A stretch of 63,049 nucleotides of DNA, counting the filler, from Octopus bimaculoides (lineage: Eukaryota), in assembly GCF_001194135.2 (NCBI RefSeq). It is 7 parts of 6 records of this genome, joined end to end, with 100 filler letters (N's around TTAATTAATTAA, not from the genome) between each part and the next. Parts side by side here need not be neighbours in the genome. Positions count along the whole stretch, not along the records: positions 18,376 to 25,193 come from NW_026323026.1; 6 more parts are not named here. The stretch is one strand, 5' to 3'. Shown piece by piece: positions 1 through 63,049 of the stretch (the first letter of the stretch is position 1; every line of letters starts with the position of its first letter). Under the pieces are notes generated by a model. The model searched no databases, was not told the origin of the DNA, and worked only from the letters and a program-made list of their open reading frames with translations. Position numbers and translations under genes: made by a program.

Positions 1-34
<34 letters not shown>

Positions 35-229
35 TGTATGTATTTGTGCGTATATATATTTCGTAAATACAAAACAAAAATTGTGTGTTTTCCGTGCAAA
101 GTTTACCAAAATGCTCAACAGATTTGAAGAGGCTTTATCGAATCATATCGAATCAGAACTACAGCATGATGTAACACAAACGAGGTGAGACACGACAACA
201 AATCAGAGGGGTTATCTACAGCATGTAAA

Positions 230-263
<34 letters not shown>

Positions 264-349
264 GATGAAATTTATAGAAGACGAAGACAGGTATATGAAC
301 CACAAGCATGTGTATTAGTTTGACGCTCGGGAAAAATGAAAATGTCTTT

Positions 350-377
350 TACGTTTCGAGCTTACGCTCTTCAACAG
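350..377 (-). ncRNA. Degenerate minimal hammerhead motif (probably inactive; A6 changed to U)
   Basis: Minus strand reads CTGTTGA-A-GAGC-GTAA-GCTC-GAAA-CG-TA: perfect 4-bp stem II with a GNRA loop and an ACGT palindrome at helix III. Stem I is weak. Confidence 0.4.
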
Positions 378-447
378 AGAAGTAGAAGAGGAAATTAACA
401 GAGCGAATGAAGAAAAAGGTGTAGCGTTGAGTGGTACAGCATGGCGA

Positions 448-484
<37 letters not shown>

Positions 485-989
485 CCGTGCATCCACGCAA
501 ACATATAGATATACACTCATATATGTATACACACATACGCACACATACATACCTGTGTGTGTGTGTGTGTATGTGGTGCTTATATGAGTGTGTGTAAATC
601 TACATATGTATTTGTTTATCTCTGTATGTATCATTAGGCGCCAATATTTCATTTGGCTCTATGTGTCTATGCGCTACATGTGTTTTCTTGAATTAGGAAA
701 TGGTAAATACATGCCTTTCTTCGCATAAAACAATATATTCCTCTAAAGATTGCGTACGTCAGTGCTTATATGTAGACACACACACACACACACACACATG
801 TATTTATGTATGTGTGTGTTTCATAAAGTGAATGTATGCGACAGCGTGTGTGAGTAGGAATCTGCTTCCCTATTCTGCTTAATTCAGCAACAGATAATGG
901 TGACTTTTATAATGCATTTTCCATCTGAGGTTTTCTTATTTTGAAAGTACGGTGTCCATTGTTACCGTAGTTGTGTTGATCTTTCACTT

Positions 990-1500
990 GCTCATGTGTG
1001 TACATGTGTGTGTGTATGTGTGTCTATAGGTGCGTGAGTGTGTATTTGTGTGTGCGCCTGGGTTTGTGTGTGCGTGAGTGTGTGTTTATATGTGTGTGCA
1101 TTTGTGCGTGCATTTGTGCGTGCATGTGTGCGCGTGTGTATGTGTGTGTTGTATGCGTATGTGTGTGTATGTGTGTACTTGTGTGTATGTGTGTGTGGGG
1201 GGGGGGGNNNNNNNNNNNNNNNNNNNNNNNNNNNNNGTGTTGTATGCGTATGTGTGTGTATGTGTGTACTTGTGTGTATGTGTGTGTGGGGGGGGGGGTT
1301 ATGTGCACTTGTGCGTCCGTACGTGTGCGTGTATGTGTGCGCGCGTGTGTGTGTTGTATGCGTGCGTATGTGTGCGTATGTGTGCGTTTGTGGGTACTTG
1401 TGTGTGTGTGTGCGCGTGCGCATGTGTGCTTGCTTGTACGTGCGCCTGCGTGCGCCTGCGTGCGTGTGTGTTGTGTGTGTGTGTGTATGTGCGTGTGTGT
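990..1500. repeat. Degenerate (GT)n/(GC) compound microsatellite
   Basis: Direct reading; source of the Cys/Val- and His/Thr-rich spurious ORFs. Confidence 0.95.
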
Positions 1501-1590
1501 GTGAAGACAAGAGCGTGGTTTCGATCCCCACACCACTCGACAGTAAGTACGTAATCCAGCGATGGACTGGCGTCCGGTTCAGTGTGAGTG
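1500..1590 (+). mobile_element. SINE fragment (tRNA B-box-like GGTTTCGATCCC plus central GATGGACTGGCGTCC box)
   Basis: The same central box occurs reverse-complemented at ~31555-31590. Confidence 0.45.
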
Positions 1591-3075
1591 TTGATCTGTG
1601 CGACAAGCCAGCGTGGGGGTGTCATTCAAATGCTACAACAATAATGTCTCGAAATTGCTAGACTATTGTCAAAATCTGAAACAAATATATGAAAGATCGT
1701 TATTCGCTGAAACGATGATTCGCTTATTTATTCATAATACATTCCGGCAGATTCATACGCATATATATACCAGTCGCTCTGGTGTCAGCCTCCCTTTTAC
1801 GACAAAAGTGATTTCATACAACATGAATTGATTGGTGCAAGGGATTCTGGGATGTTTGGTGTCCTTAACTTGAAGTATCCAGTCCTTAGGGTCTAAACAA
1901 GCCTTTCGCTTTGTTTATTATTTCAGCGAACGAAGTCGTTTGCTAATCAGTGCTTATTATTTGCCAACCGATAAAAAAATCGCCAGTTGCACTGCGTACA
2001 GCTTTTCAACAGATGTGAACGCAAATATGCCAGCTGTTATTATATGCGTTTCTTCTATAAGATGAATTATGTACTATAAGATATTGATCTATCTTTTTAG
2101 ATATAATTTGTGTTACAAGATATAATTCTTCCATATTATATACAGTGCTGCTATATAATATATAATTATGTACTTTAAAATTGAATTATCTCCTACAAAA
2201 TATTTTATAATTTTATTTTATCTCCCCTAAATATAAAAATATATCCTCTATTTGTCTCCCCTAATTATAAAATATACTCTCTATGATCTATTACGATCAT
2301 ACCTCAATTCTTGTTCGTTGTATTTTAAATATATTTTCTTAACCTATTTCTAATAATAATTTCAATTCTATTTTATCTCTATTGTAACGCGGTATACTTA
2401 TGCCTTTTTCCATCTAGTATTAATAATTAATTAATATTCTGATTATATCTATTTATATAACAATTCCATTATAATATATTCTTTATTTTCATTTATATTA
2501 CCTTATTTCTTTCTTGGTTATCTTTGGTATAGCATCTTTTATTGGCTTACGTCTAAAATTTCTTTTATAAAAGATAAAAGAATTTCTTTAGTATAATTCT
2601 TAAATATTTTTATATTATAGCTTTTTATTCTAGTTTTTATTATAATTTTTCTCTCAGATATTTTCATATATTTCCTCGTATATTTTATAAAACTTATATC
2701 TTATATCCTTATATCTTCAGATTTTATATGCCCTTCATATATTTTTCATAATTTTTGTATATTTTATTAATACTATCCCACTGTGTACTGTGAACCTAAA
2801 ATTATAAAACTATAATATTTTTATTACATATATTTTTTTTGTATATTTTATATATTTCTTATGGTTTATATTTTCATGCCTTGTATATATATCTTTCATA
2901 TTTTCTTTTATTTTATCATATTATATTTTATATTTACATTTTGTTATAATTTTATCTTTTATTTTTTAAATATTTAAAAAGTTTTTATAGCATAAGAATC
3001 TGGTGCCAATTTATAATTTTAAATGTTTTTCATAAAATTCGTTATATGCTGCAATCTTATATTATTATATATATC

Positions 3076-3264
3076 CAGTAGAACCTCGGTTTTCGAACAA
3101 CTTTGATCACGAATAAATCGTGCTTTATCTCTTGTCTTTCTCATATTCATTTAATACAGTAGTACCTCGGTTTACGAACGCCTCTGATCTAGAATAAATC
3201 GTGCTTTATATATATAAAGCACGATTTATTCGTTATCAGAGATGTTCGTAAACCGATGTACTAC
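3076..3264. mobile_element. pogo/Tigger-like MITE remnant: an extra left arm plus a ~106-bp near-perfect palindrome
   Basis: TA-CAGTAGTACCTCGGTTTACGAAC terminus at 3155. Arms 3159-3210 and 3213-3264 are reverse complements with about 6 mismatches. A diverged left arm lies at 3076-3128. Confidence 0.7.
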
Positions 3265-3906
3265 ATTATCAAATTATACGTCATCCCCTTCCTTAGTTAC
3301 ATTTGAAATTTCTTATAAGCCTTTATATATATCTTTATATTCATATTTTGCTTTACTGGTATAAGTAAACTAAGGTTAAAACTTACTCTTTCAATTTATA
3401 TTCCACCCATAATACTTTAAGAGATATTTCTTTTAACAGTTCATTTTTTCTTCCCCATTAAGATGAAAATCAAAATAAGCTTTATTAGCAGCCCCTATTC
3501 TTTCTATTATCACCACTCCCCCATCATATATTCTCGGTTATCGCCCCATGGCATACACTTTGGTGTTGATATACCCGGAAGTAAAGTTCCATTTTCTTCG
3601 ATAGTAGAACGGCCTGTCGTGATACTAATTCATTTATAACTTGCCAAGAATCTAATTTTAGATGTTTTGAAGACTACATTCTCCCTATTGTCTTCAATGT
3701 CTAGATAAAGGGGTCACTATTCTCATTCATTCTCCCCCACCTCACTCTAGCCTATGCTAATTTCTGGTTTGTCTGTCGCTGTTCTGTCCTTCTTTTCATT
3801 CTGCCCCCAAATTTAGCCGCGGAATCATTGTAAATATTTGCTCATTATTAATGAAATGATAATGTTTAATTATATAACTTGTACTTTATGCTTCAGGTCT
3901 ATGCGG

Positions 3907-3990
3907 TCATCTGATGAGAACGGTTTTCTTTGTAATGATGTAATGCTTTCATTAATCAACTAAAGGAGTCGCTCGAAACGGCTGTAATGA
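3907..3990 (+). ncRNA. Candidate type I minimal hammerhead ribozyme of the Penelope-like-element type
   Basis: TCAT(3907-10), CTGATGA(3911-17), stem II (3918-27 with 3965-74, one mismatch), GAAA(3975-78), C-GGCT-G, TA (cleavage 3' of 3986), then ATGA pairing with TCAT. All core nucleotides are intact. Confidence 0.6.
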
Positions 3991-4034
3991 ATTGAAACTT
4001 ATACATCTTTGTTACTCATTTATATTTCATATAT

Positions 4035-4389
4035 AAAAGGTCGACATTGCACAGTGCCAAAGATCCCAGCAAAGCTATCGCGCATCAGAACCAGTTACTG
4101 CAACAGCCTTGGTTTCAGGGGACCGCAACTTTTTAATATTCTCCCAAAGAACCTGAGGGACCTATACAAAGTGGATGTAGGAATTTTCAAATCAAAACTA
4201 GATCTCTTCCCGTCGAGAGTTCTAGATGAACGTACCTCGCGGCAGGAGGTGCAAATAAGGGTAGCGACATCAAACTCCCTTATTCACCAAATGCCATATA
4301 TAAGAGGAGGTTCTCAATGCTAACATTGTAGCAAAACGGCAGTGCCCCAGTATGGCCACAACTTTGAGCTGAAACTAAAAAAAAAAAAT

Positions 4390-4390
<1 letters not shown>
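4035..4390 (+). mobile_element. CR1/L2-group LINE 3' end (ORF2 C-terminus, 3' UTR and A-rich tail)
   Basis: Translation NSLGFRGPQLFNILPKNLRDL...FKSKLDLF..RVLDE...SNSLIHQM*, typical of CR1-group ORF2 termini, followed by a short UTR and an A run. Confidence 0.8.
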
Positions 4391-4484
<94 letters not shown>

Positions 4485-4610
4485 TGTGTCTGTGTGCATG
4501 CATGTGGGTCTGTGCGAATGTAAGCGTATGTATAGAATAATTTTTGTACTTAGCCATGTATACATGCACACACATGTATGTATGTATCGTATCCATGTGT
4601 GTACATTCTT

Positions 4611-4651
<41 letters not shown>

Positions 4652-5469
4652 TGTATGCATGTATGTATGCAATCAGTATATAGGATATAAATCTATATAA
4701 ATCAAGATTTATAAACAGTGAAGTAATATATGAAATATTAAAAATGACGCAACATTCTTCATTCTTCTATTTGACAAATGCGCCAACAGCAGAATGTTGT
4801 TATTGGTGGTGGTGGTGTTGTTGTTGTTGTTGTTGGTGGTGGTGGTGATGGCGTAAAAGAATATACAGTGAAAAGACATTAATTTCGGAACAGAATATAA
4901 ATGTCAGAAAATATATAAATGGACAATAACATTGAAAAATAATAGAAAACTGACTTACATTTGCACGCATACACACGTGTATATATATAAATGCATGTAT
5001 GTATGTACTTAAGTATGTATGCAAGTTTCTGTGTATGTATCTGTGTATCTATGTATTATTTACGCTTGTATGAATGTATTTTTTGTACGTATGAATATAT
5101 TAATGTAAGTATGGTTGGTTGGCTGGTTGGTTGGATGGATGGATGGATGGATGGATGGATGGATGGATGAGTGGATGGATGAGGGGATGGATGGATGGGC
5201 CGATGTGTCTTAATTGAATTTGTTTCTTATATAAAAATAAAACAGTCTGGATTCTCACTAAGGTACAAACCCCATCAATCGTTGGAAATTTAAATGAAAA
5301 AATTATACACACTAATACACACACAAACACACATGGGCACACACACAAACACACATGGGCACACACACAACCACGCATACGCGCGCGCACACATACACAT
5401 ATATACCATATCATGTGTATTGGTTTTTCCGTGTGTGTATATGTGTGTGTGTGTGGAGGGACAGCATAG

Positions 5470-6205
5470 ATTGTCCACAATTTAAATTGGTCGGCTACAC
5501 AGATCACAAATTTGTTATATGCTCAGTCGATTTAGACAGGACTCGTGGACAGGTGCCTGGTTACTGGAAGTTGAATGCATCCTTACCGGCTTGTAAAGAA
5601 AAGAGGGACCTGATTAGTAAATTAATTAAGCGGCAATTGACGGAGGATCGCTCTGGAAGAGCGATTAGAGTAGAATCGATAGCGTTTAGCGACGATTTAG
5701 CAATAGAAAGAAACAGATAACGGGGAGAACTAGTTACCAAATTAAAAGAGGTTATTAATAAAGGCATCGCGACCGACGTGTTAGCAGCAAAAATGGCCCT
5801 AGGCTATTTCTTTGTTGCGAAACACGAAAGGCGCGTTGTCAGGGATATCGCCTGTGTGCAAAAAGACGAAGGAACTAAAGCCATCTGATGGGCCAGAATG
5901 GTAGAGACGCGACGTGGAAACGAAACCACGATCAAATCTTTGACGGATCAGGACGATGCATGCTACTCGGTTCTGAACAGATGTGCACGGATTTCCAGCA
6001 GCACGACCAGGTGGAAAGAGTTTCTACCTTTACAAACAAGGTGTTTACAACGCAGGAGGGGACACATTTTGATGAAGGAGAGGCTACAATCAATTATATG
6101 CTATTTCCAAGTCATGACTGGTAGATATTTTACCAAATTCAGAAAAGTGAGAGGTGATGTCGACTTCGGCGGGAGTCGAAATAACTACGGCAATGGAGGT
6201 TAAAT
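5470..6205 (+). mobile_element. L1/Tx1-clade LINE ORF2 fragment (end of APE endonuclease plus linker), degenerate
   Basis: YTDHKFV (SDH motif) followed by GQVPGYWKLNASL, the usual post-endonuclease motif of L1/Tx1. Stops and frameshifts downstream. Confidence 0.8.
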
Positions 6206-6594
6206 TGAATAATGAATGAAAAGTTCTACGTTGGTCTGTCGAGCAAATCCAATTGAAAGATATGGATATTTAGAGAAATATGTATTATATATATATAATT
6301 ATGTATGAGCGCGCGCGTATGCACGTGTATGTGTGTGAGTGTGTGCAACGAATTTACAAATATATAGGTAAGTATATACGTTAGTGTTGTATATCTCTAT
6401 ATACATGCACATACATATATATATATATATACTGTAAATATGTATGTGTGTGAGTGTATGTGTGTGTTTATAAATGTATATATATACACAAAAACAAGTG
6501 GGAGAAAGAGAGAGTGAAATAAATTGTTAGAAAACTATATATATATATATATGCATAAACTAATTATATATATGTGAGTGTATACATACATACA

Positions 6595-6630
<36 letters not shown>

Positions 6631-6988
6631 NNNNNNNNNNNNNNNNNNNNNNNNNNNNNNNNNNNNNNNNNNNNNNNNNNNNNNNNNNNNNNNNNNNNNN
6701 NNNNNNNNNNNNNNNNNNNNNNNNNNNNNNNNNNNNNNNNNNNNNNNNNNNNNNNNNNNNNNNNNNNNNNNNNNNNNNNNNNNNNNNNNNNNNNNNNNNN
6801 NNNNNNNNNNNNNNNNNNNNNNNNNNNNNNNNNNNNNNNNNNNNNNNNNNNNNNNNNNNNNNNNNNNNNNNNNNNNNNNNNNNNNNNNNNNNNNNNNNNN
6901 NNNNNNNNNNNNNNNNNNNNNNNNNNNNNNNNNNNNNNNNNNNNNNNNNNNNNNNNNNNNNNNNNNNNNNNNNNNNNNNNNNNNNNNN

Positions 6989-7024
<36 letters not shown>

Positions 7025-7120
7025 TGCAAGAAAGAATGAAAAAAAGAAAAGTGCTTGAACGCATATATTCGTACTCACAAAGACCTACATACACACATAC
7101 ATAGATACCTGTCCATCCAT

Positions 7121-7157
<37 letters not shown>

Positions 7158-8043
7158 GTCATCCATCCATACATGGACACATACGATCATCCATACATAC
7201 GGGAATAGCTAAAAATGGTTTCATACGCTTCAGTGAATCCAGTGAACAGAACAGAGTTAATGGATTTCTAGTGTTAAACTTTCAGTTGTCTATATTTGGT
7301 TGGTCTATTTCCAGATTAACAAAACTTTCATTCACAGACTCGCGGCTTTCCGGGTCAACGTGTTGTTTTGTTCCACGTAGCTCTCTGTGTTCTATATGTG
7401 TCTACGAGTGAGTGTATATGTATATATGTACCTACGTATACAGATTCATATGCATCGTCATATAATATATTTACACACACACACACACACACACACATAC
7501 GCGTGTGTGTGTGTAATCTTTTATTCAGTTTTATGTATAGGTATATAATATATTTACTTAAGTATATACACATGTATGTCTGTGGGGGTGTGTCTATAAA
7601 GAAAGACGCACGGACGCTCAAACATACATATATACTTATGTATATATGTAAGCATGTCTATATACATATATGTGTGTGTGTGTGTGCTTTGTTTGTGTTT
7701 GTGTGTGTGTGCGCTTTGTTTGTGCGTGTGTGTGTGCGTGTGTGTGTGTGTTTGTGTGTGCGTAAGTCTGTGTCTATGTGCAAGCATTGATATGGACGGA
7801 TGGCAGAACTAATGCTATTGTCTACTTCAATATGAGCATGTATAACGATATATATATAGTTATACAAATACAAACATACACATGTATACATATATACATA
7901 TACATATATATATGTGTGTGTGTCTCTGTGTGTGTAAGTGTGTGTGTTTGCGCTTGTGTAGGCGTCCTTGTAGGTTTATATATAAAACAATATAATTAAA
8001 TATAGAAACATCTATTTTCTCATCCTGATAACGAGTATGTATG

Positions 8044-8082
<39 letters not shown>

Positions 8083-9530
8083 NNNNNNNNNNNNNNNNNN
8101 NNNNNNNNNNNNNNNNNNNNNNNNNNNNNNNNNNNNNNNNNNNNNNNNNNNNNNNNNNNNNNNNNNNNNNNNNNNNNNNNNNNNNNNNNNNNNNNNNNNN
8201 NNNNNNNNNNNNNNNNNNNNNNNNNNNNNNNNNNNNNNNNNNNNNNNNNNNNNNNNNNNNNNNNNNNNNNNNNNNNNNNNNNNNNNNNNNNNNNNNNNNN
8301 NNNNNNNNNNNNNNNNNNNNNNNNNNNNNNNNNNNNNNNNNNNNNNNNNNNNNNNNNNNNNNNNNNNNNNNNNNNNNNNNNNNNNNNNNNNNNNNNNNNN
8401 NNNNNNNNNNNNNNNNNNNNNNNNNNNNNNNNNNNNNNNNNNNNNNNNNNNNNNNNNNNNNNNNNNNNNNNNNNNNNNNNNNNNNNNNNNNNNNNNNNNN
8501 NNNNNNNNNNNNNNNNNNNNNNNNNNNNNNNNNNNNNNNNNNNNNNNNNNNNNNNNNNNNNNNNNNNNNNNNNNNNNNNNNNNNNNNNNNNNNNNNNNNN
8601 NNNNNNNNNNNNNNNNNNNNNNNNNNNNNNNNNNNNNNNNNNNNNNNNNNNNNNNNNNNNNNNNNNNNNNNNNNNNNNNNNNNNNNNNNNNNATATATTA
8701 TGTATGTGTTCATACATATGCACATGCAAAGATAGAGATATAACGAGAGAGGAGGATGGATGGATGGGTGGATAGATAGATAGACAGATAGATAGACAGA
8801 TAGATAGACAGATAGATAGACAGATGAATAGATGAAGTGCGTAAGCGGAAGCGGAAAATGCACTTATTGTATAATGCAGGTAGTTATTTGTTAATTTGTT
8901 TACATCCATAGTCTCTCTCTGTTGACGTTGCTATTCCGAGATGGCTTCAGTTTTAGAAGTATATAACCCCCCCCCCNNNNNNNNNNNNNNNNNNNNNNNN
9001 NNNNNNNNNNNNNNNNNNNNNNNNNNNNNNNNNACATACACACAGGTATAGTTATGCTTATACCTATGTATGTCTGCATACGCGCACAAACGCACACGTA
9101 CGTGTGTATGTATGTGAATGTGTGTGCGTGTGAGCGTGTGTGCGTGTGAGCGTGTGTGCGTGTGTAATGTTTTTAAAGTGCTTATCTATGCACTGCACAT
9201 ACAACTAGAGCGTTAACGTACCGTATGCTCCGTGCCATTCCGAAATAGATGCCTGGCAAGAAAATTCTTGTTGTTACACGGATATTTCCATGTTGCAGGT
9301 TCGTAAGCAATACTGGTCAAAGAGTGCAATACATGGTACGATGTGGGATATTATATTTATAAAATGGTTTACTTATCAAACCTTTACACGTGTCTCTGTG
9401 GCAGTTGCATCATGATTATATAAAAAAATCAATTATTTTACGTATTTTTTGTCTTTCTAAGTTACTTTATCGGGAGCTATATACATACATACATACATAC
9501 ATACACGCATACATACATACATACATACAT

Positions 9531-9790
9531 AGCTTGCTTCCTAACCACATAGTTTCGGGTTCAGTCACACTGCGTGGCACCTTGGGCAAATGTCTCCTAC
9601 TATAACCTCGGGCTGACCAAAGCTTTGTGAGTGGAATTGGTAGACGGAAACTGAAAGAAGCCCGTCGTATATATGTATATGATTGTGTATCTGCGTTTGT
9701 CTCCCAAACATCGCTTGACAACCGATGCTGGTGTGTTTACGTCTCTGTAACTTGGCGGTTCCGCAAAAGAGACCGATAGAATAAGTACAA
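9531..9790 (+). mobile_element. tRNA-derived SINE family A (core GGGTTCAGTCCCACTGCGTGGCACCTTGGGCAAGTG...GACGGAAACTGAAAGAAGCCCGTCG with internal microsatellite)
   Basis: Recurrent in the window. Other copies: ~12315-12375, 18389-18523(-), 23450-23550, 23866-24003(-), 34355-34510(-), 34885-35015, 42068-42225(-), 42905-43020(-), 62050-62200. Confidence 0.85.
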
Positions 9791-10134
9791 ACTCCTTATA
9801 TTCTGAGTTCAGATACAACCGATGTCAAATTTGCCTTCCATTGTTTCAGGTTCGATACGATAAAATAAAATATCAATCAAGCACTGGGGTTAATGGTTCC
9901 CACTTACCCATTCCCCTCAAAGTTGTTGAAGGGAGGGGGATACATACAACAAAAATAATTTTCAGTCAACTGTAGGGCGGGTGAGGTTGATTCGCAAACT
10001 CGTAGAGCATCGGAGAAAATGTTCGGCGGTATTTCTTATAACTACGTTCTGGGTTCACCTTTGTCGTTTCATCCTTTGGGAGTAGATGAAATAAAGTTCC
10101 AGTGAAATACGGGGGTGAATAATATCGACTAGAC

Positions 10135-10338
10135 CAGGGGTTTTCAAACTTTTTGACTTGCGGACCCCTTTATATTTCAGGCTTTACCCTTATAAATGCT
10201 TATGAAATTTATACATAAATATTTGCTTAAAATAACATATATTTTTACATTTATTTATTTAACAGTATTTAACAAATAGGTTTATTGTCAATTAAAAGAT
10301 TTCGATTATAAAACATATATAAAATCAAATTGCCCATA
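10135..10338 (+). mobile_element. hAT (Charlie-like) DNA transposon left end, cut off by an N-gap
   Basis: CAGGGGTTTTCAAACTTTTT terminus preceded by the 8-mer GACTAGAC with a central CTAG, the Charlie-type target preference. Confidence 0.6.
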
Positions 10339-11084
10339 AAGAGTATTTGCTGTCTACGNNNNNNNNNNNNNNNNNNNNNNNNNNNNNNNNNNNNNNNNNN
10401 NNNNNNNNNNNNNNNNNNNNNNNNNNNNNNNNNNNNNNNNNNNNNNNNNNNNNNNNNNNNNNNNNNNNNNNNNNNNNNNNNNNNNNNNNNNNNNNNNNNN
10501 NNNNNNNNNNNNNNNNNNNNNNNNNNNNNNNNNNNNNNNNNNNNNNNNNNNNNNNNNNNNNNNNNNNNNNNNNNNNNNNNNNNNNNNNNNNNNNNNNNNN
10601 NNNNNNNNNNNNNNNNNNNNNNNNNNNNNNNNNNNNNNNNNNNNNNNNNNNNNNNNNNNNNNNNNNNNNNNNNNNNNNNNNNNNNNNNNNNNNNNNNNNN
10701 NNNNNNNNNNNNNNNNNNNNNNNNNNNNNNNNNNNNNNNNNNNNNNNNNNNNNNNNNNNNNNNNNNNNNNNNNNNNNNNNNNNNNNNNNNNNNNNNNNNN
10801 NNNNNNNNNNNNNNNNNNNNNNNNNNNNNNNNAAATATTAATTTCTTTAACTATACACAAAATGTAGGAATACGAAATTCGTTGAGCAGTTAGCGGTCCA
10901 GAAAGAAAATAGTTTTAAAACATAAAAGTTAAATGATACTAAATTACTTGACTTATCTATTAAAAATATTATAAAATGGTAAAAAAAATATGACAAGACT
11001 CTTATACTAAGAATAAGCTGGAGGAGAAAATATGATGGAGTTAGGGGTTAAAGATGGCCGAAGTCTTTTCTTCCTTTCCTGTTT

Positions 11085-11117
<33 letters not shown>

Positions 11118-11244
11118 TTTGTCTTTCTTTTTTGTCTTTCATTAGAAAGCCAAGAGAAATCAAATGAACAAACATGTCAGACAAGTTAATATCATCATGG
11201 CTGTTCAAGTGGAAATTCAAAACTTAGTAGTCTGGCTCGGTAAT

Positions 11245-11245
11245 G

Positions 11246-11277
<32 letters not shown>

Positions 11278-11461
11278 TGTATGTATGTATGTATGTATGT
11301 ATGTATGTATGTACGTATGTACGTATGTATGTATGTACGTATGTATGTATGTGTATGTATGTGTGTGTATGTATGTATGTATATATGTATATATGTATGT
11401 GTGTATGTATGTACGTATGTGTGTGTGTGTGTGTATATATATATGTGTGTGTATACATATG

Positions 11462-11499
<38 letters not shown>

Positions 11500-11671
11500 T
11501 ATGCATATAAATATATATTATGCATATACATACGTAGCTGTACACCCCACAAAGATATATATATATATACATACATATATGTACATACATATATGTGTAT
11601 ATATGCAGCATATCTCTCTCTCTCTTTTCCTCACTCTCTTTCCCCTCTCTCTCACTCTTTCTCTATATATA

Positions 11672-11720
<49 letters not shown>

Positions 11721-11760
11721 TATATATATACATACATACATTCATACATACATACAAATA
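11245..11760. repeat. Compound microsatellite (TATG)n-(GATA)n-(TA)n
   Basis: Direct reading. Similar tracts at 1-60, 4390-4660, 5120-5200, 7400-8080, 12080-12310, 17760-18275, 32810-32895, 33990-34345, 37720-37795 and 58650-58880. Confidence 0.95.
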
Positions 11761-11764
11761 TACA

Positions 11765-12070
11765 TGTATGTGAGAGCGTTTGGCCCCGTGGTTAGTGTCT
11801 TACATTCTCGACCGCGAGTTCGTTGTTTCAGTTCCTAGACTGGATGGTGTGTTGTGTTCTTGCGCAAACCACTTCATCTCACGTTGCTCTACGATCACTT
11901 CGAGACTTGCAGCACACTGCGCTCCTGTTCAGGCAACGTCGATTTGATGGAGGCAGAATGAGCTTATTCACAGCACGAACATTTGATCACTACAAACAAA
12001 TCGTTTGAGCAGGTCGTTCGGCAAAACACTGAAAACACGTACGGCGTCTTCGATGAGAGAGTTCATCTTA
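11765..12070 (+). mobile_element. tRNA-derived SINE (different body)
   Basis: A/B-box-like head TGGCCCCGTGGTTAGTGTC...GTTTCAGTTCC, then GTGTTGTGTTCTTGCGCAAACCACTTCATCTCACGTTGCTC. The head is similar to that of the 15690 element. Confidence 0.6.
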
Positions 12071-12096
12071 TGTACACGTATAGACAGACAGACAGG

Positions 12097-12156
<60 letters not shown>

Positions 12157-13129
12157 CAGCCAGGCAGATAGATAGACAGACAAAGAGACAGAAAGATAGA
12201 TAGACAGATAGATAGATAGACGAATAGACAGATAGATAGACAGATAGATAGACAGATATATATATGTGTGCGTGTGCGTGTGTGCGTGTGCGTGTGTGCG
12301 TGTGCGTGTGTGTGTCCCATCACAACTTAACAACCGGTGCTGGTGTGTTTACGTCCTCGTAACTTAGCAGTTATCTATCTATCTATCTATCTATATATAT
12401 ATATATATAAAATTTATATACATATACATACATACATATATNNNNNNNNNNNNNNNNNNNNNNNNNNNNNNNNNNNNNNNNNNNNNNNNNNNNNNNNNNN
12501 NNNNNNNNNNNNNNNNNNNNNNNNNNNNNNNNNNNNNNNNNNNNNNNNNNNNNNNNNNNNNNNNNNNNNNNNNNNNNNNNNNNNNNNNNNNNNNNNNNNN
12601 NNNNNNNNNNNNNNNNNNNNNNNNNNNNNNNNNNNNNNNNNNNNNNNNNNNNNNNNNNNNNNNNNNNNNNNNNNNNNNNNNNNNNNNNNNNNNNNNNNNN
12701 NNNNNNNNNNNNNNNNNNNNNNNNNNNNNNNNNNNNNNNNNNNNNNNNNNNNNNNNNNNNNNNNNNNNNNNNNNNNNNNNNNNNNNNNNNNNNNNNNNNN
12801 NNNNNNNNNNNNNNNNNNNNNNNNNNNNNNNNNNNNNNNNNNNNNNNNNNNNNNNNNNNNNNNNNNNNNNNNNNNNNNNNNNNNNNNNNNNNNNNNNNNN
12901 NNNNNNNNNNNNNNNNNNNNNNNNNNNNNNNNNNNNNNNNNNNNNNNNNNNNNNNNNNNNNNNNNNNNNNNNNNNNNNNNNNNNNNNNNNNNNNNNNNNN
13001 NNNNNNNNNNNNNNNNNNNNNNNNNNNNNNNNNNNNNNNNNNNNNNNNNNNNNNNNNNNNNNNNNNNNNNNNNNNNNNNNNNNNNNNNNNNNNNNNNNNN
13101 NNNNNNNNNNNNNNNNNNNNNNNNNNNNT

Positions 13130-13380
13130 AGTCGTCATGCTGTTGGTGGTCGCGGCGGTTCGTGGTGGCGATGATGATGATGATGGTGATGATGGAAAAT
13201 GATAATCGTGGTGGTGGTAGTGGCCGCGGTGGCGGCGTCGGTGGTGCTGGTTACGGTGGCGTCGGTGGTGCTGGTGACGGCGGCGGCGGCGTCGGTGGTA
13301 GTCACGGCGGCGTTGGTTGTGGTGGTGGTGGTGGTCTCGGTTCCGGTAGCGGTGGGGGATGTTGGTAATAGAGGAGAAGG
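13130..13380. repeat. Degenerate GGT/GGC/GAT trinucleotide tract
   Basis: The GGN register shifts between frames and is interrupted by stops. Confidence 0.8.
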
Positions 13381-14764
13381 AGAGAAGGAGAAAACGGCAA
13401 AGTAGTTGTTGCTGCACCAATTACTGCTGATGTTGTTCATGGCACCGAGAATGTCAGGAATTCTAAGAGAGGGCGACGGACAGTCTCGGACACATATAAC
13501 AAGCCATGTAAGCATGAAATTGCCAACATCCGTTCCACAAGGGAATCACTAAAATCGAATACAAGTGTCGATATTCCTGGCGACAGAAAACAACTCGTTC
13601 AGAGTCTCCTGTCATAAGGCCACATCTACATACATACATACATACATACATACATACATACATACGTGCGTACTAACATACATGTCAGTATGTTTGTGTT
13701 TAGTATGTGTAATTATTCATACATACATACATACATACATACATGCATACATGCATACATACATACATACATATATATATNNNNNNNNNNNNNNNNNNNN
13801 NNNNNNNNNNNNNNNNNNNNNNNNNNNNNNNNNNNNNNNNNNNNNNNNNNNNNNNNNNNNNNNNNNNNNNNNNNNNNNNNNNNNNNNNNNNNNNNNNNNN
13901 NNNNNNNNNNNNNNNNNNNNNNNNNNNNNNNNNNNNNNNNNNNNNNNNNNNNNNNNNNNNNNNNNNNNNNNNNNNNNNNNNNNNNNNNNNNNNNNNNNNN
14001 NNNNNNNNNNNNNNNNNNNNNNNNNNNNNNNNNNNNNNNNNNNNNNNNNNNNNNNNNNNNNNNNNNNNNNNNNNNNNNNNNNNNNNNNNNNNNNNNNNNN
14101 NNNNNNNNNNNNNNNNNNNNNNNNNNNNNNNNNNNNNNNNNNNNNNNNNNNNNNNNNNNNNNNNNNNNNNNNNNNNNNNNNNNNNNNNNNNNNNNNNNNN
14201 NNNNNNNNNNNNNNNNNNNNNNNNNNNNNNNNNNNNNNNNNNNNNNNNNNNNNNNNNNNNNNNNNNNNNNNNNNNNNNNNNNNNNNNNNNNNNNNNNNNN
14301 NNNNNNNNNNNNNNNNNNNNNNNNNNNNNNNNNNNNNNNNNNNNNNNNNNNNNNNNNNNNNNNNNNNNNNNNNNNNNNNNNNNNNNNNNNNNNNNNNNNN
14401 NNNNNNNNNNNNNNNNNNNNNNNNNNNNNNNNNNNNNNNNNNNNNNNNNNNNNNNNNNNNNNNNNNNNNNNNNNNNNNNNNNNNNNNNNNNNNNNNNNNN
14501 NNNNNNNNNNNNNNNNNNNNNNNNNNNNNNNNNNNNNNNNNNNNNNNNNNNNNNNNNNNNNNNNNNNNNNNNNNNNNNNNNNNNNNNNNNNNNNNNNNNN
14601 NNNNNNNNNNNNNNNNNNNNNNNNNNNNNNNNNNNNNNNNNNNNNNNNNNNNNNNNNNNNNNNNNNNNNNNNNNNNNNNNNNNNNNNNNNNNNNNNNNNN
14701 NNNNNNNNNNNNNNNNNNNNNNNNNNNNNNNNNNNNNNNNNNNNNNNNNNNNNNNNNNNNNNNN

Positions 14765-15575
14765 TTACTTCCGACACATGCTTCGAAGATATTATACATT
14801 AATTCCATTCAATCTTATTCTACCTTTACTAATGGAGACATGAAATCTAGTTGTAAGGATATAAACGATATCAATTTTAATTTATACGCCAACACCAAAT
14901 AGAAGAAGGGAGATAACTCTTATCTAAACCCCTTTTTTCATTCTAAAGGTAAATCGATGTCTTTTTATAATAGTTACACTAAAAAGAAGGCGACTACTAG
15001 CAAAACTATTTGGTTGCTTATTCCTTATGGGAGGTAAATTAAATCTAATCTTCCTTTCCAGTTTCGGGAATTTTCCAAAAAATTCTCGGTATTACTCTAT
15101 CATCAACTCGCACACGGTTAGGATTGGTTTTTCCAACACAAAAAATCTCTTACAAATTATCTCCTCACATAATATAAGTCTGTTAAATAAGAATCCATTT
15201 ACTAATGCTAACATTAATTTAGCTAATACCATCCGTCCCCCTAGAAATATTAATAACAAGGTCATTGTCTTTGAAGTCAATTCCAACAGAATTAAGCTTA
15301 CGTCAAGTAATTCTAAGATTAAAAACTCTATATACCAGTGTAAAATTACTTCAGGTACCGATGTCTTTCTTGGTTTCTGATTTGTTTCTTTCCTTTACCC
15401 CTCCTCTTTCTATAGGCTACAACACAGTGATGGTGTTTTCTAAGGTCAGCATGTTCAAACAGGCACCTTCCCACCGCATGTCACTTCCAACCGGTTCTGA
15501 CCTGACAACTAACTAAAACTCAGTGGTCATGTTTATGGCGAACTAAAGAGCTGCGTCGAAACTAAAGTCCCATAC
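14765..15575 (+). mobile_element. Penelope-like element 3' part (RT thumb/linker to GIY-YIG start), highly diverged
   Basis: TIWLLIPY resembles IWFNPPY; FPKNSRYYSIINSHTVRIGFSNTKNLLQIISSHNISLL resembles the HFP..H.Y.KIFN..TVK.SYSC..N...II..HN..LL linker; NSIYQCKI..VFLG is GIY-like. A hammerhead-like remnant follows at 15534-15574. Confidence 0.75.
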
Positions 15576-15689
15576 CAAAAACCTTTATTGCTCTGTTCCA
15601 GTTATCTTAGTGTGGAACCACCCAGTGGATTGATGATTGGCATATCAGCTCGGCTTGTCGTTTTATTTTCGATTTCGACATCCAAGTTT

Positions 15690-16065
15690 TGTTGGCACTC
15701 CGTCGCTTACGACGACGAGGGTTCCAGTTGATCCGATCAACGGAACAGCCTGCTCGTGAAATTAACGTGCAAGTGGCTGAGCACTCCACAGACACGTGTA
15801 CCCCAAACGTAGTTCTCGGGGATTTTCAGCGTGACACAGTGTGACAAGGCTGACCCTTTGAATTACAGGCACAACAGAAACAGGAAGAAAGAGTAAGTTG
15901 TGGTGGAAGAGTACAGCAGGGTTCACCACGATCCCCTGCCGGAGCCTCGTGGAGCTTTAGTGTTTTCGCTCAATAAATACTCACAACGCCCGGTCTAGGA
16001 ATCGAAACCGCGATCCTATGACCGCGAGTCCGCTGCCCTAACCACTGGGCCATTGCGCCTCCACA
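15690..16065 (-). mobile_element. SINE family C, full length with 12-bp target-site duplication
   Basis: tRNA-like head GTGGAGGCGCAATGGCCCAGTGGTTAGGGC...GGTTTCGATTCC and tail GGAACCCTCGTCGTCGTAAGCGACGGAGTGCCAAC. TSD ACATCCAAGTTT at 15678-15689 and 16066-16077. Confidence 0.92.
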
Positions 16066-17322
16066 ACATCCAAGTTTACACTCTCATCTACCCGCTTACG
16101 GTTGATGGAAACCTCATCACCATAGACATCGGCAAGTTCTTCCTTTAATTGCTTTGTTGAAGGCGCAGCAAATGTCCTCTATTCTTTCTCAAGAAACAAG
16201 GTCAATTCACAATTCTCCTTGCTTTTTTCTTTTATAAAGTTATTCGACAAGGAGGTAGAATTTTTTGTCACATCATTTTCCCTAGATTCTTCTCTTTCTT
16301 TTTTACTTGGTAAGTTGCTTTATATTCAAAACGTCTCTCTAGTTGACAATATTGGCGAATCATTCTTGTTACTGTCTGCTTTATGCAAACTGCAGATATC
16401 ACCAACATCTGTGCTTGCTTTACAAATGTATTCATTTGTATTTTCCAGAATTTTTCCCCATCTGTTAATGCCTGTAGCGAGTGTTTATTGAATTGTCATT
16501 AACGCTATTTCCTTCGTTTCATCTACTACAATTTGCGATTCTATTTCTACAATATACAACGAAATTTTCTTGAAAGCTTTTCGGAGCTTTTACGCTGCTA
16601 TCGAATTGTGTTTAGCACCTCAATCCACTATCCAGGCAGTAAGAAAAGTAAACGGAAGTTTACAAAATGAAAAAAATAAATAAATAAATATATAAATTAA
16701 TAATTATTGTTGCTGTTTTAGGGGATATTAAAGATGTGTGGTCCTTAAACCTGCTAAGTGCAAAGTTTAAATTTTTGGCCAAGGGGTTAGCAAAAAGGTT
16801 GGCGCTTGTCATATGTGGTTTGGTCGGGGAAACACAATATGTGAGATCCACAATAGATCCATTTGCGACAACCTCCACCTCATGCGATACATCATAGTGG
16901 GAGCAGGTAACAAATTTGGTGTTGGCAGGGCCCTGATCAACTTGGACCGGTCGAGAGGCTTCGACAGGTCAACCACCTCTACTTGACAGTAGTTCTAAAC
17001 GCAGCCGGTTTCAGATTTATTTTCAGCAGATGAATCACAGCAACACAGCAGCGCTTGTTCCACTATGCAGCTGAGGAGTACATTTTCATTGCACATTTTA
17101 TGTAGTGTTCTCACTACATGAATAAATGAAGTGTGTACGAAACGTACGTACTGCTATAACCTATTGAATTTTTGCTGCTTTTCTTCAAATTTTATTCACC
17201 AAATCTCTTGATTTTGTTTTTGGTCTTTCCCTACCAAATTCTGCTGCCTCAAACATTTTAAGTACCACATTTAATCTTTTGATTAAATCTATATTATTAT
17301 GATTATTATTATTATTATTTTT

Positions 17323-17361
<39 letters not shown>

Positions 17362-17367
<6 letters not shown>

Positions 17368-17755
17368 CCCAAACCTTGTATTCTGTGACCACAAGACCCC
17401 TAATATCTGGCCAACTAACTCTTCAGACTGCAACCCCCTTGATTATTATGTATGGGGAGCAGTTGAGCGAGAGACCAACAAAACTTCTTGTAACACCAAA
17501 GGTGAAGTGAAGGCAAGGATTATGGAAGCATTCACCAACTTAAACAAGGTGACTGTCCAGAAGAGTAGCAGGAGATTCCGAAGTTGTCTGGTGACCGTGG
17601 TTGAAACCAATGGCGATTTCATTGAATAAATTTACCTTTTTAGTATTTCAAGATATTTTAGTGTAATTTTGATAAATATATCTGTTAAAATGAGATGTCA
17701 GCACTATTTTCATTTTTGATTAATTTAGACGACAATTTATTCACCGCATCTTGTA
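17362..17755 (+). mobile_element. Tc1/mariner (DD37D/maT-like) 3' fragment with right TIR
   Basis: IWPTNSSDCNPLDYYVWGAVERETN...VVETNGDFIE* (17384-17629), then a TIR-like end AATTTATTCACCGCATCTTG followed by TA. Confidence 0.85.
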
Positions 17756-18228
17756 TATGTGCGTGTGTGTGTGTGTGTGTGTGTGTCTGTATGTATGTAT
17801 GTGAGGTTGTATGTTTGTATGCATATACGTGCGTATATGCGACTGTATGAGTTTGCTTTTCTGTACAAAATACGTATAATCGGCGCCCATTTGTATATCT
17901 GTGCGAGTGTCTTTATGTGTATTTATGTCTGTATAGTTCTATGCGCTTGTAATTCTGTGTATACGTCTTTCTTTAACTGCGTGTGTCTATGCCGTTGTGT
18001 ATGTATGTATGTATATACAAATGTTTGTATGTATATATATTATATATTTTGTATTATATATATATATATATGTGCGTGTGCGTGTGTGGGGGGGGACTGT
18101 GTATGACTGTATATACATATATACACATGCACATATCCACGTATGTGTGTTTTTGTGAATGGGTGTGTGCGTAAGTATATATATGTGTTTGTGTGTGTGC
18201 GCGTGTGTGCGTGCGTGTATGTGCGTTC

Positions 18229-18275
<47 letters not shown>

Positions 18276-18319
18276 NNNNNNNNNNNNNNNNNNNNNNNNN
18301 NNNNNNNNNNNNNNNNNNN

Positions 18320-18331
18320 TTAATTAATTAA
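18320..18331. other. Artificial scaffold spacer TTAATTAATTAA inside a 100-bp gap (44 N + 12 + 44 N)
   Basis: Identical islands at 25238-49, 31317-28, 34252-63, 41956-67 and 59470-81; the palindrome places stops in all six frames. Confidence 0.95.
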
Positions 18332-18521
18332 NNNNNNNNNNNNNNNNNNNNNNNNNNNNNNNNNNNNNNNNNNNNTATATATAATGTACAACGGGCTTCT
18401 TTCATTACTGTCTACCAAATGTGCTCACAAGGCATTGGTTGGCTCCAGGCTATGGTAGAAAACACTTGCCCAAGGTGACGCGCAATGGAACTGAACCAGA
18501 AACCATGTGGTTGGTAAGTAA

Positions 18522-19325
18522 GCAATAGCGTGCCTAGCGATGCAACTACGTATTCCAAGCTGTAAATACCAGCCGATGCTCGTTTAATCGAAACTGCAGC
18601 AGTATGTACTTCACTGCTGCTATAAGCACGTACTTGCGGCGGAAACAAAAAACCTGAACATGTCAGTACGAAACAATGGCGACAAAAATAAGCTCCATAA
18701 CATAAATCTGTACCCGGCGACGCAACAGCGTGCCTAGCGCCGCAAAAAACGTGCCCAAAGCCGCAACTACGTATTCCAAGCCGTGAAAACCAGCTGATGC
18801 CCGTTTATACGAAACTACGATAGTATGTGCGTCACTGATACCATAAGTACGTAATTGCGACCGAAACAATAAGCCTCAGGCCGTAAGTACGAAACAATGG
18901 CGACAAAAATAAGCTCCATAACATAAATCTGTACCCGGCGACGCAACAGCGTGCCTAGCGCCGCAACTACGTATTCCAAGCCGTAAATACCAGCTGATGC
19001 CCGTTTATACGAAAGTGCGGCAGTATGTGCGTCACTGCTGCCATAAGTACGTACTTGCGGCTAAAACAACAAACCTGAACACGTAAGTACGAAACAATGG
19101 CGACAAAAATAAACTCCACAAAGTAAATCTGTACCCGGCGACGCAACAGCGTGCCTAGCGCCGCAAAAACATGCCCAAAGCCGCAGCTACGCATTCCAAG
19201 CTGTAAATACCAGACGATGCCTGTTTATACGAAACTGCGGCAGTATGTACTTCGCTGCTGCCATAAGTACGTACTTGCGGCCGAAACAACAAACCTGAAC
19301 ACGTAAGTACGAAACAATGGCGACA
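18522..19325. repeat. Hierarchical tandem array: 40 diverged 20-nt monomers in units of 200/221/200/>180 nt
   Basis: Units start at 18522, 18722, 18943 and 19143 (GCAAYAGCGTGCCTAGCG). Units 2 and 4 carry an extra monomer GCAAAAACRTGCCCAAAGCC. Confidence 0.95.
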
Positions 19326-20029
19326 GATAGGTTTATCTGAGGTTCACGCAGAGTGAAACTATTCTGCATGTTCCCGTTCATTGTCTGGGCATTGCTGACT
19401 TCTGAAGCTGTTGTTAGGTGTCGGACAGATTCATCTATTGGCCAAGACTATAGTGAGGATTGTCCCACCAGCCTGCTTCAATCAGGCTGGTGGGGCAGTT
19501 TTCCTTTGTCTAGTGGCTGTGGAAAAAGAGGTTGTATGGTGAACGAGGCTAAAAGCTATGAGGACAGAGGAATTCCACTTTGGTGGGGGCCTCCTTGACT
19601 TTTTAAAGTTTCAATACAAAGGAAAGGGATGGTAGAGGGGGTGTCCTGTCCCCCTGGGTGAAAATAACAAAAATCCCAAGAGCAGATGACATCATTGTAA
19701 AGTGTAGACCTGAAAATCGAAGAATAAGAGCTGGAGTGTGCAATTGTTCAGGGAGATCTTAGATGGTGAGGTTCCTTGTTTGGTCCCAGAGGTGCTTCTA
19801 TATCATGAGGGTCACATCACTATCATCTTTTTTGAAACTGATCTTTTCCTTTATTTCTTTTCTTGTAAACTTGTATTTATGTGTTTTTATTGCATCATTC
19901 CTACACTTTGTCTGCTTCAGTATTGTTCATCTCCTTCAGCACTCTGATGACAAACTCATTATCAAGCTATCACATGCTAATTTAATCAGGAGCAATGTTA
20001 TTTTGATGTTTGCTGACAACTCACCTCAA

Positions 20030-20390
20030 ATCTCAAGAATCTTTCTTCAGATTCTGGCAGAATCTAGGATGGAATGTTTTCTGCAGGTCATCAATGCAAA
20101 TTTCAATTCCAATTTCTTTCAGTCTTTTTGGTAGCATTTTAAGTGTGGCGCCAACCCTAACCAATTCCTACAGCAATAATTGTTGTCTTCGTCTTACGCT
20201 CTCTCCTCAGCTCTCTGGTGAGATCCTCATATTTCCCAATTTCTTAAATTTCTTTGCTATCAACCCTGCTATTACAAGGAATTGCAAAATCTATGACCTT
20301 ACACATTTTTTTGTCCTCAAAATTCATGTCCGGTCTTCTTGCTTCAATAGTATGGGGAGGTCCGATAAATAAGATCCCATAATTCTTGTT
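20030..20390 (-). mobile_element. R4/Dong-like (RLE) LINE C-terminal fragment, degenerate
   Basis: Minus strand: IEARRPD...KVIDFAIPCNSRVDSKE..IGKYEDL.RELRR...LQK, the restriction-like endonuclease PD..D..K region, with frameshifts. Confidence 0.7.
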
Positions 20391-21049
20391 CTTTGTCACT
20401 ATCATTACCAGTAATCATGATAATAGTCAGTGAATTATGATGAATATGTTGGTCGTGGAGATGATAATGTTTACGAGGAGGAAACATGAAGACTTCAAAA
20501 GTAATTCCTTATTGATTTTCACAAGAATTTATTTGTTAGAAATTTCCGAAACTAGAAAAGAAAAGAAAAAATCATTGATAAAGACTAAGGAGTTCCTGAT
20601 CATATANNNNNNNNNNNNNNNNNNNNNNNNNNNNNNNNNNNNNNNNNNNNNNNNNNNNNNNNNNNNNNNNNNNNNNNNNNNNNNNNNNNNNNNNNNNNNN
20701 NNNNNNNNNNNNNNNNNNNNNNNNNNNNNNNNNNNNNNNNNNNNNNNNNNNNNNNNNNNNNNNNNNNNNNNNNNNNNNNNNNNNNNNNNNNNNNNNNNNN
20801 NNNNNNNNNNNNNNNNNNNNNNNNNNNNNNNNNNNNNNNNNNNNNNNNNNNNNNNNNNNNNNNNNNNNNNNNNNNNNNNNNNNNNNNNNNNNNNNNNNNN
20901 NNAAGATTCTTAGAAAGAGGGACAAAGACTAACACTGATGTATGAAATGTAGTTTTTATAATGTCAGGGACTTGTTGGTTGGAGGAGTTAACACCTCCTA
21001 CTAGCATGTTATTTTCATATTTCTTGCGACCAAGGATTATATATATATA

Positions 21050-21530
21050 TCATCATCATCGTTTAACATCCACTTTCCTTGCTAGCATGGGTTGGACAAT
21101 TTGACTGAGGACTGGCAAACCGGATGGCTGCACCAGGCTCCAATCTGATCTGGCAGAGTTTCTACAGCTGGATGCCCTTCCTAAAGTCAACCACTCCGAG
21201 AGTGTAGTGGGTGCTTTATGTGCCACCAGCACGAAGGCCAGTCAGGCGGTACTGGCAATGGCTGTGTTCAAAATGGTGTTTTTTGGATGCCACCTGCACA
21301 AGAACCAGTCCAGCAGCACTGGCAACGACCTCACTCGCATGTTTTCTAACGTGCCAGTAAAGCGATGCTGGTAACAACCATGCTCAAATGGTGCTATTTA
21401 TGTGCCACTGGCATGGAAGCCAGACAGCTGCTTTGGCAATGATCAAGCTTGGACAGTGTTGTTAGTGCTCCACTGGCACAGGTGCCAGTCATTGAATATG
21501 ATTCAATTACGATTTCGATTTCACTTGCCC
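21050..21530 (-). mobile_element. SINE family D (GGTTGGCGTTAGGAAGGGCATCCAGC box, (GAT)n tail, internal ~60-65-bp diverged repeats)
   Basis: CATCATCATCGTTTAAC tail at 21050 and repeated TGCCAC..GCA..RGCCAG units. Related pieces at ~21545-21672(+), 22660-22815(+), 28704-28880(-). Confidence 0.75.
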
Positions 21531-22076
21531 CAACAATAAGTATATATGATGCTTGGTTGGTGTTAAAAAAGGCATCCAGCCCCAGAAACCATGCCAAAGC
21601 AAACAGTAGAGCTTGGCATAGTTATCTAGCTGACCAGCAGCCAAAAGGGATGGAAGATATTAAATGATGATGGAAGGTTGCGGGGGTGGGTGGAACAAAC
21701 AGAGGAAATTCAAATCAACACATAAGTGTGTGTGTGTATGTGTGTATCATTGTAAATATAGTCTATCAGCACAGTTATCTCTCTTTCATATATATAAATA
21801 TATATATAATCATCATTATATATATGTATATATATATATATATATATTGAAAAAATGGGTACAGATGGCTTTTGGTGGGGATACTTAGAGCCAAAATTTG
21901 TTGAAAGGCTTTTCAACTTCACAATGCAGTTTATGGTAACTTGGTAGCTGTTTGATAGAGTCTGAAGGTTTGTGCTGTTCTGAGTTCAAATCCTGCAAAG
22001 ATCAACTTTGCCATTCATCTTTCCAGGATTGATAAAGGACCAACCTAGCACCAATGTTGGTCCCTCATCTACTTTA

Positions 22077-22113
<37 letters not shown>

Positions 22114-22217
22114 AACTACATAGCTCAAATCCATGCTCTAAGCCTGGTAGGACACAAGCACTACACAAACCATTCTTCTTCCATAAAACCAAGATAACAG
22201 TTTAATAATATATTTAC

Positions 22218-22291
22218 CATTTTTCTCACAATATTCTATGGCATCTTCTTGGGTTGCAAAATCCAGTTTCAAGTTTGATAAAGGATCAGCT
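22218..22291 (-). CDS. NDUFS4: NDUFS4 exon, 74 nt: (T)ADPLSNLKLDFATQEDAIEYCEKN(G)
   Basis: Matches the ADPLSN..L.F.T.EDA....EKNG motif. Acceptor gaatttctag, donor AATG|gtaaat. Phase 2 in and phase 1 out, compatible with the upstream exon; same size as human exon 4. Confidence 0.96.
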
Positions 22292-23113
22292 CTAGAAATT
22301 CAATAAAATTGATAATATTGACACATTGTTGAATTATTATTAACATTATTATTATCGTTATTGTTGTGACTGTCTCTTTTTCCTTCTTTCTCATTCCATA
22401 AATAATATAACTAAGAGTATTATTATCCAATATGTTCTTCCCTCTGACCTGGGGTTAAACAACAACCCTTAACCTTCCTATGTGACATCCCTTCTTTGCT
22501 CCTTTAATCAATACAGCAATGCTGCTTCCTTTTCCAACCTGGCAGCTTTGTAAAACCTTCGACCACTGCATACTGTCTGCAGCCACTCTTTACCATGCCC
22601 CATCATGATCGTGTGTTATTCAACATATATGCTTCCATTTTTAAAGATGACAGGTAACCCAACCCCCCATGCCAGTCCATGTAGAAACACCATGCTGGTG
22701 CCATGTAAAAAACACCCTGTAAAGTGGCTGCCGTTAGGAAAAGCATCTGGCTTAGAACCAAGCCAGGCTGGAACCCAGTACAGCTCTGGTCAAACCATCT
22801 AACCCATGCTAGCATGCTGGCTTGGATATTTCGATGGACATCAAAGGATGAATAGGAAGAGAATGTGATTTGAGAGAGATTTGACTGCTATTTCTAAAAA
22901 ATAGACTGACCATGTTGCAGCTCCTTCCTTCACTGGCCCAACATTTATAACGTTTAAAACCATTTTATAAGAACTGATGTTTGCATCAATCACTCACTGT
23001 TCCAAATCTTTTAACAAAACTCATCAAATTTTCCTTAAAAATTAGAAAGAAAATTTTTATCAGAGTTTAAAGAAGAAAAACAAAAACAGAGAATAGAAAA
23101 TGAAACCACTTAC

Positions 23114-23289
23114 GTGGAGCACCAACCCATGAGGGGATTCTCCCATCTTCCTTGAGTGTCGAATTCAATCATCCACCTTCTTGTGCCAAAGCTACCACTT
23201 TGCATGGCATTACGAGCCGGAACATAAATACGAGCCATGCGGGTCTTAATCTCTTCTTCTGGGACTCCATTTAAAGACGACACATCCAC
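23114..23289 (-). CDS. NDUFS4: NDUFS4 core exon, 176 nt: [58 protein letters not shown](T)
   Basis: The translation carries the NDUFS4 signature motifs GVPEE.IKTR, I.VPARN.MQSG and [11 protein letters not shown]. Acceptor cttctgtag, donor AC|gtaagt (phase 2). Confidence 0.97.
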
Positions 23290-24057
23290 CTACAGAAGTT
23301 TAATTAAGGGTTAATGCATTAATGAGAATTTCTGAAATTCAGTCAAGCTCATATCAGACGAGAGTCAATTAAACCAACCCCACACTCCTCGTTATTCTTT
23401 TTCAGACAGGCACAACCCTAGTTGAGAAGCTTGCTTCACAACCTCATGCCTTTAGGCTCTGTCACACTTTGCTGCAGCTTGGGCAAGTGTCTCCAAGCTG
23501 ACTAAAGCCTGATCAGTGCATTTGGTCAACAGAAACTGAAAGAAACCCATCATATATGTATATTCATGCACGTGTGTGTGTATTCTTGACATACAAGTAT
23601 TAGAAATGACAAAGTATATACATAGATAAAGATATATACACATCCAGCCAAAGAGATAAAATGGCTTTAAGAAGAATCTTTGACAGGTGCAAAGTCTGAC
23701 GGCCGTTTTGAGAAAATGTAGGTTGGTATGGGTGAATTAACTGCAACCATAACCATCATCTACATTTATATAATAATTATGTACATATGTCCCATCCATG
23801 CTAAGCAGATCCATGGAAAGCAGATGTTGAACAATGATGATGATGATGATATAATTTATTATGATGGACTTCTTTCAGTTTCTGTTAACTAGATCCACTC
23901 AGAAGACTTTGGTCAACCCAGGGCTATGGTAAGAGGGACTAGCCCAAGTGTCGTGCAGTGGTATTGAACTCAAAACCAAACTTCTTAACCACACCACCAT
24001 GCCTACCCCTATGGAAAGTTAGTCAATCAAAACCAATGTGAAGTGAAGAAGCCTTAC

Positions 24058-24136
24058 CATTTCCTCAGCCAAGATTGAGACATCTTGTTCCTTGGGAGGA
24101 ACTTGGAGTGGTATAGGTCGATCTGTATTAAAACAC
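24058..24136 (-). CDS. NDUFS4: NDUFS4 internal exon (equivalent to vertebrate exon 2), 79 nt: (x)CFNTDRPIPLQVPPKEQDVSILAEEM
   Basis: Minus-strand acceptor cccttatatttcag and donor ATG|gtaagg. Ends in phase 0, joining the next exon in frame. The 79-nt size and phases (2 in, 0 out) match human exon 2 as I recall it. The peptide itself is poorly conserved. Confidence 0.8.
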
Positions 24137-25799
24137 CTGAAATATAAGGGAAACATTTCATTCTCATGTTTGGCCCCTGGAAAGACTAGGCAAACCCTCA
24201 GAAACAGTAAAAACACACCCCGAAACAGCCGGTACAATGCTTGGAGTCAGTGTAATCGCTGTTTTTGTCATAATTCAACCCTTTTGGTTATCCTTTATTG
24301 ATCAGACCTTTGAGCAAAGGCATTCCAACCATGACCATCCCACCTTTTCAAATGTACAACGAACTCAGGACTATATTAACCAATGCATTCTTGATTAAGA
24401 TGTTAGGATGTGCCTTGATGGAGGTTTGCCTGCTGCTGTTGCTAGCAGATCAATGAACCTCCAGTTGCCTTTGGTCAAATCAGTTCAGTTCAAAGCGGAA
24501 GGGGTGAAGAATAGCGAAATGACCCTTAAAACTAGAGAGAAGCCCATAGCTTTGTCCCAGATACAAGGTTAGTTATTATTATAATTACTATTTTATATTC
24601 AATTGATAATTGCAGACAGACAGACAGACAGACAGATCGATATTCGCGCCTGCAACGAGATTCTGCCATTTATATCTAACTAAGTTCACAAGTTTTTGTT
24701 CTAAAAGAGTAATGAAATTTTAAAAAAATTAAAAATGGTGATTTTTGCGTCAGGTTCTATTTTGAAAGGAGCAAGTGAAAACATTTGGTAGATCCGAGTC
24801 TAAAAAAGAACATTTTGACAGAATAAACTCGTGTGACATCGTAAACATTTCAACAACTGGACCGAAACACACTTTAAAATGTTGCACGCACATACCGTAC
24901 ACACACATATATATAAAGGATATGAGGGGTTTAGTTCAACTGTGATCCAAACGAATAGGTACGCCGAGTAAGTACTATGATTAGTCACCCGTTAGGTTCC
25001 AAGTTCACAGCTGAGGCTGGAGTTAAGGATCTGTATTTGGCTTCCATGTTAGCAGGGATACATTAGAGGAAAGGGACATAGAAAACCAAAACTTAGTTTT
25101 GACTCCTTTTCTTCTCTCTCTCTCTCTCTCTCTGTGTGCGTGTGTGTGTGTGAGGAAAAGACACGTCTACATCCTGAGTGTGAATTTTCTATTNNNNNNN
25201 NNNNNNNNNNNNNNNNNNNNNNNNNNNNNNNNNNNNNTTAATTAATTAANNNNNNNNNNNNNNNNNNNNNNNNNNNNNNNNNNNNNNNNNNNNCGAACAT
25301 AACAGATGAGCATTATTTGTAATTCAACGGTACAACAGCGTAAGACTACCCTTTCAAATATACTTACATTGTGATTTCTGCAATGTGGTGCATAAATTGT
25401 CAAGTAAATGAGACGCATCTTTGCCTCCACTGATTCACTTGCAAAGTGTTTATTTATTTATTTATTTATTTATGTGTTTCAGCCAAGTGGCTGCGGTCAT
25501 GCTGGTGCACCACCGTTGAGTAAAATTATTTCGTTGCAGACCTCCTTTGAGTCTTTTTATTATCACTGCGACACACATAGTCCCCAGTTGGTAACATTGA
25601 TTGCAAGGCCTTCCCAGATGAGTGACTGGTTGTTCTAAGACATTTATCGATTGTAAATTTTGTTTGCATAATTACCTATCGGTATAGTGGTCATTTGCAA
25701 ACTTCAGAGGCGACACTTTCATTTCCCTTTACTCCAAACGTCACACGTTGTTATTTCAATTGGGTCATGCCCTTCCAATTGCTATAGATCCGTAATGCA

Positions 25800-27392
25800 T
25801 CTTACAGCTGTGCCTGTCTGGGATTGCAGCTACTTTGTTACCCGGTGGCAGGACAGCACACTCGACTTTTAAACTCCCTTTAAATTTAGCAGCATCCGAG
25901 ATGCCTTCATGCAACATCACCAAAAGCTCAGATCAGGGGCAGGTACTTAAAAGGTGTCATCTAATTGTCTGGGATGAATGCACCATGGCTCACAAGAGAG
26001 CTTTGAAAGCATTAGATAGAGCCCTGAAAGACATCCGAGACTGTCACGTTCCAATGGGAGGTGTTACGCTTCTGTTGTCAAGTGATTTCAGGCAAACTCT
26101 TCCTGTCAGTCCAAAAGGCACTGGAGCAGATGAGGTCCAAGCATGCCTAAAGTCCTCTACCCTGTGGCATCATGTTACTATCCTCACTCTTAACACTAAC
26201 ATGAGAGCTCAGCTACACGGCGACCAAATGTCCAAAAAATTCGCACAGGACATTTTGACAATTGGTGATGGCAAGGTACCTCTCGATGCTGCAGAAGAAA
26301 TAGAAGTATGGCCATTTTGTTCTGTTGTTAATTCTGTAGATGACCTCAAACACAAAGTCTTTCCCAACTTTAAACAAAACTACCAAAACCACAATTGGCA
26401 ATGTGAAAGAGCAATATTAGCTCCAAAAACCGTAGCTGTTANNNNNNNNNNNNNNNNNNNNNNNNNNNNNNNNNNNNNNNNNNNNNNNNNNNNNNNNNNN
26501 NNNNNNNNNNNNNNNNNNNNNNNNNNNNNNNNNNNNNNNNNNNNNNNNNNNNNNNNNNNNNNNNNNNNNNNNNNNNNNNNNNNNNNNNNNNNNNNNNNNN
26601 NNNNNNNNNNNNNNNNNNNNNNNNNNNNNNNNNNNNNNNNNNNNNNNNNNNNNNNNNNNNNNNNNNNNNNNNNNNNNNNNNNNNNNNNNNNNNNNNNNNN
26701 NNNNNNNNNNNNNNNNNNNNNNNNNNNNNNNNNNNNNNNNNNNNNNNNNNNNNNNNNNNNNNNNNNNNNNNNNNNNNNNNNNNNNNNNNNNNNNNNNNNN
26801 NNNNNNNNNNNNNNNNNNNNNNNNNNNNNNNNNNNNNNNNNNNNNNNNNNNNNNNNNNNNNNNNNNNNNNNNNNNNNNNNNNNNNNNNNNNNNNNNNNNN
26901 NNNNNNNNNNNNNNNNNNNNNNNNNNNNNNNNNNNNNNNNNNNNNNNNNNNNNNNNNNNNNNNNNNNNNNNNNNNNNNNNNNNNNNNNNNNNNNNNNNNN
27001 NNNNNNNNNNNNNNNNNNNNNNNNNNNNNNNNNNNNNNNNNNNNNNNNNNNNNNNNNNNNNNNNNNNNNNNNNNCATGGACAACTGTATGTTGGCTGCTC
27101 AAGAGTGGGCAGCAAAAAAAACCTATTTGTATATGCTCCACAAGGGAAAACAAGGAACATTGTTTACAACGAGGTGTTATAATCACAACAGCAAGAAAGT
27201 ATGTACATGATCACCTTCTTTTACGAAACTTCATTGACTTTCATATATTTATATTGATATACATATATATACGTGTGTTTGGGTGCGTGTGTGTATATAC
27301 ATCTCTATATATAAAGATGATGCGTAGTCTAGACGGCGTTTTTAGATTTCATTATTCACTTTAACCCGGGCAACGCCAGGTATTTCTGCTAG
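25800..27392 (+). mobile_element. Helitron remnant: PIF1-like helicase C-terminal half plus intact 3' terminus
   Basis: LLPGGRTAHSTFKLP, LIVWDECTMAH, DFRQTLPV, ERAILAP, HGQLYVGCSRV...IVYNEVL*. Hairpin ACCCGGGCAACGCCAGGT (27364-81), then CTAG (27389-92) followed by T. N-gap inside. Confidence 0.93.
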
Positions 27393-27586
27393 TATCCAAT
27401 ATTCTTTTGTCACTTAGCTATGCTTGTTGGACAGTTATATATAGACATTTTCATTATATTTTATTGGTATCATTTTGTCTATATATTTTTCTTGACTATG
27501 GTACAAACACTCATACACATCTATATTTATCTGCGTACACAAACACATACATACATACGCAAACATACACACACATCATGCATGCA

Positions 27587-27646
<60 letters not shown>

Positions 27647-28203
27647 GCTGTAATAAAAATAAGAGCTCATATAATATAATACAAAACTTTCTTATTGGGA
27701 TGGTCATCTTGTAATTTCTACTGTCTCTTATTATTCACATCATGTGATTATAATGATGATTGTTAATTATGAATAATCACTCTTGATGATAACTATTAAT
27801 AGGTATTGATAATTATGTTAGATAATTTATGTTATTATTAATGATTATGTGGTTGTATACATTCATGATTGTTATTGTAACAGTTTAGAAATGCTCAGAT
27901 GGTGTAAATGTCGTTTTAAAATATTAATGATGTTTGTTTTTTGTTTCTGTTAATATATTTCTATATTTATATCATCAACTTCATCATCATTTGCCCATTT
28001 TGCAGCCAGCACTACTAAATAACTTGGAAAACTTTTCCATAATTACACAAGTGAGATGGAATTTGTATTTTCCCATAGCTAGACATATTTTACATAGAAA
28101 ATTTGAAACAAATAAGCTAGCTTCTCTGGTGTTGATTTATTGAACATCATCATTGTACAAGCTATTATTGTATGTCAAAAGAAAGGTACACACAAACATA
28201 TAT

Positions 28204-28257
<54 letters not shown>

Positions 28258-28949
28258 NNNNNNNNNNNNNNNNNNNNNNNNNNNNNNNNNNNNNNNNNNN
28301 NNNNNNNNNNNNNNNNNNNNNNNNNNNNNNNNNNNNNNNNNNNNNNNNNNNNNNNNNNNNNNNNNNNNNNNNNNNNNNNNNNNNNNNNNNNNNNNNNNNN
28401 NNNNNNNNNNNNNNNNNNNNNNNNNNNNNNNNNNNNNNNNNNNNNNNNNNNNNNNNNNNNNNNNNNNNNNNNNNNNNNNNNNNNNNNNNNNNNNNNNNNN
28501 NNNNNNNNNNNNNNNNNNNNNNNNNNNNNNNNNNNNNNNNNNNNNNNNNNNNNNNNNNNNNNNNNNNNNNNNNNNNNNNNNNNNNNNNNNNNNNNNNNNN
28601 NNNNNNNNNNNNNNNNNNNNNNNNNNNNNNNNNNNNNNNNNNNNNNNNNNNNNNNNNNNNNNNNNNNNNNNNNNNNNNNNNNNNNNNNNNNNNNNNNNNN
28701 NNNTCATCATCATCATCATTTAATGTCCTTTTCCATACTGGCATTGGTTGGGCGGTTTGACAGGATCCAGCAAGCTGCAGGACTTCATGAAGCTTCAATT
28801 TCAGCTTCATCATTGGATGCCCTTCTGGATGCCAATCTCTTTACAGTGCATGCTAAATGCCTTTTTCATATCATCAGCACTACTAAGTAACTTGCAAAAC
28901 AGCCAAAAAATCCCCTGGACCAAGTGGGGAAGGATATTTGAGAGGGGGA

Positions 28950-29720
28950 GTTTGGATTTATGTCTGGTGTTGAGTGGCTAAAGTATGATGGGGGAACCAA
29001 CACAAGTGTTTTGTTATAGAGGAGATACAAGGCTACCCTGAAATTATATAAGGGTAGGTTGAAGTAGCTGGGGAGAAGATAAAGATTGTAGTGATTGGGT
29101 GCCAGAGTGAACTTTCAAGATACAAGAATGTCAACATAAGAGAGGATACAGAGCGTGAATCAGTGGGGTGTGGGAAGGGGATGGCTTCATAAGGATGTGA
29201 GTAAGTGATGAAAAAGGGTGGAGGTATAGTTGATGGGAAATACAAGTATGGAGAGGAGATAAGGTGAGAAAGATAGAAGTGGCTCAGGAAGGATGAGGGA
29301 TCAGGAAGTAGGGAAATTGTGTGCAAGGTGTAGGTGCAGTGAGAAGGAAGGTGCAGCAATATATATAAGGGAGGTTCTATTGAGTGAGAGCAGATATAAA
29401 AGGGTGTTGAGAAGGACAGCAGATGAGAAGTGTTAAGATGAAGTATGGCAGAGAGATCAGTGAAGGATGATAATTATGGGAATATGTGATGAAGAGGTTC
29501 TAGGAGTAGTGGGAAGAAGGTAACTCTTAGTGCAAAGAATGGGAGGGGATGCAATCTGTGCTGATTCCACTCTCAAGTGGTCACAGTAGCCAAGTAGTGT
29601 CATGGATAGGGGAATGATGGAGGGATGGGTAAGATGTAGGAAATCCTTGATGGGGCAGGACCCAGCATGTATAAGCATTAACAAAATGCATTTCAGATCC
29701 TTTTGCTGTGATGGATAGGT
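28950..29720 (-). mobile_element. Degenerate purine/pyrimidine-skewed segment, probable retroelement remnant
   Basis: Strong G/A skew on the plus strand; S/P/L/H-rich broken frames on the minus strand. No diagnostic motif found. Confidence 0.25.
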
Positions 29721-31796
29721 TTCCTTGAGCATAGCAAATTACCAATCATTTTTGATCTTTTGCCATTTTCTCCTTGAGTTTCAGCATCTTACACACACAC
29801 ATATACACACACACAGTTGTCTAACAATCCATAAGTCAGAAAAATATACATTTGTATATTTGTCAACTGAGTAGGTGCATTAATCAAGGTGTACTGCTTA
29901 ATATCCTTCAATCAGTTTGCAATAGGTGTTAAACCAGATGGTAGATAACAGTCCAACTGTGTAATACTACAATCACCAGAGCTGGCAGTTATGGAAGAAA
30001 ATATGGTGACTGCTTTCTGTTATTGGAGGTATAAAAACATCTGGTTTGCAGTTGGTGTGAAAGAAAAAAAAAAAAAAGAGGAAGCAAACTGAGCTAGGGT
30101 TAAATCAATAGTTATGTTCCTTAGCACCAAATGACTTTTGGGATGTTATAAGACTATGAGAGTCTTCTGAAAATGTGTGTGGATTGGAATGTGTGCAGTG
30201 GTACTATATATAAAGGGGACATGTTGTGTTATCTCTACATGTCCCCTTAACAGCCACTGTAACATGAAAACAGTCGTTTGCAACAAAGGTAATATGAAAA
30301 AGCCCACATGGGCAACTAAACATGTGAAAGTATGTGGGAATGACAGAAAATCCTTTTGGAACTAGGTTTAATAGCTATAAGTCTTCCTCCAATATCCCAG
30401 AGAGATGAAACTCCTCAGTCATGGCCAGGCATATATGGCTGTTGAAGGAAAGCATCATTGAGTACATCATAAAATGTTAGAGAAGTGCAAGGTTTATTTT
30501 AGTAGCAAAAGAAAAGATAAAAAAGCCATATTAAACAAATTTCAACACCCAGATATTTATCTAAATTGCATAGTCCTTGCCCACATGAAAGAAAGTATAT
30601 TTTATTATACCTACAAACCCTATCCTCTTTTGGCTCTACCACCACCAAAACTTGGAAACCTGGCAAAGAGTTTTGCAAAAACATACATAAACATACACAG
30701 ACACATATGCACCCTAGCATGGGCCCAAGCATTTGGACAACTGCCCAACACCACCATTTTCCCCAAAATAACTCCCAATGCATGTCATGGGCTTAGGTGT
30801 TTGGTCTCCTCGCCCATCCAATTTAATAGTAAGTAAAATGAGCCATTGAGGAACTTTTTTGATTGATGATGATTGATAATTTTTGATATGAAGAAATAAA
30901 ATGAAATGAAAATGGCTATTTGTGTGTATGAATTGTATTAATGTACATTAATTATTTTTGTCTATAGTTCACATGGGAGTTCTGTAAATGGCCGCTCCAA
31001 TGCCGTATCTGTTGAGCAGTACATGAAGAAATTTCGACACTTAAGAGAAACAACTTCAAAATCAAGTAGGATTTTAAAAATTAATTTGTTTATATATTCC
31101 ATTCCAATGTTTTTTTCTCTTCTTATATGAAAGCATGAAAAATATGAAAATCAGAAAGTGTAAGTGGTTTGATCCAAAAAAGGGAATCTCTTCATAGTGG
31201 CTGACTTGCTAGGAATAGTGGCCAGATTGCCCTCAAACAACATTTTATTGTTATTAGAAATGAGGGGAACATNNNNNNNNNNNNNNNNNNNNNNNNNNNN
31301 NNNNNNNNNNNNNNNNTTAATTAATTAANNNNNNNNNNNNNNNNNNNNNNNNNNNNNNNNNNNNNNNNNNNNATAGCATTCATTATTCAGTATGCAGATG
31401 CTGGCATCTAAACTTTATTTCACAAAGTTTCTACATGAACCTCATTATCATCATCATCATCAATTCTTATACATCACTGTCACAAGTCATAACCCACATA
31501 GAACTAATTATCCGTTTTTTTTTATGATGAATAAGTGAGAGAAGTTACGACACTCTCCATCGACGAGACGCCAGTCCTATGCAGGGTTACTCATTAGCAA
31601 CTGAGGGAACTGGAGAAACATGCCTTGCTCAAAAACGCAATGTACCGCTCGGTCTTGCGATCGCGAATGCCACACGCTAACTACTACGTCGCGCGCTTTC
31701 AATGCCACAATAACAACACACATTATATATTAAAGGCTTTTAGTGTGACCAGGGACACTGTTCCTGTGTGTAGAGTGTCAAAGTTTTACGACTGTA

Positions 31797-32230
31797 AGGC
31801 GGCGAGCTGGCAGAAACGTTAGCACGCCGGGCGAAATGCTTAGCGGTATTTCGTCTGTCTTTACGTTCTGAGTTCAAATTCCGCCGAGGTCGACTTTGCC
31901 TTTTATCCTTTTCGGGTTCGATTACATAAGTACTAGTTACGCACTGGGATCGATATAATCGACTTAATCCCTTTGTCTGTCCTTATTTGTCCCCTCTATG
32001 TTTAGCTCCTTGTAGGCAATAAGGAAATAAGAAACGTTAGCACGCCGGGCGAAATGCTTAGCGGTATTTCGTCTGTTTTTACGTTCTGAGTTCAAATTCC
32101 GCCGAGATCGACTTCGCTTTTCATCCTTTCGAGATCGATAAATTAAGTACCAGCTGTGTACTGGGGTAGATCTAATCGACTGGCTCCCTCCCCCAAAATT
32201 TCGGGCCTTGTGCCCAGAGTAGAAAAGAGT
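31797..32230 (+). mobile_element. SINE family B (Nin/Deu-like central domain), two tandem copies
   Basis: GAGTTCAAATTCCGCCGAGGTCGACTTTGCCTTTTATCCTTT...GTCGATAAATTAAGTACCAG resembles the Deu/Nin domain. Other copies: ~9965-10133, 21945-22040, 40270-40413(-), 40431-40620(-), 43425-43600, 43623-43835, 44917-45125. Confidence 0.8.
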
Positions 32231-32299
32231 GTTACGATTGTAAATAATTGTCTGGTTATTTGTGATATTTACTTTGATTCGTTCGATTGTTTTCGAATC

Positions 32300-32375
32300 C
32301 TGTTTGTTTGCGTGGACCCCCAAAATTCTTATAGGGAACACCAGGAGTCACATGAACCCTGTCTAAGAACCACTG
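32300..32375 (+). mobile_element. hAT (Charlie-like) right end
   Basis: GTGGACCCCC...GAACCCTGTCTAAGAACCACTG ending at 32375, followed by GTTTAAAC. Confidence 0.45.
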
Positions 32376-32554
32376 GTTTAAACTTTGATGAAGTTATTTA
32401 TCTATCGTTTATGTCGATACAATATCTTATGAAATAAAACTATTTTTAGTTCACGTACCCCAGTACGGTATCTTAAGGAAGAATCATAACCTCATAATAC
32501 TACAAAGATACTTAAATTATGCAGCTGTTGTTGTTGTTTGTCAGATTCTGTCTT

Positions 32555-32805
32555 TATCGTTTGCATATTTCAGTTATTGTACGGCGCCCATGCTGGTGCT
32601 CTGCCTTGCAGGGTTTAGTGAAATCAATCGACTCCAGTAGTTATTTATAATTCTGGTTCTTATTCTATCGGTTTCTTCTGCAGAACTGATAAGTTAAAGG
32701 AACGTAAAACAAACCAACACTAGTTGTAAAGCAACGGGGATGGGGTAATAAACACAATGCAACCCCCCCACACACACACATCTCTCTTTCTTTCTCTCTG
32801 TATAT

Positions 32806-32896
<91 letters not shown>

Positions 32897-33060
32897 TGTG
32901 TATGTGTGTATGCTACTTCACAGTCTCCGACTACCAAGTTCACTCACGAGGTTTTTGTTGTAGGAATGACTTGCCCAAGGTTCCACGCCGTGGCACTGAA
33001 CAAGAAACCACGTGTCTGGAATGTGAGCTTTTTTAACTACACAGTCATGTTTGAGCCGGT
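32555..33060 (-). mobile_element. SINE family A, near full length with internal (GT)n
   Basis: Reverse complement of the family A head, core, microsatellite and GCACCAGCATGG tail. Confidence 0.8.
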
Positions 33061-34307
33061 AGTCTTATTATTCAAAGCAATCCAGCCAGAAGCATCTCGT
33101 GTCTGAATAAGAACAAGACATTACATGATGTATTTATTTATTTTCCTTAGTCAGAAGAATATAATTTACAAAAAATTTGGCTACTATTTCTAGGAAGTCG
33201 AGCGACCACATATAACTCCTACTTTGTACATCATATATAAGTTATAGTCGAACTAAAATCGTGACCATTTGAGTCTCAAATCTCGGTCGCCGTGAATTGT
33301 ACTGTGCAAATGTTATTGATAAAATCCTTCTCCCTTTGGTCAAACTTCGTCCTCAGTTCATTTGTTATAAAGAGAAATAAATTATTTAGATTCACCTTTG
33401 TGTAAGAACCTACAACGATGTGTCCTAGTGTGATGAAATATATCAACAATGCGAGAAGCTGAAAGCAGCGGAAAGTGCCGGAATGTTTAGGGATAAAGGT
33501 TGGAAGGCATAGAAATGAAGGGAGGTAATTCACAAGCTTGTAGCTAGTGTCTTAAAAGATCTATATGGTAACTTGAAGAAATGACATTACATTGTTATAT
33601 ATGTTTGTTTGTTAAAGAAAGATATATAGAAGTGAGGAGCTGGTATTGGTAGAAGAGTTGTATATAAAGAATGTCTGATAACGAAATCGTTCCGCATTAT
33701 ACTTCGCTGTGAAACAAATTTTATTCAAGTTTAAAGTAAATAAGGATCTAAAGGGAGACAACTCGTCATTATTAGGCGCAATGTACGTATTCAATGTTTA
33801 TTTGGTTATTTCTTTCTTTCGTTGGTTGGCTCTTTGAAAGAATATTAATCTTTCTTTGGTGTGTATATGTATGTGTGTGTAATGCGCGCGCATGTGCACA
33901 CACACACACGCACACGCACACATCGAAAAATATACAGTTTTTTTATGTGATGAAAATGCAAAAATAGACACGTGGCAAAAATAATCAGAACAAAAACATT
34001 CATTCATATATACATAACTCACCACCCATACATGCATACATGCATACATACATATATACATACATACATACATACATACATACATAGATGCATATATACA
34101 TACATATATATACATATATATAGATACACATGTATATATATGTATGTATATATATGTATATATATATATGTATATATATATATATACGTATCTCTGTCTG
34201 TCTGTCTNNNNNNNNNNNNNNNNNNNNNNNNNNNNNNNNNNNNNNNNNNNNTTAATTAATTAANNNNNNNNNNNNNNNNNNNNNNNNNNNNNNNNNNNNN
34301 NNNNNNN

Positions 34308-34353
<46 letters not shown>

Positions 34354-34559
34354 ACGATGGCTTCTTTCAGTTTCTGTCTACCAAATCCATTTATAAGGCT
34401 TTGGTTAGCACGACCCTATAGTAGAAGGCTGTTGCCTAAGGTACCACGCAGTGGGACTGATCCTGGTATCATGTGGTTGGGAAGCAAACTTCTTATCGCA
34501 CAGCTACATTCACAAACTCAAATACGCTCTCAAAGGCACGTACGTAGACACAGGATACA

Positions 34560-34590
<31 letters not shown>

Positions 34591-35895
34591 TCACACACAT
34601 ACACACACATACACACGCACAGATATTGGCGTATTGCTAAGCTATATAGTATGTCTCTATAGTTAAAGCCTGGAACCTTTTATAGTTTATATTCTTCGCT
34701 TGATCTCATACATTGTGTATAAGAATTGGCAAGAGTGAATTATCAGAGAGATACACTTGGATGTAGGATATTTTGCATTTTCTGCATATACTGTCTATAT
34801 TCAAGTGATCTGTGTTCTATATATATGTGTGTGTTTATGTGTGTATTAATGTGTATGTATGTATATATATGTTGGTTCTTGTGCATAGGAGCTGCCATTG
34901 GTCGAATGGTTGAAAAAGCTCATTTTTAATTACGAAGTCTCTGGTTCAGTTGCGCTATGCGATTCATCTTGGCAAATATTTTCTACCAAAGCTTCTGGTT
35001 GATCCAAGCGTACACTATGAATAGCTATAAGCTGTATGTAAATAAGAATGAACAACTGATATCCGATGAAGAGTCAATAAACATCTTAAACTTGGTGTTT
35101 CTGTAAATATTATTCCGCAGAAGAAAACCTCCATATTTGCAACCCATTTTGAATATAAGTCCAGACTATACTCACTATGTAAATCTTCTCCAAAACTATG
35201 CGTCCCCATTTCACCAAATTCACTACTAAGTACTTGTACTGGCCCAGTGTAATAATCCGTTCGGTCGATTCAAACTAGCAAGACCACCATCTCTGATAAG
35301 CTCATTTACATTATGCTTGTCAATTCGCGACAGATCTCGCCTCTATCCTCTCGTTCTCTCTGCCCCATTTCTCTATCTATATATTTATCTATCTATTTAT
35401 ATATATATAAATCTATCTATCTATCTAACCATGTTGAGTAGCCTTCACGTTAAAATTTGGTTCGGAAAAAATACTAAGATGAGGAGTTTGTGTTGACTCT
35501 CTCATTCTGGCGACAAAGTATTTCGTTTTGCAACCATAGGTATATTAAAGGTTTACAAGTCATCACCGCGTTTTGCTTTTTGTGTTACCATTGCGATATT
35601 CTCATTTTTAAGTGATGAACTATACATTTTCTATAGAATTAAGAGCCAACACTGTAAGTTACGACTTTTCCGGTACAAATATGTTAATGGAAACAATGCG
35701 ATCGAAGATAGCTGAAGAAATAGTTAATGGGTGTACATGCATATTTCAAGAATTATTGCAATAACTCCTGAAATATGCAAATAAACCCATTATCTCTTTT
35801 CTTTTCTATCTATAATCGCATTGTTTATACTAAAACATTGGTATACGAAACGTCGTAACTTACAGCGCTAGCTCTGAATTCTACAGTTCATCACT

Positions 35896-35943
<48 letters not shown>

Positions 35944-36593
35944 NNNNNNNNNNNNNNNNNNNNNNNNNNNNNNNNNNNNNNNNNNNNNNNNNNNNNNNNN
36001 NNNNNNNTACAGGGATTAGCATTGAGTTGCTTCTCCAACATACTGAAAATTTAGAAATAGCAGTCAAAAAACTACTGATTCTAAACTACAAATTTTTCTC
36101 TAAATGGATGGCGATATTTATGGCGCACATAGAACAAAAAACCAGAGTGAAAAGCAAAAACAAACCTGCCTTTAGTTAATTGGATACGAACGTTTCGCGG
36201 TTAAGATATTAATCTATTCCGTCTCATCAGCCCAATATTCTGATAAATCTGAAAGTGTCTCTAAAAAATTCACGGTAATTTCTGGCCATGCGGCGCCAAA
36301 AATCAACGAGAAGAAAAGGCACTTACGAATTCATCGGCTAGCGAGTTCAGGCATCCCATCTCAAAAGAAATCCATTCTATGTGCGTCACAAAAAATATAT
36401 ATATATAGGTTTAGGTGAATTAGGTACTTAAGCCGCGGCATCAAGTCAGTCTGGTACTGTCCGCAGAACTCGAAGTTAGGTGAATAAAAGGCAAATAAGT
36501 GACAAGGATGTCCAGGTATTAGTGCATTACGGCCGTTTCAAGCGGCTCAATTTAATCGATCAATGCAAGCATTGCATCAATTTGAAATAAATC

Positions 36594-36987
36594 GCTCTCC
36601 TCGGACGCATAAGACCATATAGGTTTTCAACATACAGGATACTCCATTATAATTTTTTAGCAAATTTTTCATCAGAACTAGAGAATAAAATAATTACAAT
36701 GCTTACTGCTATTATTGTAGCAGAATGAACTTAGGGGAGAAAATACTTAAAGCCTACTATAATTTAGAGTGGCAGAAGAAAATAACAATGGGAATCAAGA
36801 AAGAGTCGTGGTGATATTGCTACATTCATCTGTAACTATTTCCTCCCTAAGTTCATTCTGCTGCAATAATAGCAGCAAGTATTGTAATTCTTTTATTCTC
36901 TAGTTCTGATGAAAAATTTGCTAAAAAATTATAATGGAGTATCTTGTATGTTGAAAACCTGAATGGTCTTATGCGCCTGAGGAGAGC
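36594..36987. mobile_element. Foldback/MITE-like element with ~150-bp terminal inverted repeats and ~90-bp spacer
   Basis: 36594-36745 is the reverse complement of 36837-36987 with about a dozen differences, mostly transitions. Termini GCTCTCCTC and GAGGAGAGC. Confidence 0.85.
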
Positions 36988-37050
36988 TTATATATATATA
37001 NNNNNNNNNNNNNNNNNNNNNNNNNNNNNNNNNNNNNNNNNNNNNTATAC

Positions 37051-37470
37051 AGGCTGTGTGGTAAGAAGCTTCCTTCCCAAACACATGGTTCTGAGTTTAG
37101 TCCTTTTGCGCTTGGCATCTTGGGCAAGTGCCTCCTACTATAGCCTCGGGCCGACCAAAGCCTTGTGCGTAGGTTTGGTAGACGGAAACTGAAAAGAATC
37201 CCGTCGTGTAAATATATAAATAACTATCTATAGATATAGATATATTTATGTGTTTGTGTGTCTTTGCATCCGTGTTTGTCCTCCCCTTACCATCACTTGA
37301 CAACCGATGTTGGTGTGTTTACGTCTCCGTAACTTAGCGGTTCGGCATAGGCACCGATAGGATAAGTAGTAGGTTTAGAAAGAATTAGTCCTGGGATCGA
37401 TTTGTTCGACTAAAACCCTTTAAAGGCGGTGCTCCAGCGTGGCCGCAGTCAAATGAATGAAACAAAAGAA
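37051..37470 (+). mobile_element. SINE family A, full length
   Basis: Head GGCTGTGTGGTAAGAAGC, core, TA/TG tract and tail GGCGGTGCTCCAGCGTGGCCGCAGTCAAATGAATGAAAC. Confidence 0.9.
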
Positions 37471-37720
37471 TATATATCGAACGTTGGCATGCCGAAACTT
37501 CGAAGTCACTGTCACTACTCTTGTTGTAAAAGTTTAGTAAGCAGGCACTCCACTCATCCGTATTGAGGACTTCTCCATTCTAGTGTTAAATTGTTTTTAC
37601 TATAACTTTGCATAAAAGAAACCATGAATGCGTGCGAGCGCTTTTGTGTGTGTGTGTCTGCGTGTGCATGTGTGTATGGTGTATGCATATATTCATGTAT
37701 AAATACATACATATTTATGC

Positions 37721-37795
<75 letters not shown>

Positions 37796-38393
37796 CTTAC
37801 ATACGTATGTGTTTATATATATGTATGTGTGCATACACATAATTGAATCCGTTTAATTGCTTACGGGATAATTGCATTATTTTGTTAACTGCATCATATT
37901 TTTTTGCCCGATTTGGAGTAAAACATTGGCGAAATGTAGCATAAAATTTAACATTTCTTTGATTTGGTATGAATATATCGATTATGTAAAATTTCCATTT
38001 TCATGATGTTTTAAATGACACCAGTCAGCACTTCGTGTTTATCAAAAACACCACCACCAACAACAACAATAACAACAACAGAGGTCAAATGATATTAAAA
38101 TCTATTCAAATTATTCTTACTATTTCAATGAATTAAAGGCAATCGATGTTCATATTCCAGTGAATTTTTAGTTGATTTTTAATTTTCTGATACAATTCGT
38201 CAATAAATTATTGTAGATAAAATTTGTAGAATAAAATAGTTTCGACTCAGATGAACACTATGTTGTTGTTTTCATTATAGACTCTGTTAATCTGTTATTG
38301 AACTCTATTAAATATTTCTTAATCTGCATGACCCCAGCTTTTACAGTATTTGATGGCGTAAAAGACCCATGAGCGTAACAGACCCATCACTAT

Positions 38394-38789
38394 AGGCGCA
38401 GGAGTGGCTGTGTGGTATGTAGCCCACCCACCACATGATTCCGGGTTCAGTCCCACTGCGTGGCATCTTGGGCAAGTGTCTTCTATAATAGCCTCGGGTT
38501 GACCAAAGCCTTGTGAGTGGATTTGGTAGACGGAAACTGAAAGAAGCATGTCGTATATATGTATATATATATATGTATGTGTGTGTATATGTTTGTGTGT
38601 CTGTGTTTGTCCCCGCCAACATCGCTTGACAAACAATGCTGGTGTGTTTACATCCCCGTAAATTAGCCGTTCGGCAAAAGAGACCGATAGATTAAGTACT
38701 AGGCTTATAAAGAATAAGTCCTGGGGTCGATTTGTTCGACTAAAGGTGGTGCTCCAGCATGGCCGCAATCAAATGACTGAAACAAAGAA
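38394..38789 (+). mobile_element. SINE family A, full length
   Basis: AGGCGCAGGAGTGGCTGTGTGGT head through the GGTGCTCCAGCATGGCCGCAATCAAATGACTGAAAC tail; colinear with the 37051 copy. Confidence 0.9.
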
Positions 38790-38819
38790 TATTTTCAGAC
38801 GAATTCATAGTTCAATAAA

Positions 38820-39075
38820 ATGACATCAAGAGTTATTTCCCCTGTTTATTATTTATGCATATGTAAACAAAATAAAAAATAAATTTTGTTTCACTCGTCC
38901 GCCAGTTTTGAAGATAATCAAACCGAAATTTAAAGAGTTCGAGCCACTCACCCATTGAGTATTTCTGCCAAATTTAGTGAAAATCCGTTCGGCTGTTTTC
39001 CAGTAATTTTGAAAACACACAGACAAGCAAACAAAGACATGTGACTACGATACTTTGCTTTCGCTTACGCGCGCA
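38820..39075 (+). mobile_element. Non-autonomous Helentron/HINE-like element
   Basis: CCAAATTTAGTGAAAATCCGTTCGG...ACACACAGACAAGCAAACA motif and a terminal hairpin ACTTTGC...GCAGAGT, resembling DINE-1/Lep1-type ends. Confidence 0.4.
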
Positions 39076-39409
39076 GAGTAAATAAGTTTTACCTTCGGTA
39101 AGAACAGTAAAGTTTATTCTAAACTGGAAAAGTTATAAAAATCCTGAAACATGCCAAGAATTGTCTCCTACACTTTCAGGAAAACAATAACAAAACAATA
39201 ATGATAATATCAGTTACTGGAGAATGTTGTTGTTTCTTCAACTTCATATATTTATTTCTAGTTAGTCTTCTTAATGTTCCTTGTATTAAATATGTTAACA
39301 CTAACTTAGCAATAAAATTCGATGTTGTATGTAAAGAGCGGAAAGTAAATTGAACATACATTCTATAAAATTATCCTAAGTGATTTCGAAGAAATGTCAT
39401 AACCACTCA

Positions 39410-39630
39410 GCATTATGTTATATTATGGAAAACATTCCGTGATGTCATCGCGTTCAAATAAAATCTAAACGCACAGGGAACAAGACAAGAACATCACGTG
39501 ATGAGATGCAAAACGATCTCAAATTTCGTTGTTTGGTGGTTTAATAATGCTGCAGTATGGGATGATTCCTGCTTAGTGCATGTCGTTCAATGGTGATTGC
39601 ATTGACGCGTCAACTCAGAGACGCCATTTT
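39410..39630. promoter_or_regulatory. CpG-retaining segment with palindromic E-box, CRE-like palindrome and YY1-like motif
   Basis: CATCACGTGATG (39492-503), TTGACGCGTCAA (39602-13), CGCCATTTT (39622-30). Motif-level evidence only. Confidence 0.25.
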
Positions 39631-39781
39631 ATGTTAATTGTATGCTTTCGTATTTTACCATATTTTTCTCTTTCCCTCTTTTTCTCTCCTACACACATGC
39701 ATCACAAATGTGTACTCTCAATATTTGCATGAATTGTTTAATAAAATAACACACACACACATACACACACATGTAAGCGCA

Positions 39782-39839
<58 letters not shown>

Positions 39840-41029
39840 CACACACATGCATACATATATTCTTTATTCTGAGTTGTCCATCGTTCTTGTAAAGTGGAAA
39901 GTGTTCGTGGATTCATAGTTTATGAAGATCATTTACATTGGTATTGCTTAATTTTCTTCATAGGTTATCTAATTAGACTCAGATAATGCTTAGATATTGA
40001 TGTCTAGTTTGGGGGGGTCGTGTAACATATGTATGTATGTATGTATGTATGAGTGCAGATTCTCTGAACGTCAACATTGAATATATACAACACACGAACT
40101 CCACACAAAAGAAATACGCCCTCTGATGAACTCCCACAACACACAAACATACAAACATTACATATACCCAAAATAGAATATAATATAATGCAAATAAATT
40201 CACCATCCAACACAGTTCTTTTTTTATCCAAGAGTCAAACCCAAGGGAGATAATCACTCAAAAAGTGTCAGCCAAGAGTTGATATTTTATCGACTTCGGA
40301 AGGATGAAAGGCAAAGTTGACCACGTCAGAATTTTAAGTCAGAACGTAAAGTCGGAAGAATTACTGCTAAGCATTTTGTCTGGCGCCGTAACGATTCTAT
40401 CAGTGCGCCACCTTACGTCTATATTGGCTTCAAAATTTGGCACAAGGCCAGTAATTTCGGGAAGGAGATAAGTCGATTACATCGACCCCAGTGCTCAAAT
40501 GATACTTATTTTACCAGGCTAAGTCGACACTGGCGTCGTTTGAAATCAGAACGTAAAGTCGGAAGAATACCGCTACACGTTTTGTCCGGCGCGGTAACGA
40601 TTCTACCGGCTCACCGCCTTGCTCTCTGTCTCTATTAGAAACAACTATATTTCGTCTCAGTTGGGGAGATTCTAAGCGGTAAGTTGACATGTTAAAAATA
40701 GCAGCTAGATTTTGTTAAAATCAAAACCTGGTACTTTGGTTCTCAAACGCTGTGCCGCAGATTAATAAAATTCTAGTTTCAGACTAGAGTTACTATCATT
40801 TACAAATTTATGAATAACACATCTTTTAAAATGTTAAAGCATCTTAAAAACGTGTTATTCATAATATTTTTCCAATACAAGTATGATTAGTAAAACTAGA
40901 TAATTAATTCTTTAGTTTCTTTTTCTAAATTTTTCACATGAAAAACAGTTTTTTAAAAATAATATTTTCCATGCGAAGTGTGGCATTAAATTTTTCTATT
41001 TGATCTCTAATGCACCATGGAGCCAAAAT

Positions 41030-41220
41030 AATTGAGAACTTTTGCTCTAGTATTCAAAAGGACACCATGAACAATATAGTGTCCACAGTGGTCATATATA
41101 GCATATAAAGCTATAGAAATATACAATATGAACACAAAATGCGAAAGACAATCGATCGTTACGGCTAGAATAGCTTTGATCATAAGTCTGTTTTTCAGAG
41201 CAGGCCTGCACTTGGGGTTA

Positions 41221-41282
<62 letters not shown>

Positions 41283-41301
41283 CAACAACAACAACAACAA
41301 C
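41030..41301 (+). mobile_element. Dispersed non-autonomous retro-like repeat ending TGGGGTTAAA plus (AAT)n(CAA)n
   Basis: Related segments (GGCTGCTATTTCTAG, CATTCCARCCATGACCATCC, CCTGGGGTTAAACAAC) recur at ~22440, 22870, 24300-24475, 33170-33215, 46790-46910, 47205-47385, 56040-56200 and 62205-62340. Confidence 0.5.
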
Positions 41302-41863
41302 AAGAACTCCGATACTAAAACAAAAACAACAGGGAATCAAACATTTACACGAACAAAAGATTGCAAAACATTGTCACAGATCAGCAATAGTACGAAATGT
41401 AAAAACCGATATATTGAAGGTACGTGTATTAACCACAATTGGTTAATGAAATAAATATTGCTCTGCAATGTTGTATTGATGTAGTAAGTGGCGGTAGGTG
41501 GCTTTGGTAATCACTGTAGTAGTAGTAGTAGTAGTAGTAGTAGTTGGTGTTGTCAGTGTTAGTGGTGGGTCATAAAATGTGATGTTGGCCGACAAATACG
41601 GACAGCGTTGTTGTGGTCAGTGGAGTACGGACAGAAGCAATAAAATATAGCCTCTTTTCATGATAGACAATCTCCTAATTTAATGACAATAACAGAATGT
41701 ATGATATTAATTAATTAATTGATTATTCACCTGAAATCACACATCGTGGCTATGGAAGGGGAGTGGAAAGGATGTTGGCTTCGGTGGACGGTGTTGCTCG
41801 GTTGAAGTGAAAAGTGTTATTTGATTGAAAATTAATCTTAGTATTTGTCACTGACAGAGGTAT

Positions 41864-41911
<48 letters not shown>

Positions 41912-42012
41912 NNNNNNNNNNNNNNNNNNNNNNNNNNNNNNNNNNNNNNNNNNNNTTAATTAATTAANNNNNNNNNNNNNNNNNNNNNNNNNNNNNNNNN
42001 NNNNNNNNNNNA

Positions 42013-42066
<54 letters not shown>

Positions 42067-44453
42067 CAACAGGCTTCTTTCATTTTCCGTCTACCAAATC
42101 CACTCACAAGGCTTTGGTCCGACTGAGGCTATAGTAGAAGACCCAAGGTTCCACGCAGTGGGACTGAACCCGGAACGATGTGGTTGGTAAGCAAGCTACT
42201 TATCACACAGCCACTCTTGCGCCTGTATATTCGCAATTTTCAAAAATTTATTTATTAGTCTGTATTATCACAAGTGTCTGATGTGCGTAACTGCTCATCA
42301 AAAACTCTAAGTGACAGTCTGTGATGGTTTTCCCGTTTAATAAAATAGCGTGCATATATATATACATGCGTGTGTGTGTGTGCGCGCACTCGCGTCTGTG
42401 TACAGACAATCCTTTATCGGGCGTTCACTGAAATAGTGTATAAGAATTGAATTTCCAAATGACGAATCATTCACTTACTCATGCTTTATTACATAACAGC
42501 ATTCCATTTCTAAGTGAGTTCCTTAACCTGATAATCAAGTAGTTAAATAAACTGAATCATCTGGTCATCTAGCCCAAGTGGTCATCCTTGTCAGTGACAA
42601 AATATGAACTTAAAAGTCTCCGTGATTTTCTAGAAAGAAAATTGCTCTATTCCTTTCCTGAAATGTTGCCACTGCTCCAGTGACTGGTATACGCCCAAAC
42701 AAAATTTCAATACCAATCTGAAGCTTATTATATTTCCATTGTGTTACATTAGTAACACAATGGAAATACAATAGCTTCAGGAATATACTTGTGTCACACT
42801 CTCTATCTCATTGTGCCACTCAAACGTCTTTACCTAATCAAAAATAAAGTATATTTATTCTGAATTCGACTCTTGAGTATTTAAAAATCATTCTCTTAAC
42901 CTGCTACTTTTCTAGTTTGGTGTCCGAAGACAAGGGTAAAAGACACTGAACCAAGGTACCACGCATTAGGATCGAACCCAAAACTTCATGATTGAGATGC
43001 AAACTTCTTGACCATTGCCACTGATCGGATGGATAGCACCTGTAGCTCAAAGGTACAGCTTTGTTATGCATTGTATCTGGCTGATTCTTACTGAGATTTA
43101 TGTTAATGACAAGTGTCTAGAATACACAGCTACTAATGCTACCGCATTCAACGAGCTGGTAATTCAGTCGACCGAACAATTAAATCTTCACCGTCGAAAC
43201 CGACAAAATCCCTTTCTTACTATCGTGGTGAAAAGCATAAAAATCAACCCTTGTTACTGTGGGACGACAGATGTCTGCACCGACAGCAACACTTAAGCCC
43301 CACTCAAGATGATGCACCAACCCGATTTCAATTCCACTTGAATTCAATTGTTAAAACAAGTACACACTTCTAATTCCCACACCCTTAAAAATTTTTGTCT
43401 AATGGATCACAATTAAAACTCACCGACTGTTGGTGCTTCGGAAAAATGCTTTGCAGAATTTCTTCTGCCGCTTTACGTTCTGAGCTCAAATCCTGCTGAG
43501 GTCAACTTTGCCTTTAATACTTCCGGTGTCTATAATGTAAAGTACTAGTTAAGTACTGTAGCCAATGGCATGGACTAATCTTTTCCAGACTTCTGGCCAT
43601 GCATTATAATTTGAAACCATAAATGTGGCGAGCTGGCAGAATCTTCACTACGTCAGACAAAATACTTAACGGCATTTCTTTCGTCTCTTTATGTTCTGAG
43701 CTCAGATCCCACCGAGACTAACTTTGTCTTTCGTCTTTTCGAGATCGATAAAATAAAATGCCAGCCAATAATTAGAAGCGATGTAAGTGACTTTCCCCTT
43801 CCCTCAAAATTACCGAACTTGTGCCAAATTTAGAATGAATTATAAATCTCTGTTGCAAGGGTAGTTGTGTTAGCAGAGACAGTAAAGTATCTGATTAAAT
43901 GTATTACTGTGTTTCGCTTTATCGCTCTAGGTTTAGATTTCAAATTTCTCTATGCGATAAAGCTCAACTATATATNNNNNNNNNNNNNNNNNNNNNNNNN
44001 NNNNNNNNNNNNNNNTATATATATATATATATATATATATCCTACACACACACACTCACACTACAAAATAATCACAAGGTCTTCTTCATAAAAACAATAC
44101 AAAAAAAGACAATATGTAATATTCGAGACTGTTAACCAAATATTTGTTCTGTTAAGTAGTCGTATAGCATCTCTTCATATTCAAACATTTGTTTTCTATG
44201 TTATTCTGCAAATCAAATAGATTATTCCAGGCACTGACTTGATGGACCACATTCTGTAACCATAGAAACGACAGAAGTTAGATAAAAGTGTACTGCTAAT
44301 ACGATTTAATTTTCTGTGATGATTAAATAAAGAAGATTGGCAGTCACGACCGACCGATTACATGCGATGTCTTGATAGCCAACATACTTAACTCCCGTCA
44401 TTTGAGTACTTCTAGTTCAATATGGTACTGCCAATACACAGAAAGACACACAG

Positions 44454-44489
<36 letters not shown>

Positions 44490-46997
44490 ACCACATTGGT
44501 GTTAGGGAAAAAAGCATTGTAATATGAACGATCGTTTTGTAGCTTGCAGCACTGAGTTCGAATCACACAAGTCCAGCACGGTTTCGACCAATTCCATTTT
44601 CATCACATTGCTGTGTCTGGATATGAATGTATCAGGAAAACATATTATCGAATACTTCTTATACGAACAAGCAAACACGAGAACGGAGGTGTGGGATAAA
44701 ATTCAGAGACAGCACTAGTCGACTTAGCACGTGTTAGTTAAGTTCCTTAAACCTACAACTCTTATCTAAGAATAATTCCACGATATGATAAGTACATTTG
44801 CTGCAAAGTGTTATTTAATGTGACGGAAATGATTTCTAAATATCTCTGACAATTACAGATTCAACCATTCCAAAGTAGCCTTGTTTGGATTGAACCTGCC
44901 GAAATATTATTCACTGAAGGTGGCGAGCTGGCAGAACCGTTAGCGAGTCGGACTGAATGCTTAGCGGCCTTTGATCCAGTGCTTTTCGTTCTGAATTCAT
45001 ATTCTGCCGAGGTCGATTGTTCCATATGTCTTTGCAGGGTCAATAAAATAAAGTACCAGTCAAGTACTGTGGTCGACGTCATCGATTTTCTCCTCCCTTC
45101 AAAATTGCAAGCATTGTGCTAAAATTAGAAAGAATCATAATGTAGACGAAAGCTACGTCGCTCTTATTTGGCGGAGTTACTGTTTTTGTGGTTAAATAAA
45201 AAGTAATGAATAAGTGCCTGTGCAAATATTAAGAACAAAAGGAAGATTCTCCTGAAGTCTTTCAAGTGAAAATTTAGAATGACAAAAATGGTATTGCTAA
45301 TAGGAAAGTTTTTATGAACAATAGATAAGTAACCAGTATGGTAATAGAGGAACAAAACAGTCCAGCATTGCTACCTTTAGATGATATAATGAACCAGTAA
45401 ACCTGAAGTTTGCTCATGATACTATGAGAGTCTACTTTCTTTAATCGTTTAGTTCAGAATGAAGAAAAGTGTCCGTGGCTCATTATGGACTGAGGAGAGT
45501 ATGCTAAAATTGTAATCCTAGCCGGAGCGCTTGCAACAAAGTGGGCTCTACAAAAGGCACCTGAGGACCAGGTGCTGGAGTTAAACCTGTAAGTGGATTA
45601 AGTTTGGTTTGAATTCATGCAAAGAGACGAAACAAATACCGCGAGGTATCCCTTCTGATACCCTAGTTTTTTCGCCAGTAAGCCACTCGAGATCCTTTTC
45701 TTTTTAGTATTTCCGAATCTAGGAGGTGGGGAGAAGGTTATCTTAAGACCAGAGACCTTGTCTAAATGATTCCAACTAGGCAACTTCCGCTAAAGGTACC
45801 CATGAAGACGAAGTGGTGGGATTCACAACTGGGCAATAGATTAAAAAACTTCCACCCCAAAACAATAGCCCTTCCTTCGACGGGCCTCCGCACTGTTTAT
45901 CTACCAAAATTTGATTCTTGCAAAACTAATGAAAGATAGGTACCCAAAGTGCAACTGTCTGAGATGAAAACCATAGCTTTGTAATTTATGAAGTGAATTT
46001 CTTTACTATACAGTCATGCCTGGAGATAAACCGTATAGAACCGTAAGATATCTAGTCCCTCTCTCAACCAATGCTTCCTTTAAATTGTTGCTATAGGTAC
46101 ACAAAAATTTATTTGTGCGTAAATTTTGCCTTTCTTTGCAAAGTACGTTTGCATCCATGCGAGTAACCATCTTCAATTTTAAAAAGTTCGATTACATCTA
46201 TAAAACCCTGTGTGTACATTTTTTCTTTTCCTTCGTGCACTAATTGTAAAACATGTTCGCACTATAAGCGGCAATTTGGATGGAACATCGCTTTCTAGTA
46301 TTTCTACCGTTTCATGGCCCTACTTCTCTTAGCACAGCATACAGTTCTCTTCCTGACAGCTGTTTACACTAAATATTTCTAAATATTTCTTATGAATTAC
46401 GACCCGTAACACTCACATTTATTTCCAGATCTCCTACTTAGTCACTTTGATTTTAGTTTCAGTTTACTAATTGTTTTCATCTCTATATTTTATCTTATTT
46501 CATTTCAGCTTTGCCAGTGAACGAGGACCGTGTATTTGTATCACATTATCTTATTTTTTATGTTATTTCTTTTTCTGGTTTTCGTACCCGCTGACATCAA
46601 CTTACGCTTGTTGTTTCAGCTCTAACAATGCGTTGGACCTAAACAACGACCTGTTGCGAAAAAGGACGACGAGCATCCAAACTGGGCGGGAGTGTAATTT
46701 AATCTCAAACCAAAGCACTTCAACGGAATGCTTCCAAAACAATGCACCCTGCTAAACATATCTAAAGAGCTAGTAAACTGAGTGAATGATAATATCTAAC
46801 ATGACCACCCCATATTATTTTTTGATATAGTATATCTAGAACTACATTACTTTTCTGAAACGGCAAAGTTATGACTTGAGGGTGATTTGGCTGTTATCAT
46901 TCACCGAATGATACCAGTGCTATCTTCGGTTCGTATGTTTTTATTGTACAAGTGCATGTACTTGTAATCTATGCACGTGTGTAATATATTTGTATGG

Positions 46998-47043
<46 letters not shown>

Positions 47044-48429
47044 ATGTTTGTGTGTGTGTGTGCAATGTATGTGCATGTATGCATGTTTGTGTGTGTGTCA
47101 GTGTGAGGTAAATGCGGTATCTTATTAGTACGTTAAAACACCATACAAGCCAGCCTCTTCACATAGAGGTGTTGCTGTTGCTGTGATTGTTATTGTTATC
47201 GTTGTTTAACCCCAGGTCAGGTTTCATCAAACAATTCTATCATAAAAATATTTCTGTCATAACCAACAATCTGTCTTTTCGTTATTCAGACATTGTCCAA
47301 TGTGTTCCTCTTCGTTTATAGATGATAGAGTGTGCTTTTTAAAGAGATTTGGTGACTATTTCTATATCATCGAAATACTGTGTAGAGTAAGAGTTGAGAA
47401 TACTTCGCCCGTGGACAAAATTTTCACCCATGTTAATATTGAAACCACCCTCTAACTAATTCCCTAAAATATATCTTGACCATTAAAATCAACAGTAATT
47501 TAATACTTCAACGCCATGGAATCATATTTAAGTTTCTTCTAGCACTATGCTTTGTCAACAGGATCCTAATACCTAAATAGCATGTTATTGAATTCAACGA
47601 AATTTGTGGGCACAATCTCGAGAAATGAGTGATATGAGAATAGTGACACCACTATACAGTAACGTCATTATATATATNNNNNNNNNNNNNNNNNNNNNNN
47701 NNNNNNNNNNNNNNNNNNNNNNNNNNNNNNNNNNNNNNNNNNNNNNNNNNNNNNNNNNNNNNNNNNNNNNNNNNNNNNNNNNNNNNNNNNNNNNNNNNNN
47801 NNNNNNNNNNNNNNNNNNNNNNNNNNNNNNNNNNNNNNNNNNNNNNNNNNNNNNNNNNNNNNNNNNNNNNNNNNNNNNNNNNNNNNNNNNNNNNNNNNNN
47901 NNNNNNNNNNNNNNNNNNNNNNNNNNNNNNNNNNNNNNNNNNNNNNNNNNNNNNNNNNNNNNNNNNNNNNNNNNNNNNNNNNNNNNNNNNNNNNNNNNNN
48001 NNNNNNNNNNNNNNNNNNNNNNNNNNNNNNNNNNNNNNNNNNNNNNNNNNNNNNNNNNNNNNNNNNNNNNNNNNNNNNNNNNNNNNNNNNNNNNNNNNNN
48101 NNNNNNNNNNNNNNNNNNNNNNNNNNNNNNNNNNNNNNNNNNNNNNNNNNNNNNNNNNNNNNNNNNNNNNNNNNNNNNNNNNNNNNNNNNNNNNNNNNNN
48201 NNNNNNNNNNNNNNNNNNNNNNNNNNNNNNNNNNNNNNNNNNNNNNNNNNNNNNNNNNNNNNNNNNNNNNNNNNNNNNNNNNNNNNNNNNNNNNNNNNNN
48301 NNNNNNNNNNNNNNNNNNNNNNNAATATAGGTATTCTTTCGCTTCAACCCGCGCACTTCATTAATTTCCGTAAAAAAAATTTTATCTATTTACTTTTTGC
48401 GCGCAGTGTTCAGCATTCCAAGATTCGAG

Positions 48430-50176
48430 GAAGGTAAATAGTCATGTGTATGAAACTTATAGAGAAGCATGCTATCAGCAAGGTTTTTTTAGAAAATGAT
48501 GTGCATTGAGACCTTACATTGACTGAAGCATCAATATCAGATTCTCCAAGGAAACTCTGTAAACTTTTTGCAATTATACTGAACATGTGTCAACTTGGCA
48601 GTCCCCTACAGCTTTGGATGAAACATTGTGAGGACATGGCTGAGGGCTTAAAGTATGCAGTTCAACAGTCAAACACAAATATCAATATTGAAATTGAGGA
48701 TCAAGTTTTGGCCATGGGAGGTAAAAATTTGTAAGAGTCTGGCTCTGGACAGCCAAAAACATGCCGCCAAATTAGTGATTTAACTTCTAGAGACATAGCA
48801 AGAGAGACAAATTATGACATCACAAACTTGGCTGCATTTGTGAATGAACATGAACCTAAGCTTCTTCCAGAACAACGTTGTGCATATGAAGAAATTATTT
48901 CGTCAGACAGAGAAAAAATCGGAGTAATTTTCTTTCTTGATACTCCTGGTGGCACAGGTCAGACACTTGTAACAACACTGCTTCTCTCCAAGGTGAGGCA
49001 ACAAAATAGAATTGCAGTTGCTGTAGCATCGTCTGGCATTGCTGTCACCCTTCTCCCAAGAGAACGAACAACTCATTCTGCTTTTAAATTATCGCTAAAT
49101 CTGGTCACAAATGACAGTCCAGTTTGTAAAATAAGCGAAGGTTCAGGTTCAGTAGAAGTACTGTGCCAATGCCACCTGATCATTTGAGATGAACGCACCA
49201 TGTCACATACAGGTGCAATGGAAGCTCTTTATAAGACCTTACAGGACATAATCTATGGGAGGAGTTACAATAGTTTTATCAGGAGACTCCGGATAGACAT
49301 TGCCAGTCATTCCAAGACGAACAAAATCTGATGAAATAAGATCATGCATTAAATCTTCACACCTATAGAATAAATTAAAAAAATTCTCCTTCAATATCAA
49401 TGAGCGAGATTTATTATATGGGGAAATATGTGCAGAACAGTTTTCAACCTGACTCCTCCAATAAGGAAATGAGAAAATACCATTTGATGGGAATGGTGGT
49501 ATCAATTTGGTTCGTATTGCTATAACGGGGAATTCTCCAGCTGAATTGAAGAAAGGGTATTTTCAGACTTAAGTAATGTGAAAGGGCGATTCTTGCTTCA
49601 AAAAATGAGACAGTAGCAAGGATTAACCATAAATTAATGAATAAGATTTCAACAGTCATTAAGGAGTACAAGTCAGTTGATTCAGTCCTTGATGAAAATC
49701 AAGCTGTCCATTACCCAATAGAGTTCCTTAATTCTCCTGAGCCACCTGGAACTCCTTCGCATAAACATTTTCTAAAAGTCCTAATAATGCTTCTGAGAGA
49801 TTTAGATCCTCCTAAGTTATGCAATGGGACAAGGTTGACTGTGAAGACATTATCACCTAAATTGATAGAAGCTACCATCATCACTAGATGTACCTCTGGG
49901 GAAGAGATCTTCTTTCCAAGAATTCCAATCAAACCAACGGATATGCCATTTGAGTTCAAACGAACACAATTCCCAGTGCGATTTTGCTTCGCAATGTCTA
50001 TTAATAAAACTAAAGGTCAGACTTTGAAATCAACTGGCTTGCACTTAATTGAGCCTTGATTTTCTCATGGTCAGCTTTATGTTGGTTGCTCCACGGTTGG
50101 TAGTCTGTAAGACCTATTTGTCTATACTCCAAACCAGAAAACAAAGAATGTTGTTTACCCAGAAGCTCTTACCTAA
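48430..50176 (+). mobile_element. Helitron RepHel pseudogene (linker plus full PIF1-like helicase), degenerate
   Basis: VYETYREAC..GFLEND, FLDTPGGTGQT (Walker A Lys replaced by Gln), AVASSGIAVTLLP, LCNGTRL, QFPVRFCFAMSINKTKGQTL, HGQLYVGCS...VVYPEALT*. Multiple stops and frameshifts. Confidence 0.95.
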
Positions 50177-50289
50177 TTTCCTTCAACATATGTGATAGAA
50201 TTTATCTCCCTTCATAAAAGTGGTAACCTTTATATTTTCGTTTTTTATCATTATTATTATTGTTGTTTGTTGTTGCTGTTGTTTGTTAC

Positions 50290-51519
50290 GCTTTTTAAAA
50301 TTGAATGAAATTTAATAGTATTTTAAAATGTCTAATGGAATTTAAAATTATTTTTTAAGCATTCGTGTACATTAAACTAATTAAATATTATTTTACACAA
50401 TAATAGAACTAAAATTTCTTTGATTAAAACCCTTTCTAACATGGACGTATCCAAAGAGCATTTGAGGCACATAATGCTTTATGAGTACAAAAAAGGAAAC
50501 TCTGCAACCGAAGCTACTCGAAACATACATTCAGTTTATGGGAAAGAATACTTGAATGAAAGAACTTGCAGAAGATGGTTTGTAAAATTCAGGAGTGGAG
50601 ATTTCAGCCTTGAAGATGAAGATCGAACAGGACGTCCAGTTGAGTTTCATGATAAGCTCCTCGAGGCATCACTTGAAGAAAATCCTGCATTATCAGTTGA
50701 AGAATAGGCAATAAAGCTTAGTTCAAACCATACAACTGTTCATCGTTATCTTCAATAACTTGGAAAGGTTCCTAAACTTGGAAAATAGGTGCCTCATGAA
50801 TTGTCCGAAAGCAACCGCAAATCCCGAGTTGACATCTACTCTTCTCTCCATTCTCTCGAACTCATTTCACCCTTTTTGAATAGACTTGTGACTGGTGACG
50901 AAAAATGGATCTTCTATCGAAATGTTAAACGTCGTAAACAGTGGCTTGGTAAAAGGGAAAAAGCTGAACCACAACCAAGAAGGGAATTTCATGGGAAAAG
51001 GGTTCTTCTCTCTATCTGGTGGGATTGCAAAGGAGTAATTCACTTTGAATTGTTACCACCTAATGCAACAATCAATACCCAAGTCTACTGTCAGCAATTA
51101 GAGCGTTTGAACCAAGCTTTGAAGAAAAAAGACCCGCTTTAGTGGTTTCATCAGAACAATGCGCGACTCCACACTGCAAAGATCACATGACAGAAGATCA
51201 AAGAGCTTAGTTGGGAAAAATTCCTCATCCAACTTATTTTCCCAACCTTGCTCCTTCGGACTACCATTTGTTTCGTAGTTTACAGAATAATATGGGGGAC
51301 ATAACTTTCGCAAGCCAGGAGGAGGTCGAAATTGACATTTCAGAGTTCTTCGCTTTGAAACGAAAAGAGTTTTACATTGATGGGATTAAAAAGCTTGTAA
51401 ATAGATGGAAGGAAGTCATAGATAATCAGGGAAAGTACATTGATGATTAAATTTCAATTAAATATAACATTTGATCACTTTATTCAAAATTCGGACAGAA
51501 CTAATGGGATGACCTGATA
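50290..51519 (+). mobile_element. mariner (DD34D) element, near full length; transposase pseudogene 50441-51450
   Basis: HTH MDVSKEHLRHIMLYEYKKG, VPHEL, VTGDEKW, HQNNAR (second Asp replaced by Asn), LAPSDYHLF. Right TIR TTCGGACAGAACTAATGGGATGACCTGA plus TA; left TIR not seen; several stops. Confidence 0.95.
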
Positions 51520-51590
51520 TTATTGTTATTATTATTATTGTTATTGTTGTTGTTGTTGTTGTTGTTGTTGTTATTATTATTATTATTGTT

Positions 51591-52310
51591 CAGTAGTTTT
51601 ATTTTTATAACGTGCTTTCACTTCACTACCGNNNNNNNNNNNNNNNNNNNNNNNNNNNNNNNNNNNNNNNNNNNNNNNNNNNNNNNNNNNNNNNNNNNNN
51701 NNNNNNNNNNNNNNNNNNNNNNNNNNNNNNNNNNNNNNNNNNNNNNNNNNNNNNNNNNNNNNNNNNNNNNNNNNNNNNNNNNNNNNNNNNNNNNNNNNNN
51801 NNNNNNNNNNNNNNNNNNNNNNNNNNNNNNNNNNNNNNNNNNNNNNNNNNNNNNNNNNNNNNNNNNNNNNNNNNNNNNNNNNNNNNNNNNNNNNNNNNNN
51901 NNNNNNNNNNNNNNNNNNNNNNNNNNNNNNNNNNNNNNNNNNNNNNTTTGACAACTATATCTGGTCTATTTGCCTTTGTTTCTCTATCTGTGTGTATTGG
52001 CATATCCCAGAGTATGGTTGCTTTCTCGTTTTCTGTGACTTTTTCTGGCGTGTGTTTATACCATCTTTTTTCTGTTGTTATTCCATAGTGTTGGCATAGC
52101 TTCCAGTGTATATAGGTCCCAGCTCTGTCGTGTCTGTGAACATATTCCTTCTTAGCCAGGACTGGGCAGCCAGAGATAATATGATTTATTGTCTCTTGTC
52201 CATCTCCACATATTCTACAGTTACTTGTTATGTTTCTTTTCATTATATGTTTTTGGTAATTTCTGGTGGGGAGGCTTTGCCTTTGCACAGCTTCTAACAC
52301 TGGAGATATA
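51591..52310 (-). mobile_element. R4/Dong-like RLE LINE, 5'-truncated copy 1 (CCHC plus RLE, 3' end abutting (AAT/AAC)n)
   Basis: CRICGDGQETINHIISGC (CCHC), RHD..IHW, ANRPDIVV. The 3' tail joins the ATT/GTT microsatellite at 51520-51590. Confidence 0.9.
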
Positions 52311-55300
52311 CTACGGTGCCAGCTGTTCACTACCAGTGAACTAAGCTAACACCCCTTATTTTTCGAGCATCTTCTGGAGTATTCGAGCGGTTCCAAACAG
52401 TGCTGTTTTCTGCAAGTGCTCCACACTTATTGCAGCCCCTATTTGTTCCACGTACTTCTCGAAATTTTTGCTCNNNNNNNNNNGCAGCCCCTATTTGTTC
52501 CACGTACTTCTCGAAATTTTTGCTCACTGTTCCCAGGGCTCCGACAATTATTGGTACTACTGCCACCTTTTTCATCGACTACAGCTGCTTAAATTCCCAA
52601 GCTAACCTGTCATATCTTTCGACTTTCTTTCTTCCTTATCGCATACTTTGTTGTCAGCTGGGCATGCTATGTCTATGATTGAGCATAGTTTGTTTTCTTT
52701 CTCAGTTAAGACTATGTCCGGCTTCCTATTCTTTATCTCATGGTCGCACAGAATCATAAAATCTCATACGTTCTTTGCATTTCCATTTTTGACGATGCTT
52801 TCAGGTTTATGGTCGTACCAATTTTTTGCTCTGTCAAGTCCATACACGTTGCAAAATGTCCAATGCACAAGCCTGGCTATATTGTCGTGGCGTCTCTTAT
52901 ATTCCTTCTGTGCTATTGGCGTACATTGGCTGGTAATATGCCATACTGTTTCACCGTTTTGTTCACAGATTCTGCACTTATCACTTTCTGATGTGTTGTC
53001 TATTCTGTATTTTATGTAGTTTGTTCTTAGTGCTTGCTTTTGGGCAGCACAGATTAGAGCCTCCGTTTCCGGTTTTAAATCACTTTTAGTCATCCACAGC
53101 CAACTTTTTTCTCTGTCTGTCTTATCCTCAACATCTCTATGAAANNNNNNNNNNNNNNNNNNNNNNNNNNNNNNNNNNNNNNNNNNNNNNNNNNNNNNNN
53201 NNNNNNNNNNNNNNNNNNNNNNNNNNNNNNNNNNNNNNNNNNNNNNNNNNNNNNNNNNNNNNNNNNNNNNNNNNNNNNNNNNNNNNNNNNNNNNNNNNNN
53301 NNNNNNNNNNNNNNNNNNNNNNNNNNNNNNNNNNNNNNNNNNNNNNNNNNNNNNNNNNNNNNNNNNNNNNNNNNNNNNNNNNNNNNNNNNNNNNNNNNNN
53401 NNNNNNNNNNNNNNNNNNNNNNNNNNNNNNNNNNNNNNNNNNNNNNNNNNNNNNNNNNNNNNNNNNNNNNNNNNNNNNNNNNNNNNNNNNNNNNNNNNNN
53501 NNNNNNNNNNNNNNNNNNNNNNNNNNNNNNNNNNNNNNNNNNNNNNNNNNNNNNNNNNNNNNNNNNNNNNNNNNNNNNNNNNNNNNNNNNNNNNNNNNNN
53601 NNNNNNNNNNNNNNNNNNNNNNNNNNNNNNNNNNNNNNNNNNNNNNNNNNNNNNNNNNNNNNNNNNNNNNNNNNNNNNNNNNNNNNNNNNNNNNNNNNNN
53701 NNNNNNNNNNNNNNNNNNTTCATCTTTACCATAAAGTTTGAGGTCACCCATGAATAACGAATGGTTGACTTTTTGTTGGCGGCTTTTGAATACATGCCCA
53801 GCTTTTGCTTTCCTCAGAATCAGTGTTAGTGATATCAAGCACAGTACAAAGATCAGTGGGGACAGGCAGTCCCCTTGGAAGATGCCCTTCCTAATTTCTG
53901 CTGTCCCTAAACTTCTTCCGTATGCTGTCAGGTCCATCCTTCAATTCGCCATACTTTTTCCAAGCAATCGCTCAACATTCGATGCAATACCAAATAGGTT
54001 CATTACATTCCATAATCCAAGATTGCGGGATCATATCGTACGCCTTACGATAGTCGATCCATGACATCGCTAAGTTACTTTTCCTCCTCTTGCAGTCTCT
54101 AAGTACAGTTTTCTCTATCACAAGTTGATCCTTGGTGCCTCTGCACTTACGCTTGCAACCCTTCTGCTCATGTGGCAGAGCTCCATTTTTTTTTTCAGAT
54201 GTTCGTACATTGACTCTGCGAGTATTCCAGTTAATAATTTCCACATAAGTGGCAAACAGGATATCAGCCTGTAATTATCTACCGTATTGCCTTTTTCGAT
54301 GTTTTTCAGACACACCAATATCCTACTCAATGTCAACCACTCTGGTGTTACTTGGTCGGCATTTAACAAGGTGTTGAGTTGCGCAGCTATTCGTGCATAA
54401 CATTCACCAAATCTTTTGATCCAGTAGCCTTGAACTCCATCTGGTCCCGGGGTTTCCAGTTGCTNNNNNNNNNNTTTTTTTTTTTGCTGATTTCCTCCAC
54501 CTTCCTAACTGTTCTGCCTGTTTTGGACAGACTACTGTTTGTTTCAGTTCTTGCAACCATTCAGCATCCTTCTTGTGCTCCTTGTCTTTGCTCCAGATGT
54601 CACTCCAAAGTCTTTGACTTTCAATGTTATCTGGTATCAACTTTCGTCTGTACATTCTCCATTTTTGTATTTTTGTTCGCTTTTAAGCTCCTCTTTCTCT
54701 TTTCGGTCTAACACAGATTTCCTTCAAGAGCATGTCTAACCCTGCCTGGATTCTTCTTTTCCATCATTCATGGATCTTTTCTTCTGTCACTCCCATTATG
54801 TTTCTTTTTCTTGACATCAACACCCACATTTTCTGCTACAACAATACTAGCTGCTTTGATCAAATTATTTGTTTCTGTGATATTGTATGTTCTGATGTAT
54901 TTTAGAATTTCATTGACATTTTTCGTTTCTTGCTTCAATTTCCATCGATCAACCTTTTTAAGGTTGCAAATAATGTCGTTATCGCTCTCCTGTAGTCTTA
55001 CCTTTATTCTTTCGTAGATTGCCTTTTGTTTATCTGTCATGTCACCATTAGTTTTATTGTCTTCTTTTAGATCATCTATATGTCTCTCATCAAGTAAACT
55101 ACCACTGCTCCTTTTCTGTGCTATGGGATTACTCTTATTAGTAAGAACTGTATTTTTATTGTTATCTCTGCTGCTATTTTCCATGACCCGTCTTTTGATA
55201 GCTTCGAGCTCTACTTCTGTGAACCATTTTTTCCTTATTGCTCTAGCTTGATCACATAGTTTCTGCTCCGTGAGCTGAAACAATCCCTTTTCTCTCCAAT

Positions 55301-55560
55301 GATCATACATACGTTGTTGGTAACCTCTAATTCGAGCACCATTTTCATCTAGCGGGCTGTTCAGATAGTAACACTCCATGACCACAGCATTAATTTGCTT
55401 TCTCCATCTACGCTGTGTGTGGTGGTCCCTTTCTGGATAGCGACAGGCTGGAACCGTACCAGAACCTCTGAGCTTGCCGGGTGCAACACTGTCACCATCA
55501 ATGGCTTCAGTTACATTACCACCGTTATTCACAATATTTTGTTTTTTCATTGTCACTCAC
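52311..55560 (-). mobile_element. R4/Dong-like RLE LINE, near full-length copy 2 (N-terminal domain, RT, CCHC, RLE), degenerate and gapped
   Basis: N-terminal VMECYYL..P..GYQQRM...TEQKLCDQAR; [54 protein letters not shown]; CRICEQNGETVWHITSQC; LQKTALFGTARIL end. Confidence 0.93.
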
Positions 55561-55908
55561 ATGANNNNNNNNNNNNNNNNNNNNNNNNNNNNNNNNNNNN
55601 NNNNNNNNNNNNNNNNNNNNNNNNNNNNNNNNNNNNNNNNNNNNNNNNNNNNNNNNNNNNNNNNNNNNNNNNNNNNNNNNNNNNNNNNNNNNNNNNNNNN
55701 NNNNNNNNNNNNNNNNNNNNNNNNNNNNNNNNNNNNNNNNNNNNNNNNNNNNNNNNNNNNNNNNNNNNNNNNNNNNNNNNNNNNNNNNNNNNNNNNNNNN
55801 NNNNNNNNNNNNNNNNNNNNNNNNNNNNNNNNNNNNNNNNNNNNNNNNNNNNNNNNNNNNNNNNNNNNNNNNNNNNNNNNNNNNNNNNNNNNNNNNNNNN
55901 NNNNNNNA

Positions 55909-56035
55909 ATGTGTACAGTGCCCAGTAGTGCAATTTTCTGTATGTTATATATACTTATAAGGCCTGGTGTTTTTGTTATGTATTTGTCTGAATATTTTTT
56001 TATCATACCTAATGCGCTTACTATGATAGGTGGTG
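55909..56035 (-). mobile_element. R4/Dong-like RLE LINE C-terminal fragment 3
   Basis: PIIVSALGMIKKYSDKYITKTPG...IQKIALLGTVHI. Confidence 0.8.
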
Positions 56036-58157
56036 GTGGTTGTACTTGAAGGTTCCGTTGTCTGACACAAAATCAACTCTGATAGAGTAGGACTATGATG
56101 AAAAGCATTCCTATCGTGACCATCCTGACTTTTATGGATATATAGATTTAAATTATTTGACATGTTAATATTTTCAAGAAAGTTTGTGCGTGATTTGGTT
56201 ACTGTTTCTTACAGATCAATCCAAGGCGTACAGACTCTATCATTGAAGAAGAGGGTATGAGCTTAGCATTTGCCAAATACTAAGTGAGACTATCTTATGT
56301 TTTTAGCTTCTGCAGCAAGAAAATATGGAAATATTTCCTGTGTTAAAAAAAAAAAGTGTGAATGTTGTTTTTAAAATAGTTTATAAACGAAAATCATAAG
56401 GGGTTCTTTTCTGGTGCCTGTTGGTGAGCAATTTAGAGAAAACCAATACTGGAAAGGGCATTCAAGATAAATTCAAACCAGCGATGGTAGAAACTGAACT
56501 GTAATTCTCCGAGAATTTATAAGTGGTCAACATTCTACTGGCATATTCATTCTCATTAAAAGCACTGAAGGCATAAAATACATTCCCATTATTTGAGCCA
56601 AGCACAGGACTATTATATTGGATGATTTGCTGCTAGCAATTGCATAGAAGAACCTGTAAAAGTCCTATAATGGTTATTTCAATGAGCCAAAAGGATATAT
56701 GCTGAAACAAGAATTTTACTTCAAATTGTACTCCATGATACTTTGACTGCAATCTCTAATCCTCGAGTGACCAGATCAACTTTACCAACTCGATCGAAGA
56801 TGATATTGATGGCCGACATGAAAATTTCTCAAACACAATAAACCGAGAAGAAATAACCGAGAAAGATTTTTTAGGGTTTGATAAAAAGCATATTACTCTA
56901 CCTTTGATATTCGAGAACTATTTTCTCCACTTTGTCCTGCATTTATGTACTTACATCTGTGTGTGTGTGTTTATATATGAATGGATGTATATAATCAAAC
57001 TCTCTCTCTCTCCCCTTCCTTTACTACTTTATTCTTTCTCCCAACTTTCTATATTGTTAGTGATTACTAACTTTGTATAAACGCTTCATCCAGATGTAAA
57101 TTTTGTATTATTTGTTTCTCTGTCTGAAGGACTTCAAATAGGAAATGTCTTACATGTTTGCCCAACAAGTACAGCCTTGTAATTTCTATTAGCAAACGAA
57201 ACACGTGCAATTGTGAATAAATAATGCCTAAAATATTTTCCAGCTTCCTTTTTTAGATATGAAATAACTCTGCGAACAATATTTCCTGAATTTTCAACTT
57301 CAGTATGTACTTAACATAAATACAACTAAATGCTCGACTGTAATACTTGAGTAAGCAGATGTGTTTCAAGAGGATACACCTTGGATTTTACCCTACCTAC
57401 ATTGTGTGTGTGTGTGTGTGTGTATGTGTGTGTGTGAGAGTGTGTGTGTGCGTATGTGTATGTGTGTGTGTANNNNNNNNNNNNNNNNNNNNNNNNNNNN
57501 NNNNNNNNNNNNNNNNNNNNNNNNNNNNNNNNNNNNNNNNNNNNNNNNNNNNNNNNNNNNNNNNNNNNNNNNNNNNNNNNNNNNNNNNNNNNNNNNNNNN
57601 NNNNNNNNNNNNNNNNNNNNNNNNNNNNNNNNNNNNNNNNNNNNNNNNNNNNNNNNNNNNNNNNNNNNNNNNNNNNNNNNNNNNNNNNNNNNNNNNNNNN
57701 NNNNNNNNNNNNNNNNNNNNNNNNNNNNNNNNNNNNNNNNNNNNNNNNNNNNNNNNNNNNNNNNNNNNNNNNNNNNNNNNNNNNNNNNNNNNNNNNNNNN
57801 NNNNNNNNNNNNNNNNNNNNNNNNNNNNNNNNNNNNNNNNNNNNNNNNNNNNNNNNNNNNNNNNNNNNNNNNNNNNNNNNNNNNNNNNNNNNNNNNNNNN
57901 NNNNNNNNNNNNNNNNNNNNNNNNNNNNNNNNNNNNNNNNNNNNNNNNNNNNNNNNNNNNNNNNNNNNNNNNNNNNNNNNNNNNNNNNNNNNNNNNNNNN
58001 NNNNNNNNNNNNNNNNNNNNNNNNNNNNNNNNNNNNNNNNNNNNNNNNNNNNNNNNNNNNNNNNNNNNNNNNNNNNNNNNNNNNNNNNNNNNNNNNNNNN
58101 NNNNNNNNNNNNNNNNNNNNNNNNNNNNNNNNNNNNNNNNNNNNNNNNNNNNNNNNN

Positions 58158-58651
58158 TACTCTCTCGCTGCTCACACGTGACCATCGTCCATCCTTTTTT
58201 TTCACACGTGTTCATCTTTCTTTTCTTCCGGTCTGTTCGACAGACCAGACGTATTCTTGTCTTTCTCCCTTCTATCTTTTCTCCTGTCAAAGAATGTTCC
58301 TCAGCGTTCACCGCTTTACCCCGTCTGGCTTAGCAACCCTTACAATTTGTTTCAATGTCCCGTTTTTGTTACCAACTTTGACCCTCCGAAAAATCCCAAA
58401 TTTTATTTTGGTTTGCGGTTGCAACTGTTTTCTAGAAAGCACATGTCGTGAATTGCCCGAAATGTCGAGTAGATAAATAGCCGAGAACTGATGAAGGGTC
58501 GTTCTTTATGTTACTTATCTTGTTTTGCATTTGTTTCTCTCATTGTTCGCAAAAATAAGTTTGTCTTCGTATTTCATGTTGTTTTTTTTATATTTCGGAT
58601 TTTCATGTTTTCATATTTCATGTTGTTTACGTTTTGTGACGTCCTCTACTA

Positions 58652-58717
<66 letters not shown>

Positions 58718-58806
58718 ATACATGCCTATATATATTTTTATTTATATTATATATATATGTATATATATATATATATGTATATGTGTGTGTGTGTGTGTGT
58801 GTGTGC

Positions 58807-58851
<45 letters not shown>

Positions 58852-58960
58852 TGTGTGTGTGTGTATGTATATATATATATATAAGAGACCAAAGTGTACG
58901 TACACCGACATGTATAAAAAAGATTACAAAAAATGGGACAAGAACGCAAAACATCCAGAC
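58158..58960. mobile_element. Penelope-like terminal-repeat (pLTR)-type remnants around a microsatellite
   Basis: Pyrimidine-rich tail with CCCGAAATGTC and CTGATGAAGGG hammerhead half-motifs (58456-58498). No ORF evidence. Confidence 0.35.
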
Positions 58961-59729
58961 AGCTAGATGTGTGATATATTCCTGGAATTAGCGCGCCAAA
59001 ACGAAGAATTTGTTATATCCGAAACTAGTTCCTGTTTAATGATGCTTGTTTAGGTGATTTTAAATGTCTTGCCCGCTCACGTTTTTGGTATGCTGCTATT
59101 CTAGCGCATCAATTGTCCACGTTAGTGGTCGACGTTATTTTTTAAAATGTACCTTAATCCCCTGAGATTGCAGATAATATTTCTGAATCTCTTTGATTCT
59201 TTAGATGTGCTGGCCTACTGATAATTAATCGATATTAATTAATATATGACTAATTACCAGATTTTATAATAATATTTTACCCATTGCCCATGTTCTCATA
59301 CTGAATATAGAAGACGCAGTAAATATTTTCTGCGGATATATTCCTGGAATTAGCGCGCCAAAACGAAGAATTTGTTATATCCGAAACTAGTTCCTGTTTA
59401 ATGATGCTTGTTTAGGTGATTTTAANNNNNNNNNNNNNNNNNNNNNNNNNNNNNNNNNNNNNNNNNNNNTTAATTAATTAANNNNNNNNNNNNNNNNNNN
59501 NNNNNNNNNNNNNNNNNNNNNNNNNCTTTGCCGTCTACATTCTTCCCTCTATAGTGGCTGCATATACAGCAGTATTTGCGTGATTTCTTCGGAGACATAT
59601 TAACCGGTCAGTACAGTATGTGAGTCGTTAGTCTGCGGAAGTTAAAGCAAGTCACTGAGCATGGGTACATGTCATACGGGAGAGTTCCAATCAGGGGTGG
59701 ATAACAACCTTATAGGAACCCCCTATAGA

Positions 59730-60360
59730 TATTAGGTTGTCTCACATGAAATGTCGCATTTGAATAAGGAAACATTAAAATTATTTTTTAAGTTTTAGAA
59801 CATTTATTTATTTAATCAAAATATGATCCTTGTTCATTTATGACCTTCATCCAACGTTCCTCCAAGGCTATATTCCACCTTCAAAGAATTTGTCATCTTT
59901 TACACCGATAAACTGTTCGAGTGCTTCAATTATCTCTTCTTTATCTAAGAATGTTTTATTGCGTATAGCAAGCTCAAAGTGTTTAAATATGTGATAATCA
60001 GGAGAATAAGGAGGATATGCCGAAATTTCATAATTCAGGCTTTGCAACTTGTGGACCATAGCTTTGTCGTTCAAGTTATGTGTGATCGCACACTGACATG
60101 GTGAAAGTAGATCAGTCAGATTATGGTTCTTTCCCTTCCTTTTAATGGCTTTTCTAAGTTTTTTTAATGTTTCACGTCTGGCAACGTATAGCTCATTGTT
60201 CACAGTACAACCACATTCCAGAAAAACCGGTAGCATTATTCCCTTGTCATTCTCAAAAACAGTCAACCTGACTTTCTGTGCCAGTTGAACCTCTTACAGT
60301 TTAGAGGAGAGGTGTGACACCATTCCATGGAGTGTGTTTTTGCTTCCAGTTCATGAAGAC
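59730..60360 (-). mobile_element. mariner 3' fragment with right TIR
   Basis: KGIMLPVFLECGCTVNNELY...AYPPYSPDYHIFKHF...FFEGGI*; TA-TTAGGTTGTCTCACATGAAATGTCGCA TIR at 59730. Confidence 0.88.
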
Positions 60361-61644
60361 ACGCCAATATTTTGTCTTTTTTTTTTTATCAGAATAAACC
60401 ATTCTGAATCGGAAATTTGTGAGGGACAAATTGCCAGTACAAAATAGTTTATCCTAAGAGATTTATTATATTGCCAGCTTCGTTCGCTTCTGTCTTGGTA
60501 GCTGTCCACTGCCATCAGACTGTGAACATTCTCAGTCATAAAGCCCAGGACTTGTGAAAGTTTTGAGGAATGTTCTCCTCTAAACTCAGAATTGAATAAT
60601 TTGACAAAGATGTTTGGGAAGAATTTGGCGAATAGTCGGAGACGCTCAAACTTTTGCAACCCCATGCTGATCTATCCACCATATCCTCCACCTCTTTCTA
60701 TATTGTAGAACGAGTCGAGAATAAATCTGGTTTAGATGGGGATGCCCATTAACTGAGATCAGTGAAAGCTTACAAAGATCGACCATCGCTACCTGTAGGC
60801 CATGCTAAGAGAACCCTGTTTGGTACCAGTTAATAAGATTGTACAACAATATTTGTTCAGTCATCAAACTAAATGGCTCATTCACGCGCACTCGGCCCGA
60901 CAAGGATACCCTCAACCCTTTCTTCTGTATGTTTTGGCACATGCTAAGGGTGACTCACCTTCAAAAGTTACTGAGCAACAATGACAATGAACAGGGCGAA
61001 CAGATGTGATGGTAGTTCATGCATATATCTTTCAGTATCGTTAAGCAGCCCGCACTCCTTGGTCAAGCGCAGATCGTGGTTGAGCATTTGATGCCTGCAA
61101 TATTGCCTGACTCATACTATAATCCGCTGTGACAGCCAGGTAAACCACGCATTCAACAGAGGATTAATAGACGTTAGCAACATAAATTACTTGGGAGGGT
61201 GTGAGTCTGGGCTTCGACAAGCAGTCTATTCTGGGAGACTGCCAGGTTGGGAATTTAGCTACAGGGAACTCAGGCTATGCGGGACAAAGTATATAAATAC
61301 GGAAATGCTAGGAGCCGAACCTGTCTGATATGCGTACTGAGCGACTAAACCATCCTACATGCACTAGTACTGTGCGCAAGTATTGCCAGCATTTGAGTTT
61401 GTGTCGATCATCTATCACGGCCTCTGTGACAGATGATCGACACTGTTTCGTACTTTTCCTTTGGTAAGAAAGAGCAGCAAGAAAGAGTATGAAGTAATAA
61501 GTAGTTCATGCCAAAAGAAGATTACAACTTAAAAAGGATTCAATACAAAAAGGAGTAGAATAAATAGTACAAATGTTTCAATATCTGGATATTTGTACAA
61601 CTGTAAGGTATTTATTTATACAAAATATTATACACACATATATA

Positions 61645-61800
61645 CATGGGCGTAGCCAGAATTTCGACCGAGAGGGGTTCTCAATAACAAAAACGGAGCT
61701 ACTATTTTACGAAAAACACAAAATTTTGGGAAAAATATATAATGCATTAAGTTGTAGGGTTTTGTCCGCTTCTGTCGACATATTTCTCGTTACGGGAACT
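61645..61800 (+). mobile_element. hAT/Harbinger-like DNA transposon terminus
   Basis: CATGGGCGTAGCCAGAATTT terminal motif; partner end not seen. Confidence 0.35.
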
Positions 61801-62339
61801 ATACACACACATACATACATACATACATACACACATATTTATAATATATAATGTGTGTATGTATATATAAGATATATACATGTGTGTGTGATATATTTAC
61901 ACACATACAGCCACACAAACAACATACACACACACACAGACATATATGTATATATATATATGTAAATATATATTACACATACATGCATATATATATATAT
62001 ATAGAGAGAGAGAGATAGAGATACAGAGAGAGAGAGAGAGAGAGAGAGAAATGGGTTGGAATAGCTAAGAAGTTCGCTTCGCAACCTCAAAGTTCTGGTG
62101 CGATCCCACTTCATAGCAATCTGGGCAAATGTCGTTTTCTATAACTTCGAGCTGACTCATTGCGAGTGAAATTTGATAGACTGAAACTGTAGGTTTGTAC
62201 CTGAATAGAAACTGTTGATTGTACTTGTAATTCAAAAGAAAGAACAGCTAAATCTCACTCAAATCTCACTCTGCCGTTTAAAGAAGAAAATAATATAAAT
62301 AACTAAAGTGTATTCGGACCAACACCCAATGTTGGCTGT

Positions 62340-62745
62340 CACTTTGAGGCTTTGCAATATAGCAACAAGAAATAACAAAATACCTGATGTACAAAAGAGG
62401 CAAGAATTCAGGTAAAACACATAGGCGAGACAAGTGATGCCAATAAAGAAATTAACAGAAAAATGCAAGCCACATCACAAGCATATGTCCGAAAGTACCA
62501 TCACAATATTATCTACCTATGAAGCATGATTACGTGGCCAAAACACTATACAATGCAAACTGTGGAAAGGATAACTGAAAGTTATAATGTAAGAAGCTAA
62601 AATAATATAAAGGTCATACTCGAATTACAAGAGAAAACTGATAGTGTTTCCTATAAGACCTCTGTGAAATGTAGGCACAGCACACCAAACATAATATCTG
62701 ATATCAAGAAAAGAGTGTGACAATAATAGTAATCAGATGTTTACA
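62340..62745 (+). mobile_element. RLE-type LINE fragment (end of CCHC to PD region), interrupted by SINE C
   Basis: HITSICPKVPSQYYLPMKHDYVAKTLYNA and KTSVKCRHSTPNII, in shifted frames. Confidence 0.6.
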
Positions 62746-63049
62746 TGTTGGCACTCCGTCGCTTACGACGTCGAGGGTTCCAGTTGATCCGATCAACGGA
62801 ACAGCCTGCTCGTGAAATTAACGTTCAAGTGGCTGAGCACTCCACAGACACGTGTACCCTTAACATAGTTCTCGGTAATAGTCAGCGTGACACAGTGTGA
62901 CAAGGCTGACCCTTTGAATTACAGGCACAACAGAAACAGGAAGTAAGAGTGAGAGAAAGTTGTGGTGAAAGAGTACAGCAGGGTTCGCCACCATCCTCTG
63001 CCGGAGCCTCGTGGAGCTTTAGATGTTTTTGCTCAATAAACACTCACAA
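62746..63049 (-). mobile_element. SINE family C, second copy (runs off the window end)
   Basis: Nearly identical by eye to 15690-15990. Confidence 0.92.

What the first reader, a model, noticed from the sequence alone, without database searches (positions are those of the whole stretch)
18522..19325. Three-tier CpG-rich tandem array built from 20-nt monomers
Seen: the 800 bp parse exactly into 40 consecutive 20-nt monomers (one is 21 nt) sharing a skeleton of roughly RYAA-N-TACG-W-A-C...GCC (e.g. GCAACTACGTATTCCAAGCC, GTAAATACCAGCTGATGCCC, ATAAGTACGTACTTGCGGCC, GTAAGTACGAAACAATGGCG). Ten strongly diverged monomers form a 200-nt unit that is copied faithfully. Units 2 and 4 carry an eleventh monomer, giving an A-B-A-B ~420-nt super-period. 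The array keeps many CpGs, unlike the CpG-poor region just downstream. Inference: this higher-order organisation resembles alpha-satellite HORs or iteron/protein-binding arrays of transposons and viruses, and differs from the microsatellites around it. It is not CRISPR (no constant repeat with unique spacers) and has no long ORF. It could be a dispersed satellite seed, the internal array of a rolling-circle element, or a regulatory landing pad just 3' of NDUFS4.
Basis: partly seen in the sequence, partly recalled or inferred. Interest (0 to 1): 0.8.

Follow-up and report, generated by a model that had tools for sequence, protein, structure and literature searches.

The report
Octopus 20-bp nested tandem repeat
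This is a real but probably ordinary non-coding tandem repeat (20-bp units nested inside 200-bp units) in retroposon-rich DNA just downstream of the Octopus bimaculoides NDUFS4 gene; it is missing from the same spot in three related octopods and shows no sign of a function.

Summary
The piece is a whole 6,818-bp Octopus bimaculoides scaffold carrying part of NDUFS4 on the minus strand. The repeat at 18522-19325 is real. It parses into 40 in-phase monomers (39 of 20 nt, one of 21 nt). The 20-nt periodicity is significant inside a single 200-nt unit (z = 12.4).

Ten monomer types, about 46% identical to each other, form a 200-nt unit present about 4 times. The units are only 84.5-92.6% identical, so they are not faithful copies. 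The 420-nt third tier rests solely on an extra monomer in units 2 and 4.

CpG observed/expected is 1.47, against 0.19-0.43 in the flanks, and CpGs in the array are barely hypermutable.

The array lies about 1.5 kb beyond the NDUFS4 stop codon. It is wedged between the 5' ends of a truncated SINE and a LINE fragment. It is absent from the orthologous place in O. vulgaris, O. sinensis and Argonauta hians.

I found no relative in any searchable collection, no RNA family, no fold and no coding signal. No cephalopod genome could be searched, so copy number is unknown.

Best reading: a lineage-specific hierarchical minisatellite, possibly brought in by a retroposon. The one odd feature is its strict 20-nt register.

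The parts
18384..18523 (-). tRNA-derived octopus SINE copy. It lacks about 27-30 nt of its 5' head, its 5' end abuts the array, and its (TA)n tail runs to the scaffold end at 18376.
   Evidence: It is 84-85% identical to a SINE copy in collinear position and orientation in O. vulgaris (L001 27437-27577) and O. sinensis (L002 26701-26841), truncated within 4 nt of the same point. Other copies, such as L001 7446-7603, keep the full head.
18522..18721 (.). Array unit 1: ten 20-nt monomers, A to J.
18722..18942 (.). Array unit 2: eleven monomers. The extra monomer 'a' at 18742-18762 is the only 21-mer.
18943..19142 (.). Array unit 3: ten monomers. Used as the reference unit for the periodicity tests.
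19143..19325 (.). Array unit 4: monomers A, a and B to H, plus 3 nt (ACA). It is truncated where it meets the LINE fragment.
19326..19800 (+). Decayed, 5'-truncated fragment of a LINE ORF2 C-terminus (the zinc-binding region downstream of the reverse transcriptase) plus 3' region. The 3' limit is approximate.
   Evidence: It is homologous to L001 11470-11790, whose ORF hits Pfam zf-RVT (PF13966) at 32.6 bits against a cut-off of 27.5. Pairwise BLASTP gives E = 2e-7 and includes the ETILH....C motif.
19461..19497 (+). 12-bp perfect GC-rich stem-loop inside the LINE fragment. It is not a Helitron terminus.
   Evidence: There is a homologous stem-loop with a different stem sequence at the same place in the O. 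vulgaris LINE copy.
19801..19912 (-). T-rich stretch (A-rich on the minus strand). It is the tail or degenerate microsatellite remnant at the 3' end of the next retroelement. Orthology with O. vulgaris fades out here.
19913..20606 (-). Decayed C-terminal fragment of a non-LTR retrotransposon with an RPD...D...K nuclease-like motif. It is orthologous to O. vulgaris and O. sinensis.
   Evidence: 82-83% identity to L001 23156-23877. Assignment to the restriction-like-endonuclease (R2/R4/Dong) group rests on my recollection of the motif and was not tested.
20607..20902 (-). Assembly gap of 296 N that hides the last coding exon and stop codon of NDUFS4.
   Evidence: The gap corresponds to L001 22860-23155, and the O. 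vulgaris CDS ends at L001 22980.

Best explanation
The array is an orphan, non-coding, hierarchical minisatellite (a short satellite-like array) specific to the Octopus bimaculoides lineage.

Inferred history:
- A 20-bp tandem repeat diverged until its monomers shared only a skeleton.
- A block of ten monomers was then re-amplified as a 200-bp unit to about four copies, by replication slippage or unequal exchange.
- In some units monomer A was duplicated in phase, giving 220 bp.
- The 7-15% difference between units puts that amplification roughly 10-25 million years ago, with no homogenisation since.

Shown:
- It lies about 1.5 kb beyond the NDUFS4 stop codon, in a spacer built of retroposon fragments.
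- That spacer has turned over completely since the split from O. vulgaris and O. sinensis.
- The array is wedged between the 5' ends of a truncated SINE and a truncated LINE fragment, with 2-3 nt of shared bases at each junction.

Inferred: retroposition events delimited the array or brought it in. Its CpGs survive because this DNA, unlike the NDUFS4 gene body, is not methylated in the germ line, not because CpGs are selected.

No function is indicated.
For: - Architecture and statistics of the repeat.
- No coding, RNA or structural signal. ORFs are at most 78 aa. A 20- or 200-nt period cannot hold a reading frame. There is no Rfam hit. Folding z-scores are -0.08 for DNA and +0.71 for RNA.
- Species and locus. 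There is a 100% match to the partial O. bimaculoides NDUFS4 on a contig of exactly 6,818 bp.
- Absence at the orthologous place. Alignment with O. vulgaris and O. sinensis stops at about 19890-19913, and the 1.4 kb holding the array and LINE fragment has no counterpart within 10 kb. Argonauta also lacks it.
- Flanking retroposon 5' ends.
- CpG behaviour. Divergence at CpG sites relative to other sites is 1.6-fold between array units and 4.7-fold in the flanking O. bimaculoides / O. vulgaris alignments. Only 9 of 43 variable columns are CpG transitions.
- Published O. bimaculoides methylome. Fewer than 10% of CpGs are methylated. They cluster in the bodies of expressed genes and are low in intergenic DNA and transposons (PMC9476566).
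- Dating. The calibration is a Jukes-Cantor distance of 0.09 for about 25 My, and the species split is put at 13-33 My (PMC13282606).
- Such arrays are common. The Argonauta NDUFS4 intron holds an unrelated 20-nt minisatellite with 131/151-nt super-periods.
- Slippage or unequal exchange as the origin of minisatellites, and their ties to transposable elements, are established knowledge (review PMC6947457).
Against: - Copy number in the genome is unknown, so 'orphan' means only 'no relative in anything I could search'.
- The register is stricter than neutral decay predicts. At least 74 substitutions separate the ten monomers, yet none has changed length. P is about 4e-6 at the local indel/substitution ratio of 0.168, and 0.025 at a conservative ratio of 0.05.
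- The array abuts the LINE fragment directly, and both are missing together in the sister species. One insertion event would explain that more economically than independent events.
- If the flanking SINE is orthologous with the O. vulgaris copy, the array cannot simply be older DNA into which the SINE inserted.
Confidence: 0.55

Rival explanations
1. The array is the 5' body of a LINE-tailed mobile element, and the block from 18522 to about 19800 is one retroposed insertion. It could be an internally deleted LINE whose 5' UTR is made of about 200-bp CpG-rich promoter monomers, as in mouse L1. It could be an SVA-like composite with a VNTR body and a LINE-derived 3' module. Or the reverse transcriptase may have switched template from LINE RNA to a repeat transcript. 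Insertion would have deleted target DNA, and the 5' end would have been joined inside a pre-existing SINE by microhomology.
For: - The array and LINE fragment are contiguous, with ACA shared at the junction, and are jointly absent between the same two anchors in O. vulgaris and O. sinensis.
- The O. vulgaris SINE keeps about 4 nt more of its 5' end than the O. bimaculoides copy (read directly from the alignment). That fits a junction formed with a small loss of target DNA.
- The LINE fragment carries a family-conserved 3' stem-loop that could serve recognition by the reverse transcriptase.
- The divergence between units could pre-date the insertion.
- LINE-mediated spread of tandem repeats is documented (PMC6947457).
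Against: - No target-site duplication was found.
- Base composition differs between array and LINE fragment. The array is rich in A and C on the + strand, while the LINE fragment is rich in G and T.
- The array abuts an ORF2 C-terminal fragment, not ORF1.
- No second copy was found in about 98 kb of octopod DNA.
- 5'-truncated LINE fragments are ubiquitous, so chance adjacency is possible.
Confidence: 0.27
2. The array is a functional, phased protein-binding platform, comparable to iterons, an insulator or a CpG island. A sequence-specific protein would bind every 20 bp (about two helical turns) in unmethylated DNA between two convergent genes.
For: - The 20-nt register is strict despite about 54% monomer divergence, and out-of-phase indels are few.
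- Skeleton positions 1, 3, 4, 6, 8, 13 and 18 are conserved.
- CpG is retained.
- The F monomers contain a 12-nt palindrome, AAGTACGTACTT.
Against: - It is not conserved at the orthologous site in three octopods.
- The intergenic spacer lies between gene 3' ends, with no promoter expected.
- CpG retention is explained by the known methylation landscape.
- GC content is 47.6%, below the classical CpG-island threshold.
- The monomers overall show only weak reverse-complement symmetry.
- Noticing the array because it is in register may inflate the register statistic.
Confidence: 0.08
3. The array is the internal tandem array of a Helitron or Helentron-type non-autonomous element, like those that carry satellite-like arrays through oyster genomes.
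For: - There is mollusc precedent (PMC7492417).
- A GC-rich hairpin lies downstream, followed by CTAG then T (read from the sequence).
- Helitrons are present in octopus genomes.
Against: - That hairpin lies inside the region homologous to a LINE ORF2 C-terminus, and another copy of that LINE has a homologous stem-loop.
- No 5' terminus, conserved left or right flanks or Rep/helicase remnant were found.
Confidence: 0.04
4. The array is an assembly artefact. It, or its junctions, would have been mis-joined or collapsed in a short Illumina-era scaffold that ends 146 bp away.
For: - The piece is a 6.8-kb scaffold with a 296-N gap and ends in a SINE tail.
- The array cannot be checked against a second assembly here.
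Against: - The units differ at about one site in ten, which short reads and mate pairs can resolve.
- The flanking SINE matches the collinear SINE of the sister species.
- An artefact would not create a 20-nt periodicity.
Confidence: 0.04

Closest known systems
Minisatellites / VNTRs with variant repeats, and short dispersed satellite-like arrays
   Same: The unit is 10-100 bp and the array is 0.8 kb. It is non-coding, strand-asymmetric in composition, lineage-specific, embedded among transposable elements, and attributable to slippage or unequal exchange.
   Different: The monomers are far more diverged (about 46% identity) than usual variant repeats. They are organised into a re-amplified ten-monomer block and kept in exact 20-nt register. 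Polymorphism between individuals is unknown.
Higher-order repeats of alpha satellite
   Same: There are two nested periods: diverged monomers inside a longer unit that is the unit of amplification.
   Different: The higher-order units are only 84.5-92.6% identical, against typically 95% or more. There are four units rather than kilobases to megabases. The monomer is 20 bp, not about 171 bp. Nothing indicates a centromere, and there is no sign of ongoing homogenisation.
Monomeric 5' UTR of mouse LINE-1 (about 200-bp CpG-rich promoter monomers)
   Same: It has about 200-bp CpG-rich tandem units in a variable, truncated number, physically joined to LINE sequence on the same strand.
   Different: Here the array abuts an ORF2 C-terminal fragment, not a tether and ORF1. 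No full-length element was seen. The resemblance is recalled from general knowledge, not tested.
SVA / LAVA composite retroposons of hominoids
   Same: The order along one strand is an antisense SINE fragment, then a CpG-rich VNTR, then a retroelement-derived 3' module.
   Different: No target-site duplication, no poly(A) and no second copy were found. The SINE is probably older host DNA rather than part of the element.
Helentron-borne satellite-like arrays of oysters (PMC7492417)
   Same: This is a mollusc genome with short arrays of a few units scattered in gene-rich DNA.
   Different: No Helentron termini or flanks were found, and the unit structure (20 bp inside 200 bp) differs.
20-nt minisatellite in the Argonauta hians NDUFS4 intron (L003 13541-14208)
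   Same: It has a 20-nt monomer, a length of about 0.7 kb and super-periods (131/151 nt), and it is in an octopod.
   Different: The sequence is unrelated, it is free of CpG, its monomers are much more alike, it has out-of-phase partial monomers, and it sits at a different position.

Membership tests
Minisatellite / VNTR | Head-to-tail repeat with a unit of about 10-100 bp in an array of hundreds of bp to kb | tested here: met
   There are 40 in-phase 20-nt monomers over 804 bp. The periodicity has z = 12.4 within one 200-nt unit.
Minisatellite / VNTR | Copy-number variation between individuals | not testable with these tools
   Only one assembly of the species was available.
Higher-order-repeat satellite DNA | Diverged monomers forming a longer unit that is itself tandemly repeated | tested here: met
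   Ten monomer types with 45.7% mean identity form a 200-nt unit repeated about 4 times.
Higher-order-repeat satellite DNA | Higher-order units nearly identical (about 95-100%) through ongoing homogenisation | tested here: not met
   Units are 84.5-92.6% identical.
Higher-order-repeat satellite DNA | Long arrays and/or high genomic abundance | not testable with these tools
   No cephalopod genome search was available. Locally there are 0.8 kb, and no copy in about 98 kb of other octopod DNA.
Helitron / Helentron-borne array | Element termini with a 3' subterminal hairpin, conserved flanks on both sides of the array, and a characteristic insertion site | tested here: not met
   The only strong hairpin lies in LINE-homologous sequence, and a homologous stem-loop sits in another copy of that LINE. 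The flanks are a SINE and a LINE fragment.
Composite VNTR retroposon (SVA-like) or LINE with monomeric 5' UTR | Tandem array physically joined, on one strand, to a retroelement-derived 3' module | tested here: met
   The array runs directly into the LINE ORF2 C-terminal fragment at 19323-19326.
Composite VNTR retroposon (SVA-like) or LINE with monomeric 5' UTR | Target-site duplication and 3' tail flanking the whole block | tested here: not met
   There is no direct repeat of 9 nt or more between 18376-18535 and 19600-19960.
Composite VNTR retroposon (SVA-like) or LINE with monomeric 5' UTR | Multiple dispersed copies with the same internal junctions | not testable with these tools
Iteron / viral origin repeats | Array next to a replication-initiator gene or inside a viral or plasmid genome | tested here: not met
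   The flanks are octopus retroposons and NDUFS4. Exact scans of viral, metagenome and prokaryote collections gave no real match, only one chance 17-mer.
CpG island (classical criteria) | Longer than 500 bp, CpG observed/expected above 0.6, G+C of at least 50%, usually at a promoter | tested here: inconclusive
   Length is 804 bp and observed/expected is 1.47, but G+C is 47.6%. It lies between the 3' ends of convergent genes in the sister species, and methylation was not measured.
Structured RNA gene array | Match to a known RNA family, or folding better than shuffled sequence | tested here: not met
   Rfam gave no hit in the array. Folding z-scores are -0.08 and +0.71.

The most novel reading that the evidence does not exclude
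The strict 20-bp register and the direct fusion to a LINE 3' fragment could together mean that this is the promoter or binding-site array of a previously undescribed octopus retroelement. That element would be a LINE-tailed, VNTR-bodied composite, or a LINE with a monomeric 5' UTR, whose 20-bp modules are phased binding sites for a host or element protein. This locus would be one of many copies.
Probability: 0.12. Interest if true: 0.6.

Novelty: new member of a known kind. Interest (0 to 1): 0.27.

Why it matters
As it stands it matters little. It is one more lineage-specific tandem repeat in a genome that is about half repeats.

It does illustrate three points:
- The NDUFS4 downstream spacer has been completely rebuilt by retroposons and microsatellites since the O. 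bimaculoides / O. vulgaris split.
- CpG-rich repeats can persist in octopus intergenic DNA, because methylation there is confined to gene bodies.
- The public O. bimaculoides NDUFS4 models are truncated by an assembly gap.

It would matter more if the 200-bp unit proves to be dispersed with a constant junction to the LINE fragment. It would then define a new composite retroelement in a clade where LINE activity in the brain is under discussion. The exact 20-bp phasing would then point to a binding protein worth identifying.

Tried and rejected
1. Relatives through predicted proteins.
   - The 75-aa array ORF found no candidate among 5.8 billion clustered proteins.
   - Among 1.84 billion representatives it found only one weak hit, E = 1.5e-4.
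   - That hit is a tandem-repeat ORF in a bacterial genome and is a chance match.
2. Exact look-ups of two window ORFs on public contigs found nothing.
3. Exact scans for array 17- to 31-mers in viral contigs, JGI metagenomes and prokaryote genomes found nothing, apart from one chance 17-mer.
4. Origin of monomer A from the tRNA-like SINE head, which had looked plausible by eye. The local alignment score of 12 is below the shuffled mean of 14.5. Rejected.
5. The array as a fully palindromic repeat. Only monomer F, and partly B, is self-complementary, and array-wide reverse-complement identity is at most 0.34. Rejected.
6. Helitron terminus at the 19461-19497 hairpin. Rejected, because it is part of the LINE.
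7. Target-site duplication around the array + LINE block. None found.
8. Shared strand composition of the array and LINE fragment as evidence of co-retroposition. The compositions differ.
9. Decayed array in O. vulgaris next to the orthologous SINE. No similarity, no tandem repeat and no motif hits.
10. Reaching the neighbouring O. bimaculoides scaffold through the downstream chitin synthase gene.
11. Literature searches found no description of this repeat or of cephalopod satellite DNA.

Full report
**Source and setting**

The piece (18376-25193) is an entire 6,818-bp scaffold of Octopus bimaculoides. Exons translated from its minus strand match, at 100%, the partial NDUFS4 protein XP_014790341, recorded on a contig of exactly that length.

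I fetched the NDUFS4 loci of three relatives through their proteins:
- L001: O. vulgaris
- L002: GCA_006345805.1, which I take to be O. sinensis
- L003: Argonauta hians

Aligning the piece to them gives the following:
- The 296-N gap at 20607-20902 corresponds to L001 22860-23155.
- The gap therefore hides the last coding exon, since the O. vulgaris CDS ends at L001 22980.
- The array lies about 1.5-2.3 kb beyond the stop codon.
- In O. vulgaris the next gene is a chitin synthase on the opposite strand. The spacer therefore lies between two gene 3' ends.

**The observation**

The parse into monomers is correct:
- 18522-19322 holds 39 monomers of 20 nt and one of 21 nt (18742-18762). Three further bases follow.
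The most informative positions are 1, 3, 4, 6, 8, 13 and 18.

The periodicity is far beyond chance:
- Across the array, identity at every multiple of 20 is 0.38-0.45. The expectation is 0.26, and other lags give 0.21-0.29.
- Inside a single 200-nt unit, where copies of the unit cannot contribute, the mean is 0.444. In 2000 dinucleotide-preserving shuffles it is 0.259 +/- 0.015, giving z = 12.4.
- No other period between 8 and 25 stands out.

TRF reports only the 200-nt period, with score 749. The monomers are too diverged for it to report period 20.

- The 200-nt units are not faithful copies. Pairwise identity is 84.5-92.6%.
- The 420-nt tier exists only as the presence of an eleventh monomer in units 2 and 4. 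That monomer is a diverged duplicate of A, matching it at 15 of 20 positions.
- Alternate units are no more alike than adjacent ones. Several sites group units 1+4 against 2+3. With 1.9 copies this tier is nominal.

**What the array is not**

- It cannot code. The periods are not multiples of three and the longest ORF is 78 aa.
- Pfam finds nothing in those ORFs.
- Rfam finds nothing in the array.
- A unit folds no better than shuffled sequence on either strand.
- Only monomer F carries a real palindrome (AAGTACGTACTT). The array as a whole is not self-complementary.
- There is no relative in 5.8 billion clustered proteins or 1.84 billion representatives. The single weak hit is a bacterial repeat ORF.
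- Exact scans of viral contigs, metagenomes and prokaryote genomes also found nothing.
- The motif occurs nowhere else in the piece or in 92 kb of the three related loci.

None of the available tools searches cephalopod genomes. The copy number of this repeat in O. bimaculoides therefore remains unknown, and that is the main gap in this report.

**Flanks**

Left flank:
- 18384-18523 is a copy of the abundant tRNA-derived octopus SINE on the minus strand.
- Its (TA)n tail is at the scaffold end. Its 5' end, lacking about 27-30 nt of the head, sits against the array.

Right flank:
- 19326 to about 19800 is a decayed fragment of a LINE ORF2 C-terminus on the plus strand.
- It is homologous to L001 11470-11790. 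The ORF there hits Pfam zf-RVT above threshold.
- Pairwise BLASTP gives E = 2e-7 and includes the ETILH....C motif.
- The strong hairpin at 19461-19497 lies inside this homology. The O. vulgaris copy has a stem-loop with a different stem sequence at the same place. The hairpin is therefore a feature of the LINE, not a Helitron end.

Both neighbours thus point their truncated 5' ends at the array. Two to three bases (GC on the left, ACA on the right) are shared at each junction. This is the usual look of retroposon 5' junctions, though it is weak evidence on its own.

Further right:
- 19801-19912 is A-rich on the minus strand.
- 19913-20606 is a decayed retroelement C-terminus with an RPD...D...K motif, orthologous to O. 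vulgaris and O. sinensis at 82-83% identity.

**Comparison with the sister species**

- Orthology with O. vulgaris and O. sinensis ends near 19890-19913.
- Beyond that point those species have about 1.7 kb of (TGA)n and (CAT/CAC)n microsatellite and an unrelated element with a zinc-knuckle ORF.
- No array, no tandem repeat of this kind and no motif hit is present there. Argonauta also lacks it.

About 3.5 kb further on, both species carry a SINE copy with these properties:
- It is in the same orientation.
- It is the best match to the piece's SINE, at 84-85%.
- It is truncated within 4 nt of the same position.
- The three other copies I could inspect keep a full head.

I take this SINE as probably orthologous. 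If so, everything between it and the microsatellite has been replaced in one or both lineages. The array + LINE block would then be new in the O. bimaculoides lineage, or lost in the other.

**Age and CpG**

- Units differ by 7-15%.
- The published calibration is a Jukes-Cantor distance of 0.09 for about 25 My, and the species split is put at 13-33 My (PMC13282606).
- This places the unit duplications at roughly 10-25 My, with no later homogenisation.

The CpG contrast is real:
- There are 66 CpGs in 804 bp, observed/expected 1.47. The flanks show 0.19-0.43.
- It is explained by mutability. Between array units, CpG sites are only 1.6 times as divergent as other sites. In the flanking O. bimaculoides / O. 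vulgaris alignments the factor is 4.7.
- Only 9 of 43 variable columns are CpG transitions.
- This fits the published methylome. Fewer than 10% of CpGs are methylated. They cluster in the bodies of expressed genes, with little methylation in intergenic DNA and transposons (PMC9476566).

A CpG-containing seed amplified in unmethylated DNA next to a methylated housekeeping gene gives exactly this picture. No selection for CpG is required.

**The one oddity**

- The ten monomer types are only 45.7% identical. A minimum spanning tree needs at least 74 substitutions.
- Yet all ten are exactly 20 nt, and each scores best in phase.
- The flanking orthologous DNA shows 0.168 indels per substitution. 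At that ratio about 12 indels are expected, and the probability of none is 4e-6. At a ratio of 0.05 the probability is 0.025.
- Among the four units there are 43 variable columns but only one out-of-phase indel. There is also one in-phase whole-monomer indel.
- The Argonauta 20-nt minisatellite, by contrast, contains out-of-phase partial monomers.

Caveats:
- Flank indels are inflated by microsatellites.
- The array was noticed because it is regular.

I record this as unexplained. It is the only support for a length-constrained, protein-binding reading.

**Verdict**

The best-supported reading (0.55) is a lineage-specific, non-coding, hierarchical minisatellite. It was generated by slippage or unequal exchange and is bounded by retroposon 5' junctions.

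The main rival (0.27) is that the array and the LINE fragment are one retroposed block. That would make the array part of a LINE-tailed element. It would be the most economical account of their joint absence in the sister species. It lacks a target-site duplication, shared composition and any second copy.

The remaining readings:
- functional phased binding array: 0.08
- Helitron cargo: 0.04
- assembly artefact: 0.04

A single BLASTN against the O. bimaculoides chromosome assembly would decide between the first two readings. Interest is low to moderate.

Noticed in passing
window 20607-20902: The 296-N assembly gap corresponds exactly to O. vulgaris L001 22860-23155 and hides the last coding exon of NDUFS4. 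Both public O. bimaculoides protein models (132 and 166 aa) therefore end in spurious residues read from intron or transposon sequence. They also lack the first exon, which lies beyond the scaffold end.
   Followed up: yes
window 19461-19497 and L001 about 11600-11630: Two diverged copies of the same LINE family carry a stem-loop at the same position with different stem sequences and a similar loop. This looks like a covarying structural element in the 3' part of that LINE.
   Followed up: partly
L001 23884-25556 (also L002 about 23140-24770): In O. vulgaris and O. sinensis the 3' end of the orthologous retroelement fragment runs into about 1.2 kb of degenerate (TGA)n. This is followed by about 0.4 kb of its complement, (CAT/CAC)n, giving an inverted pair of microsatellites. 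O. bimaculoides keeps only a short degenerate remnant (about 19800-19890).
   Followed up: partly
L003 13541-14208: Argonauta hians has an unrelated, CpG-free 20-nt minisatellite (GTCCAGTACCAGACACCTCT, about 35 copies) with 131/151-nt super-periods in an NDUFS4 intron. This shows that 20-nt hierarchical minisatellites are not rare in octopods.
   Followed up: partly
window 18384-18523 versus L001 27437-27577 and L002 26701-26841: The SINE next to the array and its probable orthologues end within 4 nt of the same 5' position. The DNA immediately beyond that end is completely unrelated between the species.
   Followed up: partly
window 19043-19062 and 19263-19282 (F monomers): The F monomers contain a perfect 12-nt palindrome, AAGTACGTACTT, with a central CpG. 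It is the only strongly self-complementary monomer type.
   Followed up: partly
L005 5001-5540: The only weak protein-level hit to the array ORF is a 179-aa ORF made of 51-aa tandem repeats in a bacterial genome (GCA_946151075.1), between a TetR-family gene and a methyltransferase gene. It is unrelated to the octopus array.
   Followed up: no
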